Source of the DNA: Acidimicrobiales bacterium
GTDB lineage: Bacteria; Actinomycetota; Acidimicrobiia; Acidimicrobiales; SHLQ01
Direction of reading: 5' to 3'
DNA: 64,000 bases
Assembly (NCBI GenBank): GCA_020628865.1
Contig: JAHDEJ010000001.1
Location: forward strand, 170,395-234,394
Shown: positions 1-64,000 of the stretch, one piece after another
Position numbering within the stretch: position 1 is the stretch's first letter
Layout of the letters: every line of letters starts with the position of its first letter
Notes under the pieces: generated by a model
What the model saw: the letters and a program-made list of their open reading frames with translations, nothing else
Databases searched by the model: none
What the model was told of the DNA's origin: nothing
Made by a program: the position numbers and the translations under genes

Positions 1-89
1 TGCCATTGGTTCGGCGTCCTTTCACTGTCCCGGCCCTGACCCTAGCCGCGACCGATGTCGGCCCGAAGTCGACGATTTTGGTGCCGCGA

Positions 90-118
90 TGGGGCGTTTG
101 CCCCAATTTCTGGTGTGT
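90..118 (+). terminator. possible intrinsic terminator hairpin for a gene outside the window
   Basis: TGGGGC-gttt-GCCCCA stem-loop (90-105) followed by T-rich ATTTCTGGTGTGT. The first ~285 nt have no convincing ORF. Confidence 0.3.
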
Positions 119-287
119 CATGCGACCGCGACAGCCGAATCGCGCAAATTCTCCCTATGGTGGAATGCACGCACGAATCCCCCGCCGCTGATGAGCGCGC
201 CACGACGGCTCTCACGAGTACGGGATGTGCACCGTACGCAGGACCGGTGGCGGAAGTTGGCCGCCGGTCGACAGAAGGGATACTCGC

Positions 288-608
288 ATGGCCAAGCAGC
301 GAACCACATTTGCAAAACTGCAGCGAGAGCGGGCAAAGGCGGCGAAGAAGGCGGAGAAGCAGGCGGCTCGCATCAACGGCGGCGCACCGGCTCGTCCGGT
401 CGAAGAGCCCGTCGAAGAGAGCCCGGAGCTCGAACTCGACCTCGAGAACATGACCACGGTGGAGCGCCTCTTCGCCGGCAAGGGTCGCCTCTCGGCGCCC
501 GAGCTGATGGCGATGACCGAGAAGATCCAGCGGATGCACCAAAAGGGTGAGCTGGACGACGACGAGCTCGAGGACGCCAAGCTCGAGCTGCTCGAGCGAA
601 TCGAGTAG
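288..608 (+). CDS. small hypothetical protein (106 aa; basic N-terminus, acidic C-terminus)
   Basis: ATG at 288 inside ORF 225..608, preceded by a GAAGGGA SD-like sequence. Coding-like composition. No family recognised. Confidence 0.55.
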   Translation: MAKQRTTFAKLQRERAKAAKKAEKQAARINGGAPARPVEEPVEESPELELDLENMTTVERLFAGKGRLSAPELMAMTEKIQRMHQKGELDDDELEDAKLELLERIE

Positions 609-632
609 CCCGGCGCTGTCCTCGAGCAGCGC

Positions 633-1442
633 TCAGCGAACCGAATAGCCGAGCAGACTCTGTGTGGCCACGCCGACGGAGCCGTCCCGGTCACCCAACA
701 TGGTGATGCCGAGGCCGGTGCCCGTCTTCGGGTCCGCGTGTGTTCGAGCGTCCAGCGAGATCCACTCGCCGACCGCCGGCCGGTGCAGCGAGACCGTGAG
801 GTTTGCGTTGATCAGCCCGAAGGCGCTCGTCGGCCCGTAGATGGCGCTGACGCCGGAACCGAAGTCGGCGGCGGCAAGGACCCGTTCCAAGCCGCTCGTC
901 GGTTCTCCGACGATCAGCGGCTGCCGCAGTCGGATCCAGTCGACGACGGGTCCCGCCTCCTTGAACGTTCCGGCGGTGAAGCGATGTTCGACGCCATTGC
1001 GGTGATACGTCGTTCGTTGACCCGTGGCCCAGCGCGGCGGTTCCACTTCGTCGACTTCTTCGGGTGGATTCAACCCGGGCCCATCCGGCTCGACCCAGTC
1101 GGGTGGGTCGAGCTCGGTGCGTTGCAGCACCAGCGCGTTTGCGCGGGCGACGGGCTCCGATTCGCTGAACAACGTTGCGTGCAGCCGCGCCACCCGGCCG
1201 CTCACCTGTTCGCGTCGGACCTCACCATGGAGCCGGGCCAGGGGCACGGGGCGAAGGAGTTCGATCTCGATGTGCGTCAGAAACTCCGCGTCATCAACCC
1301 GGGGCTCGATCAGGTGGCCGAGCAACGCCGATGGCGGACCGCCGTGTTGCGCATCGGGACGCCATGGTCCGCGGGTGAACTCGCTCGGGAGAAATCCGTC
1401 GCCGTCACGCTCGAACAGCCCGTGGGTTGCCGTTTCCGTCAT
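633..1442 (-). CDS. thioesterase-like (hotdog-fold, TesB/4HBT_3-like) protein
   Basis: Internal ATG (MTETATHGLFERDG...) of ORF 633..1916. The N-terminal extension of that ORF is Arg/Gly-rich junk overlapping the upstream gene. The HGGPPSALLGH segment is typical of the thioesterase-like superfamily. ATGA overlap with the upstream GHMP kinase stop. Confidence 0.65.
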   Translation of the reverse strand: MTETATHGLFERDGDGFLPSEFTRGPWRPDAQHGGPPSALLGHLIEPRVDDAEFLTHIEIELLRPVPLARLHGEVRREQVSGRVARLHATLFSESEPVARANALVLQRTELDPPDWVEPDGPGLNPPEEVDEVEPPRWATGQRTTYHRNGVEHRFTAGTFKEAGPVVDWIRLRQPLIVGEPTSGLERVLAAADFGSGVSAIYGPTSAFGLINANLTVSLHRPAVGEWISLDARTHADPKTGTGLGITMLGDRDGSVGVATQSLLGYSVR

Positions 1443-2287
1443 CCGACCTCCCAGGTCGTGGTTTGCAGGCCGGCGTCGGCCAGTGTCTCGAGGAACGGTA
1501 TGGGGGACTTCGGCAGCACACCAACGATGGCCCCGCCGGAACCGGTGAAGTTGCAGGGAACTCCACACGAGCGCGCCACTTCCGCCATCTCCCGGTGCGT
1601 GTCGGCGATCGGAACCGCCTCGAACCGCAGCTCGAGTGTGGCTTCCATCGCCGACTTCAGCGCATGAACGTCGCCGGTCTCGAACGCTCGGGCCGCCAAC
1701 CTCGCCTGCGCCGCCAGCGCATCGACGTCCGGGCTTCCCGGGGAAAGGGTGCGGGACAGCTCGGTGTGGACCACGCCACTCGGCTCCGCCGACGCTTCGT
1801 CCCATGCCACGAAGAATGGGATTCGCCGTCCGGGAACCAGCGGGGTGGCCCGCCTCGTCGGCGCGAATTCCATTGCGACCGGGCAGCCTGCGGTCTGGCT
1901 CAGCTGGTCCTGCCAACCCCCGGAGATCCCCAGGTCCTCGCGCTCGATCGAATGGGCCAGCTGAATGGTCTGCGCTTCATCGAGTACGACGTCAGTGTGT
2001 CGGGCGAGCGCACGCAGCCCGGCGATGACGATGGCGCTCGACCCGGCCAGGCCGACCGACTGGGGAATCGAGGTGTCGACCCGGAGCGTCACGCCCGAAC
2101 CGACCGAACCGAAGGTGTGCGTCCATCGGGCGAGCACGGCCCCCACGAGTTCGTTCGCGTGGTCACCCGGCCGAACCTCGACCGAGGCCACAAGCGTGGG
2201 GACGGGGATCGAGGTGACCGCTCCCCCGTACCCATCGGAGGGGTTGCCGGCAAGTGCCGCTCGTGCGGCGACCGACGCCGTGGTCAC
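1439..2287 (-). CDS. GHMP-family kinase
   Basis: 282-aa ORF. PQSVGLAGSSAIVIAG matches GHMP motif II (PxGxGLxSSAA). Only 2 nt separate it from the upstream Dabb gene. Confidence 0.65.
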   Translation of the reverse strand: MTTASVAARAALAGNPSDGYGGAVTSIPVPTLVASVEVRPGDHANELVGAVLARWTHTFGSVGSGVTLRVDTSIPQSVGLAGSSAIVIAGLRALARHTDVVLDEAQTIQLAHSIEREDLGISGGWQDQLSQTAGCPVAMEFAPTRRATPLVPGRRIPFFVAWDEASAEPSGVVHTELSRTLSPGSPDVDALAAQARLAARAFETGDVHALKSAMEATLELRFEAVPIADTHREMAEVARSCGVPCNFTGSGGAIVGVLPKSPIPFLETLADAGLQTTTWEVG

Positions 2288-2289
2288 GC

Positions 2290-2583
2290 TCAGCTGCGGT
2301 ATTGGACGGCCGCACGCTCCGCCAGGAACGGACGGATCCGGGTGGCAATCACGTCCTGATGGTCCGCGTTCGCGCTGTACGCGGCGTACCCCTCGTCGTC
2401 GTCGAAGTCGCCGACAACGACCAGGTCGAAGTTGCCTTCCGCCAGGCCAGCATCCAGGCCGACGGAGTAGGACCGAATCTCCGGCACCAGTGCCGGAAGG
2501 GCCCGAAGACCGTCGACGATCGCATCCCGGTCGGCCTCGGTCGCCTCGTCCGTCAACCGCATCATCACCACGTGTCGCAACAT
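2290..2583 (-). CDS. Dabb-family stress-responsive alpha/beta-barrel protein
   Basis: 97 aa. MLRHVVMMRL...EGYAAYSANADHQDV pattern typical of the Dabb domain. Confidence 0.8.
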   Translation of the reverse strand: MLRHVVMMRLTDEATEADRDAIVDGLRALPALVPEIRSYSVGLDAGLAEGNFDLVVVGDFDDDEGYAAYSANADHQDVIATRIRPFLAERAAVQYRS

Positions 2584-2608
2584 GGGTCCGACGCTACTGG
2601 ACGGTCGG

Positions 2609-2657
2609 CCAAAAAGAAGAGTGGCCTGCCCCTCGGCGGCGGAACCTGGGGCAGGCC
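2609..2657 (-). terminator. rho-independent terminator downstream of the glgP / CBM48 unit
   Basis: Perfect 10-bp stem GGCCTGCCCC (2623-2632) / GGGGCAGGCC (2648-2657). On the minus strand it is followed by ACTCTTCTTTTTGG. Confidence 0.6.
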
Positions 2658-2834
2658 TCGTCGAAACATAGGGCGGCGGAACCCCTTGGTATGTCTCGAC
2701 GGATCGTGGCGCCGGTTGGCGGCACTCGATCGTTGATCTTTTGCGGTCGGAGCAAACCCACGGACTCCGTCCTGTACAGGTGATCAGCCTATCTCACGAA
2801 AAACGCGAAAATCCCACTCGGAGCGGTAAAAAGT

Positions 2835-3122
2835 TCAGGCCGCCCGGAGTACGCCGTTGGCGCTTCCCTGGTCGTTCGGCTCGAGCGCCACGCCTTCCTC
2901 ATCGAACCACTCACCGTCGGCGGTGACATAGCGGAAGCGCAACTCGGTTCCGGCCGGCACCGTGACCGATGCGGAACGGGTTCCATTGCTGCGTCGCCGC
3001 ATCGGGTGCGCGGTCGCATCCCAGCCGTTGAAGTCGCCCACGACGGACACGTCACGGTCGTCGGCGAGCGCGAAGGTGACCTTCACCGAGCCGTCGGTCT
3101 TCTGGGTCGTTGTCTTGATCAT
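2835..3122 (-). CDS. glycogen-binding (CBM48 / AMPK1_CBM-like, E-set) domain protein
   Basis: Start at MIKTTTQ with an AGGAAAGG SD upstream. VSVVGDFNGWD...HPM motif typical of the isoamylase-N/CBM48 domain. Confidence 0.7.
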   Translation of the reverse strand: MIKTTTQKTDGSVKVTFALADDRDVSVVGDFNGWDATAHPMRRRSNGTRSASVTVPAGTELRFRYVTADGEWFDEEGVALEPNDQGSANGVLRAA

Positions 3123-3170
3123 TGCGGTTGGCCTTTCCTGATCCGCCTCATTCGTTGCACGCACACCCAT

Positions 3171-5690
3171 TCATTTTGCCCACAGCACCTGATGCAGTGC
3201 AGTGAAGTGACCGAGTTCACCGTGTCGTGGAACGACGCGAATGTGATAGCCGTGACTGCCGGGACGGTCGGCCCGCAGGCGGGATTCGAAGCGGAGAATT
3301 CCATTGGAGTCTCGCTCCATCGGTTCCATCGACAGCGTCGTCGATTCCATGAGGTTGCCCTCGAGATCGACCGGGCCGTGCAGCACCTGCACATCGAGAT
3401 CGTCGGGGTCGAGCCGACCCGGGTCCACGGACACGGCGACCGTGCGGGCGTCGGGATCGACCTGATCGTCGACGGAGAGGATCGAGACGCTGTCCCACCG
3501 TTCGCGAATACGCTCCTTCCAGTCAGCCAGCGCCTGGGGGATGGCGGGAGTGCCCGCCCGGAACCGTTCGGTGCGCGCCGCAAGCGGTTCGTAGTGTTCG
3601 GTGACGTAGTCCCGAACCATTCGGCTCGACTCGACCTGGGGGCCGAGCCGGGTCATCGACTGGCGGATCTTCTGCAACCACGGATCGGCCACGATCTGAT
3701 GTTGCGGACCGTGGAAGTCCGGGATGACCGAGTCCTCGAGCACCCGGAACAACGTCCGGGATTCCTGTTCGTCCCTGGCATCCAACTCGTCGATCCACCA
3801 TGCGGTCGGGATCGAATAGCCAAGGTCGTGGGCGTACTCCTCGGCCCACCAGCCGTCGAGGATCGACAGGTTGAGTCCGCCGTTGTACACGACCTTCATA
3901 CCGGACGTGCCACACGCTTCCATCGGTTGGCGCGGCGTGTTCAGCCACACGTCCACGCCCTGGTACAGGTAGCGCCCCACCTCGATGTCGTAGTCGTCGA
4001 GGTAGACGAACCGGGTGCGGTTTCGTGCATCGAGCGCGAACTGGGCGACCCGTTGGAGAATCTGCTTTCCCGGCTCGTCGGCCGGATGCGCCTTGCCGGC
4101 GAAGATGAACTGCACAGGGCGGTCGGGGTCCCGCAGAAGGTCCCGGAGCCGGTTCTCGTTCCTGAGCAGCAGGTCGGCCCGCTTGTAGGTGGCGAACCGG
4201 CGAGCGAAGCCGATCGTCAGCACGTTGGGATCCAGGATTTCGTTGGCCCACTCTGCCTCCGACGGCGTCACCCCCTTTGCGATCAACGAGTCCCGCATTC
4301 GAGCCCGGGCAAACCGGACCAGCCGATCGCGTCCGGTGGCACGGATCGAGCGCAGCTGCTCGTCGGAGACGCCGCGTACCGCCTCCCAACGCGACGGCTC
4401 CGCTTGTGTCCAGTCCGACCCCACATACCGCTCGAGCAGGTCGTCCATTTCACGCATCACCCAGGTCCGGGCGTTGACGCCGTTCGTCACCGAACCGATC
4501 GGCACTTCGGCGACCGGGAGCTCGGGCCACAGATCCTTGAACATCGAACGGGAGACTTCGCCGTGGAGCTTGGCGACGCCATTGCTGGCCTCGGCGAGCC
4601 GAAGCCCGAGAACGGCCATGTTCATGGCTGCGCCCGGTTCGGTTCCCGGCTCGTGTCCGAGCGCCATGAGGCGATCGAGGGTGATACCGACCTGCTCGCA
4701 CCAGCCGCCGAAGTAGCGGCCGATGAGGTCACGATCGAACCGGTCGATGCCGGCGGGAACGGGCGTGTGGGTGGTGAAGAGGGTCGACGGCCGCACCGCT
4801 TCGAGGGCGGCCTCGAACCCGAGCTGTTGTTCCGCCATCACCACTCGGATGCGCTCGAGCGCAGAGAACGCCGCATGCCCCTCGTTCAGGTGGAACACCT
4901 GTGGGTTGTAGCCGAGTTCGGTCAACAGGCGGACGCCACCAACACCCAGCACCAGTTCCTGACGGACCCGCTGTTCATGGTCGCCGCCGTACAGCCGGTC
5001 GGTGATGAGCCGATCAGCCGGAAGGTTCTCCTCCACGTTCGTGTCGAGCAGGTAGAGCGGCACCCGACCGACCCGGGCCTCCCACGCCCGAGCGTGCACG
5101 GTCACCGCTCCGATTTCGATCGGGATCCGCACTCCGGAGATCTCGCGCAGCGACATGTTCGCCGGTTCAAGGTTCGGGAAATGCTCCCGCTGCCAACCGG
5201 ACGGGTCGAGGCTCTGGGTGAAGTAGCCGTGGCGATACATCAGTCCGATGCCAACCAGCGGCACACCGAGCTCACTGGCCGCCTTCAGGTGGTCGCCGGC
5301 GAGGATCCCCAATCCGCCCGAGTACTGCGGGAGCGCCTTGGCAATGCCGAACTCGGCCGAGAAGTAGGCGACAGAATTCAGCTCGCCCTCGTGGTGGAGC
5401 TGGAACCAACGAGGGGTGGCCAGTGAGCGCTCGAGCGAATCGCGCAGCTCGGTGGCCTGGGCGACGTAGCTCGGATCTGCAGCAAGTGCATCGAGCACCT
5501 CTCGCGGCGCGCGGGACAACGTGCCGATCGGGTCGAGCGTGTCACCGGCCCCGGTGTCGGGATCGAGACGGGCGAACAGCGACTGCACTCGAGCGTCGCT
5601 GAGCCAGCCGAGGTTCATCCCGATGTCTCGCAGCGGTTGAAGCTCCTCGGGAAGTCGAGCGGTGACGGAGTACGTACGAAGTGCCTTCAC
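3171..5690 (-). CDS. glgP: alpha-glucan (glycogen/maltodextrin) phosphorylase, GT35
   Basis: 839 aa counted from GTG at 5690 (GAGGAA SD 5-6 nt upstream). N-terminus VKALRTYSVTARLPEEL...NLGW and the EACGTSGMK pyridoxal-phosphate Lys region are typical of the alpha-glucan family phosphorylase. Confidence 0.9.
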   Translation of the reverse strand: MKALRTYSVTARLPEELQPLRDIGMNLGWLSDARVQSLFARLDPDTGAGDTLDPIGTLSRAPREVLDALAADPSYVAQATELRDSLERSLATPRWFQLHHEGELNSVAYFSAEFGIAKALPQYSGGLGILAGDHLKAASELGVPLVGIGLMYRHGYFTQSLDPSGWQREHFPNLEPANMSLREISGVRIPIEIGAVTVHARAWEARVGRVPLYLLDTNVEENLPADRLITDRLYGGDHEQRVRQELVLGVGGVRLLTELGYNPQVFHLNEGHAAFSALERIRVVMAEQQLGFEAALEAVRPSTLFTTHTPVPAGIDRFDRDLIGRYFGGWCEQVGITLDRLMALGHEPGTEPGAAMNMAVLGLRLAEASNGVAKLHGEVSRSMFKDLWPELPVAEVPIGSVTNGVNARTWVMREMDDLLERYVGSDWTQAEPSRWEAVRGVSDEQLRSIRATGRDRLVRFARARMRDSLIAKGVTPSEAEWANEILDPNVLTIGFARRFATYKRADLLLRNENRLRDLLRDPDRPVQFIFAGKAHPADEPGKQILQRVAQFALDARNRTRFVYLDDYDIEVGRYLYQGVDVWLNTPRQPMEACGTSGMKVVYNGGLNLSILDGWWAEEYAHDLGYSIPTAWWIDELDARDEQESRTLFRVLEDSVIPDFHGPQHQIVADPWLQKIRQSMTRLGPQVESSRMVRDYVTEHYEPLAARTERFRAGTPAIPQALADWKERIRERWDSVSILSVDDQVDPDARTVAVSVDPGRLDPDDLDVQVLHGPVDLEGNLMESTTLSMEPMERDSNGILRFESRLRADRPGSHGYHIRVVPRHGELGHFTALHQVLWAK

Positions 5691-5772
5691 GTGATTCCTC
5701 AGCGGGATTGGCCGCGCAGCGGCGAGTGGAAAGCCGCCGGCGGGCTGCCGACGGCCGGGCATGGCCCGATGG

Positions 5773-6180
5773 TCAGAGCAGCTCGAGATCGGTGCGGCCG
5801 ATGGCCGCCAGAACACGGTTGACGACGCGTGCGTCGTCGTCGAAGCCGAGCGGACGGAGATCGTCGCCGTCATCGGACGTCAGCAGGAAGTACTCGGTTG
5901 CGCCGCGCAACAACGCGCGATCCGTCTCATCGAGGTCGGCCGGGTCGTCGAGCACCGCGGCAAGGACGCTGCCGATGCGTCGGGCCAGCTGCACGTCGAT
6001 GTCCGGCCGATCCTTGGCCATCGACACCAGCGACGCAAGGTAGGCCAGAATGCGCAACCGCAGACCCTTCAGGTCCTCAACCGAGGTGGGCGCGCACAAC
6101 GCAGCGAACTGGTCGACTTCGCGGGGATGGAGCAGGCCATCCAGCAGCAGGTCGGTTCGACGGGCGGGGTCGGGGTGCAC
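5773..6180 (-). CDS. hypothetical protein (135 aa)
   Basis: ORF with coding-like composition located between tRNA-Ala and glgP. GTG start with no clear SD. No family recognised. Confidence 0.5.
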   Translation of the reverse strand: MHPDPARRTDLLLDGLLHPREVDQFAALCAPTSVEDLKGLRLRILAYLASLVSMAKDRPDIDVQLARRIGSVLAAVLDDPADLDETDRALLRGATEYFLLTSDDGDDLRPLGFDDDARVVNRVLAAIGRTDLELL

Positions 6181-6227
6181 GCAGGCAACGCTAGTTGCCC
6201 GAACCCGCTGGCCTGCAATTCACGGAG

Positions 6228-6300
6228 TGGAGGTGAGGGGAGTTGAACCCCTGGCCTCCTCGATGCGACCGAGGCGCTCTACCAACTGAGCTACACCCCC
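6228..6300 (-). tRNA. tRNA-Ala(CGC): tRNA-Ala (anticodon CGC)
   Basis: Reverse complement is GGGGGTGTAGCTCAGTTGGTAGAGCGCCTCGGTCGCATCGAGGAGGCCAGGGGTTCAACTCCCCTCACCTCCA. It folds as a cloverleaf with a G3:U70 Ala identity pair, anticodon loop GTCGCAT, and a T-loop GGTTCAACT. CCA is not encoded. Confidence 0.92.
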
Positions 6301-6339
6301 GTGACAATCAAGGTCTGATTCAGGATTGTGCGAGCAAGG

Positions 6340-6828
6340 CTATCGGGCAAGCACGCCGTTCATCGAGCCCTCGTTCAGATCGAGCACGCTGACCATCTCG
6401 TCGTCGGCTTCGTCCGATTCGACGACCATGCGGCTCGGTCCGGGGATCGGCCGCGGAACGTCGGCTTCGACGACGGGGCCGAAGGACGGTCGCGAACGGA
6501 GCAGGTCCGGGCGCTCGATCGAGCACACGGCCCAGAGGTAGGCGACGAACGCAACATCGACCAGCAGGTGGAGCGCCCACAGCGGGCTCCACGCTCGGGC
6601 GAGCACGAACGTGCTCAGCACCAGCAGTCCGAGTGCAGCGAGCACTTCCCGACGGCGACGGTGTGCCATTGCTGCGGTTCGAGGTGGAGCGAGCGGGCCA
6701 CGCGGGCCGGCCTGGAGACTCGGCATGTGGAGGTTTGGCGCTCCACCACCGATCATGCGATCACGGCCCCACGCCCAGAGCCAGCCCACCCAGCCGAGCG
6801 CGATGAGGAGGAATACGAGAAAAGTCAT
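6340..6828 (-). CDS. hypothetical membrane protein (2 predicted TM segments)
   Basis: 162 aa. Hydrophobic stretches FLVFLLIALGWVGWLWAW and VLAALGLLVLSTFVLA / LLVDVAFVAYLWAV. Confidence 0.55.
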   Translation of the reverse strand: MTFLVFLLIALGWVGWLWAWGRDRMIGGGAPNLHMPSLQAGPRGPLAPPRTAAMAHRRRREVLAALGLLVLSTFVLARAWSPLWALHLLVDVAFVAYLWAVCSIERPDLLRSRPSFGPVVEADVPRPIPGPSRMVVESDEADDEMVSVLDLNEGSMNGVLAR

Positions 6829-6886
6829 GGTGGCGGCGAAACAACTCCGTGTGGCGAACGCCGGTCAGGTTACCGGCGGGTTGCGT

Positions 6887-7378
6887 TCAGGTGACGGATG
6901 TGTCGCGGTGATAGGTGCCACTCTTCCCGCCTGTTTTTTCCCAGAGCGCAATGCTATCGATCACCATGCTCTTGTCGAGCGACTTGCACATGTCGTAGAT
7001 CGTCAGTGCGGCGACGGAGCAGGCCGTGAGCGCCTCCATCTCCACGCCGGTCCGGCCGACCGTCTCCACCGACGACTCGACGTCGATGTGGGACTCGCCG
7101 ATCTCGAAGTTCACCGTGACCGCACCGATGAGGAGCGGGTGGCACAGCGGGATGAGGTCCGACGTGCGCTTGGCCGCCTGAATGCCGGCGACACGGGCAA
7201 CGCTGAGCACGTCGCCCTTCGAGATCGCCCCCTTGGCGACGGCCGATGCGGTCTCGGTCGTCATCGTGACCCGACCGCGGGCGATCGCACGGCGATGCGT
7301 CGGCTCCTTGGGGGTCACGTCGACCATACGGGCCCGACCCATCGGATCGAGGTGGGTGAACTCGTCGTGCACGCTCAT
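6887..7378 (-). CDS. moaC: cyclic pyranopterin monophosphate synthase MoaC
   Basis: Internal ATG (MSVHDEFTHLD...) of ORF 6887..7768. DLIPLCHPL and GVEMEALTA motifs. Confidence 0.9.
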   Translation of the reverse strand: MSVHDEFTHLDPMGRARMVDVTPKEPTHRRAIARGRVTMTTETASAVAKGAISKGDVLSVARVAGIQAAKRTSDLIPLCHPLLIGAVTVNFEIGESHIDVESSVETVGRTGVEMEALTACSVAALTIYDMCKSLDKSMVIDSIALWEKTGGKSGTYHRDTSVT

Positions 7379-7380
7379 GG

Positions 7381-8361
7381 TCAGCCTCCGATTTGGCTCA
7401 TGTTCCGCTTCGGGCGGATGAAGTGCACGGTATCGATGCCGTGGCCGGCCCACTTGTCGTGGACGGCGCCTTCGATGATCTCGGCGAGTTCGTCGTCGCT
7501 CGCTCCCCCGCGCATGGCGTCTCGCAGGTTGTAGTCCGTCACGGCGAAGAGGCAGTTGCGGAACTGGCCGTCGGCGGTGAGCCGGATGCGGTCGCAGGTG
7601 TCGCAGAACTTCTCGGTGACGGTGGCGATCACGCCGATCTCGCCCTGGCCGTCGAGGTAGCGGTAGCGGGTGGCCGGCGCCGAGGTTCGCTGGATCGCCT
7701 CGATGGGAAATTCGGCGTTGACCTCTTCGATGACGCGGGCCAGCGGCACGACCCGGTCCGGGCCCCACTGTTCATCGGCGTCGAGAGGCATGAATTCGAT
7801 GAAGCGGACGATGACGCCCTTCTCCCGACCGAAGCGGGCGAAGTCGACGATCTCGTCGTCGTTGATCCCGTTCATCAGCACGACGTTGATCTTGACCGGG
7901 TCGAAACCGGCCTCGATGGCTGCGTCGATGCCGTCGAGAACTCGGTCCAGGTCGTCGCGTCGGGTCAGCTCGATGAATCGATCCTTCTGGAGCGAATCGA
8001 GCGAGATGTTGAGGCGCTTCAGCCCGGCGGCGTGCAGATCGTCGGCCACGAGGCGCAGGGTCGCACCGTTGGTCGTCATCGCCAGGTCGACGCCGAGTTT
8101 GGCCAGCTTTGCGACGAGGCGGCTGAGGTGGGCGCGCACGGTCGGCTCGCCCCCGGTCAGGCGGATGCTGTCGACGCCGTAGCGGTCCACGGCGATGCGG
8201 GCGATCCGTTCGATCTCCTCGAACGTGAGCAACCCCTCTCGGGGCATCCAGACCATGCCCTCTTCGGTCATGCAGTACTGGCAGCGGAAGTTGCATCGAT
8301 CCGTGACGGCGATGCGGAGGTCGCGGTGAACGCGTCCGAAGGTGTCGACCAGTTCCATCAC
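7381..8361 (-). CDS. moaA: GTP 3',8-cyclase MoaA (radical SAM)
   Basis: CNFRCQYC radical-SAM cluster motif, C-terminal CDTCDRIRLTADG cluster and GG tail. Confidence 0.92.
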   Translation of the reverse strand: MMELVDTFGRVHRDLRIAVTDRCNFRCQYCMTEEGMVWMPREGLLTFEEIERIARIAVDRYGVDSIRLTGGEPTVRAHLSRLVAKLAKLGVDLAMTTNGATLRLVADDLHAAGLKRLNISLDSLQKDRFIELTRRDDLDRVLDGIDAAIEAGFDPVKINVVLMNGINDDEIVDFARFGREKGVIVRFIEFMPLDADEQWGPDRVVPLARVIEEVNAEFPIEAIQRTSAPATRYRYLDGQGEIGVIATVTEKFCDTCDRIRLTADGQFRNCLFAVTDYNLRDAMRGGASDDELAEIIEGAVHDKWAGHGIDTVHFIRPKRNMSQIGG

Positions 8362-8451
8362 TCAAGACTACGACCTCGGTGGGGTGTACGGAAAGGCGGT
8401 CCGGGTGCTTCGGCGGGCACGCCCGGTGGCGGCGCCTCGATCTAACCTGTC

Positions 8452-9654
8452 GTGATGATCCCACTCGAAGACGCCCGCTCGTTCGTCCTCTCCGGCGTGG
8501 AGGTTGGCGAGGCCACGACCGTGCCGGTCGACGATTGCCTCCATCTGGTGACGGCGGCCGACATCGCTGCGACCGGGCCGATCCCCCCCTTCGACAACAC
8601 GGCGATGGATGGGTTCGCCGTCCGCTCGGCCGATGTGGCCGACGCGCCGGTCACGTTGCGGATGGTCGGAACGATCGCCGCAGGCGCCAAGCCGGACATC
8701 GAGGTTGGTCCCGGCGAGGCGGTGCGCATCATGACCGGTGCGCCCATGCCGCCCGGCGCCGATTCCGTCGTCATGGTGGAGCTCACGTCGATGAGCGAGG
8801 ACGAGGGCACGGTCGAGGTGGCGCAGTCGGTTCCCGTCGGCAATCACATTCGCCCGGCCGGCGACGACGTCACGCCCGGCCAGACCGTGTTCGTTGCCGG
8901 AACCGAATTGTCGCCGGCTCACCTCGGCGTGTGCACGTCGATCGGCGTGTACGACGTGCCGGTCATTCGGCGGCCGCGGGTCGGCGTCATCTCGACGGGC
9001 GATGAGCTCGTCGATGCACCGGTTCCGCTCGAGGTCGGCCAGATTCGGGACTCGAACCGACACACACTGCTGAGCCTGGTCCGGCGTATGGGCGTGGAGG
9101 GAGTGGACCTCGGGTTGGTTCCCGACGACGAGGAGCAGATCCGTGCGGCGATGGTCGGTGCAGCCGAAAGCTGCGACGCGGTCATCACCAGCGGTGGCGT
9201 GTCGATGGGCGACTTCGACTACGTGAAGAAGGTGTTGAGCGAGATCGGCGACATGCGGTGGATGCAGGTGGCGATCAAGCCGGCGAAGCCGTTGGCGTTC
9301 GGCACCGTGGGCGGCACGCCGATCTTCGGCCTGCCGGGGAACCCGGTGTCCTCGATGGTGTCGTTCGAGCTCTTTGCCCGGCCGGGTATTCGCAAGATGA
9401 TGGGGCATCCGGATCCGGTGCCGACGCCGGTTCGCGGCGTGGCGGGTGCCGACATGTTGCGGGGTTCGGATGGCAAGACGCACTTCGCTCGTGTGCATGC
9501 GAAGCCCAATGCCGATGGCGTGTTCGAGGCGAGCTTTGCGGGCGGTCAGGGTTCGCATCAGCTGTCGGCAATGGCCGCGTCGAACGCATTGGCGATGTTG
9601 CCCGACGGCACCGGCGCCCGCGTCGGCGACCCCGTCGACCTCCTCCTCCTCTGA
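8452..9654 (+). CDS. moeA: molybdopterin molybdotransferase MoeA
   Basis: 400 aa. PPFDNTAMDGFAV, ISTGDEL and GLPGNPVSS motifs. The start is GTG 8452 or ATG 8455. Confidence 0.9.
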   Translation: MMIPLEDARSFVLSGVEVGEATTVPVDDCLHLVTAADIAATGPIPPFDNTAMDGFAVRSADVADAPVTLRMVGTIAAGAKPDIEVGPGEAVRIMTGAPMPPGADSVVMVELTSMSEDEGTVEVAQSVPVGNHIRPAGDDVTPGQTVFVAGTELSPAHLGVCTSIGVYDVPVIRRPRVGVISTGDELVDAPVPLEVGQIRDSNRHTLLSLVRRMGVEGVDLGLVPDDEEQIRAAMVGAAESCDAVITSGGVSMGDFDYVKKVLSEIGDMRWMQVAIKPAKPLAFGTVGGTPIFGLPGNPVSSMVSFELFARPGIRKMMGHPDPVPTPVRGVAGADMLRGSDGKTHFARVHAKPNADGVFEASFAGGQGSHQLSAMAASNALAMLPDGTGARVGDPVDLLLL

Positions 9655-9675
9655 CCGCCGACCGCACCCCCTCCA

Positions 9676-9922
9676 CCACATCCGTACCTGGTACCGATGT
9701 GGCGGACCGCACACCCTGCGTGACCTCATCACCACAATGGGGTCTGACCCCATTGTGAGGTGGCACGCGCGGAGGGTGACCCGGCGGCGTTGATTTCGTT
9801 GACGATCGGGCTGCAGCATCGCACTGCGGCACCACTTCCCCTGCTATGGGGTCTGACCCCAATGTGAGGGTTGCGCGCGGAGCGTGCGCGTCAGGTCACA
9901 TTCGTACCTGGTACCGATGTGG
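9676..9922. repeat. composite palindromic intergenic element (X-Y...Y-X)
   Basis: X copies: CCACATCCGTACCTGGTACCGATGTGG (9676-9702) and TCACATTCGTACCTGGTACCGATGTGG (9896-9922). Y copies: CAATGGGGTCTGACCCCATTG (9735-9755, perfect 10-bp arms) and CTATGGGGTCTGACCCCAATG (9844-9864), both followed by TGAGG. A recurring GCGCGCGGAGGGT(G/T)ACC motif lies at ~9768-9781 and ~9930-9945. Confidence 0.8.
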
Positions 9923-9940
9923 TGGGGTGCGCGCGGAGGG

Positions 9941-11158
9941 TTACCAGTCGAGGAGTTTTGCTTGGACGCCGACGGCGGTGAGCGCTTCGAGGACTCGCTC
10001 AGCGTGTTCGGCATCGAGCGTGTCGATCCGAAGCTCGAGCACCGTGGATCGAGCGCCGGTCGAACCCAGACCGTCGTGATCCACCTGCACCACGTTCGCG
10101 GCGGCCCGGGCGATCACCTCGGACACCAGCGCCAACCGACCAGGCGTATCGTCCAGCTCCACCCGTACCCGGTTCAGGCGACCCTGATTCGCCAGACCCC
10201 GCAACGTCACCACCGCCAGGGTCCGCGGATCGATGTTCCCGCCACACAGCACGAGGCCGACACGCTGCCCGGCGATCACGTCCGGGTACTCCATGCACGC
10301 CGCCAGTGCCGCAGCACCGGCACCCTCCACCACCGTCTTCTCGATCTCCAACAACATGGCGATCGCCTGCTCGATCGCCGCCTCCGACACCACGAGCATC
10401 TCCACATCGTGCTCGGCGAGGATGGCGCTCGTGAGCTCGCCGGGCTCGGTCACGGCGATGCCGTCCGCCACCGTCGAACCGGCCAGCGCCGTCGACGGAC
10501 GGGCCTCCAGCCGATCGGCCATCGACGGGTATCGCTCCGTCTGCACACCCAACACCCGAACCGGGCGGTCGTGTCCGGCCGCGGCGATGGCCAACCCGGA
10601 AGCGAGTCCGCCGCCGCCCACCGCAGCGATGATCAGATCCAGGTCCGGATCCTGCTGAAGCATCTCCAACCCGATCGTTCCCTGGCCGGCGATGACCGCC
10701 GGGTCGTCGAACGGATGGATGAACTCGAGATTGCGTTCGACCGCGAGCTCACGAGCCCGAACCGCGGACTCCATCACGTCGGCACCGGCGAGTTCGACCG
10801 TCGCGCCGAGGTCCCTGGTCCGGGCCACCTTCACGAACGGCGTGTTCTCCGGCATCACGATCGTGGTTTCGATCCCCAGCAGCGAGCCGTGATGCGCGAC
10901 CCCCTGCGCGTGGTTCCCGGCCGACATGGCGATGACCCCGCGACCCTCCGGGACGTTCAGAAGCCGGTTCCGGGCGCCTCGCCCCTTGAACGAACCCGTG
11001 TACTGCAGGTTCTCGAACTTGAGGAAGATGTCGGCACCGCAGATCTCCGAGAGCGTGTGCGATTGGTTGAGCGGAGTCTCGACGAGTGCGCCGTCCAGAC
11101 GTGTCTGCGCAGCGTGCAGGTCGGCGAGCGTGACCTCAGACGACGATGGTGGAGTCAT
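9941..11158 (-). CDS. ilvA: threonine ammonia-lyase (threonine dehydratase), short form with C-terminal ACT-like domain
   Basis: PLP Lys motif YTGSFKGRGA and GGGGL loop. The start may instead be GTG at 11134, because 11158 overlaps the upstream gene by 23 nt. Confidence 0.85.
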   Translation of the reverse strand: MTPPSSSEVTLADLHAAQTRLDGALVETPLNQSHTLSEICGADIFLKFENLQYTGSFKGRGARNRLLNVPEGRGVIAMSAGNHAQGVAHHGSLLGIETTIVMPENTPFVKVARTRDLGATVELAGADVMESAVRARELAVERNLEFIHPFDDPAVIAGQGTIGLEMLQQDPDLDLIIAAVGGGGLASGLAIAAAGHDRPVRVLGVQTERYPSMADRLEARPSTALAGSTVADGIAVTEPGELTSAILAEHDVEMLVVSEAAIEQAIAMLLEIEKTVVEGAGAAALAACMEYPDVIAGQRVGLVLCGGNIDPRTLAVVTLRGLANQGRLNRVRVELDDTPGRLALVSEVIARAAANVVQVDHDGLGSTGARSTVLELRIDTLDAEHAERVLEALTAVGVQAKLLDW

Positions 11159-11975
11159 CCGTCGAGGCTACCGACAACTCGACGGGAGGATCGGCGTGCA
11201 CGACGACGGTTGGCGGCTGCTGCGACGCCCGGTCGGCCATGTTCGGCAGGGACGGAGCCGACGACCGCACGTGCTGGCGGATTCGCACCACCTCGAACAA
11301 CGTCGTGAAGTAGGCGCCCACACGCACACGCGAGTCCTCGCGATGTTCCCACGTGACCGGCACTTCGAGAATGTGGTAGCCGAGCGCTCGGGCAAAGGCC
11401 AGCGCTTCGACGTCGAACGCCCAGCCGTCGGCTTCGCAACGGCGAAAGATCGCGTCGCTGGCCTCGCCGGTGAACACCTTGAAGCCACGCTGCGAGTCTT
11501 CGATTCCCGGCAGGACGAGACGCTGGATGATGCGGTTGCCGAGGCGACCGCAGAAGGATCGCAGACCCGGCTGCCGTACGGTCACGTCGGCACCTTCAGC
11601 GGCCACGGAGGCGATCATGACGGCCGGCTCGATCGGCTCCTTTGCTGCAGCAGCGAGCATGCGGTCGAATTCGCGGACGTTCGTCGAGTTGTCGGCGTCG
11701 AGAAAGAGGCGCCAGCGGCCCGTGCCCACGAGCATGCCCTGACGGACGGCGTGGCCCTTGCCGATGTTGCGGGGGCTCTCGACAACGCGAAGCCGTCGGA
11801 ACCGATCGGTGTGGGACAGCACCACCTCGACCGTGCGATCGGTCGAGCCGTCGTCGACGACGATGACCTCGTCGTCGAGGCCGCGCTCGTCCAGCCACTC
11901 GGCGATCGACAGCAGGGTCTCGCTGATGCGGCGTTCTTCGTTGTAGGCCGGGATGATGATCGAGAGGTCACGCAT
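11136..11975 (-). CDS. GT2-family glycosyltransferase (polyprenol-phosphate glycosyltransferase-like)
   Basis: Starts MRDLSIIIPAYNEE. Has VVDDGSTD and DAD motifs. Overlaps the stop of the upstream GT-C gene by 8 nt. Confidence 0.85.
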   Translation of the reverse strand: MRDLSIIIPAYNEERRISETLLSIAEWLDERGLDDEVIVVDDGSTDRTVEVVLSHTDRFRRLRVVESPRNIGKGHAVRQGMLVGTGRWRLFLDADNSTNVREFDRMLAAAAKEPIEPAVMIASVAAEGADVTVRQPGLRSFCGRLGNRIIQRLVLPGIEDSQRGFKVFTGEASDAIFRRCEADGWAFDVEALAFARALGYHILEVPVTWEHREDSRVRVGAYFTTLFEVVRIRQHVRSSAPSLPNMADRASQQPPTVVVHADPPVELSVASTDDSTIVV

Positions 11976-13197
11976 GGAGGACCGCTTTCTTCTTCGGAAG
12001 TGGCTCGGGGAGCGAGCGAGGAACGATGAGGGCGAGAAATGTGCCCAGCACCACCAGCGCAAGCGGGGTGGCACCGAACGCATCGGCGGACAATTGGGCG
12101 AGACCGAGCAGCCAGACGAGGCCGGCGGCCCGGAGTGCCGTGCGCTGGTTGAACGCAGGGACAGCGAAGCAGCTGAGAAGGGCGAGAACCAGGACTCCGG
12201 CGTCGTAGAACATCGTGTGTGGGCTCATGAGCAGCACGGCGACGGCGGCGACCCCCATCCGGGTCGGCAGTGGAACGGTGTCCGCCTTGATCCAAAGTGC
12301 GGAGACCGCACCGATCACGGCGAGGGCTCCGAGACCGCCGAGGAGCTGAGCGGTCGTCGACTCGGCGCCGAGCAGCGCCTGAAGGAAGCCGAGAATCGAG
12401 ATCGAGTTCGCGGCGTTGACCTCCGCATCGCGTTCAGCGAACGGCAGGACCTGCTCGACCCAGTCGCCAACCCAACCCACGCCCAGGAGCGGAACCATCG
12501 ATGCCCAGGTGCCGACACCCACGCCGATCGCCACGGCGGTGGCCCGGGTGTGTCGAGCGAGGAACAGCAGACCGATCATCGGGATTCCGTACTGCGGACG
12601 GAAGAGCAGCAGGCCGGCGGCCACGCCCGTGAGGACGTCCGATTCGTCGTGCAGCCCACGCCACATCGCGGCGAGGAGGAGCAGGGTGATCGCCGTGTTC
12701 TGACCGCCGCCGATGGCGGTGAAAAGGGGGTGGAACGTGAACGCCGCTGCGGCGATCGGCCAGAAGTGATCGGCCACGAACGGAACCGGGCGACGAAGCA
12801 GCGCAAGAGCGCCGAGCAGAGCGCCGCTCATCAGAACAGTGTGGGCGAGGTAACCGAGTTGGAAACCGAGGAGGGAGAGCGGCGCATAGGCGACCGCAAC
12901 GTGGGGCGGATACGCGAACGCGAGGTAGCCATCGAGGCCGAGCCCGGCCTGCGCCTCGGTCTGCCGGGTGGAATCGTACAAATCGGCGATGTCGCCGTCG
13001 GCGACGATCGACCCGGCACCATGGAATGCGGGGTAGTCACCGCCCAGCCGGGCACCTTCGGCGGCGCCGTCGCCAAGCCCGGCCCCCGACACCGCCGCAA
13101 GTCCAACGGCGACAGCGAGGGCCAGAAGCACCGCCTTCGAGAGGCGAACGACCCGGGGTCGGGAAGCGAAGTGGACCTGTGCCATCACTGCTTCCAT
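11968..13197 (-). CDS. polytopic membrane glycosyltransferase (GT87/DUF2029-like, GT-C fold)
   Basis: C-terminal ~405 aa of ORF 11968..13878 are strongly hydrophobic and multi-TM. The upstream part of that ORF overlaps the CitE-like gene. The start is ATG 13197 or 13185. Confidence 0.65.
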   Translation of the reverse strand: MEAVMAQVHFASRPRVVRLSKAVLLALAVAVGLAAVSGAGLGDGAAEGARLGGDYPAFHGAGSIVADGDIADLYDSTRQTEAQAGLGLDGYLAFAYPPHVAVAYAPLSLLGFQLGYLAHTVLMSGALLGALALLRRPVPFVADHFWPIAAAAFTFHPLFTAIGGGQNTAITLLLLAAMWRGLHDESDVLTGVAAGLLLFRPQYGIPMIGLLFLARHTRATAVAIGVGVGTWASMVPLLGVGWVGDWVEQVLPFAERDAEVNAANSISILGFLQALLGAESTTAQLLGGLGALAVIGAVSALWIKADTVPLPTRMGVAAVAVLLMSPHTMFYDAGVLVLALLSCFAVPAFNQRTALRAAGLVWLLGLAQLSADAFGATPLALVVLGTFLALIVPRSLPEPLPKKKAVLHA

Positions 13198-13243
13198 CGG
13201 AAAAATCAACGATTTTCCCAAAGGCCAGACGGCCCATTTGTGG

Positions 13244-14089
13244 CTACGAATCTTCGTCCATCTGGGCGAGCACCGCACGGGCTCGCAGGATGATCGGTGC
13301 GTCGACCATCGTGCCCTCGTACGAGACGACACCCCGGCCGTCGGCTTCGGCAGCCTCGGCCGCGGCCAGCAGCCCGCGGGCCCACTCGACCTCGGCATCG
13401 GACGGGGTGAACGCCGCAGTCGCAAGCGCCACCTGGCTCGGATGGATGCAGAGCTTGCCGGAATAGCCAAGGTCCCGCGCTTCAGCGGCTTCCCGCTCGA
13501 ATCGGGAGCTGTCGCCGTAGTCGACCACGACCTGGTCGGTGGCGGGAATGCCGGCAAGGCGAGCGGCAATGACGACCTGCGAACGGGCGTAGAGCACCTC
13601 GTTGTTCGATTCGGTCCGGCGACCACCGATGTCGGTGATGAAGTCCTCGGCGCCGAAGTAGACGAAGTCGACACCGGCCCCGCAGACCTCGATGGCGCGG
13701 TGCACGCCGGCGACCGATTCGATGCCTCCGCAAAGGATGCCATCGCCGAGGCCGGCAGCCACCATGGCCTCCCGAACGTCCTGCACCTCCCGATCCGCCT
13801 CGAGCTTCGGCACGATGATGCCGTCGGCCTGCGCCGCAGCGGCGGCAGCGACGTCGTCGGCGAAGTGGGTCGTGCCAATCGAGTTCGTCCGGACGAGCAG
13901 GGTCATTCCGCCTCGCTCCACTGCGCCGGGCACGGCCGACGTGAGCGTGGCGCGGGCGTCCGCCTTGCTCGCCTCTGGGGTCGCGTCCTCCAGATCGAGA
14001 ACGCCGACATCGGCACCAGCGGCGGCGAACTTCTCGACGAAGTCGACGCGGCTGGCCGGACCGAACAACACACTTCTCACTCGCATCAC
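13244..14089 (-). CDS. HpcH/HpaI aldolase / citrate-lyase beta subunit (CitE)-like acyl-CoA lyase
   Basis: 281 aa. VLDLEDA, GIESVAG and FGAEDF motifs typical of the CitE family. Confidence 0.85.
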   Translation of the reverse strand: MMRVRSVLFGPASRVDFVEKFAAAGADVGVLDLEDATPEASKADARATLTSAVPGAVERGGMTLLVRTNSIGTTHFADDVAAAAAAQADGIIVPKLEADREVQDVREAMVAAGLGDGILCGGIESVAGVHRAIEVCGAGVDFVYFGAEDFITDIGGRRTESNNEVLYARSQVVIAARLAGIPATDQVVVDYGDSSRFEREAAEARDLGYSGKLCIHPSQVALATAAFTPSDAEVEWARGLLAAAEAAEADGRGVVSYEGTMVDAPIILRARAVLAQMDEDS

Positions 14090-14177
14090 GTCAAACTACC
14101 CGTCTCTCCATGCTGCCTCTGCGCAGGTTGGAAGGATCGGCAGTTGGGGGGAGACTCCTGAGGTGCAGTTCGAACCA

Positions 14178-14879
14178 ATGCCGAGACGCAAACCCGGGGT
14201 GCTCAGCCGGACGGCGTCCACGGTCTCCGAGTCCGTCCGACTGATCGAGGCGCAACGGGAGCCGCACGCCCAGTTCTGGGATGAGTGGAACGCGGAAGCT
14301 GCGGCGTCGGATGGCCCCCTCTGGGTGGCGTTCGGCGATTCGAGCTCGCAGGGCATCGGCAGCCCCGACCCGATGGATGGTTGGGTCCCACGGATGACGG
14401 AGAAGCTGCGAGCGGAGACCGGCGATCCGTGGCGGTCGATCAACCTGAGCATCACCGGCGCACAGTTGGCGGACGTCCGCACGCACCAGATCCCCCGGCT
14501 CGAGCGTTTGCAGGCCGACGGCCAGACTCCCGCCCTGGTGACGCATCTGGCCGGCGCCAACGACCTGATGGCGCCGTTCGGGTGGTTGGCCACGAAGTCG
14601 AACCTTCTGGATGTGCTGGGCGAGCTGCCCGACGGGGCCGTCGTCGCTCGGGTTGGTGCTTCCAACAAGCTCAACGGGTTCATGGGCCGCATGATCAATC
14701 GGACCATCGAGCAGCACGCTCCAGACCGGAACTTTCATCTGTTCTGGCCCTGGAACTGGCCGGCACGAGACGGCTTCGCCGAAGACCGCTGGCATCCGAG
14801 TCCCGTCGGCTACGGCTACATGGTCGACCTGATCTGGCCGCGGATCTGCGAGTCGATCGGGTTCACCCCGTCGCCGTGA
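14178..14879 (+). CDS. SGNH/GDSL-family hydrolase
   Basis: The C-terminal part of ORF 13692..14879 has GDSSSQG (block I) and GANDL (block III). An alternative GTG start lies at 14163. Confidence 0.7.
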   Translation: MPRRKPGVLSRTASTVSESVRLIEAQREPHAQFWDEWNAEAAASDGPLWVAFGDSSSQGIGSPDPMDGWVPRMTEKLRAETGDPWRSINLSITGAQLADVRTHQIPRLERLQADGQTPALVTHLAGANDLMAPFGWLATKSNLLDVLGELPDGAVVARVGASNKLNGFMGRMINRTIEQHAPDRNFHLFWPWNWPARDGFAEDRWHPSPVGYGYMVDLIWPRICESIGFTPSP

Positions 14880-16443
14880 CGAGGAGCTCCTCCAACTGAC
14901 GCTGGTCGGCGAGCGCCGCCTCGACCGGCCTGACCACACGTGTGTCGCCAACCGATTCGATTGCCTGCTCGATCGATTTCCGGGCCTCGCGTGCTCGTCG
15001 CTTTGCGCCGAGACCGAGCGGGAATTGGACCAGCACGCCGAGCACGAGACCGATCAGCACGCCACCGATCAGCAGCGCTGACGGCAGGGGCATCCACTCC
15101 GCTTCTGGCGTCGGCGGAAGCAGTGGCTCGGTGTCGAATTGGAAGAAGCCTCCCAGGATGGCCACGACGAGCAGCCAGACGAGGCCGACGATGGCGGTGA
15201 CGGCGAGCAGTCGTTGCAGCCAGGAGAACAACGCCCACCAGCGGGGCGCCTGACCGGCGCGGATCGCGGCGGAGCCGACGGAGGAGCGGAGTTCGTCGAG
15301 CAGCGGTTCGCGTTGTGCCATGGCGGCCGTGCGGACGGTTGCTGGCCAGGGTGCCTCGAGGTCCGCCGCGACGGATTCGGCGTAGTCGCGCATCGCAAGG
15401 TCTGCACGCGGCGCGGACGCAGCGGATCGCCCTGGGCCGGGCAGATCGGCGAGCGGGCGACGGCCGAGCCGCCGCAGGAAACGGGTGAAGGGCCACCCCA
15501 TCGCCAGGCTTCCTTGACGACGGTGATGGGCGGCGGCGATTCCGGCGGCCGGACCGCTTCCTGCGGCCTCGCCGAGACCTTCGATGAGTGCGCTTCGAGC
15601 CTTCCCCTGGGTTTCGGCAGCCCCGCTTCCCCGTCGCAGCGTCGCCGCCGCCCCGGCCACGTCGGCACTGAGCCGATCCACCGAGGCCCGTCGATCGGCG
15701 ACGGCGTCGTGCAGCATCGCAACCAACTCCTCGAACCCCTCACCGGTTGCCGCCGAGACCGGGAGAACCCGAGGAGCATCGACGCCGTCGGCTTCGATGA
15801 GCCGCCGAAGATCGTCCGCTACCTCTGCCCCGCCGTCCGGCAACCGGTCCACCTGGTTCAGGACGAACCGAAGGATCGACGCGTGGCCGGCAAGTGGGGC
15901 GATGTAGCCGGCGTGCAGTGCCTCGTCTGCGTACTTCTGTGGATCGGTCACCCAGACGAGGACGTCGACGAGCGCAACGAGCCGGTCGACTTCGAGTCGG
16001 TGCTCGACGGCGGTCGAGTCGTGGTCGGGCAGGTCGAGCAGGACGAGGCCATCCAGCGCGTCGTACGACGAATCCACCCGATGCCGTCGTTGCACCTCGA
16101 GCCAGTCCAGGAGCGGACCGGCATCGGCGTCGCCCCACACGGCAGCGTGCGTCACGGAGGTCGTCGGCCGACGGACCCCGGAATCAGACAACGCTGTGCC
16201 CGCCAGTCGGTTGACGATTGAGGACTTCCCGGACCCGGTGGCGCCGGCGATCGCCACGACGGTGTGATGCGTGCCGTGACGAAGGCGCGAGGCCGACTTC
16301 TCGACGACAGCTGCGGCAGCGTCCACCTCCTCGTCAGGAAACGTTCCCCGGGCAAGCTCGACGGCAGCCTGAAGGGCGTTGACCCGGGATCGAAGCGACG
16401 AGTCGGGCCCTTCGTCCGTTTGCGTTGCGACGTCGTTGCTCAT
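14863..16443 (-). CDS. dynamin-like GTPase with C-terminal transmembrane hairpin
   Basis: P-loop GATGSGKSS, DLPD (G3) and NQVD (G4). C-terminal TM segments LLAVTAIVGLVWLLVVAILGGFF and LLIGGVLIGLVLGVLV. Confidence 0.8.
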   Translation of the reverse strand: MSNDVATQTDEGPDSSLRSRVNALQAAVELARGTFPDEEVDAAAAVVEKSASRLRHGTHHTVVAIAGATGSGKSSIVNRLAGTALSDSGVRRPTTSVTHAAVWGDADAGPLLDWLEVQRRHRVDSSYDALDGLVLLDLPDHDSTAVEHRLEVDRLVALVDVLVWVTDPQKYADEALHAGYIAPLAGHASILRFVLNQVDRLPDGGAEVADDLRRLIEADGVDAPRVLPVSAATGEGFEELVAMLHDAVADRRASVDRLSADVAGAAATLRRGSGAAETQGKARSALIEGLGEAAGSGPAAGIAAAHHRRQGSLAMGWPFTRFLRRLGRRPLADLPGPGRSAASAPRADLAMRDYAESVAADLEAPWPATVRTAAMAQREPLLDELRSSVGSAAIRAGQAPRWWALFSWLQRLLAVTAIVGLVWLLVVAILGGFFQFDTEPLLPPTPEAEWMPLPSALLIGGVLIGLVLGVLVQFPLGLGAKRRAREARKSIEQAIESVGDTRVVRPVEAALADQRQLEELLVTATG

Positions 16444-18113
16444 GTCCGACTCGCCTGCACGGCGGCGAGCGCGTCGGTGAGTGCACCACCGACGCCATCG
16501 ACGTGCCCGAGCAGTTCATCGAAGCGGGTTCGATCCTCGTCGAGCAGGCGCTCGAGGCGACCGATGAGGTTCTGTCGGGCATCCCGCGCCAGATCCCGAA
16601 CCGCCTGCTCTCCGAACACGGCGGTGAGCACGGCCTGCGAGACGGCGGCGGTGCCACCTGCGACTGCGGCTTCACCTCCGGTGATCCCACCGGTCTGCGA
16701 GAAGACGGCAACCATGAGCGCCACGCCGACACCGTTGATGCCGGTCGAGAGCGTCCGGGCGATCGTGACGCGGTCACCGGCCTGTTCCCGAACCAGGTCG
16801 AGCACACCCTGTTCCCAGGCGCGGAGCTCGTGCTCGAGCGCTGCGGTGAGCTGCGGGGCTGCCCGGTCGATTCCACGAGGTGCCGCCTCCAACACCTGCC
16901 GCCCACCGGGACGACCTTCCCACTGTTCGACCACGTCGAGGGCGGCACGGTCGACGGCGTCTCGTGTGACCACGAGCAGGTTCGACTCGAGCTGCCCTGC
17001 AGCCTGCTCATTGGGTGACTCTGCGCTGGTGAAGATCCGGCGGATGCCGTCGCGGACGCGACTGACCCCCGCTTCGAGGCGGGACATGAACGCGCCGGTT
17101 CCGACAAACTCGCGCCACTGGTCCAGCACCTCGCCTCGAAGCAGCGTGCCGCGGTCGAGTTCGACGTCGATGTCGATGAGCGCCTGGGCGTAGCGGCGCG
17201 TGGCAACGTCCTTGAGCCCTTCGATTCGCTGAGCCTGATCGTCGAGCGCGACCACGATTCGCTCGGTTCGCTCCGGGATGGAGTCGAGGGCGCCGTCGAG
17301 CGTCGCCCGAACCAGTTCCTGACGATGTGCACTGTCGGCGGCCAGGTCGTGGAGCCAGCTGCGAACGGGGTGGACGGCATCCGCGAGTCGCCCGTCGACC
17401 AGCTCGCCTTCAACGATGCTGAAGACTTCGGCACCGCCGAGGCCACGGTCGTCCAACATCTCGCGGAAGTGGGTGACGACCTCGTCCTCGTGCCCCTCGG
17501 GGATCCGATTGACGACGACGGCGAGCGCGGTGCTCCGTTCCTGGGCCATGCCCAGGTACTCCCACGGCACGGCGTCGGCGTAGCGCGCCGCCGTGGTCAC
17601 GAAGATCCAGAGATCGGCGGCGCCCAGCAGCTGCGCGGCGAGGTCGTGGTTGGCCACCTCGATCGAGTCGATGTCGGGCGCGTCGAGAATGGCAAGGCCG
17701 GCGGGGATGGCCGGATCGGTGGTGAGCCGCAGCCCGATCGTTCCCACCTCGGCGACGCTTGTGGATCGGGGCAGCCCGGGAAGCACCCCTTCGGGGTCGG
17801 AGAACCAGTCGAGATCGTCCGGGTTGCACACCAGCACCGGTGCGCGGGTGGTCGGCCGGAGCACCCCCGCTTGGGAGACGTCCGAACCGACGATGCTGTT
17901 CGTGATGGTCGACTTGCCCGCACCGGTGGAACCGCCGAGTACGGCCAGCAGCGGCGCGTCGACTCGCCGGAGCCGGGGCAGCAGGTAGTCGTCGATCTGG
18001 TCGAGCAGCTCTGCCCGGTCGCGTCGGGCCGCCTCCACCCCCGGGAGGTCGAGTGGGAGTTCGGCCGCGTCGAGCGCGCCACGAAGAGCTTCGAGGGAGG
18101 AGAGCGTTGTCAT
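16440..18113 (-). CDS. dynamin-like GTPase (partner of the downstream paralogue)
   Basis: P-loop GGSTGAGKST, DAPD and NRIP motifs. ATGA overlap with the downstream GTPase gene. Confidence 0.8.
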   Translation of the reverse strand: MTTLSSLEALRGALDAAELPLDLPGVEAARRDRAELLDQIDDYLLPRLRRVDAPLLAVLGGSTGAGKSTITNSIVGSDVSQAGVLRPTTRAPVLVCNPDDLDWFSDPEGVLPGLPRSTSVAEVGTIGLRLTTDPAIPAGLAILDAPDIDSIEVANHDLAAQLLGAADLWIFVTTAARYADAVPWEYLGMAQERSTALAVVVNRIPEGHEDEVVTHFREMLDDRGLGGAEVFSIVEGELVDGRLADAVHPVRSWLHDLAADSAHRQELVRATLDGALDSIPERTERIVVALDDQAQRIEGLKDVATRRYAQALIDIDVELDRGTLLRGEVLDQWREFVGTGAFMSRLEAGVSRVRDGIRRIFTSAESPNEQAAGQLESNLLVVTRDAVDRAALDVVEQWEGRPGGRQVLEAAPRGIDRAAPQLTAALEHELRAWEQGVLDLVREQAGDRVTIARTLSTGINGVGVALMVAVFSQTGGITGGEAAVAGGTAAVSQAVLTAVFGEQAVRDLARDARQNLIGRLERLLDEDRTRFDELLGHVDGVGGALTDALAAVQASRT

Positions 18114-18140
18114 GTCACCACCAAGGACGGTTGGCGGCGG

Positions 18141-19688
18141 TCAGCGGTCGCGAAGCTCCCGACGGAGGATCTTGCCGCTGGCCGACTTCGGGATCTCGTC
18201 GATGAACTCGAGCAGACGGATCTGCTTGTACGTTGCGACCTCGCCGGCGACGAACTCCTGGATCTCGGTACCGGTCGCCGAGGCGCCGGGCTTGAGCGTG
18301 ATGAATGCCTTCGGGATCTCCCCGGCCTCGTCGTCGGGGATGCCGATCACGGCGGCGTCGGCGACGGCCGGATGGGTGAGCAGCAGACCCTCGAGCTCGG
18401 CGGGCGGCACCTGGAAACCCTTGTACTTGATGAGTTCCTTGATGCGATCGACGATGTAGATATGGCCGTCGCTGTCGAAGTGGGCGACGTCGCCGGTGTG
18501 GAGCCAACCGTCGGCGTCGATTGTCTCGGCGGTCGCTTCGGGGTTGTTGAGGTACCCCTTCATCACCTGCGGGCCGCGGATCCAGAGTTCGCCGTCGGCG
18601 TCGACATCGCAATCGTTTCCTTCGAGATCGACGATGCGGCATTCGGTGTTCGAGACGGTGATGCCCGACGAACCGGAGCGGCCCTGGCCGGGAATCGTGG
18701 CGTGGGAGACCGGTGAGAGCTCGGTCATGCCATAGCCCTGGATCACCGAGCAACCGAGGCGCGCTTCGGCTTCCTCACCGAGCTCACCCGAAAGTGGCGC
18801 TGCGCCGGAGAAGACCACCTTGACGGACGACATGTCGTACTGGTCGACGAGGGGATGCTTGGCGAGGGCAAGGACGATCGGCGGAACGGCAAAGAACCAG
18901 GTGACCTTGTGTTCTTGGACGATGGTGAGCGCCTCTTCGAGATCGAAGCGGGGCATCGTGACGATCGTGACGCCGTTGGCGAGCAGACCGTTCATGAGGA
19001 CCTGCATGCCGTAGATGTGGAAGAACGGAAGAATGGCGAGCGCCACATCGTCGCTGTCGTAGTCGAGGATGTGCTTGCACTGCTCGATGTTCGCGGTCAG
19101 GTTGTCGTGGCTGAGCACCACGCCCTTGCTCCGGCCGGTCGTGCCGGACGAGTAGGGCAGGACCACGGGCACGCCGTCGGTGTCGACGGCAACCTGGTTC
19201 TCGAGGGGTGGCTCGGTGAGCAGATCGAACATCGACGGCACGCCCTCGACCGGATCGATCGTGAAGATCTCTGTCACGTCGGTGCCCTCGGCTGCTTCGC
19301 GGGCAACGTCGAGGAACATCGAGATCGTGACGAGGATGCTGGAGCCGGAGTCCTGCAGCTGATGACGGACCTCGGATGCCGTGTACGTGGGGTTGATGGT
19401 CGTGACGGTGCCACCGGCCCACGCGGCGCCGTGGAAGAACGAGGCGTACTCCGGGATGTTGGGCGCCATCAGGCCGAGGGTCGAGCCCGGCCCGAAACCG
19501 CGCGCCGCCAGACCGCCGGCGATGAGCTTGATGCCGGCAAAGAGCTCCGCATAGGTCTGGGTGCGACCGCTCGGTCCGTCGATGATCGCCGGCTTGTCGG
19601 CCAGCTCGTCAACCATGCGGAAGGTGTACTCCGTGATCGAAATGCCGCTGGGGAGTTCGACGTCAGGCAGGGTTGAAGTGTGGATCAT
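18141..19688 (-). CDS. AMP-dependent acyl-CoA synthetase/ligase (4-coumarate-CoA-ligase-like)
   Basis: LPYSSGTTGRSKGV AMP-binding motif, GYGMTE, and a GKILRR C-terminus. Start ATG 19688 lies 9 nt after GGAGG. Confidence 0.85.
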   Translation of the reverse strand: MIHTSTLPDVELPSGISITEYTFRMVDELADKPAIIDGPSGRTQTYAELFAGIKLIAGGLAARGFGPGSTLGLMAPNIPEYASFFHGAAWAGGTVTTINPTYTASEVRHQLQDSGSSILVTISMFLDVAREAAEGTDVTEIFTIDPVEGVPSMFDLLTEPPLENQVAVDTDGVPVVLPYSSGTTGRSKGVVLSHDNLTANIEQCKHILDYDSDDVALAILPFFHIYGMQVLMNGLLANGVTIVTMPRFDLEEALTIVQEHKVTWFFAVPPIVLALAKHPLVDQYDMSSVKVVFSGAAPLSGELGEEAEARLGCSVIQGYGMTELSPVSHATIPGQGRSGSSGITVSNTECRIVDLEGNDCDVDADGELWIRGPQVMKGYLNNPEATAETIDADGWLHTGDVAHFDSDGHIYIVDRIKELIKYKGFQVPPAELEGLLLTHPAVADAAVIGIPDDEAGEIPKAFITLKPGASATGTEIQEFVAGEVATYKQIRLLEFIDEIPKSASGKILRRELRDR

Positions 19689-19810
19689 CGTGCGCATCCT
19701 CCGGATGGTTCTGGACGGGCCCTCGCCCGACCTCGGCGATCTTAGAGCGATTCGTCCGACGCGACAGGCGCAGCGGAGTCGTCTTGACATCGCCCGAAAG
19801 ATTCGCGAGA

Positions 19811-19844
19811 GTGACCTCAGTCACGGAGACGTGACCGTGGTCAC
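19811..19844. promoter_or_regulatory. pair of GTGAC/GTCAC palindromes (candidate operator) upstream of the acyl-CoA ligase
   Basis: GTGAC-ctca-GTCAC (19811-19824) and GTGACC-gt-GGTCAC (19831-19844), 20 bp apart centre to centre, ~125-175 nt upstream of the ligase start. Confidence 0.4.
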
Positions 19845-20114
19845 ATCGAGTGGTCAACCCCACGAAGTGTGAAAAGCGGAAAGCGGAACCCGTACCAACA
19901 CCACACAGAGCGGAGGAGGAGTGATATGACGCCCACATCCACCAACGCTTCGGTACGCGGTCCCCCGTGACGCCAGCGATTGCCCCACGCAATCACAACC
20001 AGCCACAACACCAAGAACCGTTCGACGCCGAGCCGGTCCCCTCACGTTCTCTCACCAACGGCACTACGCCAATCGGAACGACAGCGAGACGACTCGACAC
20101 TTGAACGGAACTGC

Positions 20115-20144
20115 GAAGCCCCGTCCGCCACCGGACGGGGCTTC
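20115..20144 (-). terminator. strong hairpin terminator after the alpha/beta-hydrolase gene (possibly bidirectional)
   Basis: Perfect 13-bp stem GAAGCCCCGTCCG / CGGACGGGGCTTC with a 4-nt loop, starting 5 nt below the stop at 20149. Confidence 0.6.
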
Positions 20145-20148
20145 GTCG

Positions 20149-21030
20149 TTACTCCGTGGTCTCGGCGGCGAGCCCGGCGATCAAATCGGCGATCTGATCG
20201 GCAAGCGCGTCCGGCAACTCGTGACCCAACCCCTCGATCAGCTCCAGCCCTGCACCCGGGATCGCCGCCGCAAGCTTCAGTCCGTGATCCGGCGGATGCA
20301 CCGGATCGGCGGTGCCGTGCACGACCAACGTCGGGACCCGCACCGACGGAAGCCGATGCCAACGCGGTTCGGCCTCGACCACTGCATGCCCGTGACCGGA
20401 GGCCGCACGCCACCACCCCAGCTCCTCGGTTGCGCGGATCGTGGCTGCCCGGTGGTCGAAGGGGATTCTCGTGCCGGCGAACCACTCCCACTGTTCGACC
20501 GTCCACTGGATTCGTTCCTCGGCGTCGACCGGAGGCGCTCCGAGATGGCGGGCGGCCATCTTCTCCACGAGCCACTCCGCCGGCTCCGGCAGCGTGTCGC
20601 CCTCACCGCCGGTCGTCGACAGCAACGTCAACGAGCGAACGGTGTCGGGATGGTCGAGCGCGAGCAGTTGCGCGACCATGCCGCCCATCGACCGGCCGAC
20701 CACGTGAGCCCGATCGGCGCCGAAGCCGCGAAGCACCTCGACCGCATCCGCCGCCAGATCCTCGAGTGTGAACGGCTGGTCGTCGGTCTCGCTGCGCCCT
20801 GCGTCCCGTGTGTCGAACCGGAGCACGGGTCCAACGGTCTCCACCAAACGAGCGATCAACTGATCCGGCCAACGAGTGGAAGGCGCCTCGGCCTCGCTCA
20901 ACAACAGCACCGGATCCGCGGCTCCGTCTTCACACTCGGATTCGTACCACTCGGCGTGCAGGAGCAACCGCCCGACGGGGCGCAGCCCGGCAACATCGGG
21001 GCGGATCGGTCGAAATGAATCTGTCATCAA
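20149..21030 (-). CDS. alpha/beta-fold hydrolase
   Basis: 293 aa. Nucleophile elbow GRSMGG and a C-terminal GHELP His motif. Confidence 0.8.
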   Translation of the reverse strand: MMTDSFRPIRPDVAGLRPVGRLLLHAEWYESECEDGAADPVLLLSEAEAPSTRWPDQLIARLVETVGPVLRFDTRDAGRSETDDQPFTLEDLAADAVEVLRGFGADRAHVVGRSMGGMVAQLLALDHPDTVRSLTLLSTTGGEGDTLPEPAEWLVEKMAARHLGAPPVDAEERIQWTVEQWEWFAGTRIPFDHRAATIRATEELGWWRAASGHGHAVVEAEPRWHRLPSVRVPTLVVHGTADPVHPPDHGLKLAAAIPGAGLELIEGLGHELPDALADQIADLIAGLAAETTE

Positions 21031-21061
21031 ATCCCTGATCTGTGCAGCCGATAGGTTCTAC

Positions 21062-22000
21062 ATGATGCTGCAACGAATCGGAGCTCAGTTTGCCCGCGGA
21101 TTCGCGATGGGCGCGTCCGATGTCGTCCCGGGCGTGTCCGGCGGAACGATTGCGCTGATCCTCGGGATCTACAACGACCTCATCACCAACATCGGTCTCG
21201 GTTCGAAGGCGCTCGGTCGCCTGTGCCGCGGCGACGTGGGCGGCTTCGTCGACCGGATGAAGTCGGTCGACTGGATGTTCCTTCTCCCGCTGACCGCCGG
21301 CCTCGGCAGCGCCGTACTGATCCTCGCCGGCCTCATCGAGACCGCACTGCACGACCACCCGGAGACCATGGCCGGACTGTTCTTCGGCCTGGTGATCGGC
21401 TCGATCATCGTGGCCAAGGATCTGTTCAAGAACGCAACCGCACTCCACGGCGGGATCGTGCTCGCCGTCGGCGTCGTCATGTTCGTCCTGCTCGGACTCC
21501 AGTCCGGACCGGTGCTCGACCCCTCCCCCATCATGCTCGTCGGCGCCGGCTCGCTGGCCATCTGCGCAATGATCCTGCCGGGAATCTCCGGCTCATTCAT
21601 TCTCCTCATGATCGGCATGTACGCCGCAGTGCTCGGCGCCGTCGACGAACGGGCCATCGCCGACATCGCCTTTGTGGGCATCGGCGCCATCATCGGCCTC
21701 GCGCTCTTCTCGTCGCTGCTCAACCACCTCCTCGACAACCACCACGATCTCGTGATGGCCGTGCTCATCGGGCTCATGTTCGGATCGCTGCGGGTGCTGT
21801 GGCCCTGGCCCCACGGCGTGGGCATCATCGAGCGGGAAGCCAACGAGACCATTCCGGGCACCGGACTCGAGATGCCGAACGGCGCTCCCTGGGTGCTGCC
21901 GATCGTGCTTGCCGTGGTTGCCGCCGTCGCCGTTGTGGCGGTCTCGTCCATGGTCCGACCGGCCGAGCACGCCGACCGGGAACCCGCGACCATCCACTGA
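21062..22000 (+). CDS. DUF368-family polytopic membrane protein (polyprenyl-phosphate transporter-like)
   Basis: Starts MMLQRIG... Carries the GVSGGTIALILGIY motif twice (second copy PGISGSFILLMIGMY), typical of DUF368. Confidence 0.8.
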   Translation: MMLQRIGAQFARGFAMGASDVVPGVSGGTIALILGIYNDLITNIGLGSKALGRLCRGDVGGFVDRMKSVDWMFLLPLTAGLGSAVLILAGLIETALHDHPETMAGLFFGLVIGSIIVAKDLFKNATALHGGIVLAVGVVMFVLLGLQSGPVLDPSPIMLVGAGSLAICAMILPGISGSFILLMIGMYAAVLGAVDERAIADIAFVGIGAIIGLALFSSLLNHLLDNHHDLVMAVLIGLMFGSLRVLWPWPHGVGIIEREANETIPGTGLEMPNGAPWVLPIVLAVVAAVAVVAVSSMVRPAEHADREPATIH

Positions 22001-22039
22001 CCGGCACCCACCGGCCGCGATAGATGCGCCGACCGCGGG

Positions 22040-22825
22040 TCAGCGGACGATTTCGAACCAGCCTGCGCCGCGGTCGTCGATCACCAGCGCACGAGCGTGC
22101 CGTCGGCCACCGCCACCTGCCGGCGCCCAGCCGGCGATGGTGAGGCCGGGATGCACCGTTCCGGTCGGCAGTGTCTGCACGATGGCATCGAGGTCGAGGT
22201 CGAGCGGACCACCGTCGGAGTGCACGAATTCTCCGTCGCGGGCCGCCCAGCCCCGCCAGTTCGCGGCGGACCGCGGCACTCCCCACCAGTGATCCCGAAC
22301 GCCGATTCCTTCGAGCTCCCATCGTTCGTCACCGAGCAGCACCTCGCCGTGCATCCGTCCGACGAGTCGGTACCCGTCGGTTCCCGGCGTCGGCGAGGGA
22401 CCCGGGGTGCCTTCCGTGTCCCAATCGAGCTCGAGACCCACGGCGATGCGATCGCCGTAGGCGCCCGTCCACACATCGGTCGGCGGGTCGACGGCAACGC
22501 CGAACGCCTCCAGGTCCGTGGTCAGATGTTCGAAGGGCCGGAGCACGGTGGTCTCGGTCCAGATCCCCGGACCGCGGAGCTCCATCGAGCCACCGCTGGG
22601 AAGCGGCACGTCGTCGGCGAGGACGGTGACCAACGGCCGCCCCAGTCCGATCAGCGACGCCCAGTACCAGCTGACACCGTCGGCCGGCCGAATCGTCAGC
22701 GTCACGTACCCGCCGATGCCCTCGCCGGGAACGACGAACCAGTTGTCCCAGACCTCGATCCAGTCCGGGTGACCGGTGGACTCGTGGAGGCGTTCGCTCC
22801 CGATCGGGTGTGCTGCGCTCACCAC
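22040..22825 (-). CDS. hypothetical protein
   Basis: ORF 22040..22993 trimmed to GTG 22825/22822, because the longer form would overlap the SCP2 gene start. Coding-like composition. No family recognised. Confidence 0.5.
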   Translation of the reverse strand: MVSAAHPIGSERLHESTGHPDWIEVWDNWFVVPGEGIGGYVTLTIRPADGVSWYWASLIGLGRPLVTVLADDVPLPSGGSMELRGPGIWTETTVLRPFEHLTTDLEAFGVAVDPPTDVWTGAYGDRIAVGLELDWDTEGTPGPSPTPGTDGYRLVGRMHGEVLLGDERWELEGIGVRDHWWGVPRSAANWRGWAARDGEFVHSDGGPLDLDLDAIVQTLPTGTVHPGLTIAGWAPAGGGGRRHARALVIDDRGAGWFEIVR

Positions 22826-22867
22826 CGCAGTCTCGCAGGCCCGGGCCGACTGCGGCAGAATGGGACG

Positions 22868-23215
22868 ATGAACTCGTTCGCCGATCACACAGCTGCGGCG
22901 CTGGAACGCCTCGATCCAACCGTCGATCTCGACGGCGTCGATCTGGTGATCGAGCAACACGTCACGCACGACGATGGCGACGAAGTCTGGCACCTCCGAA
23001 TCACCGATGGCCGGGTGGCTTCCGTGACCGGACCGGCGGAGCGGGCAGACGTGACGCTCCGCCAGGACGCGGCCACAGCGAAGGCGCTTCGCGACGGTTC
23101 AGTGCACGCACAGCACGCCTTTCTCACCGGACGGCTGGTCATCGACGGCGACATCTCGAAGCTGCTGGCTCACGGCGACCTGCTGGCCACGCTGCTCCGG
23201 AGCGGCAGTGCCTGA
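22868..23215 (+). CDS. SCP2 sterol-binding-domain protein
   Basis: 115 aa. The C-terminal FLTGRLVIDGDISKLL motif is typical of SCP2. Overlaps the Fpg/Nei start by 8 nt. Confidence 0.7.
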   Translation: MNSFADHTAAALERLDPTVDLDGVDLVIEQHVTHDDGDEVWHLRITDGRVASVTGPAERADVTLRQDAATAKALRDGSVHAQHAFLTGRLVIDGDISKLLAHGDLLATLLRSGSA

Positions 23216-24050
23216 GATCGGAGAGGTTCGGGCGCACGCCGAGCGACTCGCCGACGAATTCTCCGGCCGCCGGTTGGAGAAGTTCCGTCCGATCAGCTTC
23301 TACGTCCTGAAGACCTTCTCGCCCGACCCGTCCGATGCGGTCGGCCAGACGCTCGTCTCGACCACGACGCGCGGAAAGTACCTGCTGCTGCAGTTCGAAG
23401 AAGTCGGCTTTCTCGTGCACCTCATGCAGGGCGGCCGCCTCAAGCCCGATCCGAAACAGGCGGCGAAGCCCAGAAACGGCCAGGCCCGTTGGAGTTTCGA
23501 CGATGGCTCGGCCCTCCTCCTGACCGAGGCCGGATCGGACAAGCGCGCCGGCGTGTGGGTGCTGGCACCCGGGACCGAACTGCACGAGATCGACGAACTC
23601 GACCACCTCGGCCCCGACGCCGACACCCTCTCGGTCGAGCAGCTGCAGGAGCTGCTGTCGGAACACTCGATGCGACTGCACGGGTTCTTGCGGCGACAGA
23701 CGATTCTCGCTGGCATCGGCCGGCGGCTCGCAAACGACGTGTGTCACGAAGCCGAGCTGTCGCCGTTCGCATCGACCGGGAAGCTCACACCCGAGCAGGT
23801 GGAGCGCCTCCATGCGGCCATCACCACCTGCATCGACCGGAGCCTCGAGTTCGAACGGGCCCAGACCGAGATCGTGGCGTCCGCGAAGCGCCCCTCTGCC
23901 GTGCACAACCGCACCGACGAGCCGTGCCCGCGCTGTGGCGACACGATCCGGGAGGTCGCCTACACCAAGTATCAGGTCAACTATTGCGCCTCGTGTCAGA
24001 CCAACGGGAAGGTGCTGGCCGACAACACGACCAGCAAGTTCCTCAAGTAA
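23208..24050 (+). CDS. Fpg/Nei-family DNA glycosylase / AP lyase
   Basis: N-terminal MPEIGEV (catalytic Pro2/Glu3), H2TH region, and a C-terminal zinc finger CPRCG...CASCQ. Confidence 0.85.
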   Translation: MPEIGEVRAHAERLADEFSGRRLEKFRPISFYVLKTFSPDPSDAVGQTLVSTTTRGKYLLLQFEEVGFLVHLMQGGRLKPDPKQAAKPRNGQARWSFDDGSALLLTEAGSDKRAGVWVLAPGTELHEIDELDHLGPDADTLSVEQLQELLSEHSMRLHGFLRRQTILAGIGRRLANDVCHEAELSPFASTGKLTPEQVERLHAAITTCIDRSLEFERAQTEIVASAKRPSAVHNRTDEPCPRCGDTIREVAYTKYQVNYCASCQTNGKVLADNTTSKFLK

Positions 24051-24065
24051 CGCCCTCGACCCCGC

Positions 24066-25850
24066 TCAGGGGGCGAGTTCCTCGCAGGTCGCCAGCAGCA
24101 CATCGAGCCCGGCACCACCTCGACAGCTGTCGTTCAGGGAGCCGCCGCGGATGACGTCGTCGCCGGCCCGACCGTCGAGCCGATCGTTTCCGCCACCACC
24201 GTCGATTTCGTCGTCGCCGGCGCCGCCGAGCACGCGGTCGCCGCCGCCGTTGCCGGCGAGGTTGTCTCCGCCAACGCCGCCGGAGATTCGATCGCGGCCG
24301 GTTCCACCCTGGATCCAGTCGTTGCCGCCCTGACCGAGAATGATGTCCCGTCCGTCGCCGCCGTAGATCGCGTCGACGCCACCGCCGCCGCAAATGATGT
24401 CGTTGCCACTGAGGCCGTAGATCAGGTCGTTGCCACCCATGCCGTGGATGACGTCGTCACCCGGGGTGCCCTTGATGGTCTCGGATGCATCGGTGCCCAC
24501 GATAGTCGGCACCCGCCCACGGCAGAGTTCGACGTCTGCGGGCACGTCGGCTTCGACGGCGGCAGCGGGAGCTGCAGGTGCGGGCGCAATCGGCTCGTCC
24601 ACCGGGACGGGATCGGCGGGCACCGCAGCGACGGGCAGATCCGGATCGGCGGGCGCGGGTTCTGGATCTTCGGGTTCCGGGGCCGGCACGGCGGGCTCCG
24701 GATCGTCGACGACGGGGTCCGGCTCGGGAGCCGGCGGCTCCGGATCGGGTACCGGCTCAGGCGCAGGCGGCTCGGGCTCGGGTTCCGGCTCGGGAGCTGG
24801 TGGTTCCGGTTCGGGTTCGGGAGCCGGCGGTTCGGGTTCCGGCGTCGGCGGCTCGGGCTGTGGTGGGTTGGCGGTGTCCACGGTGCCACAGTCCACATCG
24901 GTGCGGAGGCCATCGGCCAACGCCCGGACGTTGTACTGATGTACGCCGGCCGACGGCGTCTCGGTCCAACGGAAATCGAGCGCTGAGGTCATCTCGAGGT
25001 ACGTGCCGTTTCGACGAATCGAGATGTCGCCCCGGGTGAAGGTCCACACGAGCTCGACGGAGCCATCAGGCTGCGCGGTCGCATTGCAGGCGCCGGATGG
25101 CGCTGGCACGTTCGTGACCGCCTGACCGTTCCGACAATCGGTTCGGGTGAGACCGACCCAGGGCGAGTTCGCCCCGAGCCAACGGATCGCCCCGTACTGG
25201 CCGTAGTTCTCGCCGCCGGGCACGCGGATGGAGCCGGCGTTGGCCGGACACACGAACAGCAGTTGTTGGCGCAGCTCGGTGATGTCGTTGCCGCTGATGC
25301 GAACCTCGCCGCTGTCCTCGTTGTTGAACGTGACGATTGTGGCGGACTCGTAGCCGCGGTCCTGGAGCAACTGTTCGAGTTCGACCATCCGGCCGCGGGT
25401 GAAGCCGGGAGTGCAGCAACGGCTCTGGTCGTAGACCAGTCCTGCGGTGGAACCCTCCCCCTCGAGCACGGCCGCAAGAAAGTGCGGATTGCGCACGGCC
25501 GCACGCGTCGCCGCGTCGTCGTTGGGCAGGTTGTCCTTCCAGTCCGCCCAGTCGTAGGGCGCCGGCAGGCGGAAGGTGAGCTTGGCCCGATCGATCCAGG
25601 TGGCGCCGTGGGTTGCTGCAAGGTACTCGATGAGGGAGCCGGCGCCGCTGGGGCCGTTGGCGTTCCAGACGCCATCGTCGTAGGCGCCATCCGCCCACAG
25701 ATAGCCGAGGAGACGAGCGGTCTCGTCCTGCGTCGGCCCAGCTTGGGCGTCGACCTGCTCGTTCGCTCCTTGCGCGAGCGCGAGCCATCCGAAGATCACA
25801 CCCAGCAACAGGACCGCCGCTTTGACACCTCTACCCACGCGCACGCGCAT
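24066..25850 (-). CDS. secreted LAGLIDADG-like-domain / Ig-like / PE-rich linker / RTX-repeat protein (paralogue 1)
   Basis: Start ATG 25850 with a GGAGGAGG SD. Signal peptide MRVRVGRGVKAAVLLLGVIFGWLALAQG. Motifs LLGYLWADG and FLAAVLEGEG. ~75-aa Pro/Glu linker. C-terminal GGxGxD nonapeptide repeats. Confidence 0.8.
   Translation of the reverse strand: MRVRVGRGVKAAVLLLGVIFGWLALAQGANEQVDAQAGPTQDETARLLGYLWADGAYDDGVWNANGPSGAGSLIEYLAATHGATWIDRAKLTFRLPAPYDWADWKDNLPNDDAATRAAVRNPHFLAAVLEGEGSTAGLVYDQSRCCTPGFTRGRMVELEQLLQDRGYESATIVTFNNEDSGEVRISGNDITELRQQLLFVCPANAGSIRVPGGENYGQYGAIRWLGANSPWVGLTRTDCRNGQAVTNVPAPSGACNATAQPDGSVELVWTFTRGDISIRRNGTYLEMTSALDFRWTETPSAGVHQYNVRALADGLRTDVDCGTVDTANPPQPEPPTPEPEPPAPEPEPEPPAPEPEPEPEPPAPEPVPDPEPPAPEPDPVVDDPEPAVPAPEPEDPEPAPADPDLPVAAVPADPVPVDEPIAPAPAAPAAAVEADVPADVELCRGRVPTIVGTDASETIKGTPGDDVIHGMGGNDLIYGLSGNDIICGGGGVDAIYGGDGRDIILGQGGNDWIQGGTGRDRISGGVGGDNLAGNGGGDRVLGGAGDDEIDGGGGNDRLDGRAGDDVIRGGSLNDSCRGGAGLDVLLATCEELAP
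24640..24875 (-). repeat. low-complexity Pro/Glu (PEPEPEPPAPE) linker-coding repeat inside paralogue 1
   Basis: Iterated GGCTCGGG/TTCCGG units on the plus strand. They translate on the minus strand to PEPPTPEPEPPAPEPEPEPPAPEPEPEPEPPAPEP... Confidence 0.7.
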
Positions 25851-25953
25851 GCCTCCTCCGACCGCCAGTTCTGAGAATAGCCGCAACCTGCAGCGGAACG
25901 ACAGTCGGCGGCTACTCCAGGTGATGGTCAGATGAACCCAGGAATGGGCGAAT

Positions 25954-27396
25954 TCACCCAATCAGGGTTTCGCACCCGAGCGAGCCACTGTCCGTGCCGG
26001 GACCACCGACGCAGGCATCGCGATCCCGGCCGCCTTCCATGCGATCGTCGCCTGCCCGACCGTAGAGCCGGTCGCGCCCACCCCCGCCCACAAGCAGGTC
26101 GTCCCCGGCGTCGCCGATCAGCCGGTCGTTGCCCGCCTCGCCGATCAGTGTGTCGTTGCCTGCGCTGCCCGTGAGACGGTCGCGGCCGGCGCCTCCACGA
26201 ATTTGATCCCAACCGCGGCCGCCGGTGACGGCGTCTCGGCCGGCTCCCGCCATGACCGTGTCGGAGCCGGTGCCGGCGCAGATCACATCGTCGCCGTCCA
26301 GCGAGTGGATGATGTCGTTCCCGCCGCGTGCGTCGATCACATCCGGGCCGTCGGTGCCCCACAGCCGATCCGCTGCATCGGTTCCGACGATGGTCGGCAC
26401 CCGCCCCCGGCACAGCGCCGGAGGTTGGGTGGTCCGCACGTCGACGGTTCCACAGGGCACAGATCGGCCGGCGCCAGCGGAGCGAACCTGGAGGCGGTGG
26501 GTATGGGTTCCGTCGGACGGTCGTTCGCGCCAGCTTCCGTCCGCCGCCGTCACGACCGCGCGCAGCGCGCCGTCTCGGTAGACGTCGATGCGACCGCGAG
26601 TGAGCGTCCAGCGAAGCACCACCTGCCCGTTGGCTTCGACGGTGGAGGTACAGGTGCCCGTTGGTGCGGTCGCCGGCACCACGGCGCTCCCTTCCACGCA
26701 GTCCGTTCGGACGAGGTCCGCCCAGCGGGTGTCCTCCCCGAACCAGCGAAGCGGACCATGACCATTCCAGTCGGTACCGCCGGGAATTCGGATCGCACCT
26801 GCGTTGGCCGGGCACACGAATCGGTGCTCTGCCCGGAGCTGGGCGAAGTCGCTCTCGTCGATGAAGACCTCGCCGCTGTCCGGGTTCCCGATGGTTCGAA
26901 TCGTCGCCGTGGAATAGCCCCGGTCGAGGAGCAACTGCTGCAGCTCGACCATGCGACCGCGGGTGAAGCCGGCCGTGCAGCAGATGTCCTGGTCGTAGAG
27001 GACACCGCCGACTTCCCCCTCGCCCTCGAGCATGGCGGCCAGGAAGTGCGGGTTGCGCACGGCTGCGCGCGTCGCTGCGTCGTCGTCGGGGAGGCCGTCC
27101 GGCCAGTCGTCCCAATCCCAGGGTCCAGGAAGTCGGAATTGGAGCTCTGTCCGGTCCTCCCACACACCACCGTGCGCCTCCACCAACTCCTCGATCAGGG
27201 AACGTGCGCCGCTCGGCGCAGTCGCATCCCAGATGCCGGCCTGGTGCGATCCGTCTGCCCACAGGTAGCCCAGCAATCGAGCGGTTTGGGCTTCGTCCGG
27301 CCCGTCGGCGGCCGCCGGGGACACGCCAACCATCAGCAGCGCGAGGAGCGCGCCGAGGAAACCCAGCAGCACGCCATCGAATCGGCGGAGGTTCAT
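25954..27396 (-). CDS. secreted LAGLIDADG-like-domain / Ig-like / RTX-repeat protein (paralogue 2)
   Basis: Signal peptide [39 protein letters not shown] (27250-27276) and [10 protein letters not shown] (27016-27045). C-terminal [13 protein letters not shown]... RTX block. ATGA overlap with the paralogue 3 stop. Confidence 0.8.
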
Positions 27397-28832
27397 GTGC
27401 AGACGATGTCGATGCGATCCGCCCCGATGCGGTGGCGGATCACGTAACTGTCGCCCGCATCACCATTCGGGTCGGTGAAGCTGGTGAGCCCCTCGAGGGT
27501 TGCCAACCACGAACCGTTCACTCGGACGATCCGACGGGAAACGCCGTCGATCGCCGCAAAGTCCAAGCGCACGCCGCCGTTCACGACGGTCGCCGAACAC
27601 GGCTCGTCGCCACCACCGTTCGCCGAACAGACCACGTCGACGATCGCTCCGTCGACACGACGCCGGATGACGAACGAATCGCCGATCGACCCGGACACGA
27701 CCGTGCTGGTGGCGTTGAGCGTCTCGACCCACGACCCGTTTCGTCGGACCACGTAGGGCGTGACCCCGAAGTCGTCCCAGCTGAGCTGCACGCCCCCACC
27801 GACCGCGGTGGCCACGCAGCCGTTCGCCGGCGGAACGATCGGCGGCACGACGCCACCGGTCGTGACGGTGCCGCACGTGGCGTTTCCTTGCTCGCCGCCG
27901 GCAAAGACCCGAAGGCTGTACGTCCAGGTCCCTTCGCCTGGCGTCTCGGTGAACGCCGGGCCGAAGACGGTAACGGCATCGACGTAGGTGCCGTTGCGTC
28001 GGATCACGACATTGCCGCGGGTGAAGGTCCAGTCGACCGTCACCCGGTCGTTGGCGTCGATCGTGGCCGTACACGTGCCAACGGGCGCAGGCACCGGGGT
28101 CACGTCGACCCCGCTGCGGCAGTCGTTGCGGGTGAGACCCGCCCAGCGGTTGGCGTCGGTGAACCAGCGGAGGTTGCCATACCGGTCGTAGTCCTCTCCG
28201 CCGGGAATCCGGATGGAGTCGCCCCCGGCCGGGCAGACGAAGCGATGCTTCTGGCGCAGCCGGGCGAAGTCGCCGGATTCGATCGTGATCTGACCGCGGT
28301 CGGGGGTCGCCCATTCGACGCGCCGGGCACTGCTGTATCCCTTGTCGCGAAGGAGCTGACGAAGCTCTTCGAGCCGACCGACCGTGTAGCCGTCATCCGC
28401 AGCCTGGTCGTAGATCACGCCGTCGAGTGACGCCTCGGCCTCCAGCACCGCAGCGAGGAAGTGGTGCAGCTGCACGGCATCCCGAACGCGGGCGGAGTCG
28501 TCGGGGAGGCCGTCGGTCCATTCCGGCCAGTCGTACTGCTCGGGCATCCGGAACTGCAGCTTCGCCCGGTTGACCCAGACGCCGCCGTGCTCCTCAACCA
28601 GATACTCGATGAGCGTGGATGTGCCACTGGGTCCGTTCACGTCCCAGGTCGAACCGGACTTCGACCCGTCGGCCCACATGTAGCCGAGCAGGCGAGCCGT
28701 GTCCGCCTCCGTGGGCTCAGGAACCGCAGCTCCCGCTGTGCGTTGCGTCAGCTGGAGACCTGCGAGCAGGGCGATCCCAAGCGCGACCGTCGCCAGGACG
28801 ACCCGCACCGAGATCCGTTGTGCATTCACCAC
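27393..28832 (-). CDS. secreted LAGLIDADG-like-domain protein with additional tandem Cys-bracketed Ig-like modules, no RTX (paralogue 3)
   Basis: The ORF opens at GTG 28877. The likely start is GTG 28832/28829, giving the signal peptide [34 protein letters not shown] (28665-28691) and [10 protein letters not shown]. Repeated modules match C-x-AT...V-x-L/V-x-W/F...RRNG-x-W/Y. Confidence 0.72.
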
Positions 28833-28884
28833 CGTGTATTCCCATCCGTGACCCGCCCGACCGACGATGCTACCCACCGTGGCA

Positions 28885-28933
28885 TTTCACGCGCAAACGC
28901 CCGGCCCGACCACCGAGGGTCGAACCGGGCGTT
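28885..28933 (-). terminator. hairpin terminator downstream of mdh
   Basis: AACGCCCGG (28896-28904) / CCGGGCGTT (28925-28933) with inner CGACC/GGTCG pairing. Lies between the mdh stop (28956) and the paralogue 3 start. Confidence 0.5.
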
Positions 28934-28955
28934 CAACGAGAAGACGTCGGGTCGC

Positions 28956-29942
28956 TCAGATCAGGCCGAGACCGGCGACGGTGTCACGCTCGGCCACGAG
29001 TTCCGCGTTGCTGGCGTCGATCTTGCCTCGGCTGAAGTCGTCGATGTTGAGCCCCTGCACGATCGAGTACTCGCCGTCGGTACAGGTGCACGGGAACGAG
29101 GTGATGATGCCCTCGGGTGCGCCGTAGCTGCCATCGGACGGGATCGCCATCGACACCCAGTCGCCCTCCGGCGTGCCCAGTGCCCACGAGTTCATGTGGT
29201 CGATCGCCGCGTTCGCTGCGGAGGCGGCGGAGGAAAGCCCACGGGCCTTGATGATTGCCGCGCCACGCTTCTGCACGGTCGGGAGGAAGTCGTTCTCGAG
29301 CCACGCCTGATCATTGATCATCTCGGCGGCGTTCTGACCGTTGACCTTGGTGTGGAACAGGTCCGGGTACTGGGTGGCCGAGTGGTTGCCCCAGATCGTC
29401 ATGTTCGTGACGTCGTTGACGGTGGTTCCCGTCTTCTGTGCCACCTGCGTCATCGCCCGGTTGTGGTCCAGGCGGGTCATCGCCGTGAACTGGCCGGGGT
29501 CGATGTCCGGCGCCGACGCCTGAGCGATGAGGGCGTTGGTGTTGGCCGGGTTGCCGACCACGAGCACCTTGATGTCCTTCGAGGCGTTGTCGTTGATCGC
29601 CTTGCCCTGCGGGCCGAAGATGCCGCCGTTGGCCTCGAGGAGGTCGGCCCGCTCCATGCCGTCCTTGCGGGGCATCGCGCCGACGAGGAGGGCGTAATCG
29701 GCATCGCCGAACGCCACATTGGCGTCGTCCGTCTGCACCGTTCCGGCAAGCAACGGGAATGCGCAGTCGTCGAGCTCCATCGTCACGCCTTCGAGCGCAC
29801 CGAGCGCCGGGGTGATCTCGAGCATCTGCAGAATGACGGGCTGGTCGGTGCCCAGCATCTCTCCGCTGGCGATCCGGAACAGCAGGCTGTAGCCGATCTG
29901 CCCTGCGGCTCCGGTGACTGCGACGCGTACGGGGTCCTTCAC
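28956..29942 (-). CDS. mdh: malate dehydrogenase (NAD-dependent, cytoplasmic-type)
   Basis: 328 aa. [15 protein letters not shown]-binding motif, MTRLDHNRA, and catalytic His in IWGNHS. Confidence 0.93.
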
Positions 29943-30027
29943 GATTGCTCCTCGGGTGGGTTCGTTCGCCGTTCAGGGTACCGGGACGCGACAGAGCCGG
30001 GCTGGATCAGCCCGGCTCGATAACTCG

Positions 30028-30228
30028 CTCGGCACTTCCGGCCGAAAACCCCGCAACCGCCGCAGCAGCCCGAGGTCTTCTCTCGGCACGTCCGGCCGAG
30101 ATCCCCGGAACCGCCGAAGCAGCCCACGAGTCTTTCGCTCGGCACGTCCGGCCGAGAACCCCGCAACCGCCGAAGCAGCCCACGAGTCTTTCGCTCGGCA
30201 CGGCCGGCCGAGATCCGTCCGACCGTCG
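30028..30228. repeat. 54-56 bp tandem repeat, ~3.6 copies, in the mdh upstream region
   Basis: Units start at 30028, 30082, 30138 and 30194. Unit: CTCGGCACGTCCGGCCGAGA(A/T)CCCCG(C/G)AACCGCCGAAGCAGCCCACGAGTCTTTCG. Each unit begins with CTCGGC-N7-GCCGAG. Confidence 0.85.
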
Positions 30229-30250
30229 CAACGGCCTCAGGCGTGTTGGG

Positions 30251-30496
30251 TCAGCTGGTGGCGCTGAGCCAGCCCTGCCTGATGGCGAGCCAGAGGAGTC
30301 CGGCGGCGACGAGCGATCCGAGGATCACCTGACCGAAGAAGCCGAGTCCGCTGGTGACCAACGAGACGACGAACGACGAGATGATGCCGAGGCCGATCGT
30401 CTTGGGCAGGCCGATGTCCTGGCCGCCCGGAAGGATTGCCCGGCCGCCGAAGCCGATGATCGTTCCCATGATGACTGCACCGATGATTCCCCACAT
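30251..30496 (-). CDS. GlsB/YeaQ/YmgE-family (transglycosylase-associated) small membrane protein
   Basis: 81 aa from MWGIIGAVIMGTIIGFGGR with an AGGGAGA SD. Typical Gly-rich TM pattern. Confidence 0.8.
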   Translation of the reverse strand: MWGIIGAVIMGTIIGFGGRAILPGGQDIGLPKTIGLGIISSFVVSLVTSGLGFFGQVILGSLVAAGLLWLAIRQGWLSATS

Positions 30497-30583
30497 GATG
30501 TTCTCCCTTGTGTGAGCGTCTGCCCGAGTTGCTAGTGGAGGCCCCGCCAAAACGCAAAGTGCAGGCTCATTCCAAGCGCATCT

Positions 30584-30681
30584 GGGTGAAGGGGTCGCGT
30601 CTCACTTTCACCCAGTTCGGTGAAGGGGTCGCGTCTCACTTTCACCCACTTCGGTGAAGATGAGACGCGACCCCTTCACCC
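30584..30681. repeat. REP/BIME-like element: two direct copies plus one inverted copy of a ~29-nt unit
   Basis: GGGTGAAGGGGTCGCGTCTCACTTTCACCC at 30584-30613 and at 30619-30647. An inverted copy GGTGAAGATGAGACGCGACCCCTTCACCC lies at 30653-30681. Copies 2 and 3 can form a ~27-bp hairpin immediately below the ABC exporter stop (30698). Confidence 0.85.
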
Positions 30682-30697
30682 GCCGGATGTGGGCCTG

Positions 30698-32482
30698 TCA
30701 CTGGGATTGTGTGTTGCCGACCCAGTCGGCGTACAGCCCGGCGTACACGCCTCCGACGGCGATGAGCTCGTCGTGCGAGCCCGATTCGACCAGCCGGCCG
30801 TTGTCCATCACCAACACGAGGTCGGCGCGCTCGGCCGTCGACAACCGGTGGGCGATGGACACCGTCGTCCGTCCCCGGCTGAGCCGCTCCAGCGCCTCGG
30901 CCATGCGAACCTCGGTCTCGGGGTCGACCGCGCTGGTCGCCTCGTCGAGAATCAAGAGCCCTGCGTCGGCCAGCTGCGCTCGGATGAGCGCCACCAGCTG
31001 CCGCTCCCCGACCGAGATCCCCTCGCCCCGTTCCCCCGCCGAGGTCTCGATCCCGTCCTGCAGGCCGTCGACCCAATCCCGGAGACCCAGCGACGCGATC
31101 GCCTGATCGATCTGCGCATCGGTTGCGCCCGGCCGTCCGAACCGGATGTTCTCGGCCAGCGTCGTGTCGAAGAGGAACCCATCCTGGGGCACCATGCGGA
31201 TCAGCCGGCTGCGACTCGGCTCACTCGCAGTTCGCAGGTCTGCGCCGGCCACCATGACCTGGCCGCTGGTCGGATCGGCGAGTCGTGCGAGCAGCTTCGC
31301 CATGGTGGACTTTCCGCTGCCGGTCTCCCCCACGACAGCGACGGACGTGCCCGCGGGAATCTCGAAGGACAGATCGTGGAGCACCTGGTCGCCGGTCCGG
31401 TACGCGAAGTCGACGTGTCGCAGCACGACCGTGGGCGCCCCAGCCGGGAGGTCGACCCCGGGATCGGCCTCCACCACGTCCACCGGGATATCGTGGATCT
31501 GGAGGATCTTCCACCAGCCGGCGAGAGCGGTCTGGGTCTGGTCGAGCACCTCGCCGAGCTGGGCGATCGGTTGGATCAGGATCGTGACGAGGAAGAGAAA
31601 CGCAGTGAGCTCGCCGACCGTGAGCGTGTCCGGCCCGAGAAGGACCCCGACGACGGCAACGGCTCCCGTGGCCACACCTCCGAAGAGGTCCATCGTCGGC
31701 GCAAGGATGGAGAAGAACTTGTGTGCATTGGTCTGGGCGGCCACGAGCTCGGTGTTGGCGTCGGCGAGCCGCTCCCCCACCTCGTCCTGGTAGCCGTACG
31801 CGCGGATGGTGACCGCCCCGGACACCGCCTCGGACGTCTGCGACAGCGTGTCGGCGGTGCGGGTTCGCACACGGTTGTACGCCCGGAGCTGACGACGCTG
31901 GATGAACCGCAGGATGGGCAAGAGCGGGAGGTAGACGACGACCGTGAGGAGTGCGAGCTGCCAGCTGTAGACGGCCATCACGGCGAGAGTGCCGATGATG
32001 AGTGCCGTGTCGACGATCCAGGCGAGCGCACCCCACTGCGCGAACTGGGCGAGGGTCTCGACGTCGCTGGTGACGCGGGCAGTCAGCACGCCCTTTCGCT
32101 TCTCGGTGTGTTCAGCGAGGCTGAGCCGTTGGATGTGGTCGAACGTGCGCACGCGGAGCGCCAACAACGTGTTCTCGGCCACGGCGATGACCCGTCGGTA
32201 GGTGATCGTCGTCAAGCCGTAGATGACGAGGATGAGCACACCGGCGGCAAGAGTGGCCCGAAACACGAAGCCGACGTCGACGCTGCCCTCGGCAAAGCCG
32301 CCGTCCAGGGTCTGCTGAACGAGGATCGGCAGCACGAGACGGGCGAGCGCGCTCAACAAGGCGAACACGACGGTCACGCCGAGTCCGCGCCGCAGCTCGG
32401 GACTCTCGCGCACGGCCCGACGAAGGATGTGCAGCGCCGGTTGCTGATCCTCGTCGACCAGTTCGGTCCCTCGGGCCGTCAC
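30698..32482 (-). CDS. ABC exporter, fused permease/ATPase (type I, MdlB-like)
   Basis: 594 aa. Six-TM N-domain, Walker A GETGSGKST, signature VGERQ, Walker B LLILDEATS. GTGA overlap with the upstream partner. Confidence 0.88.
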   Translation of the reverse strand: MTARGTELVDEDQQPALHILRRAVRESPELRRGLGVTVVFALLSALARLVLPILVQQTLDGGFAEGSVDVGFVFRATLAAGVLILVIYGLTTITYRRVIAVAENTLLALRVRTFDHIQRLSLAEHTEKRKGVLTARVTSDVETLAQFAQWGALAWIVDTALIIGTLAVMAVYSWQLALLTVVVYLPLLPILRFIQRRQLRAYNRVRTRTADTLSQTSEAVSGAVTIRAYGYQDEVGERLADANTELVAAQTNAHKFFSILAPTMDLFGGVATGAVAVVGVLLGPDTLTVGELTAFLFLVTILIQPIAQLGEVLDQTQTALAGWWKILQIHDIPVDVVEADPGVDLPAGAPTVVLRHVDFAYRTGDQVLHDLSFEIPAGTSVAVVGETGSGKSTMAKLLARLADPTSGQVMVAGADLRTASEPSRSRLIRMVPQDGFLFDTTLAENIRFGRPGATDAQIDQAIASLGLRDWVDGLQDGIETSAGERGEGISVGERQLVALIRAQLADAGLLILDEATSAVDPETEVRMAEALERLSRGRTTVSIAHRLSTAERADLVLVMDNGRLVESGSHDELIAVGGVYAGLYADWVGNTQSQ

Positions 32483-34224
32483 GACGATTCACCGCCTTCG
32501 TACGCCTGCACCAGCGTTCGATATCCCGGCAGATCGAGCAGGTCCTCGTGCCTGCCGACGCCGGCGATCCGTCCGTCCTCGAGGAAGGCGACACGATCGG
32601 CGAGCAGGATGGTCGACAACCGATGGGCCACCATCAGCACGGTGGGGACCTGGTCCCCGGTGCCCGCTCGCAGGCCGGACAGGATGGCGGCCTCGACCGA
32701 CGGGTCGACGGCGGAGGTCGCATCGTCCAACAGCAGGACCGACGGTTCCCGGAAGAGTGCCCGCGCCAGCGCAACCCGTTGCCGCTGACCGCCGGAGAGT
32801 GTGACGCCACGTTCACCGAGGACGGTGTTGTAGCCCTGCGGCGTCTCCCCGATGAACGCATGGGCCCGGGCTGCCTCGGCCGCCGACCGTACCCGGGCGT
32901 CGTCGGCGGCATCGCCCATCGTGATGTTCTCGACGATCGGCTGCGCAAAGAGAAAGCTCTCCTGGAAGACCATGGCGAGGCGCGCCGCTCGCCCGGTGGC
33001 CGACAGCGAGTCGTTGTCGACACCGCCAAGCTCGATTCTTCCGCGGTCGGGATCGACCAGCCCGGCGGCGAGCTCCAGCAGCGTGGTCTTCCCGCTTCCT
33101 GTCGCACCGACGAGAGCCACGGTCTCTCCCGAAGCAACGTCGAGGTCGACGCCGTCGAGCACCACGTTGCTTCCGTGGGAGAAGTGGACGTCGGTGAACC
33201 GGAGCTCGAGTGAGCCGTCGGGCAGCGAGCCGGTTCGGGATCGTTCGGGTGGCGGCGGCAGGTCGATGACCTTGTCGACCCGCTCCAGGGCGACGACGGA
33301 GGGCGGCATGCTCTGGAGGAAGAAGCCGACGATGCGGAATGGCAGCGCCAGCACGGTGAAGAGCGACATCGCTCCCACGACATCGCCGACACTCACGCTG
33401 CCGCGGTCGACGAGCCACCCGCCGAGCAGGAGGAGCACGACAACACCGAAGTTCGGAAGCGTTTCGAGCAACGGTTCGAACACCGCTCGAAGGCCGCCGA
33501 CCTTCAGACGCTTGGTGCGGAGCGTGTCGGCAGCGGCCCGCAACCGCTCGACCTCGTCGTCGGAGCGACCCAGCGTCTTCACCATCATGATCCCGTCGAA
33601 GCTCTCGTGGGCCACGTTGGTCACCCCGGCGACGGCCTGCTGCACTTCTGCAGCCGGGCCGGCGACGCGCTTCGAGTACGCCTGGTTGATCACGCCGAGA
33701 ATCGGGAGCAACACGAATGCGGTGAGCCCGAACAGCGGGTGGACGAGCGTGAGGCTGATCACCGCCAGGACGGCGAGCACGACGGTCGCCACGGCGAACG
33801 CGAGGGGACGGAGGACCGTGCCTGCGACGATCAGATCGTTGTCCACGTGTGCGAGGAGCTGCCCGGTGGGCGTTTCGCGGTGGAAGCGGATCGGCTGACG
33901 TAGGTACTGATCGAAGAGCTGGGCGCGATACGTCGCCTGCGTTCGATACTCCGCCATCGCCAGGTAGTACCGGCGAACGATCGCGCCGGCGCCCCGAACG
34001 AGCGCAATCACGAGGATGACGACGAAGCCGGTGGCCAGCCGGGAGTCGCTGACGCCGTCGTCGCCGAGGCCCGGGACGATGACGTTGTCGGTGACCCAGG
34101 CGATGGCGCGGCTCAGCGCCACCACGGACACCGCAAACAACACCGCCCCGACGATGGCGATGGCATGCGGGATGGGGTGGGCGCGGAAACTGCGTCCGAT
34201 CAGCCGGAGGCCGCGACGGAACAT
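32479..34224 (-). CDS. ABC exporter, fused permease/ATPase (heterodimer partner)
   Basis: Start MFRRGLRLIG at 34224, below the folD stop. Walker A GATGSGKTT, signature LSGGQRQR, Walker B LLLDDATS. Confidence 0.85.
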   Translation of the reverse strand: MFRRGLRLIGRSFRAHPIPHAIAIVGAVLFAVSVVALSRAIAWVTDNVIVPGLGDDGVSDSRLATGFVVILVIALVRGAGAIVRRYYLAMAEYRTQATYRAQLFDQYLRQPIRFHRETPTGQLLAHVDNDLIVAGTVLRPLAFAVATVVLAVLAVISLTLVHPLFGLTAFVLLPILGVINQAYSKRVAGPAAEVQQAVAGVTNVAHESFDGIMMVKTLGRSDDEVERLRAAADTLRTKRLKVGGLRAVFEPLLETLPNFGVVVLLLLGGWLVDRGSVSVGDVVGAMSLFTVLALPFRIVGFFLQSMPPSVVALERVDKVIDLPPPPERSRTGSLPDGSLELRFTDVHFSHGSNVVLDGVDLDVASGETVALVGATGSGKTTLLELAAGLVDPDRGRIELGGVDNDSLSATGRAARLAMVFQESFLFAQPIVENITMGDAADDARVRSAAEAARAHAFIGETPQGYNTVLGERGVTLSGGQRQRVALARALFREPSVLLLDDATSAVDPSVEAAILSGLRAGTGDQVPTVLMVAHRLSTILLADRVAFLEDGRIAGVGRHEDLLDLPGYRTLVQAYEGGESS

Positions 34225-34313
34225 CGACCCTTCGGCCGACGTCGCCCGGGCCTGGTCCGGCGACCCGCTGGGTTGTGCCGGTGCCTCCTCGGGCGGAGGA
34301 GATTCGGGCTCGC

Positions 34314-35171
34314 TCAGGAGTGGGCCCGTTCGGCAGCGGCAACCGTGTTGGCGAGCAGCATGGCGACCGTCAGCGGGCCCACACCGCCGAGGCGCGGCGT
34401 GATCCACGACGCAACCTCTTCGACGTCCTCGTTCACGTCCGGGAGGAGCTTGCGGCCTTCCCAGCTGATGCCACCGCTCACGACGATTGCACCGGGCTTC
34501 ACCATGTCCTTGGTGATCGTGCCCGGGCGGCCGACGGCGGCGATGACGATGTCTGCCTCACGGGTGTACTTGGCGATGTCCGGCACGCCGGTGTGGACGA
34601 CGGTGGTGGCCGCGTTGGCCCCGGCCTGCTTCGTGGTCATGAGCAGCGCCATCGGACGGCCGAGCGTGGTGCCGCGGCCGACGACGACGACGTTCTTTCC
34701 GGCGACGTCGACGTCGTAGTACTTCAGCATCTCGACGATGCCGGCCGGGGTGCACGGCAGCGGACCCTCTTCCTGCAGCACGAGCTTGCCGAGGTTCTCC
34801 GGGTGGAGGCCGTCGGCGTCCTTGGCCGGGTCGATCATCGACAGGGCCTCGGCGGAGTCGAATCCGTCCGGAAGCGGCAGCTGAAGGATGTAGCCGTGGA
34901 CCGTGGGGTCTTCGTTGAACTCGCGCAGCGCATCCAAAAGGGCGTCCTGGCCGGCGTCGGCCGGGATGGCCTTGTGATGCGACGTGATGCCGACCTGCTC
35001 GCAGGTCTCGTGCTTCTTCTTCACGTACGAAGCGCTGGGACCATCGTCGCCGACGAGGATCGTTCCGAGACCAACGGTGACACCCTTGGCTTCGAGCGCC
35101 GCGGCGCGGGTACGGACATCTTCGAGCACCGATTCGGCAACCGGGCCACCTGCAAGAAATTGTGCGGTCAT
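34314..35171 (-). CDS. folD: bifunctional methylenetetrahydrofolate dehydrogenase / methenyl-THF cyclohydrolase
   Basis: 285 aa. YVKKK, ILQLPLP, TPAGI and GGVGP motifs. Confidence 0.93.
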   Translation of the reverse strand: MTAQFLAGGPVAESVLEDVRTRAAALEAKGVTVGLGTILVGDDGPSASYVKKKHETCEQVGITSHHKAIPADAGQDALLDALREFNEDPTVHGYILQLPLPDGFDSAEALSMIDPAKDADGLHPENLGKLVLQEEGPLPCTPAGIVEMLKYYDVDVAGKNVVVVGRGTTLGRPMALLMTTKQAGANAATTVVHTGVPDIAKYTREADIVIAAVGRPGTITKDMVKPGAIVVSGGISWEGRKLLPDVNEDVEEVASWITPRLGGVGPLTVAMLLANTVAAAERAHS

Positions 35172-35264
35172 GGCGGCAACCTAGCTGCGTCGGTGACAAA
35201 AGCGGCGGGCATTCGGTACGCAAGCAATGGAGTTCGAGACCGCGCCTGTCCTAGTGTCTGGGCC

Positions 35265-36128
35265 GTGTTCCCGTTGAAGGATGACAACCCGACCACGAGG
35301 CTTCCGATCGTCACCCTCGTGCTGATCGTCCTCAACGTGCTCGTGTACTTCCTCGTACAGCCGGTCGAGGTCAGCGCCGGCACGGACTTCACCTTCGAGA
35401 CCGCCGCCATTCCCGAGGAACTCACCAGTGGTGAGCCCTTGAGCGAAGCCGAGTTCTGCGCGGTGGTCAGCCCGGGCTCCGCAGCCATGAACTCGCTGTC
35501 GATCGCCAGCGGTGTGTGTGCCGACCCCAGCCCGACCGAGCCGGCATTCCCCGACAAGAACGTGTGGCTCGGTGCGTTGTACTCGATGTTCATGCACGGC
35601 GGCCTGATGCACCTCGGCGGCAACATGCTCTACCTGTGGGTCTTCGGCAACAACATCGAGGACCACCTGGGCCGGGCCAAGTACCTGGCGTTCTATCTCA
35701 TTGCCGGTGTGGTCGCGACGCTTGCGCACGTGTTCGGCGACCTGGATTCGATCATTCCCGTGATCGGCGCATCCGGCGCCGTGGCCGGGGTGATGGGCGC
35801 GTACGTCGTCTGGTTCCCCTGGGCCCGTATCCGCACGATCGCGCTGATCGCGCTCATCAACCTGAAGGCGTGGATCGTTCTCGCCTTCTGGTTCGTGAGC
35901 CAGTTCTTCATCTCACCGTCGGACGGTGTGGCATGGCTGGCCCATGTCGGCGGCTTCGTGTTCGGTGCGCTCTTCGCCCTCGCCGCCCGGAGCAGCAACT
36001 CCTTCCGGGACCAGCTGTGGCAGCACAAGTACCGGACGCTGAACCCCGGGGCCACCTGGGATCCGCGGTTCGGTGGCCGAGAGGCCGTGCAGGACGGGCG
36101 CACGCCGTCGTGGTACCCGGGGCCATGA
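35265..36128 (+). CDS. rhomboid-family intramembrane serine protease
   Basis: GTG start gives VFPLKDDNP. HGGLMHLGGNMLYLW, catalytic GASGAVAGVMG, and AHVGGF His. Confidence 0.85.
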   Translation: MFPLKDDNPTTRLPIVTLVLIVLNVLVYFLVQPVEVSAGTDFTFETAAIPEELTSGEPLSEAEFCAVVSPGSAAMNSLSIASGVCADPSPTEPAFPDKNVWLGALYSMFMHGGLMHLGGNMLYLWVFGNNIEDHLGRAKYLAFYLIAGVVATLAHVFGDLDSIIPVIGASGAVAGVMGAYVVWFPWARIRTIALIALINLKAWIVLAFWFVSQFFISPSDGVAWLAHVGGFVFGALFALAARSSNSFRDQLWQHKYRTLNPGATWDPRFGGREAVQDGRTPSWYPGP

Positions 36129-36793
36129 ACTGGCGACCCTGGCTTCCGGTTCCGCTGGTCGGATTGGCCACGTTGATCCTCACGTGGCAGGTCCACGCAC
36201 GTGCCGGCGACGAGACCATCCGCTGCGTCGATGCGCCTCAGACCGAGTGCATGGTCGGCAGCGGCGCAAGCTGGCTGCTCACCGGCATCACGATCACCGC
36301 CCCGACGCTCATCCACCTCGGCTGGCGTTGGACGGCTCGCCTCAACCGGCAGAAGAAGCTCGATCCGCTCCGTCGCCTCGTGATTCCGGACTACGAGGAG
36401 ATCCTCGAGATCGTCAGCGTCGTTCTGGCGCTGGCCGCATCGGTGTGGATCATCCGATCGGGACCGACCTTCGGCTTGGTCGACGGCGGTTTCCCGAACA
36501 CCTGGCTCGGCGAGTCGCTGGGCACGCAGGCGCGGGACGTCCCGCTCGTTCCGACCCGGGGAGCCTGGTTCCTGATCGGTGCGCTGATGAGCGCTCCGTT
36601 CAGCTTCGCTGCAGGCTCGGCCGTCGGCCGAGAGTGGTTCGGTTGGAAGCGTCGACGAGGCACCGACTCGCTTGCCGAGGCGTCCTCGGAAGCAACCGAG
36701 ACCGATACCGAAGACGCGGAAACCCTCGATCTCGATGCCGAAGATGCCGATGCCGACGCTGGAGTCGACGAGGACGCCGAGGCCGACGCCTGA
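36125..36793 (+). CDS. hypothetical membrane protein with acidic C-terminal tail
   Basis: ATGA overlap with the rhomboid stop. Several TM segments. C-terminus TETDTEDAETLDLDAEDADADAGVDEDAEADA. Confidence 0.6.
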   Translation: MNWRPWLPVPLVGLATLILTWQVHARAGDETIRCVDAPQTECMVGSGASWLLTGITITAPTLIHLGWRWTARLNRQKKLDPLRRLVIPDYEEILEIVSVVLALAASVWIIRSGPTFGLVDGGFPNTWLGESLGTQARDVPLVPTRGAWFLIGALMSAPFSFAAGSAVGREWFGWKRRRGTDSLAEASSEATETDTEDAETLDLDAEDADADAGVDEDAEADA

Positions 36794-36805
36794 GCGGACC
36801 GATCG

Positions 36806-39106
<2,301 letters not shown>

Positions 39107-39172
39107 CTATCGAGCGCAGGGCCCGGAGGCGTTGTGTTTCCCGGGTTCCGTTGGCGGAATCCGCGGATGGGC

Positions 39173-40117
39173 TCAGTCCTCGAACGTTGCCGGGTCTCGC
39201 CGCTTGCGGTCGACGGACAGCTGCAACACGTCGGGTCGGCTGTAGTGCCCGGTCGGGTCGAAGTTGTGGCGGGCCTGCCGGACCAGGTCGAGGTCGCATT
39301 CGGCATGAATGATGCACTCGGCGTGCTTGTCAGCTTCCGCCAGCACGTTGCCTTCGGGGTCGACGATGATCGACCCGCCGCTGGCGTACCGGTGGTGTGC
39401 TTCGATCATCTCGTCTCGGACCGGGAAGTCGTCGGGGATGTGTTCATTGCGGAGCACCGCTCCGGAACTCACGACGAAGAGCCGGCCTTCCATCGCCACG
39501 AACCGGCTGATGTCGTGGCTCACGGCCGGCGATCCGGGCCAGGTGGCGACGTGGATCTCCGGACCCTGTGCATACATGGCGGCACGGGCCAACGGCATCC
39601 AGTTCTCCCAGCAGTTCAAGCCGGACAGTCGGGTGCCGGCGAACTCGTGAGCCCGCAACCCATGACCGTCGCCGTCGGCCCACATGAGCCGCTCGCCGTA
39701 GGTGGGCTTGAGTTTGCGATGGACGCCGACGATGCCGGCCTCGGGGTCGATGGCAACGAGCGTGCAGTAGACGGATCCGCCGGAGACGGACCGCTCGACG
39801 ACGCCGAGATAGACGAAGGCTCCGGTCTCGGCGGCAGCGGTGACGACGGGGTTGAGGTCGCCACGTTCGATCACGACCGCCGAATCGAGGTACCGACTGA
39901 ACGCCGCTTTCTGCTGGGGATCGTCGAAGGTCGAGGCGGCCGTGAAGTCCGCCCAGGACGGGTAGCCGGCCACAAAGGTCTCGGGAAAGGCGATGAGCTG
40001 CGCGCCGCCCGAGGACGCTTCGTGCACGAGCTCCACCGACTTGCGGATCGTCGCGTCACGATCGAGATACACGGGAGCCGCCTGCACGGCAGCGACGTTC
40101 ACAACGGGTCCAACCAT
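39173..40117 (-). CDS. nitrilase-family carbon-nitrogen hydrolase
   Basis: Catalytic triad contexts FPETF (Glu), HRKLKPT (Lys) and LNCWENW (Cys). Confidence 0.85.
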   Translation of the reverse strand: MVGPVVNVAAVQAAPVYLDRDATIRKSVELVHEASSGGAQLIAFPETFVAGYPSWADFTAASTFDDPQQKAAFSRYLDSAVVIERGDLNPVVTAAAETGAFVYLGVVERSVSGGSVYCTLVAIDPEAGIVGVHRKLKPTYGERLMWADGDGHGLRAHEFAGTRLSGLNCWENWMPLARAAMYAQGPEIHVATWPGSPAVSHDISRFVAMEGRLFVVSSGAVLRNEHIPDDFPVRDEMIEAHHRYASGGSIIVDPEGNVLAEADKHAECIIHAECDLDLVRQARHNFDPTGHYSRPDVLQLSVDRKRRDPATFED

Positions 40118-40242
40118 TCGGCCACCCTACGCAATGGGCCGAAGCGGCGAACGGGTGGGCGGGTGTGCGATGCTGTGCGGACGTTTCGGAGCGATTCGCT
40201 CGACCGCTGGACGGCCACACCGACGTGGCCGGAGAGGACCAC

Positions 40243-42540
40243 ATGGCAGTCACCGATCTTCCCACCTTCATCCGGGCCGACGGTCCCGACAAGGTCACCG
40301 GCTCGGGCCGCTACACGGCCGACATGACCCTGACCGGAATGCTCGTCGCCAAGTTCAAGTACTCGGCGCACAGCCACGCCCGCATCACCAAGCTCGACGT
40401 CAGCGCGGCCCGCGCCATCCCGGGCGTGTTCGCCGTCCTCACCCAGGAGGACGTGCCCGACGTCCACTACACCTACGGCATCGCCGACCGCACGCTCTTC
40501 GCCCGAGACGTCGTCCGATTCGAGGGTGAGGTCATTGCGGCGGTGGCCGCCACGACCGCCGAGGTCGCCGAGCAGGCCCTCGACGCGATCGTCGTCGAAT
40601 ACGAACCGCTTCCCGTGGTCACCGACCTCGCCGCGGCGCTCGCCGACGGCGCTCCCCTCGTCCACGAGAACTGGGAAGATCTCGAAGCGAATGACGACAT
40701 CATCCGCAAGGGCAACCTCGCCACCTTCTCGTCCATCCACAAGGGCGATCCGGACGAGGCGATGGCCCGCGCCGATCACGTCGTCACCAGCCGCTACGAG
40801 GCCGACGCCAGCCACGCACTCCCCATCGAACCGCGGGCGATCGTCGCCCAATGGGAGGGCGACAAGGTCACCATCTGGACCAGCACCCAGGTGCCGTACG
40901 ACGCCCGCGACGGCGTCTGCGAAACCCTGCAGCTCCCCGCCAACCGGGTGCGCATCATCGTCCCCCACCTCGGGGGCGGCTTCGGCGGCAAGTGCGGCTT
41001 TCACTTCGAGGCGCACATCGCCGCGCTGGCGCAAGCTGCCGCCCGGCCGGTCAAGCTCGTCTTCAGCCGGTACGAGGAGTTCATCGCCCCGGACCGCCGG
41101 CGCGAGGGCATGATCTTCGACATCACCACCGGCGTCATGAACGATGGCACGATCGTGGCTCGCACCGGCGAGATCCTCGTCGACAACGGGGCTTACCTCG
41201 CCGACTCGGCCTTCTTCCCCCAGGTCGCCGCAATGCACATCGCCGGCCCCTACAAGATGGAAGCCCTGCGGATCGACTCCTCGCTCGTCTACACGAACAA
41301 GCAGCCGTCCGGTTCCGTGCGGGCGCCAACCGCGCCGCAGGGGTGCTGGGCGCTCGAGTCCCACACCGACGAAGTGGCCGCTGCGATCGGCATGGACCCG
41401 GTCGAGTTCCGCCGCCTCAATGTCGTCCGCACCGGCGACGAGGGCCCGGTCGGTCAGGTCTACGAGGAGATCGGCCTCGCCGACTGCCTCGACCTCGCAG
41501 TGGAGTCCGCCAGCACCGTCGAGCTCGGCGAGAACGAAGCACTCGGCGTCGCCGTGGGTTGGTGGCCCTCCTTCGCTGTGCCCACCGGCGCCTTCGCCAA
41601 GATGCACGGCGATGGCAGCGTGCAGGTCATCACCGGCGCCCAGGAGTGCGGCACCGGGTCCGTCATGACCCTTCGCATGATCGTCGCCGACGAGCTCGGC
41701 ATCGACCAGACCGACGTGCAGCTCGTCTACCAGGACACCGGCGCAGCGCCGGTTGGTCCGGGAGCGACCGGGTCACAGACCCTGTTCAACCACGGCCGTG
41801 CCGTGGAAACCTGCGCCAAGCAGATCAGCCAGCAACTTCGGGAGCTGGCCGCCGGCCACCTCGAGGCGGCAGCGGACGACATCGTGCTCGACGGCGGCAA
41901 CGCCCACGTGGCCGGCACGCCGAGCAAGTCCGTGCCGATCGTGGAACTCGCCGGTGAAGCCGCCGGCGGCGATCTCCTGCTCGGCGCCGCCTCGGCCGAG
42001 GTGCACGAGTACCCCGAGCTGCCGTCGGGCGCCTGCGTCGGCGACCAGGGCATGGGCGCATGGATGGCACCGCAGTTCAGCTGCCACGTGGCCAAGGTGC
42101 GACTCGACCCCGACACCGGCGTCGCCCGCGTGCTCGAGGTCCACACCGCCCACGACTCGGGCACGATCCTCAATCCCGTCGGTGCACATGGCCAGATCGA
42201 GGGCGGTGTGCTCATGGGCATCGGCCAGGCGCTGACCGAGGGCACCAAGTACGACGAGGACGGCAAGCAAATGAACGCCGCACTGCTCGAGTACAAGCTC
42301 CAGACGATCGCCGATGCTCCGAGCATCCACACGCAGTTCGTCGAGATCGACACACCCAATGCCGGCCCCAAGGGGTCGAAGGGGCTGGCGGAGGCGCCGA
42401 ACGTCGCCACCGCAGGTGCCATCTCGAATGCGCTCGCCAAGATCGCCGGCACGCACATCCGTCAGATGCCGATGACTGGCGAGCGGGTGTGGGAAGCCAT
42501 GAACACCATCGACAACGGATCCGAAGGAGGTGTGGCATGA
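40243..42540 (+). CDS. xanthine dehydrogenase/aldehyde oxidase-family molybdopterin-binding large subunit
   Basis: Start ATG 40243 after GGAGAGG. KVTGSGRYTAD a/b-hammerhead N-terminus, GGGFGGK motif, ~765 aa. Confidence 0.88.
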   Translation: MAVTDLPTFIRADGPDKVTGSGRYTADMTLTGMLVAKFKYSAHSHARITKLDVSAARAIPGVFAVLTQEDVPDVHYTYGIADRTLFARDVVRFEGEVIAAVAATTAEVAEQALDAIVVEYEPLPVVTDLAAALADGAPLVHENWEDLEANDDIIRKGNLATFSSIHKGDPDEAMARADHVVTSRYEADASHALPIEPRAIVAQWEGDKVTIWTSTQVPYDARDGVCETLQLPANRVRIIVPHLGGGFGGKCGFHFEAHIAALAQAAARPVKLVFSRYEEFIAPDRRREGMIFDITTGVMNDGTIVARTGEILVDNGAYLADSAFFPQVAAMHIAGPYKMEALRIDSSLVYTNKQPSGSVRAPTAPQGCWALESHTDEVAAAIGMDPVEFRRLNVVRTGDEGPVGQVYEEIGLADCLDLAVESASTVELGENEALGVAVGWWPSFAVPTGAFAKMHGDGSVQVITGAQECGTGSVMTLRMIVADELGIDQTDVQLVYQDTGAAPVGPGATGSQTLFNHGRAVETCAKQISQQLRELAAGHLEAAADDIVLDGGNAHVAGTPSKSVPIVELAGEAAGGDLLLGAASAEVHEYPELPSGACVGDQGMGAWMAPQFSCHVAKVRLDPDTGVARVLEVHTAHDSGTILNPVGAHGQIEGGVLMGIGQALTEGTKYDEDGKQMNAALLEYKLQTIADAPSIHTQFVEIDTPNAGPKGSKGLAEAPNVATAGAISNALAKIAGTHIRQMPMTGERVWEAMNTIDNGSEGGVA

Positions 42541-43427
42541 GCTTCACCGTCGCCACCAGCCTCGACGAGGCACTCGCCGGCCTTGCTGCCGGCGCCCGGC
42601 CCATCGCCGGCGGCACCGACCTCGTCGTCGGCGCCCGGCAGGGAAAGGCACCGCTCCCGGGCGACATCATCGCGATCGACCGGCTCCCCGAGCTCGGCGA
42701 CATCGAGTCCGGCGCCTCCGAGACTCGGATCGGATCGGGCGTCACCCACGCCCGGCTGATGACCGACGACACGATCGTCTCGGGGTACACGGCGATCGCC
42801 GATGCTGCCGCCCTGGTCGGGTCTCCGGCCACACGAAACGTCGGCACGCTCGGCGGCAACGTCATGAACGGTTCCCCGGCCATGGACACCGGAGCACCAC
42901 TCGTCGTGCTCGACGCAAAAGCCGAGCTCACCACGGCGGCTGGTTCCCGGCTCGTCCCGATGGACGATCTCTGGGTCGGCCCGGGCCGCACCAGCGCCGA
43001 GCCGGCCGAGCTGTGCACCGCACTCGTCCTCCCGGCATTCGCAGGCGGCAGCGCCTACGTCCGCCTGGAGTACCGCCGGGCGATGGAGATCGCCGTCGTC
43101 GGTGCGGCTGCGGCCGTGACCCTCGACGGTGGAGCAATCGCCTCGGTTCGAGTCGCACTCACTGCCGTGGCACCGACGATCATCGAGGTCACCGGCCTGG
43201 ACGCACTCGCGGGTTCCGCCGCCGACGAAGCAGCGCTCGCCGCCGTTGCGTCGGCGGCAGCCGAACAGGCCACGCCCATCAGTGACCTTCGGGCGAGCGA
43301 TACGTATCGCCGCCACACCATCGGCGTGATGGCGAGGCGTGCGGTCGACGCCGCTGCTCGTCGCGCCGCCGGCGAGTCCATCGCCGTTCCCGTCAATCGT
43401 GCCCTTGGAATCGGAGCCGCATCATGA
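42537..43427 (+). CDS. FAD-binding (CoxM-like) medium subunit of XDH-family enzyme
   Basis: GAAGGAGG SD. ATGA overlap with the large subunit. AGGTDL and TLGGN motifs. Confidence 0.85.
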   Translation: MSFTVATSLDEALAGLAAGARPIAGGTDLVVGARQGKAPLPGDIIAIDRLPELGDIESGASETRIGSGVTHARLMTDDTIVSGYTAIADAAALVGSPATRNVGTLGGNVMNGSPAMDTGAPLVVLDAKAELTTAAGSRLVPMDDLWVGPGRTSAEPAELCTALVLPAFAGGSAYVRLEYRRAMEIAVVGAAAAVTLDGGAIASVRVALTAVAPTIIEVTGLDALAGSAADEAALAAVASAAAEQATPISDLRASDTYRRHTIGVMARRAVDAAARRAAGESIAVPVNRALGIGAAS

Positions 43428-43903
43428 GCGATCTGAACGCTGTCAGCCTGAACGTCAACGGCGTGCCATACGACGTCGCCATCACCACCGACCGGAACCT
43501 GTCCGGCGTCATCCGCAACGAGGTCGGCCTGACCGGCACCAAGGAAGGCTGCGACGATTGCGAGTGCGGCGCGTGCATGGTGCTCCTCGACGGTCAGCCG
43601 ATCAACTCGTGCTCCTACCTGGCCGTCCAGGCGCAGGGTCGTGAGATCACCACGGTCGAGGGCCTGGCCGACGGAACCGACCTCCACCCGCTGCAGGAGA
43701 ACATTCTCGCCACCGGCGGCGTGCAGTGTGGCTTCTGCACCCCGGGCATGTTGATGTCCGCGCAGGCGCTGTTGGATCGCACGCCCGATCCGTCGCTCGA
43801 GGAGATCAAGATCGGCCTGTCGGGCAACCTCTGCCGGTGCACGGGATACGCCCGGATCCTCGCCGCGGTCGAAGCGACCGCCGTCGAGATCAACGGTGCC
43901 TGA
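43424..43903 (+). CDS. (2Fe-2S)-binding small subunit of XDH-family enzyme
   Basis: CDDCECGAC...NSC and CGFCTPG...CRCTGY cluster motifs. ATGA overlap with the medium subunit. Confidence 0.9.
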   Translation: MSDLNAVSLNVNGVPYDVAITTDRNLSGVIRNEVGLTGTKEGCDDCECGACMVLLDGQPINSCSYLAVQAQGREITTVEGLADGTDLHPLQENILATGGVQCGFCTPGMLMSAQALLDRTPDPSLEEIKIGLSGNLCRCTGYARILAAVEATAVEINGA

Positions 43904-44546
43904 CCCTCAGCCCAGCCGCACACTCGGCCCGTTCGATGGGGTCCTGTTCGACAACGATGGCGTGCTCGTCGACTCGCATGCCCACGGCGAGATCGCGTGG
44001 CGGACGCTGTGCGACCGATTCGGCCTGCCGTTCGACGAGATCGTCACGACGTTCGTGGGCCGACGTCCCGAGGACACGTTCGGCGAACACCTCGACGGCG
44101 AGCGGCTCGCCACGGCGATCGACGAGCTCGAAGCGCTCGAGATCGAGCTCGCAGCCGAGACTCCGGTGCTTCACGGAGCGATCGAGCTGCTCGACGCACT
44201 CACGCTGCCGTGGACGGTGGTGACCTCAGCGTCGCTCCCGTTGGCGGTCGCCCGCTGGCAAGGCGCTGGGCTGCGAGTTCCAGAACAGGTCGTGTCGGCA
44301 GAGTCGGTCAGCCGCGGCAAGCCGGACCCGCAGCCATACCTGGCCGGCGCCGAGCTGCTCGGGGTCGATCCTGAGCGGGTGCTCGTCTTCGAAGATGCGC
44401 CGGCTGGAGGGCTCGCCGCAACGGCGGCCGGCTGCACGGTCGTCGCCGTCGGCGACACGCCATGGACGATCGAGCCCGCCGCCCGGGTACCTGACCTGTC
44501 GTTCGTTCGCATTGCCGAAGACGGCGCAATGTTCACGATGGGGTGA
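43896..44546 (+). CDS. HAD-superfamily hydrolase (beta-phosphoglucomutase-like subfamily IA)
   Basis: DNDGVLVDS motif I, TSAS motif II, GKPDPQPY, and FEDAPAG motif IV. GTG start overlaps the upstream gene by 8 nt. Confidence 0.8.
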   Translation: MPDPQPSRTLGPFDGVLFDNDGVLVDSHAHGEIAWRTLCDRFGLPFDEIVTTFVGRRPEDTFGEHLDGERLATAIDELEALEIELAAETPVLHGAIELLDALTLPWTVVTSASLPLAVARWQGAGLRVPEQVVSAESVSRGKPDPQPYLAGAELLGVDPERVLVFEDAPAGGLAATAAGCTVVAVGDTPWTIEPAARVPDLSFVRIAEDGAMFTMG

Positions 44547-44578
44547 AGCGGAACGACGCGCAGGTCACACACTGATTG

Positions 44579-45916
44579 TCAGGGAATCAGGCTCCATTCG
44601 GCCGTGGGTGTGCCGAAGTCGCGGCGGGCTTCAATCTTCACGACGGTGAGGTCCTCGGGGATGTCGAAGGCGATCCAGCCGCCCGAGACGCCATCGACGG
44701 GGACATTGGCGAAGTTCAGCGGATCGCCGAGGGTGACCTGCCGGAAAGACTCACCGATTGCTTCGCCATGCTCGCCGATCAAGGTGAAGACCGGAACACC
44801 TTGTTGATCACCGGTGAGGTTCTCGAGCTCCACGAGTGCAGCGACGACCCGATCACCGGCCACCGGCGGGACGATGGCGTTGGCCGGGTCGGCCACGAAC
44901 TCGATGCTGGTCCGAAGTCGGGAGCCGTTGGCATTCACCAGGATCACTTCATCGCTGAGGACGTTGCCGCCCCGCGTGGCGACCGCGACTGGGGCGACGG
45001 AGATGCCGCGAGTCAGATCCCATGTGCCGATGTCGGGCGAGAAGCCGGCATCCATCCGCACCTCGAGTCGAACGGGGTCGACGTCGCTCGGCATCTCGAA
45101 GGTCACCCAGCCCATCCGGACGTCGCCGGCAGAGTGGGTCCAGCATCCAAGGAGCGGACCGGCGGTCACCCGCTCGAAGTTCGAGACGTAGCTTGCACCA
45201 TCGGAGCCGACCAGGCGCAGGACGCTCGACGAGCAGTCGGAGATCACTCCACTGGTCAGGCGACTCGACACCTGTACCGAAACGAGCCGGTTGCCGGCAT
45301 CAGGGGCGAAGATCGACAGCGTCTCGGTTGCCTCGTCGACCAGGTCGTGGACGATCCAGTCGGCGGCCGCACCATCGGCGGTCAACGCAACGGTCGAGCC
45401 GAGCACACCGTCGGCCCGCTCGGTCGACTCGCACGTCGCCCGAATCGTTCCAGCCTGCGCGTCGACGCAGACGTCGTTGTCGGCCCGACCGTAGAGCCGG
45501 TCACGCCGGCCGCGCCCGCCATCGAGAATGTCGTCGCCACCGCCGCCGATGATGCGGTCGTTGCCGCGATCGCCGTAGATGATGTCGGCTCCTGCGTCGC
45601 CGTTGATGCGATCGCCTTCGTCGCCGCCGAAGATCGTGTCGGCCTGCCGTCCGCCGAAGATCCGATCCCGACCGGGGCCGCCGCAGATGATGTCGCGGCC
45701 GCTGAACCCGCGAATGAAATCGTTGCCGCCGAGGCCGGAAATGACGTCGCGCCCCTCGGTGCCGAGGAGGACGTCGTCGCCCTCCGTGCCGAGAATCGTG
45801 ACCGCCGCGCCGCCACAGGTCTCGACGTTCTGTGCGCCCGCCGCCGACCCGACCGCCAGCACCGACGCCATCAGCGCAATCACCAGTCCGATCGCACGTC
45901 CGGTCCTCATCTTCAT
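44579..45916 (-). CDS. secreted RTX (hemolysin-type calcium-binding) repeat protein with C-terminal Ig-like (DUF4352-like) domains
   Basis: Start MKMRTGRAIGLVIALMASVLAVGSAAGA (signal peptide) 7 nt after GAGGTG. N-terminal GGNDFIRGFSGRD / GGPGRD / GDEGDRING... repeats. Confidence 0.75.
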   Translation of the reverse strand: MKMRTGRAIGLVIALMASVLAVGSAAGAQNVETCGGAAVTILGTEGDDVLLGTEGRDVISGLGGNDFIRGFSGRDIICGGPGRDRIFGGRQADTIFGGDEGDRINGDAGADIIYGDRGNDRIIGGGGDDILDGGRGRRDRLYGRADNDVCVDAQAGTIRATCESTERADGVLGSTVALTADGAAADWIVHDLVDEATETLSIFAPDAGNRLVSVQVSSRLTSGVISDCSSSVLRLVGSDGASYVSNFERVTAGPLLGCWTHSAGDVRMGWVTFEMPSDVDPVRLEVRMDAGFSPDIGTWDLTRGISVAPVAVATRGGNVLSDEVILVNANGSRLRTSIEFVADPANAIVPPVAGDRVVAALVELENLTGDQQGVPVFTLIGEHGEAIGESFRQVTLGDPLNFANVPVDGVSGGWIAFDIPEDLTVVKIEARRDFGTPTAEWSLIP

Positions 45917-46138
45917 TGACATCACCTCGTGTTCAGCGCCCATTGCAGGCTTGCGCATGGTGACGGGCTTCGCAAGGGCGGGCCAACCCGGCGTCCCGCC
46001 GTGTTCGTTGTCGCTCGTTCTGTCACTGGGAGGCGCGATCGTGCCGCAACCCGGACAACCTGCGACGACGCCCCGACCGTCCGTGACGCTCAGGAGGACA
46101 ACGGACGCCCGGAGTGGTTCAATCGAGACGTGGAAGGG

Positions 46139-47113
46139 ATGGCGAGCGACACACCGGAGATCGACGCGGTCCTGCGCGCCGTCGATTCGATCTGCCGGCC
46201 CGGCTCGTTCCTCAACGGCGAGGAGCGGCTGTTCGTCGCCCGAGCCACGCGCGAATTCCGATCCGGCTCGACCCCGTCCAACCCTCTGCTCCCCCGAGCG
46301 GTCGTCGATGCCGTTCGCCGACTCACGATCGAACCGTGGTCCATCACCGATTCCCATGTCTTCGAATGGGACATCGCCGGCCTGCACAAGCTCGCCTATC
46401 TGGAGATCATCTCTGTGGTCGCTCGCATGGTGGCGGTGGACAGTTGGACCGATGGCCTCGGCCTTCCGAACGCACGTCTGCCGGTTCGGGTGGACCGCGG
46501 GTTCCCGATTGCGATGGTGGACCGAAACGCTCGCACGACGTCGGCGTGGGTCCCGACGGTCGGCGCTCCCCGGGCGGACACGGCGATGTCCGCACTGCCC
46601 GAAGAGGAAGCGTCGCTCTTCGACCTGCTCCGCGTCTTCTACCTTCCGATGGAACGAGTGGCCGAGGTCGACCAGCCGTCGAAGCGGCTGTTGTCCCGGC
46701 CCCAGATCGAGCTGATCGCCGCCCGAACCTCGAGCCTCAACGAGTGCTTCTATTGACTGTATTCACACGCCTGGATGCTCCGTGAGAGCTCCGATGCCGC
46801 CAACCTGCCGATCGACCTGCGAGCCGTCCGCGACTCGACGATCGACCCCCTGACGCCCCTCGGCCCCGAACTCCTGGCCTTCACCGATGCGCTGGTCCTG
46901 CAGGACCACGACGAGTTGGAGATCGCCCGGACCGACGTGCAGCTGCTGCTGGGCGAGGCAGGCGTGGAGGCGGTGAGCGGCGTCGTGGCCGCATTCGAGA
47001 TGATGAATCGCCTGCTCGACGGTGTGGGCGCCCCGGTGAACCCGAAGTTCATGGACACCGAGGTGTCGATCGGGCTCAGCGCGCCCGGTAACCGTCCATC
47101 ATCATCTTCGTGA
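46139..47113 (+). CDS. AhpD/carboxymuconolactone-decarboxylase-family protein interrupted by an in-frame TGA at 46754-46756 (Sec candidate, or a pseudogene)
   Basis: ORFs 45929..46756 and 46775..47113 share a frame. The junction reads E-LIAARTSSLNE-C-FY-[TGA]-LYS-H, which equals E-x11-C-x2-C-x3-H with the stop at the second Cys. Confidence 0.6.
46763..46787 (+). promoter_or_regulatory. candidate SECIS-like stem-loop 7 nt downstream of the in-frame TGA
   Basis: TCACACG / CGTGAGA stem (one A-A mismatch) around the 11-nt loop CCTGGATGCTC. This is a weak, eye-found structure only. Confidence 0.25.
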
Positions 47114-47690
47114 ACGAGTTCATCGTCTCGTCCATCGTGGCGAGGACCCGTTCGTTCTTCTCGGCGACACCCGGCAGAGCGGAGTGCAGCACCGCGTAGC
47201 CGTGCACGGCCGACCAGGTCATGGTGGCCGCCGCATCGATGTCGAGCGAGGGATTGTGTGCGTCTCGGATTGCCGTGATGCCATCCAGGAGGCGCTGGTA
47301 CGCACCCACCGAAGCTTCGATGAACGCCTCGTCGGCGTCGTCGACCAGCTCGTCGGTGCACATCACGCCGAAGTGTCCGGGGTTGTTGAGTGCCGTCCTG
47401 ACGTAGGCCTTGCCCATTGCGTTCAGCCGTTCGATCGGGTCGTCCAACCCTTCCACCGCTTCGTCGAACGCAGCGACCAGCGTTGCGAAGCCCTCGGCGG
47501 CCACGGAGGTGAGCAGACCCTTCGAACTGCCGAAGTGATGGGCGGGTGCGGCGTGGGAGACGCCTGCCCGCCGGGCGACCTCTCGCAAGCTGAAGCCGGT
47601 GGGGCCCCGCTCGGTGATGAGCTCGACGGTTGCGGCTCGCAGGGCCGAGGGAAGGTCGCCGTGGTGGTACGTGCTGGTGGCCATCGACAT
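47076..47690 (-). CDS. TetR/AcrR-family transcriptional regulator
   Basis: N-terminal HTH FSLREVARRAGVSHAAPAHHF. 204 aa. Divergent from the MMPL gene. Confidence 0.9.
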   Translation of the reverse strand: MSMATSTYHHGDLPSALRAATVELITERGPTGFSLREVARRAGVSHAAPAHHFGSSKGLLTSVAAEGFATLVAAFDEAVEGLDDPIERLNAMGKAYVRTALNNPGHFGVMCTDELVDDADEAFIEASVGAYQRLLDGITAIRDAHNPSLDIDAAATMTWSAVHGYAVLHSALPGVAEKNERVLATMDETMNSFTKMMMDGYRAR

Positions 47691-47717
47691 CGATTCTAGC
47701 GCCTTCCCGAATTTTCG

Positions 47718-47732
47718 CTTGACACTGTCAAG
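47718..47732. promoter_or_regulatory. palindromic operator candidate (TetR site 1)
   Basis: CTTGACA-c-TGTCAAG, perfect 7-bp arms, in the TetR/MMPL divergent intergenic region. Confidence 0.55.
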
Positions 47733-47760
47733 ACATCACCGTACGGTTCGAACTTGCCAG

Positions 47761-47773
47761 TGTCAACTTGACA
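47761..47773. promoter_or_regulatory. palindromic operator candidate (TetR site 2)
   Basis: TGTCAA-c-TTGACA uses the same half-sites in everted order, 17 nt before the MMPL start. Confidence 0.5.
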
Positions 47774-47789
47774 GCGGAAAGACGCCCGA

Positions 47790-50510
47790 GTGAACGGACG
47801 AACCATGTTGAAACCGAATCCCGAAATCCCGACGAACCCGACCCGAATGCACCGCGTGTTCGACACGCTCAGCCAGAACACCGGCCGGCTTCTGCTCGTC
47901 GTCGGCGCAATCACCGCCCTGCTTCTCGTGCCCTTCCTCACGATGGCACCGGACACCAGCGCATCGACCGAGCCGACCGGCGACGTCTTTACCGCCCGAG
48001 ACCGAATCGACGACACCTTCATCTCCTCGGTGCATCCGACCTTCGTGATCGTCGAGCACGAGTCGGGGCAGATCCTGACCGTCGAGGCGCTCGGCGGGCT
48101 GTTCGAGGCGCAGGAGGCCCTCCGGTCCGACCCCGAGCTCGGCACCACGCTGTTCCAGACCTTCGATGTCGAAACCCGTCAGGACGTCAACGGCATCCTC
48201 AGCCTCGCCGACCTGGTCGACGCCGAGCTCCGGGCGCAGGGCATCGACGGCATCGCCGCCGCCACCGATGACCAGGTGCTGGCCACAGGCACGGCCATCA
48301 TCGACGAGCTCGGTGAGCGGTCGGATGCATTGCAGCTCTCTGCCCTCTCGACCCGCACCGACGACGGCTGGGTCGTACCCGCACTCTCGCTCATCGTGCT
48401 CTCCGACAACGACGCTCTCGGCTTCGGCAACACGTCGGTGAACCTCGGAGGAGGGACCGAGGTGGAGGAGTTCGATCGAGAAATTCAGGAGGTCTTCCGC
48501 ATCGACGGCTGGCAGGCCAACGGCGTCGCCATCGACGTGAACCTCACCTCCCAGGAGCAGGGCGCCGTCGCCGGCCCGTTCATCGGATTCACCATCCTCG
48601 CCGTCCTGCTGATGATCGGTCTGACCTTCCGCAGCTACTGGGTCCTCGCCACGGTGAGCGTCTCGTTCCTTGCGCTGATCATCTGGCTCAAGGGCATCAG
48701 CAACCTGATCGGACTGAAGGACGATCTCGTCCTGAGCCTGATCGTTCCCGTCGCCATGATCAGCTTCGGTGTCGACTTCGCCTTCCATGCGATCGGCCGG
48801 TACCGAGAGGAACGGGCGGAGGGCCGCCCGGCGAGCCCGGGCATCGTGGCCGGCATGACCGCGGTGACGAGCGCCCTCGTCCTTGCGCTCATCTCGGACT
48901 CGACCGCCTTCCTCGCCAACCTCACCTCGGGCATCGAGTCGATCAACCAGTTCGGTATCGGTGCGGCCATCGCCCTGGCGGCCGCGTACCTGCTGCTCGG
49001 CATGGTCACGCCGCTCGTGATCGCCCGGATCGAGGCCTCGGTCCCGACGCCGACGCCGGGTCGCCGCTCCACGGCGCTTCGCCTGTTCGGTGCGTTCGGT
49101 GCAGCTGGCATGACCATGGCATCGGTCCTCCTGCTGGTCTTCATCCTCCCGTGGCTCGGTGCGGTCTTCGCTGTGCTGACCACCGTCGCCGTCCTCGTCG
49201 TGCCGTTCCTCGTGCAGCGCCGTCGGACCGAGGGTGAGCGGGTCGGCAACGTTCCCGTCTCGGCCGACGAGAACCGCCTTGCTCCTCCTATCGGCCGCAT
49301 GGTGTCTGCGCTGGCGAACCGCCCCCGCATCGTGCTCCCCGTGGCCGTCGCCATCACTGCCGCTGCTGCAGTGTTCGCCGTCCAGGTCCCGGCCGAGTTC
49401 GACGTCGAGGACTTCTTCTCCTCCGACACAGACTTCGTGGTCGGCCTCGACCAGCTGGACACCCACGTCGGCGACCGCGGCGGCGAACCAGCACTCCTCT
49501 ACGTCGAGGGCGACCTCGCCGACCCGGGTGCACTGGCCAGCGTTGCCGCCGGCATCGACGACATCCGGGCGCTCGACGTCCCGTCGCTCGCTCGGGACGA
49601 AGCGGGTGTGGCCGTCAGCCGCGGCATCTTCTCGGTCTTCGACGCCACGTGGGACAGTGCCCCGATGCCCGGCATCGTGCTCGAGCAGACCGGCGTGGAA
49701 CTGACCGACACCAACGGCGACGACATCCCCGACTCGCGGGAGCAGATCGAAGCCCTGATCGGTGTGGCCTCGACGGTCGGCGTGCCATTCGACGCCACCC
49801 GGCCGATTCTCACGCCAGACGACGTGAACACGGCCGTGCAGTTGAACGGCGCGGATTCCCGGACCGTCTTCGAGATGGGCGTGGTCGACAGCCGCTCGCA
49901 GGAGTCGGTGGCCGCCACCGCGGACGCCCTCGACCCGATCGCCGAGTCGATCGCCGACGACCTCGGCGGGACGTTCGTGCAGGTCACCGGTTCGGCGCTG
50001 ATCCGGGAGGCGTCGCTCAACGCCACGAACCGGGCACTGCAGGTGTCGCTGCCCGTGGCCCTGGCGCTGTGTCTGCTCGTGGGCAGCGTGTTCCTGCGCT
50101 CGATTCGGTACGGCCTCGCCAGCATCGTGCCGATCATGATGGTCGTCGCCTGGCTGTACGCCGTCATGTACCTGGCCGGCTTCGCCATCAACCTCGTGAC
50201 CGCGACGATCGCCGCCGTCTCCATCGGCATCGGCATCGACTTCGCCATCCACCTGATCGCCCGCTACCGAGAAGAGCTGGACCGCACCGGCAGCCGTTCG
50301 GAGGCGATCCGGATCAGTGGCGAAGGCACCGGACTCGCACTCGTCGCATCGGCCATCAGCTCGGCGATCGGATTCGGCATTCTCGCCCTCGCCCCGATGC
50401 CGCTCTTCGCCGCCTACGGCCTGCTCACGGCACTCATGATCATGATGGCGCTCGTCGCCACGCTCGCCGTGCTCCCGGCGATCCTCGTGGCCATCACGTC
50501 CGACCGGTAG
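47790..50510 (+). CDS. MMPL/RND-superfamily membrane transporter
   Basis: ~900 aa with two 6-TM bundles and two large extracytoplasmic loops. Alternative starts at 47805 and 47847. Confidence 0.85.
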   Translation: MNGRTMLKPNPEIPTNPTRMHRVFDTLSQNTGRLLLVVGAITALLLVPFLTMAPDTSASTEPTGDVFTARDRIDDTFISSVHPTFVIVEHESGQILTVEALGGLFEAQEALRSDPELGTTLFQTFDVETRQDVNGILSLADLVDAELRAQGIDGIAAATDDQVLATGTAIIDELGERSDALQLSALSTRTDDGWVVPALSLIVLSDNDALGFGNTSVNLGGGTEVEEFDREIQEVFRIDGWQANGVAIDVNLTSQEQGAVAGPFIGFTILAVLLMIGLTFRSYWVLATVSVSFLALIIWLKGISNLIGLKDDLVLSLIVPVAMISFGVDFAFHAIGRYREERAEGRPASPGIVAGMTAVTSALVLALISDSTAFLANLTSGIESINQFGIGAAIALAAAYLLLGMVTPLVIARIEASVPTPTPGRRSTALRLFGAFGAAGMTMASVLLLVFILPWLGAVFAVLTTVAVLVVPFLVQRRRTEGERVGNVPVSADENRLAPPIGRMVSALANRPRIVLPVAVAITAAAAVFAVQVPAEFDVEDFFSSDTDFVVGLDQLDTHVGDRGGEPALLYVEGDLADPGALASVAAGIDDIRALDVPSLARDEAGVAVSRGIFSVFDATWDSAPMPGIVLEQTGVELTDTNGDDIPDSREQIEALIGVASTVGVPFDATRPILTPDDVNTAVQLNGADSRTVFEMGVVDSRSQESVAATADALDPIAESIADDLGGTFVQVTGSALIREASLNATNRALQVSLPVALALCLLVGSVFLRSIRYGLASIVPIMMVVAWLYAVMYLAGFAINLVTATIAAVSIGIGIDFAIHLIARYREELDRTGSRSEAIRISGEGTGLALVASAISSAIGFGILALAPMPLFAAYGLLTALMIMMALVATLAVLPAILVAITSDR

Positions 50511-50540
50511 CGGTTCGGCAGAGCCGCACCCCCTCCGCGC

Positions 50541-50588
50541 TCGTCGTGGTCGCGCCATGTCGGCCGGCCACGACGAACTGCGTTTTCG
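50541..50588 (+). terminator. terminator hairpin after the MMPL gene
   Basis: TCGTCGTGG (50541-50549) / CCACGACGA (50568-50576) followed by ACTGCGTTTTCGG. Confidence 0.45.
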
Positions 50589-50618
50589 GGCGACCGGCGA
50601 GTCTGCGACGACCGGCGG

Positions 50619-51044
50619 CTAGCCGGTTGGGGCGGCGGCAAGCGCTGCCGGTAGGTCGTCGAGCGATCGGACGAGAGCGTCGAGCGAGCATTCGATCATG
50701 AGGTTGACCACCTCGTCGGGGAAGCGGCTGCGCCAGTCCGTGTGCAGCCCGATCAGGTACTTGCCCGATGCGTATGCGTAGCCGATCTCCCAGGCTGTGC
50801 CGTCGTCCGTCGTCACGCCATTGAGGCTGGCGACCACGATCGCCGACCGATCGATCCCGTCGCGGTCATTGGCGAAGATCTCGGCCACGTTGTCGGCGGT
50901 CTTCGGCGGATTGTCCCGGTGCGGGAGGAACGTGGCGAAGCCCGCCTCGGCGACCACGTGCTCGACCGACTCGATCCACCAACGCTCGCCCTCGTCGAAC
51001 AACGGTCCAGCCACGTACACCAGCGGTTTCTCAGCCATCCCCAT
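50619..51044 (-). CDS. nucleoside 2-deoxyribosyltransferase-family protein
   Basis: VYVAGPLF...E, then DDGTAWEIGYA motif. 141 aa. Confidence 0.72.
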   Translation of the reverse strand: MGMAEKPLVYVAGPLFDEGERWWIESVEHVVAEAGFATFLPHRDNPPKTADNVAEIFANDRDGIDRSAIVVASLNGVTTDDGTAWEIGYAYASGKYLIGLHTDWRSRFPDEVVNLMIECSLDALVRSLDDLPAALAAAPTG

Positions 51045-51053
51045 TCCTACCCC

Positions 51054-51150
51054 GGGTGAAGGGGTCGCGTCTCACTTTCACCCGTTTGGGTGAAGGGGTC
51101 GCGTCTCACTTTCACCCGTTTGGGTGAAGGTGAGAAGCGACCCCTTTCCC
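51054..51150. repeat. second locus of the REP/BIME-like element (direct-direct-inverted)
   Basis: GGGTGAAGGGGTCGCGTCTCACTTTCACCC at 51054-51083 and at 51088-51117, both identical to the 30.6-kb copies. A degenerate inverted copy GGGTGAAGGTGAGAAGCGACCCCTTTCCC lies at 51122-51150. Confidence 0.85.
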
Positions 51151-51181
51151 CCCGTTCACCCATTGACCTGATCGGGGCGAA

Positions 51182-51997
51182 TCAGAAGGTCCACTCGTGG
51201 CGATCGGCCTCGCCGAACCACGCTTGCACGCGGATGGGCGATGCCTCGATCAACGTATGCGATCCATCGGGCTCGGTACGAGGGTCCCAGCCATAGCGAT
51301 CCTCGAACATCGGGGCGAGCTCGTCCCACATCTCCGGATGGCGTGTGGCCCACGCTTCGACGATCACGACGTTGGATGGATCGGGAAGCGCAATGGTGAC
51401 GCTCGGGTTTTCGACCAGATTCTGCACCTTGACTGAGTCCGCCGGCGTGGCGAACCAGATGCGATTCCCGTGCACCACGTGCCACATCGGCACGGAGTGG
51501 GGCCGGCCATCCGGCCGCGTCGACGAGAGCCACGTGAACTTCTCCGCACGCAGGCGATCCATCACGGCATGCAGATCAGGATCGTCAGGCATCGGCGCCG
51601 CGGGCATCGAATCTGGGCGAGGGCGGGCGAACCAGTCTCCCGACGGCTCCGGCACACGGCCTTCCAGAAAGCTCGGCGGAGCCCAGTAGAGCCAGGCTTC
51701 GACCGCTCCGTCGTCGGTGTGCACCGAGCCGCGTCGCCGTTCGAAGAACGAGGGGTGGCCTTCGATCACATCACAGATCGCCAGCCCCTCCTCCGAGATC
51801 TCGAACAGCTCGCCGACGACGTCTCCGTCACCCGGACCGATGCCGGGGTAGGCGCCGAAGTCGTAGAGGAGCGCGCCGGGAAGCGTCGCCCGACGGCCGG
51901 GACTCACGTGCTCCGCAATGCGATGGTGATACTTCGTGTCGCCGTCCGGGCCGCCCACCGGCGTCCGCAGCGTGCCGTACACGAAGAGGGTGGGCAT
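51182..51997 (-). CDS. fusion protein: gamma-glutamylcyclotransferase (AIG2/GGACT-like) N-domain plus pyridoxamine-5'-phosphate-oxidase-like split-barrel C-domain
   Basis: Starts MPTLFVYGTLR (GGCT motif), with ...EGHP...Y. The C-terminal half has TRPDGRPHSVPMWHV...KVQNL, typical of the PNPOx/F420-binding family. Lies 2 nt below the upstream stop. Confidence 0.7.
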   Translation of the reverse strand: MPTLFVYGTLRTPVGGPDGDTKYHHRIAEHVSPGRRATLPGALLYDFGAYPGIGPGDGDVVGELFEISEEGLAICDVIEGHPSFFERRRGSVHTDDGAVEAWLYWAPPSFLEGRVPEPSGDWFARPRPDSMPAAPMPDDPDLHAVMDRLRAEKFTWLSSTRPDGRPHSVPMWHVVHGNRIWFATPADSVKVQNLVENPSVTIALPDPSNVVIVEAWATRHPEMWDELAPMFEDRYGWDPRTEPDGSHTLIEASPIRVQAWFGEADRHEWTF

Positions 51998-51999
51998 GG

Positions 52000-53112
52000 T
52001 CAGCCGACCTCGGCCAGCACCCGATCGAGCGCCTCCTCGAACCGGCCGACGGCGCCATCGATGTCGCCCAGCTTGTCGAGCCCGAAGAGACCGAGACGGA
52101 ACGTGGAGAAGTCTGCATGCTCGCCACAGCGAAGCGGAACCCCACCGGCGATCTGCATGCCCTGCGCAGCGAAGGCGGCTCCACTCTTGATCGTGGCCTC
52201 GCCGGTGTGGGAGACGACCACGCCGGGTGCTTCGAACCCCGGCGCCGCAACGCTGCGAATGCCCCGCTCGGTGAGCACCGCCCGGATGCGAGTTCCGAGT
52301 TCCACCTGCGCCGCCTTCACCTCGCTCACACCGAAGGCCACGGTCTCCTGCATGACGTCGCGGAACACCCGAAGCGACTCGGTCGGCATCGTGGCGTGGT
52401 ACGCGTGGCCGCCGTTGAGGTAGGCGTCCATGATGTCGAGCCACTGCCGCAGATTCATGGCGAAGCTGGAGGATTCCGTCTCCCGACAGCGGGCGACCGC
52501 CGCCTCGCTCATCATCACGAGGCCGCAGCATGGCGGGCCGCTCCAGCCCTTCTGCGGTGCGCTGATGAGCACGTCGATCCCGAGCGCTCCCATGTCGAGC
52601 CACACGGTGCCAGAGGCGATGCAGTCGATCACGAGCAGACCGCCGACCTCATGCACGGCTTCGGCCAGACCGGCGATGTAGTCGTCCGGGAGCATGAGTC
52701 CGGCGGAGGTCTCCACATGCGGGGCGAACACGACGGCCGGCTTGGTTTCACGGATACGAGCCTGCACGTCGGCCAGCGCGGCCGGACGGAACTGGGCGTC
52801 CACCGCATCGGAATCCGGCGCTGCGCTCATCACGTCAACGGAGCTCGCGAAGCCGCCTGCGTCGAAGATCTGTGACCAGCGGAAGCTGAACCAGCCGTTC
52901 CGCACCACGAGCACATCTTCACCGTCGGCGAACTGGCGGGCGACCGACTCCATACCGAACGTCCCGCTTCCCGGAACCACCACGGCCGCAGTCGAGTTGT
53001 AGACCTGACAGAGGGTGGCGGAGATGTCTCGCATCACGCCCTGGAAGGTGCCGGACATGTGGTTCAACGCCCGGTCGGTGTACACGACGGAGTATTCGAG
53101 AAGCTCGTCCAT
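52000..53112 (-). CDS. class V (AGXT-like) PLP-dependent aminotransferase
   Basis: 370 aa. SAPQKGW PLP-Lys context and an overall class-V pattern. Confidence 0.82.
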   Translation of the reverse strand: MDELLEYSVVYTDRALNHMSGTFQGVMRDISATLCQVYNSTAAVVVPGSGTFGMESVARQFADGEDVLVVRNGWFSFRWSQIFDAGGFASSVDVMSAAPDSDAVDAQFRPAALADVQARIRETKPAVVFAPHVETSAGLMLPDDYIAGLAEAVHEVGGLLVIDCIASGTVWLDMGALGIDVLISAPQKGWSGPPCCGLVMMSEAAVARCRETESSSFAMNLRQWLDIMDAYLNGGHAYHATMPTESLRVFRDVMQETVAFGVSEVKAAQVELGTRIRAVLTERGIRSVAAPGFEAPGVVVSHTGEATIKSGAAFAAQGMQIAGGVPLRCGEHADFSTFRLGLFGLDKLGDIDGAVGRFEEALDRVLAEVG

Positions 53113-53175
53113 TCCGGAAGGCTAGAGGTGTGAGGAGGTCGCCGCCCATCCGCACGGGGTCGGTACCCTTGCCCC

Positions 53176-54573
53176 ATGTCGACGTTCGCTGATCTTGGTG
53201 TGCCGGCCGATCTGGTGTCCGTCCTGGAGCGGCAGCGGATCACCGAACCCTTCCCGATCCAGGCCGCAGCGATCCCGGACGGGATGTACGGCCGAGACGT
53301 GCTCGGGCGGGCGCCGACCGGCTCCGGCAAGACACTGGCGTTCGGCATTCCGGCGATCGCCAAGCTCGGCGAGGCGGCGCCCGGCATGCCCCGTGCCCTC
53401 GTGCTCTCCCCCACCCGGGAATTGGCCGACCAGATCCGCCGCGAGCTCGAACCGCTCGCAGCGGCCCGGGACCGAAGCATCCTCGCGGTCTATGGCGGCG
53501 TTGGTCTCGGCGGGCAGATCAGCGCGCTGCGCGATGGCGTGGACATGGTCGTCGCCACTCCCGGTCGGCTGATGGACCTGATGGACAAGGGCGAGGTCGG
53601 GCTCGACGCCGTCCGCTACCTCGTCATCGACGAAGCGGATCGCATGGCCGACATGGGGTTCCTCCCCGACGTCATCTCGATCCTCGACCGCGCCGGCGCC
53701 CGCAAGCAAACGGTGCTCTTCTCGGCCACGTTGGGCAAGGAAGTTCAGGTGCTGACCGATCGGTACCAGACCGACCCGGTCACCCACGAGGCCGGCGAGA
53801 TCCGCCCCGACCTCTCTGTGATGAGCCATCGCTTCATCCGGACGACCCGTCAGAACAAGCTGCCCGTTGCCGTCGAAGTGCTGCGGGAGTCCGGTGCGAC
53901 CATCGTCTTCTGCCGTACCAGAAACGGCGTTGATCGTGTCGCCCGCCAGCTCAAGGCCGAAGGGATCAAGACCGGCCTCATCCACGGCGACCGGTCCCAG
54001 AACCAGCGGGAGAACGCCCTCAAGTTGTTCATGCGGGGCAAGGTCGATGTGCTCGTCGCCACCGATGTCGCCGCCCGCGGCATCCACGTCGATGGGGTCG
54101 AATGCGTGCTCCACTTCGACCTGCCAGAGGACGACAAGGCGTACGTGCACCGCTCCGGGCGCACCGCTCGGGCCGGCGCCGTCGGGCAGGTCGTCTGCTT
54201 CGTGAATTCCGATCAGGAGCGGGACATGTGGCGCATCCAGCAGCTGGTCGGGCTGCAGTCCGAGCTCGAGCCGACACCGGGCGTCGCCGTCCACGCCGCC
54301 CGAGAGGCGGCCCGGGCCGCCGAGCTCGAATCGAGCCTCCGCGACCGGAGCCGAGAGGGCACCGGCGACCGGCAACGCAAGCCGAAGAAGAAGCCGGGTC
54401 CCCGGGCGAAGGGAAAGCCGGGCAAGGGCGGCAAGCCGAAGTCGGGCGGACGGCCCTCGTCCGGAGGGAAGCCGAAGGGCGGTGGAGCATCGAAGCCGAA
54501 GCGCTCGACTTCCGGGGGTCGAGGACCGAAGCCTGCGGCCAAGAAGGGTCGGTCAGGCCGGCGAAGCCGTTGA
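53176..54573 (+). CDS. DEAD-box ATP-dependent RNA helicase with Lys/Gly/Arg-rich tail
   Basis: Q-motif FPIQ, APTGSGKT, DEAD, SAT and HRSGRTAR. Confidence 0.92.
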   Translation: MSTFADLGVPADLVSVLERQRITEPFPIQAAAIPDGMYGRDVLGRAPTGSGKTLAFGIPAIAKLGEAAPGMPRALVLSPTRELADQIRRELEPLAAARDRSILAVYGGVGLGGQISALRDGVDMVVATPGRLMDLMDKGEVGLDAVRYLVIDEADRMADMGFLPDVISILDRAGARKQTVLFSATLGKEVQVLTDRYQTDPVTHEAGEIRPDLSVMSHRFIRTTRQNKLPVAVEVLRESGATIVFCRTRNGVDRVARQLKAEGIKTGLIHGDRSQNQRENALKLFMRGKVDVLVATDVAARGIHVDGVECVLHFDLPEDDKAYVHRSGRTARAGAVGQVVCFVNSDQERDMWRIQQLVGLQSELEPTPGVAVHAAREAARAAELESSLRDRSREGTGDRQRKPKKKPGPRAKGKPGKGGKPKSGGRPSSGGKPKGGGASKPKRSTSGGRGPKPAAKKGRSGRRSR

Positions 54574-55124
54574 TTCGACCGTTCCTGGTCGCGCTCGCTC
54601 TGGCCGTCGCCGGCTGTTCGAGCGCCGACGCACCGACACCGGTCAATCCGACGCTGCCAGCCGACGACCAACCTGCCGTCGTCATTCGGCCCACGACGAT
54701 TCCGCCGGACGCTCCCGTCACCACGGATGGGGCGGGCACCACCGAAGAAGCGACTGAGCCGACGCCAACCATCGCCGCCGAACCCGATGACCCGATCGCG
54801 CTGAGCACCACATGTGCAGAGCTCTTCAGCGCAGCCGCGCCGGTCCTTCAGGCAGCCCTCACGGTGCTCGACGACGAGCTGGGCGGACAAACGGAGCGGC
54901 AGATCCTCGACCTTCCATCAGCGGAGATCGATGCCGTCTTCGAGCAGATGGCGAGCGTCGAGGGCTACGACACCTTCACCAACCGGCGTGCGGCACTCGG
55001 TTGCACGAGTTCGGCCCAGGTCGCCGAGTGTTCCGACCGGGCAGCAGAGGTGGACGCCACGCGCCTCGACCCGCTGCTCCGAACGGAGTGGTTGCGTTCG
55101 CTGGGCTGCACCGAGGACGGCTGA
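54570..55124 (+). CDS. putative lipoprotein
   Basis: TTG start overlapping the helicase stop (TTGA). LIRPFLVALALAVAG-C lipobox, followed by a Pro/Thr-rich linker. Confidence 0.55.
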   Translation: MIRPFLVALALAVAGCSSADAPTPVNPTLPADDQPAVVIRPTTIPPDAPVTTDGAGTTEEATEPTPTIAAEPDDPIALSTTCAELFSAAAPVLQAALTVLDDELGGQTERQILDLPSAEIDAVFEQMASVEGYDTFTNRRAALGCTSSAQVAECSDRAAEVDATRLDPLLRTEWLRSLGCTEDG

Positions 55125-55138
55125 GCCCGCTCTCTGCC

Positions 55139-56647
55139 TCAGTGCTTGAAGTGCCGTTCGCCGGTGAACACCATTGCGATGCCGGCCTCGTTGGCAGCGG
55201 CGATGACTTCGTCGTCGCGGACCGAGCCGCCTGGCTGCACCACCGCAGTGCACCCCGCATCGATCGCTGCCTCGAGCCCATCTTTGAACGGGAAGAAGGC
55301 GTCGGATGCGCATGCGCCACCGGTCGCCCGACCATCGGCCTTCTCGGCGGCGATACGGCCTGCATCGCGGCGGTTCTGTTGCCCGGCACCGATGCCGAAC
55401 GCCTGGCCGTCCTTCGCCAGCACGATGGTGTTGGAGCTCACGCGGGCAGCCACCGCCCAGGCGAACGCAAGATCCGCGCGTTCCTGTTCGGTCGGCGCAC
55501 GATCGGTCGCCACGGTCCAGTCTTCTGCCTGAGCGAGTAGTCGGTCCGTCGTCTGCACGAGCAGGCCCCCGTCGATCGAGCGCATGTCGAGCAGGGCGGA
55601 AGACGGGGGCATGGCTTCGAGCACTCGCAGGTTCTTCTTCGCCATGAGGATCTCCATCGCCTCCGGCGTGTAGCCGGGGGCCACGATCACTTCGGTGAAG
55701 ATCTCGGCCAACGAGGTCGCAAGCTCGGCCGGCACCTCTCGATTGATCGCGACGATGCCACCGAAGGCAGACACGGGGTCGCAGGCGTGGGCTCGCCGAT
55801 AGGCCTCGGCGATGTCGCTGTGTGTTGCGGCACCACACGGGTTCGCGTGCTTGATGACCACGGCGGTCGGCTCGCCCCCGAGCGCGTGGACGAGCTGCCA
55901 TGCGGCTTCCGTGTCGTACAGATTGAGAAAACTGAGGTCCTTGCCGTTGTGCTGGATCGCATCATCCCACCAGCTGTGCTGGCCCGAGAAGCGGTAGCGG
56001 GCGCCGACCTGATGGGGGTTCTCGCCGTAGCGCAGGTCCTGCACCCGGTCCGCTGCGAGGTGGATGGAGTCCGGGAGCGGGTCCGTGGCATCCGAGGCTT
56101 CGTCGGTGTCGTCGAACCAGCTGACGATCGCCGCGTCGTAGGCCGCCGTGTGGGCGAACGCCTTGCGGGCGAGCCGGCGCCGCGTCTCGAAGCTCAGTCC
56201 ACCCGCCGAGATCTCGGCCGCCACCGCGTCGTAGTCCGCCGGATCGACGACGACACCGACGTGCTCGTGGTTCTTTGCGGCCGCCCGGACCATCGTCGGC
56301 CCACCGATGTCGATCAGCTCGATGCCCGGATCAGACGAGAAGGGATAGAGGTTGCCGACGACGAGGTCGATCGGATCGATGCCGTGTGTCTCCAAGTCCG
56401 CCTGGTGCTCGGGATCGTTCCGATCGGCGAGCAGCCCGCCGTGGATCTTCGGATGCAACGTGACGACCCGGTGACCGAGCATGATCGGCGACCCGGTGTG
56501 GTCGGCCACATCGGTGACCGGCAGTCCGGCTTCGGCGATGGCGCGTGCGGTGCCACCGCTGCTGAGCAGCTCCCAGCCGGCGTCCACGAGGGAACGGGCG
56601 AGGTCGGTGATTCCGGTCTTGTCGTAGACGGACAGCAGCGCTTTCAT
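55139..56647 (-). CDS. purH: bifunctional AICAR formyltransferase / IMP cyclohydrolase
   Basis: Starts MKALLSVYDKTG after AAGGAG. GGTA, TLHPKIHGG and a C-terminal RHFKH. Confidence 0.93.
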   Translation of the reverse strand: MKALLSVYDKTGITDLARSLVDAGWELLSSGGTARAIAEAGLPVTDVADHTGSPIMLGHRVVTLHPKIHGGLLADRNDPEHQADLETHGIDPIDLVVGNLYPFSSDPGIELIDIGGPTMVRAAAKNHEHVGVVVDPADYDAVAAEISAGGLSFETRRRLARKAFAHTAAYDAAIVSWFDDTDEASDATDPLPDSIHLAADRVQDLRYGENPHQVGARYRFSGQHSWWDDAIQHNGKDLSFLNLYDTEAAWQLVHALGGEPTAVVIKHANPCGAATHSDIAEAYRRAHACDPVSAFGGIVAINREVPAELATSLAEIFTEVIVAPGYTPEAMEILMAKKNLRVLEAMPPSSALLDMRSIDGGLLVQTTDRLLAQAEDWTVATDRAPTEQERADLAFAWAVAARVSSNTIVLAKDGQAFGIGAGQQNRRDAGRIAAEKADGRATGGACASDAFFPFKDGLEAAIDAGCTAVVQPGGSVRDDEVIAAANEAGIAMVFTGERHFKH

Positions 56648-57231
56648 GTTGCTCCTTGCAGGGGTTGATCCAGGATCGTCCCAGCGGCGGCGATGGCGCT
56701 GAGTGTGTCGATGTAGAGGCGGCGTTCGACCACCTTGATGCGTTCGTGAAGTGAGGCCTCGGTGTCGTCGGGAAGAACGTCGACCGCTTCCTGGGCGAGG
56801 ATCGGACCGTCGTCGACGACGGGTGTTGCCACATGAATCGTGCAGCCGGTGACCTTCACGCCGTAGTCGAGTGCGTCGCGCACGCCGTGCCAGCCGGGGA
56901 AGGACGGGAGCAACGCTGGGTGGGTGTTCACGATCCGGCCGGGCATGGCCTCGAAGAGGCGCTGCCCGAGGATCGTGCCGAAGCCGGCCATGGCCACCAG
57001 GTCGATGTCGTGCTCCGCCAACAGCACAGCGACCCGATCGGAGTATTCGTCGCGGTCGAAGGACGCTCCGAACTCGGTCCGCTCGACGAGAACAGAGGGC
57101 GCCGCAGCCGGATCGACCAGTTCGAGACCTCGACAGGGTCGGTCGGCGATGACCAGCGCGATCGGAAGCTCGGCTTCGATCATCGCTTCGAGAAGCGTCC
57201 CGGAACCCGAGACCAGCACAGCCATCCGCAT
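56644..57231 (-). CDS. purN: phosphoribosylglycinamide formyltransferase
   Basis: MRMAVLVSGSGT, NTHPALLP and TGCTIH motifs. ATGA overlap with purH. Confidence 0.9.
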   Translation of the reverse strand: MRMAVLVSGSGTLLEAMIEAELPIALVIADRPCRGLELVDPAAAPSVLVERTEFGASFDRDEYSDRVAVLLAEHDIDLVAMAGFGTILGQRLFEAMPGRIVNTHPALLPSFPGWHGVRDALDYGVKVTGCTIHVATPVVDDGPILAQEAVDVLPDDTEASLHERIKVVERRLYIDTLSAIAAAGTILDQPLQGAT

Positions 57232-57242
57232 CGGAGCGGAAC

Positions 57243-58385
57243 TTAACCCGATTCTGAGTCCTCGCCAACGCCGTCGGGGGTGACGTCCGCCGGCAATTCG
57301 GCGGTCTCGCCCAGATCGGGATCGGTGCATCCGCTCAGACCGCCTCCCCCACCGGACGACCGGAGTCCGAAGCTCGGTTCGACGAACCCGCTTCCCGGAT
57401 CGTCGGTGCTGAACCAGCGGACGATCGCATTGGTGATCGCCTGCGCCTCGGCCGCGATGAACGCCCGGGTCTGCAACAAGGCGAGTTCCTCCGGGTTGCC
57501 CATGAAACTCATCTCGGCGAGCACGGCCGGCATGGTCGGGGTTCGCACCATCCCGTAGAAGTCCTCGCCGGTCGACGCGTTCGGCCGGTAGGTCGCTCCG
57601 GCGTCGGTGCCGGCGAACCAGCTCTCGACCTCGAACGCACCGAGTTCCACCAACGCCTCCTCGCGCAGCAACCCGGCGAATCGCTTCGACTCCTCGGAGG
57701 TCTGCTGGTAGTAGATCTCGGTTCCCGGCGTGTCCGACCGCGGGACGTTCGGGTCGGTTCCCTGATGATGGACCGATACCAGGAGGGCCGCCTCGAGCCG
57801 CTCGGCGATCTCCACCCGTGTGACCAGCGGAACGCGGTAGTCCGCGTAGCGGGTCAATGTGGACGCGATGCCATGGCGGCGGAGCTGCAGCTCCACCAGT
57901 GTGGCGACCTCGAAGTTCAGCGACGCTTCGGAGATGCCGTCGTCGCTGACCGCACCGGGTTCGAAGCCGCCATGCCCGGCGTCGACCACCACGTGCACGC
58001 GATCGAGGGGCGTCCCGTCGGTCACCAGCGCCAGCTCCTGGCAGGGTGTGCGCACCACCCAACCGTCCGGTCTGGTCTCGAGCACCGGCAAGACGACGTC
58101 GGTTGTCGTGCGGAGTGCCCGCGCCTCACCGTCGAAGTCGAGCGGGGGCGCGAGCGTTGTCGTGGAGGTGGTCGTCGTCGGCGGGAGTGTCGTCGTGGTG
58201 CTTGTCGGTGCGTCCGTGGACGACGGTGCAACCGCAGTGCGCCCGACCGACACCGCATCGACGGCGCCTTCGTTCGTACCCGTGCAGGCAGAAGCCACGA
58301 TCATCATCGCCGCCCCGGCGATCAGTACTGTCCGCACCCCGGAAGTTTCCCACAGCGAGGTCGTGGTCCGATCGACCCCGGGCAC
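57243..58385 (-). CDS. N-acetylmuramoyl-L-alanine amidase (Amidase_3), probable lipoprotein
   Basis: VVVDAGHGGFEPGA and AEMSFMGN motifs. MMIVASAC lipobox-like sequence. Ser/Thr/Pro linker. The start is uncertain (GTG 58385 or 58337). Confidence 0.8.
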   Translation of the reverse strand: MPGVDRTTTSLWETSGVRTVLIAGAAMMIVASACTGTNEGAVDAVSVGRTAVAPSSTDAPTSTTTTLPPTTTTSTTTLAPPLDFDGEARALRTTTDVVLPVLETRPDGWVVRTPCQELALVTDGTPLDRVHVVVDAGHGGFEPGAVSDDGISEASLNFEVATLVELQLRRHGIASTLTRYADYRVPLVTRVEIAERLEAALLVSVHHQGTDPNVPRSDTPGTEIYYQQTSEESKRFAGLLREEALVELGAFEVESWFAGTDAGATYRPNASTGEDFYGMVRTPTMPAVLAEMSFMGNPEELALLQTRAFIAAEAQAITNAIVRWFSTDDPGSGFVEPSFGLRSSGGGGGLSGCTDPDLGETAELPADVTPDGVGEDSESG

Positions 58386-58415
58386 ACTTCCCCACCCAGC
58401 AGTACAGTTTCAAAC

Positions 58416-58610
58416 ATGAAGCTGTCGAAACTCCCCGGCGTATCCCTCCTGCTCGTTGGCCTCGTGCTCATGTTCCTGCTCCGGCCGATCGTGGGCAGCA
58501 TTCCTGCGATTGGAGGTCTGCTGCAGACGATGGCGTTCGTCGTGGGCGGCCTCGGCATCGTGGGCGGCGGCTACCTGGTGGTCCGCGCACTGACCGGAAT
58601 GGGCCGATAG
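58416..58610 (+). CDS. small hypothetical membrane protein (64 aa, 2 TM)
   Basis: MKLSKLPGVSLLLVGLVLMFLL...VVGGLGIVGGGYLVV. It ends 2 nt before the M48 peptidase start. No clear SD. Confidence 0.45.
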   Translation: MKLSKLPGVSLLLVGLVLMFLLRPIVGSIPAIGGLLQTMAFVVGGLGIVGGGYLVVRALTGMGR

Positions 58611-58612
58611 GC

Positions 58613-59608
58613 ATGGCGGCCAAGAAGAAGACCCCCGCCGCCAAACACGTCACGCTCACCGGCATCAGCAGCCATGCGTGGGAGCACCCGACCGACCGGG
58701 CCGCGCTGAGCGCGCTCCGCCAGATCCCCGGCTTCGATTCCCTTCTGCGCAAGGTCGTCGGCGTCTTTGGCGAGAAGAACATCGGCACCGTCTTCAAGGC
58801 AGCCGCCGTGCAGGTCAACGAAGCCCAGTATCCGGACATCCACGCTTCGCTCGTCCGGGCCTGCGCCACCCTCGACACCGAGGTGCCGCCGCTGTACATC
58901 TCGCAGACGCCGATCGCGAATGCCGGCGCGATCGGCATGGACCACCCGTTCATCGTGCTCAATTCGAGCCTGATCGAACTCGCCACTCCGGCCGAGGTCG
59001 AGGTCGTGCTCGGTCACGAAGTCGGCCACATCATGAGCGAACACGCGCTCTACCGGACGCTGCTCGTCCTGCTTCTGCAGTTCGGGGCATCGAACATCAT
59101 TCCGGGTCCGGCGATCCTCCCGATCACCCTGGCGCTGCAGGAGTGGAGCCGGAAGGCGGAGATCTCGTGCGACCGCGCCGGGCTCCTCGCCACGCAGGAC
59201 CTCGAGTCCGCCATGGGTCTGCACGCAGTGCTGGCCGGCGGTGTTCGAGGACGGCGCGACGAGCTGAACATCGAAGCGTTCCTCGAGCAATCCGATCAGT
59301 ATCGCGACGCCGGCGGGCTGTCCGCCTACTACCGATTCATGTCGACGCTCGGCCGCTCACATCCCTTCCCGGTGATCCGGGTTGCCGAGCTTCGGAACTG
59401 GGTCGAGTCCGGCGAGTACGCGTCGATTCTGGAAGGCAACTATCTGACGACGTCCGATCCGCGGCCGGTGGCCGACGACGTCGCCGCGGCCACGAAGAAT
59501 TTCTCGGACAGTGCGGCCAAGGTCTTCGAAGACACCGACCGCTACGTGAACGAAGCACTCACCGGGTTCATGAACTCGGCCAAGAAGCTCTTCAACGACG
59601 CGGCCTGA
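58613..59608 (+). CDS. M48-family zinc metallopeptidase
   Basis: HEVGHIMSEH zinc motif and a downstream EISCDRAG. Confidence 0.85.
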   Translation: MAAKKKTPAAKHVTLTGISSHAWEHPTDRAALSALRQIPGFDSLLRKVVGVFGEKNIGTVFKAAAVQVNEAQYPDIHASLVRACATLDTEVPPLYISQTPIANAGAIGMDHPFIVLNSSLIELATPAEVEVVLGHEVGHIMSEHALYRTLLVLLLQFGASNIIPGPAILPITLALQEWSRKAEISCDRAGLLATQDLESAMGLHAVLAGGVRGRRDELNIEAFLEQSDQYRDAGGLSAYYRFMSTLGRSHPFPVIRVAELRNWVESGEYASILEGNYLTTSDPRPVADDVAAATKNFSDSAAKVFEDTDRYVNEALTGFMNSAKKLFNDAA

Positions 59609-59620
59609 ATCCGACACGGT

Positions 59621-59650
59621 CCGGGGTCGGGCGGGCGAACCCGACCCCGG
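59621..59650. terminator. bidirectional terminator hairpin between convergent genes
   Basis: Perfect 11-bp stem CCGGGGTCGGG / CCCGACCCCGG with an 8-nt loop. Confidence 0.55.
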
Positions 59651-59677
59651 GCCCGTGAAGGCTGAGCCGTCTTGCGC

Positions 59678-61087
59678 TCAGCCGGCCCGTGAGGCGAGGA
59701 CAGCCTCGTGGACCAGCTCCTCGATCTGATCCTTGAGTTCGCCACCGACGATCGTGGTCTTCTCGATCACGAGATAGGCGCCGTAGCCGTCGTCGAGGTC
59801 GAGCCAGGGAATCGCCCCGAAGGCTCCGGGGTCGGAGATCCGACCGGTCTCCCGATCCACGAACCAGCCCATGCCGTAGCCGCTTCCGTCCTCGGTCGAA
59901 CCGCCGTAGACAGCGCCGATCCGGTCGGCGTGCATCGTGTCGAGCGATTGCTGTGAGAGCACCTGCGTGTCGCCACAACGACCACCGCGCAAATGCATGA
60001 GCAGCAGGTCCGCATAGTCCGGCGCTGTGATGTGCGCGCCTCCCTCGATCGTCGGATTGTTCGAATCCGGGAGCAGGTCCGGACGGCCGTTGAGCGCCGT
60101 CGGATAGGGGTTGAGGTTGAGCAGCGCTCCGATCGGATCCTGAAGGAGCGCAGGAATCGCAAACCCGAGGTTCGTGTACCGCAGGGAGTCCACCCCGCAC
60201 GGTTCGACGTAGATCTCGTCGATCAGCTGATGCCAGCTCTTGCCGGACACCGTCTCCGCAACCGCCCCGGCCACCTGCCACTGCGATCCGCCGTACCGGT
60301 ACTCGGTGTCGGCGGGGGCGACGAACGCTGCGTCGAATGGCGTGTTGATGACCTTCGCCCCGCAGCGCTCGAGGCCCACCTCGAGCAGCGTGCAGGTGTA
60401 CGGGAAGACCAGCGACGGTCCGAGTCCCAGCAGACCGGAACTGTTCGACACGAGCTGAGCTGGCGTCGTTCGATGGGCCCACCAGGTGTTCGCCCACCCC
60501 ACCTGATGGCGAATCTCCCGATCCATGTGGAGGAGTCCCTGCTCCTGCAGCTTGAGCAACACGCCGGCCGAGATCATCTTCGATGCCGATGCGATCAGTG
60601 TCTGGCGCTCGGGCCCGAACTCGCCGAAGTACTGCTCGTAGACGACGCCCCGTTCACGGTCGACGATGAGGAGGCCGGCACCGTTGAGGCCCTGGTCGGC
60701 CACGAACTCGTCGACATTGGCCGTGATGGAGGCAAAGACGTCGACGGGCGGCGGTGGAGGCGGCGGGACATCGTCGCTGCAGCGCGTGTCGGTGATCGAC
60801 GCCTGCCGAGACCGGACCCAGAACGGGCCGTCGCCGGCGTGTTCGGCGCCGAGCACGTACGTCGTGGCGTGGACGCGGGCCACCCACTTCGTGTTGTCGA
60901 GCTTGCGGACCTGGTAGCGGTCTTCCCCCGGGATCGCGGTCCAGTCGAGTGTGACCGTCCCATCGTCGTTGGTCGTCACCGTGCACGTCTGCCCGCCATC
61001 TTCGGCGGATGCGGGTGCCAGCCCCGTTGCGAGCGTGGCGATACACACCAGTAGCGCGGCGGTGCCGCGGCGGATTCGATTGGTCAT
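59678..61087 (-). CDS. secreted serine hydrolase (class C beta-lactamase/PBP-like) with N-terminal Cys-bracketed Ig-like module
   Basis: Signal peptide MTNRIRRGTAALLVCIATLATGLAPASA. Module CTVTTNDDGTVTLDWTAIPGEDRYQVRK...C. Poly-Pro linker. SASK (SxxK) active-site motif. Confidence 0.8.
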   Translation of the reverse strand: MTNRIRRGTAALLVCIATLATGLAPASAEDGGQTCTVTTNDDGTVTLDWTAIPGEDRYQVRKLDNTKWVARVHATTYVLGAEHAGDGPFWVRSRQASITDTRCSDDVPPPPPPPVDVFASITANVDEFVADQGLNGAGLLIVDRERGVVYEQYFGEFGPERQTLIASASKMISAGVLLKLQEQGLLHMDREIRHQVGWANTWWAHRTTPAQLVSNSSGLLGLGPSLVFPYTCTLLEVGLERCGAKVINTPFDAAFVAPADTEYRYGGSQWQVAGAVAETVSGKSWHQLIDEIYVEPCGVDSLRYTNLGFAIPALLQDPIGALLNLNPYPTALNGRPDLLPDSNNPTIEGGAHITAPDYADLLLMHLRGGRCGDTQVLSQQSLDTMHADRIGAVYGGSTEDGSGYGMGWFVDRETGRISDPGAFGAIPWLDLDDGYGAYLVIEKTTIVGGELKDQIEELVHEAVLASRAG

Positions 61088-61226
61088 CTTCCCCCCAGGA
61101 ATGTTGATGGTTACCCGTCAGTAACCCAACTTTTGGAGGAGTGATCCGGCGCAATCGTCAGATTCGATCGCAAGAACTCGCAGACTTTCGCCGAGAACGA
61201 AGTCTTCCCGATCGGACCCACCGGCA

Positions 61227-61251
61227 GACCGGGCGGACGTGCCGCCCGGTC
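61227..61251 (-). terminator. hairpin downstream of thioredoxin
   Basis: GACCGGGCGG / CCGCCCGGTC 10-bp stem with a 5-nt loop, 17 nt below the trx stop. No clear U-tract. Confidence 0.4.
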
Positions 61252-61267
61252 CCACCGATGGTGAGGA

Positions 61268-61660
61268 CTAGTGGTTGCAGCCGGGGCCGTGCTCGTGATC
61301 GGCCTGGTGGGCCGCAATCTCGGCCTTGATGGCGTCCATGTCGAGTGCCTCGATCTGCGTGATCAGGCCCTCGAGTGACGCTTCCGGGAGCGCTCCGGGC
61401 TGGGAGAAGACCTGGATGCCGTCGCGGAACGCCATGATCGTCGGGATCGACTGGATGCCGAGGCCACCGCTGAGTGCCTGCTCAGCTTCGGTGTCGACCT
61501 TGGCGAACGTGATGGCATCGTGCTTCTCGGATGCCGCCTCGTAGATGGGGGCAAACGAGCGGCACGGTCCGCACCAGCTGGCCCAGAAGTCCACCAGGAC
61601 GATGCCGTCGGCGAGGACGGTGTCTTCGAACTGCTCGGTGGTGATGTCGATGGTGCTCAT
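61268..61660 (-). CDS. trxA: thioredoxin with His/Cys-rich C-terminal extension
   Basis: WCGPC active site. An extra ~25-aa tail ends AAHQADHEHGPGCNH. Confidence 0.88.
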   Translation of the reverse strand: MSTIDITTEQFEDTVLADGIVLVDFWASWCGPCRSFAPIYEAASEKHDAITFAKVDTEAEQALSGGLGIQSIPTIMAFRDGIQVFSQPGALPEASLEGLITQIEALDMDAIKAEIAAHQADHEHGPGCNH

Positions 61661-61761
61661 GATGTGGGGGCCTTTCTGCCGTACAGGATCAAGAACCCGG
61701 TAAGAGGGTTCGGCATTCCGCCGGCGGACCGGCCTCCAGCGGGACGAAGTATGGTCGGGCG

Positions 61762-62391
61762 ATGGCCAAACTCCACGTTGCCACCGTCTCCCCGCCCAAA
61801 CCGGAGCTGATCACGCAGTGGCTATCGTCCGACCCGACGGTCGGGCCGCTCGCTGCCGATGGGCTCGTCGCACTCGGCGCCTACCGGTTCGACGATCCGG
61901 CCGAGGCCGTCGGCATCGAGTGCCATCTTCTCGGCGGCCGCGATGGAAGCGTTCTCCATGTACCGGTCACCTACCGGGCCGAACCGGAGGAATCCCTTTC
62001 GGAGCACCTCGTGGGAACGCTCGAGCATTCGGTCCTGGGCACGCGATGGGTGTACGACGGCTGCGCCGACCCGATCTGTGCTGGTGAGTTCCTGCATGCG
62101 ATGCGTACGGGCGGCACGCAGGTGGAGCTCATCGTCCACACGGACGATGGTCCCGTCGTCCGGGAGCCGAACGCCACCGTGCGCGGCTCCGGGTCCGAGG
62201 GCGCCGCTCGTTCACCGATCGACAGCATGCGCCTGGAACCGCACGGAACCGGCACGACGATCCAGACCGGTGCGCACACCATCGACATTCGGCGGATCGT
62301 GGACCTCGACGATCACTCCGCCGCAGGCGCTGCCTTGCTGGGCGCCTGGAATGACCAGCCCGACCCGGTCGTACTCGCAACACTCGCCTGA
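61762..62391 (+). CDS. hypothetical protein (tentatively CG0192-related / maltokinase N-terminal-cap-like)
   Basis: 209 aa. The N-terminus MAKLHVATVSPPKPELITQWL resembles that family from memory. The assignment is weak. Confidence 0.5.
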   Translation: MAKLHVATVSPPKPELITQWLSSDPTVGPLAADGLVALGAYRFDDPAEAVGIECHLLGGRDGSVLHVPVTYRAEPEESLSEHLVGTLEHSVLGTRWVYDGCADPICAGEFLHAMRTGGTQVELIVHTDDGPVVREPNATVRGSGSEGAARSPIDSMRLEPHGTGTTIQTGAHTIDIRRIVDLDDHSAAGAALLGAWNDQPDPVVLATLA

Positions 62392-62393
62392 GG

Positions 62394-63371
62394 TCAGCCC
62401 GCCCGCCGCTGTTCGAATGCCGCGCGGTAGGCGGTTGGCGTTGTGCCGACGGTTCGGCGGAAATGCTGACGCAGGTTGGTCGAGGTTCCGAAGCCGGCGT
62501 GATGGGCAATCTGCTCGACGGTTGCGTCCGTCGCCTCGAGCAGTCGGCGGGCGCGGCCCACGCGTTGGAGGATCACCCACTGCTGCGGCGTCGAGCCGAC
62601 GGCCGCCTTGAACCAGCGATGAAAGCCGGTGACGCTCATGTTCACCTGATCGGCGAGCAGCGGCACCGGAATCGGTTCGTGCAGCCGCTCCTCTACGAAC
62701 TGTTGCAGTCCTTCGAGGGACGGCCCGTCGAAGCGCTCTGGCGTCGGAGGGTCCACGAACTGCCGTTGATCGCCGGGCCGATGTGCCGGAAAGACGAGGC
62801 GACGAGCGACGATGTTCACGGCCTCCTCCCCGTGGTCCAGGCGAACGAGGTGCAGGGCGAGGTCGAGGGCTGCGGCGCTTCCGGCAGCGGTGTAGATCGG
62901 ATCGTCCTCCACGTAGAGCACGTCGTGGCGCAGATCGACGCCGGGGAAGCGCCGGGCGAGCTCCTCGGCGTATCGCCAGTGGGTGGTCGCCCGGCGGCCG
63001 TCGAGCAGGCCGGCCTCCGCCAGCAGCAGGGAGCCGCTGCAGAACGACACGATCCGACTTCCGTTCGCATGCGCCGAGCGGAGGACATCGATCACCTCCG
63101 GTGCGGCGGCTTCGTTGGGAGTCGGGTGGCCGGGAACGATGACCGTGTCCATGGTGGCAAGCGCCTCGAGCGGTGCGCTCGGTTCGAGAGTGAAGAACCC
63201 CTGTCGCATACGCACCGCACCGGTTCCGCAGGTCTCGAGGTGATAGGGGCGGCCGGGCAGCTCGGGCCGATCCAGGCCGAACACCTCGGTGGCCACACCC
63301 ATCTCGAACGGGTTGGTGTCGGCGACCACCAGGACGCCGACCGAATGTGGCTGGCAGGATTCTTTCGACAT
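62394..63371 (-). CDS. GlxA-family transcriptional regulator (DJ-1/PfpI domain plus AraC HTH)
   Basis: N-terminal amidotransferase-like domain (IVSFCSGSLLLAEAG). C-terminal AraC HTH (VEQIAHHAGFGTSTNLRQHFRR). Confidence 0.85.
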   Translation of the reverse strand: MSKESCQPHSVGVLVVADTNPFEMGVATEVFGLDRPELPGRPYHLETCGTGAVRMRQGFFTLEPSAPLEALATMDTVIVPGHPTPNEAAAPEVIDVLRSAHANGSRIVSFCSGSLLLAEAGLLDGRRATTHWRYAEELARRFPGVDLRHDVLYVEDDPIYTAAGSAAALDLALHLVRLDHGEEAVNIVARRLVFPAHRPGDQRQFVDPPTPERFDGPSLEGLQQFVEERLHEPIPVPLLADQVNMSVTGFHRWFKAAVGSTPQQWVILQRVGRARRLLEATDATVEQIAHHAGFGTSTNLRQHFRRTVGTTPTAYRAAFEQRRAG

Positions 63372-63422
63372 AGTGCATTTCTACCAGCAGCGGGCCCGGT
63401 TGCGACCTGCTTGGCTGGAAGC

Positions 63423-63797
63423 ATGAACGACAAGATCAACCTGGCTCAGGCACTGGCCTCCTTCGATGACCAGTGGGCGCCTCGCAACGTTGCCGCAGTG
63501 AACGACTACGACGTGCGCATCGTCCACATCGAAGGTGAGTTCGTGTGGCATTCCCACGACGACACGGACGAACTGTTCCTTGTCGTCGACGGTGAGGCGC
63601 AAATCCATCTCCGGGATCGCATCATCAACCTGCAGCCCGGCGAACTGTTCGTCGTCCCGAAGGGGGTCGAACACAAGCCCGTTTCCGAGCACGGCGCCGA
63701 CCTCCTCCTGTTCGAGCCCGGCGGCACCACCAACACGGGTACGACGGACGAGGCTCTACCCGACCACATCCAGACAACGGCAGGAGTCGCACTGTGA
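63423..63797 (+). CDS. cupin-domain protein
   Basis: 124 aa. GEFVWHSHDDTDELFLVVDGE ... GELFVVPKGVEH cupin motifs. Divergent from the GlxA regulator. Confidence 0.8.
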   Translation: MNDKINLAQALASFDDQWAPRNVAAVNDYDVRIVHIEGEFVWHSHDDTDELFLVVDGEAQIHLRDRIINLQPGELFVVPKGVEHKPVSEHGADLLLFEPGGTTNTGTTDEALPDHIQTTAGVAL

Positions 63798-64000
63798 GCA
63801 CCGACGAGACCGCACCGCCGCCGGCGCAGGCTGATGACACCGCAGCGGGGCTCGGGCCATCGGCCGACACCGCGCCACCGCCGGCGCAGGCTGACGACAA
63901 GGACTGGACCTGGGTACTGGAGCGCCCATGCCCGGACTGCGGCGCCGACGTCGGCATCCTTTCCGTCGCCGAGGTCGCAGCACTCAACCGCTCGAACGCC
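63794..64000 (+). CDS. partial CDS (5' end), Pro/Ala-rich duplicated N-terminus followed by a CPxCG zinc-ribbon-like motif
   Basis: GTGA overlap with the cupin stop. The frame stays open to the window end. Reads ...DWTWVLERPCPDCGADVG... This ORF is not in the supplied track because it runs off the window. Confidence 0.45.
   Translation, partial: MSTDETAPPPAQADDTAAGLGPSADTAPPPAQADDKDWTWVLERPCPDCGADVGILSVAEVAALNRSNA

Follow-up and report, generated by a model that had tools for sequence, protein, structure and literature searches.

Positions 46139-47113 of the window, by which we mean the whole 64-kb stretch of DNA analysed here (G+C 67%), form a single reading frame on the forward strand. Inspection of the sequence and its open reading frames revealed one interruption, a TGA codon at 46754-46756, where gene callers divide the frame into a 205-aa and a 112-aa ORF. 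A first-pass annotation of this DNA had already pointed out that the ORFs 45929..46756 and 46775..47113 lie in the same frame and are parted by this TGA and six sense codons, which the sequence confirms; the gap codons occupy 46757-46774, and the second ORF begins directly behind them at ATG 46775. Translation across the gap yields the junction peptide ...RPQIELIAARTSSLNECFY-[TGA]-LYSHAWMLRES..., with the motif residues arranged as ...RPQI-E191-LIAARTSSLNE-C203-F-Y205-[TGA]-LYS-H210-AWMLRESS... (codons at 46709-11 for E191, 46745-47 for C203, 46751-53 for Y205 and 46766-68 for H210, the TGA being codon 206). The read-through frame ends at the stop codon 47111-47113. Its most likely start codon is ATG 46139, with GTG 46130 as a possible alternative. 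The features assigned to the locus are compiled in Table 1.

Table 1 Features of the predicted selenoprotein gene, with positions in the window
Feature	Position	Strand	Basis and remarks
Predicted selenoprotein gene, complete	46139..47113	+	324 codons plus stop; Sec = codon 206
N-terminal family-specific helical region, residues 1-181	46139..46681	+	NF041238 coverage, conserved columns, helical in P0110 model
C-terminal AhpD/CMD-like helical domain, residues 182-304	46682..47050	+	PDB sequence matches, sub-threshold TIGR01926/TIGR00778, P0110 model
Active-site segment E191-x11-C203-F-Y205-U206-x3-H210	46709..46768	+	AhpD-type proton-relay and redox motif, alignments
UGA, probably read as Sec (U206), second-Cys position of C-x-x-C redox motif	46754..46756	+	Homologue ends, codon counts, alignment to Cys
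Bacterial SECIS-like hairpin GGA(U)GCUC-CGUGA-GAGCUCC	46773..46792	+	Pairing, covariation, consensus criteria

The gene is surrounded by genes for an RTX-repeat protein (44579-45916, minus strand), a HAD hydrolase, a convergent TetR regulator and an MMPL transporter. No ahpC adjoins it, and the neighbours in related genomes are the same or unrelated; the neighbouring genes offer no functional hint. A promoter and terminator scan of 45850-47250 returned nothing relevant to this gene. When the window was scanned for further in-frame TGAs flanked by high GC3 on both sides, 8 positions came up, each of them in a non-coding or an antisense frame.

After substitution of Cys for the TGA, residues 10-307 of the translated frame matched positions 8-342 of the 357 positions of NF041238, the NCBIfam equivalog model 'AhpD_rel_CFYUT, alkylhydroperoxidase-related (seleno)protein', with a score of 223.3 bits (E 5.4e-66) against a cut-off of 175. 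The frame carries the C-F-Y-U motif of this family with an in-frame UGA (NECFY-TGA-LYSH) and joins the N-terminal region and the AhpD-like domain, collinear with the Cys-containing homologues L100 and P0110. Matches to the broader models stayed below threshold, with 20.7 bits versus a gathering value of 23 for Pfam PF02627 (CMD; residues 182-217 only) and 47.3 versus 81.8 bits for TIGR01926 (peroxidase-related); TIGR00778 was sub-threshold as well. By sequence, the window protein classifies as a divergent member of the CMD superfamily, with membership resting on the signature and the structure matches described below. NF041238 corresponds to 'hypothetical protein 1' of Zhang, Fomenko & Gladyshev 2005, which was described in the Sargasso Sea selenoproteome from four sequences with a conserved CXXU motif and with no functional evidence (PMC1088965), and which is also listed in PMC13188914. 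In the GOS data, AhpD-like CxxU proteins belong to the selenoprotein families of highest abundance (PMC2398784). The family is thus already known, having been predicted in 2005 and being now curated by NCBI, and the window gene represents an annotation correction and no discovery. We know of no experimental demonstration of selenium incorporation for any member of NF041238.

Residues 182-304 matched the PDB sequences 6K40 (E 2.6e-7), 2PFX, 3C1L, 2OYO, 2PRR and PA0269/2O4D. The first-pass annotation had placed the TGA exactly at the second Cys of an E-x11-C-x2-C-x3-H motif, and the alignments bear this out: the codon falls on the second Cys of the CxxC both in AhpD-family structures (nrCvYCavSH in 6K40, nkCFYCLvaH in 2PFX) and in full-length Cys homologues. 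The AhpD signature Glu-x11-Cys-x2-Cys-x3-His is therefore present as E191, C203, U206 in the place of Cys, and H210. The proton relay consists of Glu118, Cys130, His132, Cys133 and His137 plus a water in Mycobacterium tuberculosis AhpD (MtAhpD), and of Glu36, Cys48, Tyr50, Cys51 and His55 in Pseudomonas aeruginosa PA0269 (PMC3141380). E191, C203, Y205, U206 and H210 of the window protein show a spacing identical to these relays, the Tyr being of the PA0269 type.

A structural model was obtained for P0110, a full-length Cys homologue that is 38% identical to the window protein. Based on a 146-row alignment, the model is all-helical (pLDDT 97.0, pTM 0.94), and its top PDB matches in Foldseek all belong to the AhpD/CMD group (6K40, 2PRR, 3C1L, 2OYO, 3LVY, Bmp8, 6E8L and 1KNC), with a probability of ~1.0, target TM values of 0.52-0.63 and E values of 0.009-0.6 over about half of the chain. 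Taken together, the homology to the AhpD family, the relay motif and the P0110 fold suggest that the product is an all-helical thiol-selenol oxidoreductase of the AhpD/CMD fold. In the work of Koshkin et al. from 2003, Cys133 of MtAhpD is said to be the attacking nucleophile; Sec would occupy the position of this residue, that is, the nucleophilic second position of the motif. The N-terminal region in the clade of the window gene is devoid of a CxxC-containing insert that is present in most family members.

How widely the TGA is conserved was apparent from a search with the read-through protein against 5.8 billion proteins. It returned 88 homologues with 28-98% identity, each covering only the first ~60% of the query. 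The C-terminal end is C-x-Y in every one of them, and CFY in 84. All 88 thus end at the TGA codon, and gene callers therefore terminate the whole family there; two of the entries ending at the Sec codon carry the NCBI name '(seleno)protein'. Vice versa, the 118 residues C-terminal to the TGA served as query for an exhaustive HMMER search, which gave 184 cluster representatives. Among the best 150 of these 184, 134 are fragments no longer than 200 aa whose N-termini lie just behind the UGA column, and only 11 are full-length proteins (315-429 residues) without Sec, carrying C (6), S (3), G (1) or V (1). In a joint alignment, the end of 60 out of 60 N-terminal fragments falls in the column directly preceding the Cys of full-length homologues. 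An uninterrupted form, CFYCLLSHAW, occurs in L100 from an Acidimicrobiia MAG (38% identity over 300 residues).

The same split was found in close relatives with 98%, 87% and 78% protein identity, where seven independent contigs carry the corresponding pair of adjacent same-frame ORFs, flanked by the same neighbouring genes. MAG CALBVR01 contains the nearest relative of the window gene (uncultured Acidimicrobiales L2_Bin_Bin_149_1; locus L026, identical to L001). To cover a wider range, a degenerate DNA pattern, encoding A-A-R-x-S-x-x-N-E-C-F-Y with TGA, TGC or TGT as the next codon, was run against one genome from each of 185,579 species and listed at least 120 loci. Among the matches listed, from 120 species genomes, the codon was TGA in 124-129 cases, TGC in one and TGT in none. 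In all listed loci the frame stays open for ~115-130 codons beyond this codon, and U-x3-H is kept. Going by their record titles, the listed 120 loci comprise 51 from Acidimicrobiia and other Actinomycetota and 16 from Chloroflexota, the remainder coming from Gamma-, Alpha- and Deltaproteobacteria, Myxococcota, Spirochaetes, Gemmatimonadota, Acidobacteriota and others. As the stop is conserved family-wide, its occurrence at the catalytic position is no chance coincidence.

Folding of 125 family sequences yielded a common hairpin located ~20-38 nt after the U of the UGA, typically GCUGCUC-N5-GAGCAGC. In the window, the corresponding hairpin is formed by the pairs G46773-C46792, G-C and A-U, a bulged U46776, and the pairs G-C, C-G, U-A and C46780-G46786, resulting in 4 + 3 bp that enclose the 5-nt loop CGUGA (46781-46785; -9.8 kcal/mol). 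The loop has a G at position 2, followed by U, and the spacing from the UGA to the loop is 24 nt. The bulged U is needed for the lower stem in the window, unlike in the majority of the family. Under the published bacterial SECIS (bSECIS) consensus, the loop measures 3-9 nt and the upper stem 4-16 bp, one of the first two loop nucleotides is a G, the UGA and the loop lie 16-37 nt apart, and the minimum free energy is at most -7.5 kcal/mol (PMC13188914). A putative bacterial SECIS element downstream of the TGA, for which the first-pass annotation had suggested a search, is thus present: the window hairpin agrees with the consensus in all points. The same holds for 110 of 123 Sec-form family sequences, and across the family sequences the loop G does not vary.

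The helix is also supported by its pattern of change. In an ungapped alignment of 124 distinct family sequences (A2), 91.4% of the cells of the 7-bp helix are paired, compared to 30-49% after a shift of the 3' partner by 1-3 columns. Double-sided changes occur in 31 cells versus 6.5±2.0 in shuffled alignments, and the covariation score is 0.209 versus 0.142; neither value was reached in any of 500 shuffles. Independently, RNAalifold predicted the 5-bp core of this helix. The helix overlaps the conserved residues L-L-R-x-S, yet the synonymous sites are constrained as well. For the Leu in the 5' arm, 116 of 117 sequences use CTC, which makes up 36% of the Leu codons elsewhere in the same genes; for the Ser in the 3' arm, 112 of 112 use AGC or AGT, compared to 40% AGY elsewhere. 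Correspondingly, the native 30-nt segments have a mean folding energy of -10.9 kcal/mol versus -7.2 kcal/mol when synonymously recoded. The hairpin signal emerged only in the family comparison; the stability of an 80-nt fold of the window sequence alone is not significant (z = 0.46), and Rfam gave no match for the hairpin, neither in a gathering scan of the whole window nor in a scan of 46650-46900 at E<=10.

A different stem-loop, TCACACG (46763-69) with CGTGAGA (46781-87), had been put forward in the first-pass annotation. Both arms exist and pair at 6 of 7 positions, but the stem is not conserved. Across the 124 sequences it is paired in 65% of the cells, a value equalled by 242 of 500 shuffles, and shows no excess covariation. 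As its loop is 11 nt long and has no G at position 1 or 2, and as it stands only 13 nt from the UGA, it departs from the bSECIS consensus in three of four points and was discarded as a SECIS candidate. It is mutually exclusive with the conserved hairpin at 46773-46792.

The machinery for selenocysteine insertion was searched for both near the gene and in related genomes. In agreement with the first-pass annotation, which had reported no sel genes in the window, tblastn with E. coli SelA, SelB and SelD found no selA, selB or selD in the 64 kb, and ARAGORN found no tRNA-Sec there, only a tRNA-Ala. No linked sel genes or tRNA-Sec were found by tblastn and ARAGORN across 127 family loci either, so that the gene is no part of a sel cluster. 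For SelA, a codon pattern for GDKLLGGPQ and subsequently the SelA of an Acidimicrobiales MAG (L266) were used as probes; an E. coli SelA probe matched Enterobacterales only and is uninformative here. The pattern gave at least 120 matches, of which 120 out of 120 encode SelA, 68 with an adjoining SelB and 39 with a nearby tRNA-Sec. With the Acidimicrobiales probe, selA was found in at least ~70 Acidimicrobiia species among the matches listed. An adjoining selB is present at 66 of the 70 listed Acidimicrobiia selA loci, and 8 hold selA, selB, selD and tRNA-Sec together. Sec machinery is common in the order Acidimicrobiales. One MAG, CALKOE01 (uncultured Acidimicrobiales S2_Bin_Bin_210_sub_1), has both a CFY-TGA gene (on L102) and selA (on L399); as the sole overlap of the family-gene and selA matches listed, it provides an existence proof and no frequency.

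We consider it very improbable that the host genome lacks selABCD altogether and that the UGA and its hairpin are handled by SelB-independent recoding or by termination into a two-piece enzyme, or, in a milder version, that the insert-less clade acts on a different substrate, for example in Bmp8-like reductive chemistry and not in peroxide defence. Another explanation holds that the UGA is passed without canonical SelB and SECIS, either through near-cognate read-through with Trp, Cys or Arg, or through termination that leaves a 205-aa protein to assemble with a 112-aa product restarted at ATG 46775. This would fit the finding of no sel genes in the 64-kb window and the ATG six codons after the TGA in the clade of the window gene; many other members have a Met nearby, too, and 126 of the 134 called fragments among the best 150 of 184 representatives begin with M. 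However, a product restarted at ATG 46775 would miss the catalytic H210 and three further conserved residues, all encoded between the TGA and this ATG. The position of the hairpin, the size of its loop and the invariant loop G moreover conform to the bSECIS consensus, the family is taxonomically patchy and occurs in lineages having selA and selB, and its homologues carry Cys at exactly the UGA column. Taken together, we regard such a bypass of the canonical pathway as very unlikely.

Alternatively, the locus might be a fresh pseudogene, as also considered in the first-pass annotation, in which a nonsense mutation turned the TGC or TGT of a Cys-type AhpD-like gene into TGA and the downstream ORF is decaying. 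A single base change would suffice, rare Cys forms do exist (L100 and 6 full-length representatives), and a window of 64 kb free of sel genes would be compatible with such a loss. The codons after the TGA argue otherwise. By the Nei-Gojobori method, the 118 downstream codons of the window gene were compared to those of L001, L004 and L006. Against L001, 33 synonymous and 4 non-synonymous differences were counted after the TGA, giving a dN/dS of 0.03 (upstream 0.02). The values after the TGA were 0.095 for L004 (upstream 0.108) and 0.27 for L006 (upstream 0.15). The codons after the TGA are thus under strong purifying selection (dN/dS 0.03-0.27), similar to those upstream, and no frameshifts or extra stops were seen there in the compared relatives. 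Since dS between the window gene and L001, L004 and L006 amounts to 0.4-1.2, these represent distinct lineages, all of which have kept the TGA, as have 124 of 125 listed copies in other species. A pseudogene would, according to the first-pass annotation, be indicated by relatives with TGC or TGT and no conserved downstream structure; instead, the relatives carry TGA, and the hairpin 3' of the codon is conserved, covarying and under synonymous constraint. As the TGA is kept across distinct lineages and the downstream codons are under purifying selection, a recent nonsense mutation is effectively ruled out, and we rate a decaying gene as highly improbable. For the same reasons, the chance of an error in sequencing or assembly is negligible, as the TGA recurs throughout the family and in close relatives, seven independent contigs of which, taken from ENA, Logan and JGI assemblies, carry it.

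In summary, 46139-47113 very probably constitutes one gene for a 324-residue selenoprotein of the NF041238 family, with Sec encoded by the UGA and specified by the SECIS hairpin. This selenocysteine reading, which the first-pass annotation had also preferred, is supported by the conservation of the TGA, purifying selection, the SECIS hairpin and the curated family. Following the established bacterial Sec pathway, the mRNA hairpin 24 nt 3' of the UGA would be bound by SelB in complex with GTP and Sec-tRNA(Sec), a recognition step that can be lineage-specific. SelB would then deliver selenocysteine when the UGA occupies the A site, and translation would proceed to the terminal stop codon. In the folded protein, C203 and U206 may form a reversible selenenylsulfide, while E191, Y205 and H210 could supply a proton relay as in the AhpD of M. 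tuberculosis and PA0269 of P. aeruginosa. The appropriate annotation would be a single CDS with a transl_except at 46754-46756 in place of two hypothetical ORFs. The same misannotation extends to the 88 closest database proteins, all of which end at the Sec codon, and likewise to the C-terminal half, where it affects 134 of the best 150 representatives. With this gene, the Acidimicrobiales host also emerges as a probable user of selenium.

When compared to known systems, the window protein shares the Glu-x11-Cys-x2-Cys-x3-His signature with M. tuberculosis AhpD (1KNC) and P. aeruginosa PA0269 (2O4D), and with the latter also the Tyr before the second Cys (PMC3141380). Both use Cys where the window protein is predicted to use Sec, and sequence identity to them is only 15-25%. 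The partners of MtAhpD are AhpC and lipoamide/DlaT; genes for such partners do not flank the window gene. Closer in sequence are the peroxidase-related AhpD-core structures (6K40 from D. radiodurans, 2PRR, 2PFX, 3C1L and 2OYO), whose CxxC aligns to C203/U206 and which provide the best sequence (E 2.6e-7 to 1e-2) and structural matches for the C-terminal domain. These proteins contain Cys, cover about half of the window protein and are mostly of uncharacterised function. The selenoproteins AhpD-like 1, AhpD-like 2 and those with a CMD domain (COG2128, PF02627, TIGR01926; PMC1088965, PMC2398784) similarly have CxxU in a domain of the AhpD/CMD fold, with Sec in the place of the second Cys, and they too stem from environmental, often marine, bacteria. 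They are single-domain proteins of ~180-190 residues, whereas the family of the window gene adds an N-terminal region of ~180 residues. With the other members of NF041238, the window gene has in common the C-F-Y-U motif, the two-part architecture, the in-frame UGA and the downstream hairpin. It differs in that its clade is without the N-terminal CxxC insert, in the bulged U within the lower stem of its SECIS hairpin, and in the residue after Sec, which is Leu (CFYUL) in the window protein and Thr in the name of the model.

At the catalytic column, the second Cys of the AhpD C-x-x-C motif, some family members have neither Sec nor Cys. Among the full-length relatives (best 150 of 184 cluster representatives), P0093, P0134, P0221, P0144 and P0104 carry Ser, Gly or Val instead, and P0104 has lost both redox residues; these proteins are presumably inactive or of different function. 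At the level of genomes, a sole copy among the 125 listed from the one-genome-per-species scan has TGC (Cys) at this position, that of the Acidimicrobiia MAG JAOTZB01 (locus L100, rc position ~738). The SECIS-like hairpin sequence GGCUGCUC-CGGGC-GAGCGCC is retained 3' of its TGC codon, which suggests a fairly recent Sec-to-Cys conversion.

Five Chloroflexota/Dehalococcoidia MAGs among the listed loci (L060, L076, L079, L096 and L098) each harbor two family paralogues, one roughly 1.1 kb from the other and in the same orientation. The in-frame TGA is present in both members of each pair, which are thus tandem selenoprotein genes. Two protein records, P0006 and P0022, bear the NCBI name 'alkylhydroperoxidase-related (seleno)protein', yet their stored sequences stop at ...NECFY. 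The name of a selenoprotein has been given, but the Sec read-through is missing from the deposited translation in the searched collection.

Features around and within the selenoprotein gene of the window.
Feature	Position	Strand	Remarks
HAD hydrolase gene	43896-44546		member of the upstream block, looked at in the window itself
RTX-repeat protein, 445 residues	44579-45916	minus	RTX calcium-binding repeats, PF00353 E 1.6e-23
Terminator-like hairpin	45989-46001	plus	GC hairpin, then T-rich tail
Position of N-terminal insert	46139-46400		residues ~40-55 (alignment A1); insert of most family members, absent from the window's clade
Overlapping 3' ends	47076-47113		38 nt, selenoprotein and TetR-family genes
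TetR-family gene	47076-47690	minus	convergent with selenoprotein gene
MMPL/RND-type transporter gene	47790-50510	plus	divergent pair with TetR-family gene

Upstream, the RTX gene points away from the selenoprotein gene, a divergent synteny that holds in relatives; its product has a signal-like segment at the N-terminus and a weak DUF4352 match. The terminator-like hairpin in the 220-nt gap between both genes is probably there by chance, since shuffles yield about as many such sites (0.6 expected, one found). Further upstream, the near relatives L001, L004 and L006 have in common a block of isocitrate dehydrogenase, CN-hydrolase, a xanthine-dehydrogenase-like molybdopterin/FAD/2Fe-2S enzyme of three subunits, and HAD hydrolase; the last was seen in the window, the rest of the block in these three loci. 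Downstream, the selenoprotein-TetR-MMPL/RND arrangement is conserved in L001-L004 and is not kept in L006.

In the N-terminal region, most NF041238 members possess a C-x-x-C...ALSP...GEH insert, which may form a second redox or metal site. In alignment A1 it is wholly absent from the window's clade and likewise from a Dehalococcoidia-type clade (P0011, P0014, P0023). A fold search with the structure model of P0110, a full-length Cys homologue, returned the CMD-family debrominase Bmp8 (6OHJ/6OHI; probability 0.96-0.98) beside AhpD proteins, and Sestrin2 (5T0N) at a query TM of 0.40 and a probability of 0.23. Based on these matches, the family-specific N-terminal half may represent a second, degenerate AhpD-like domain; Sestrin2 combines two AhpD domains in one protein.
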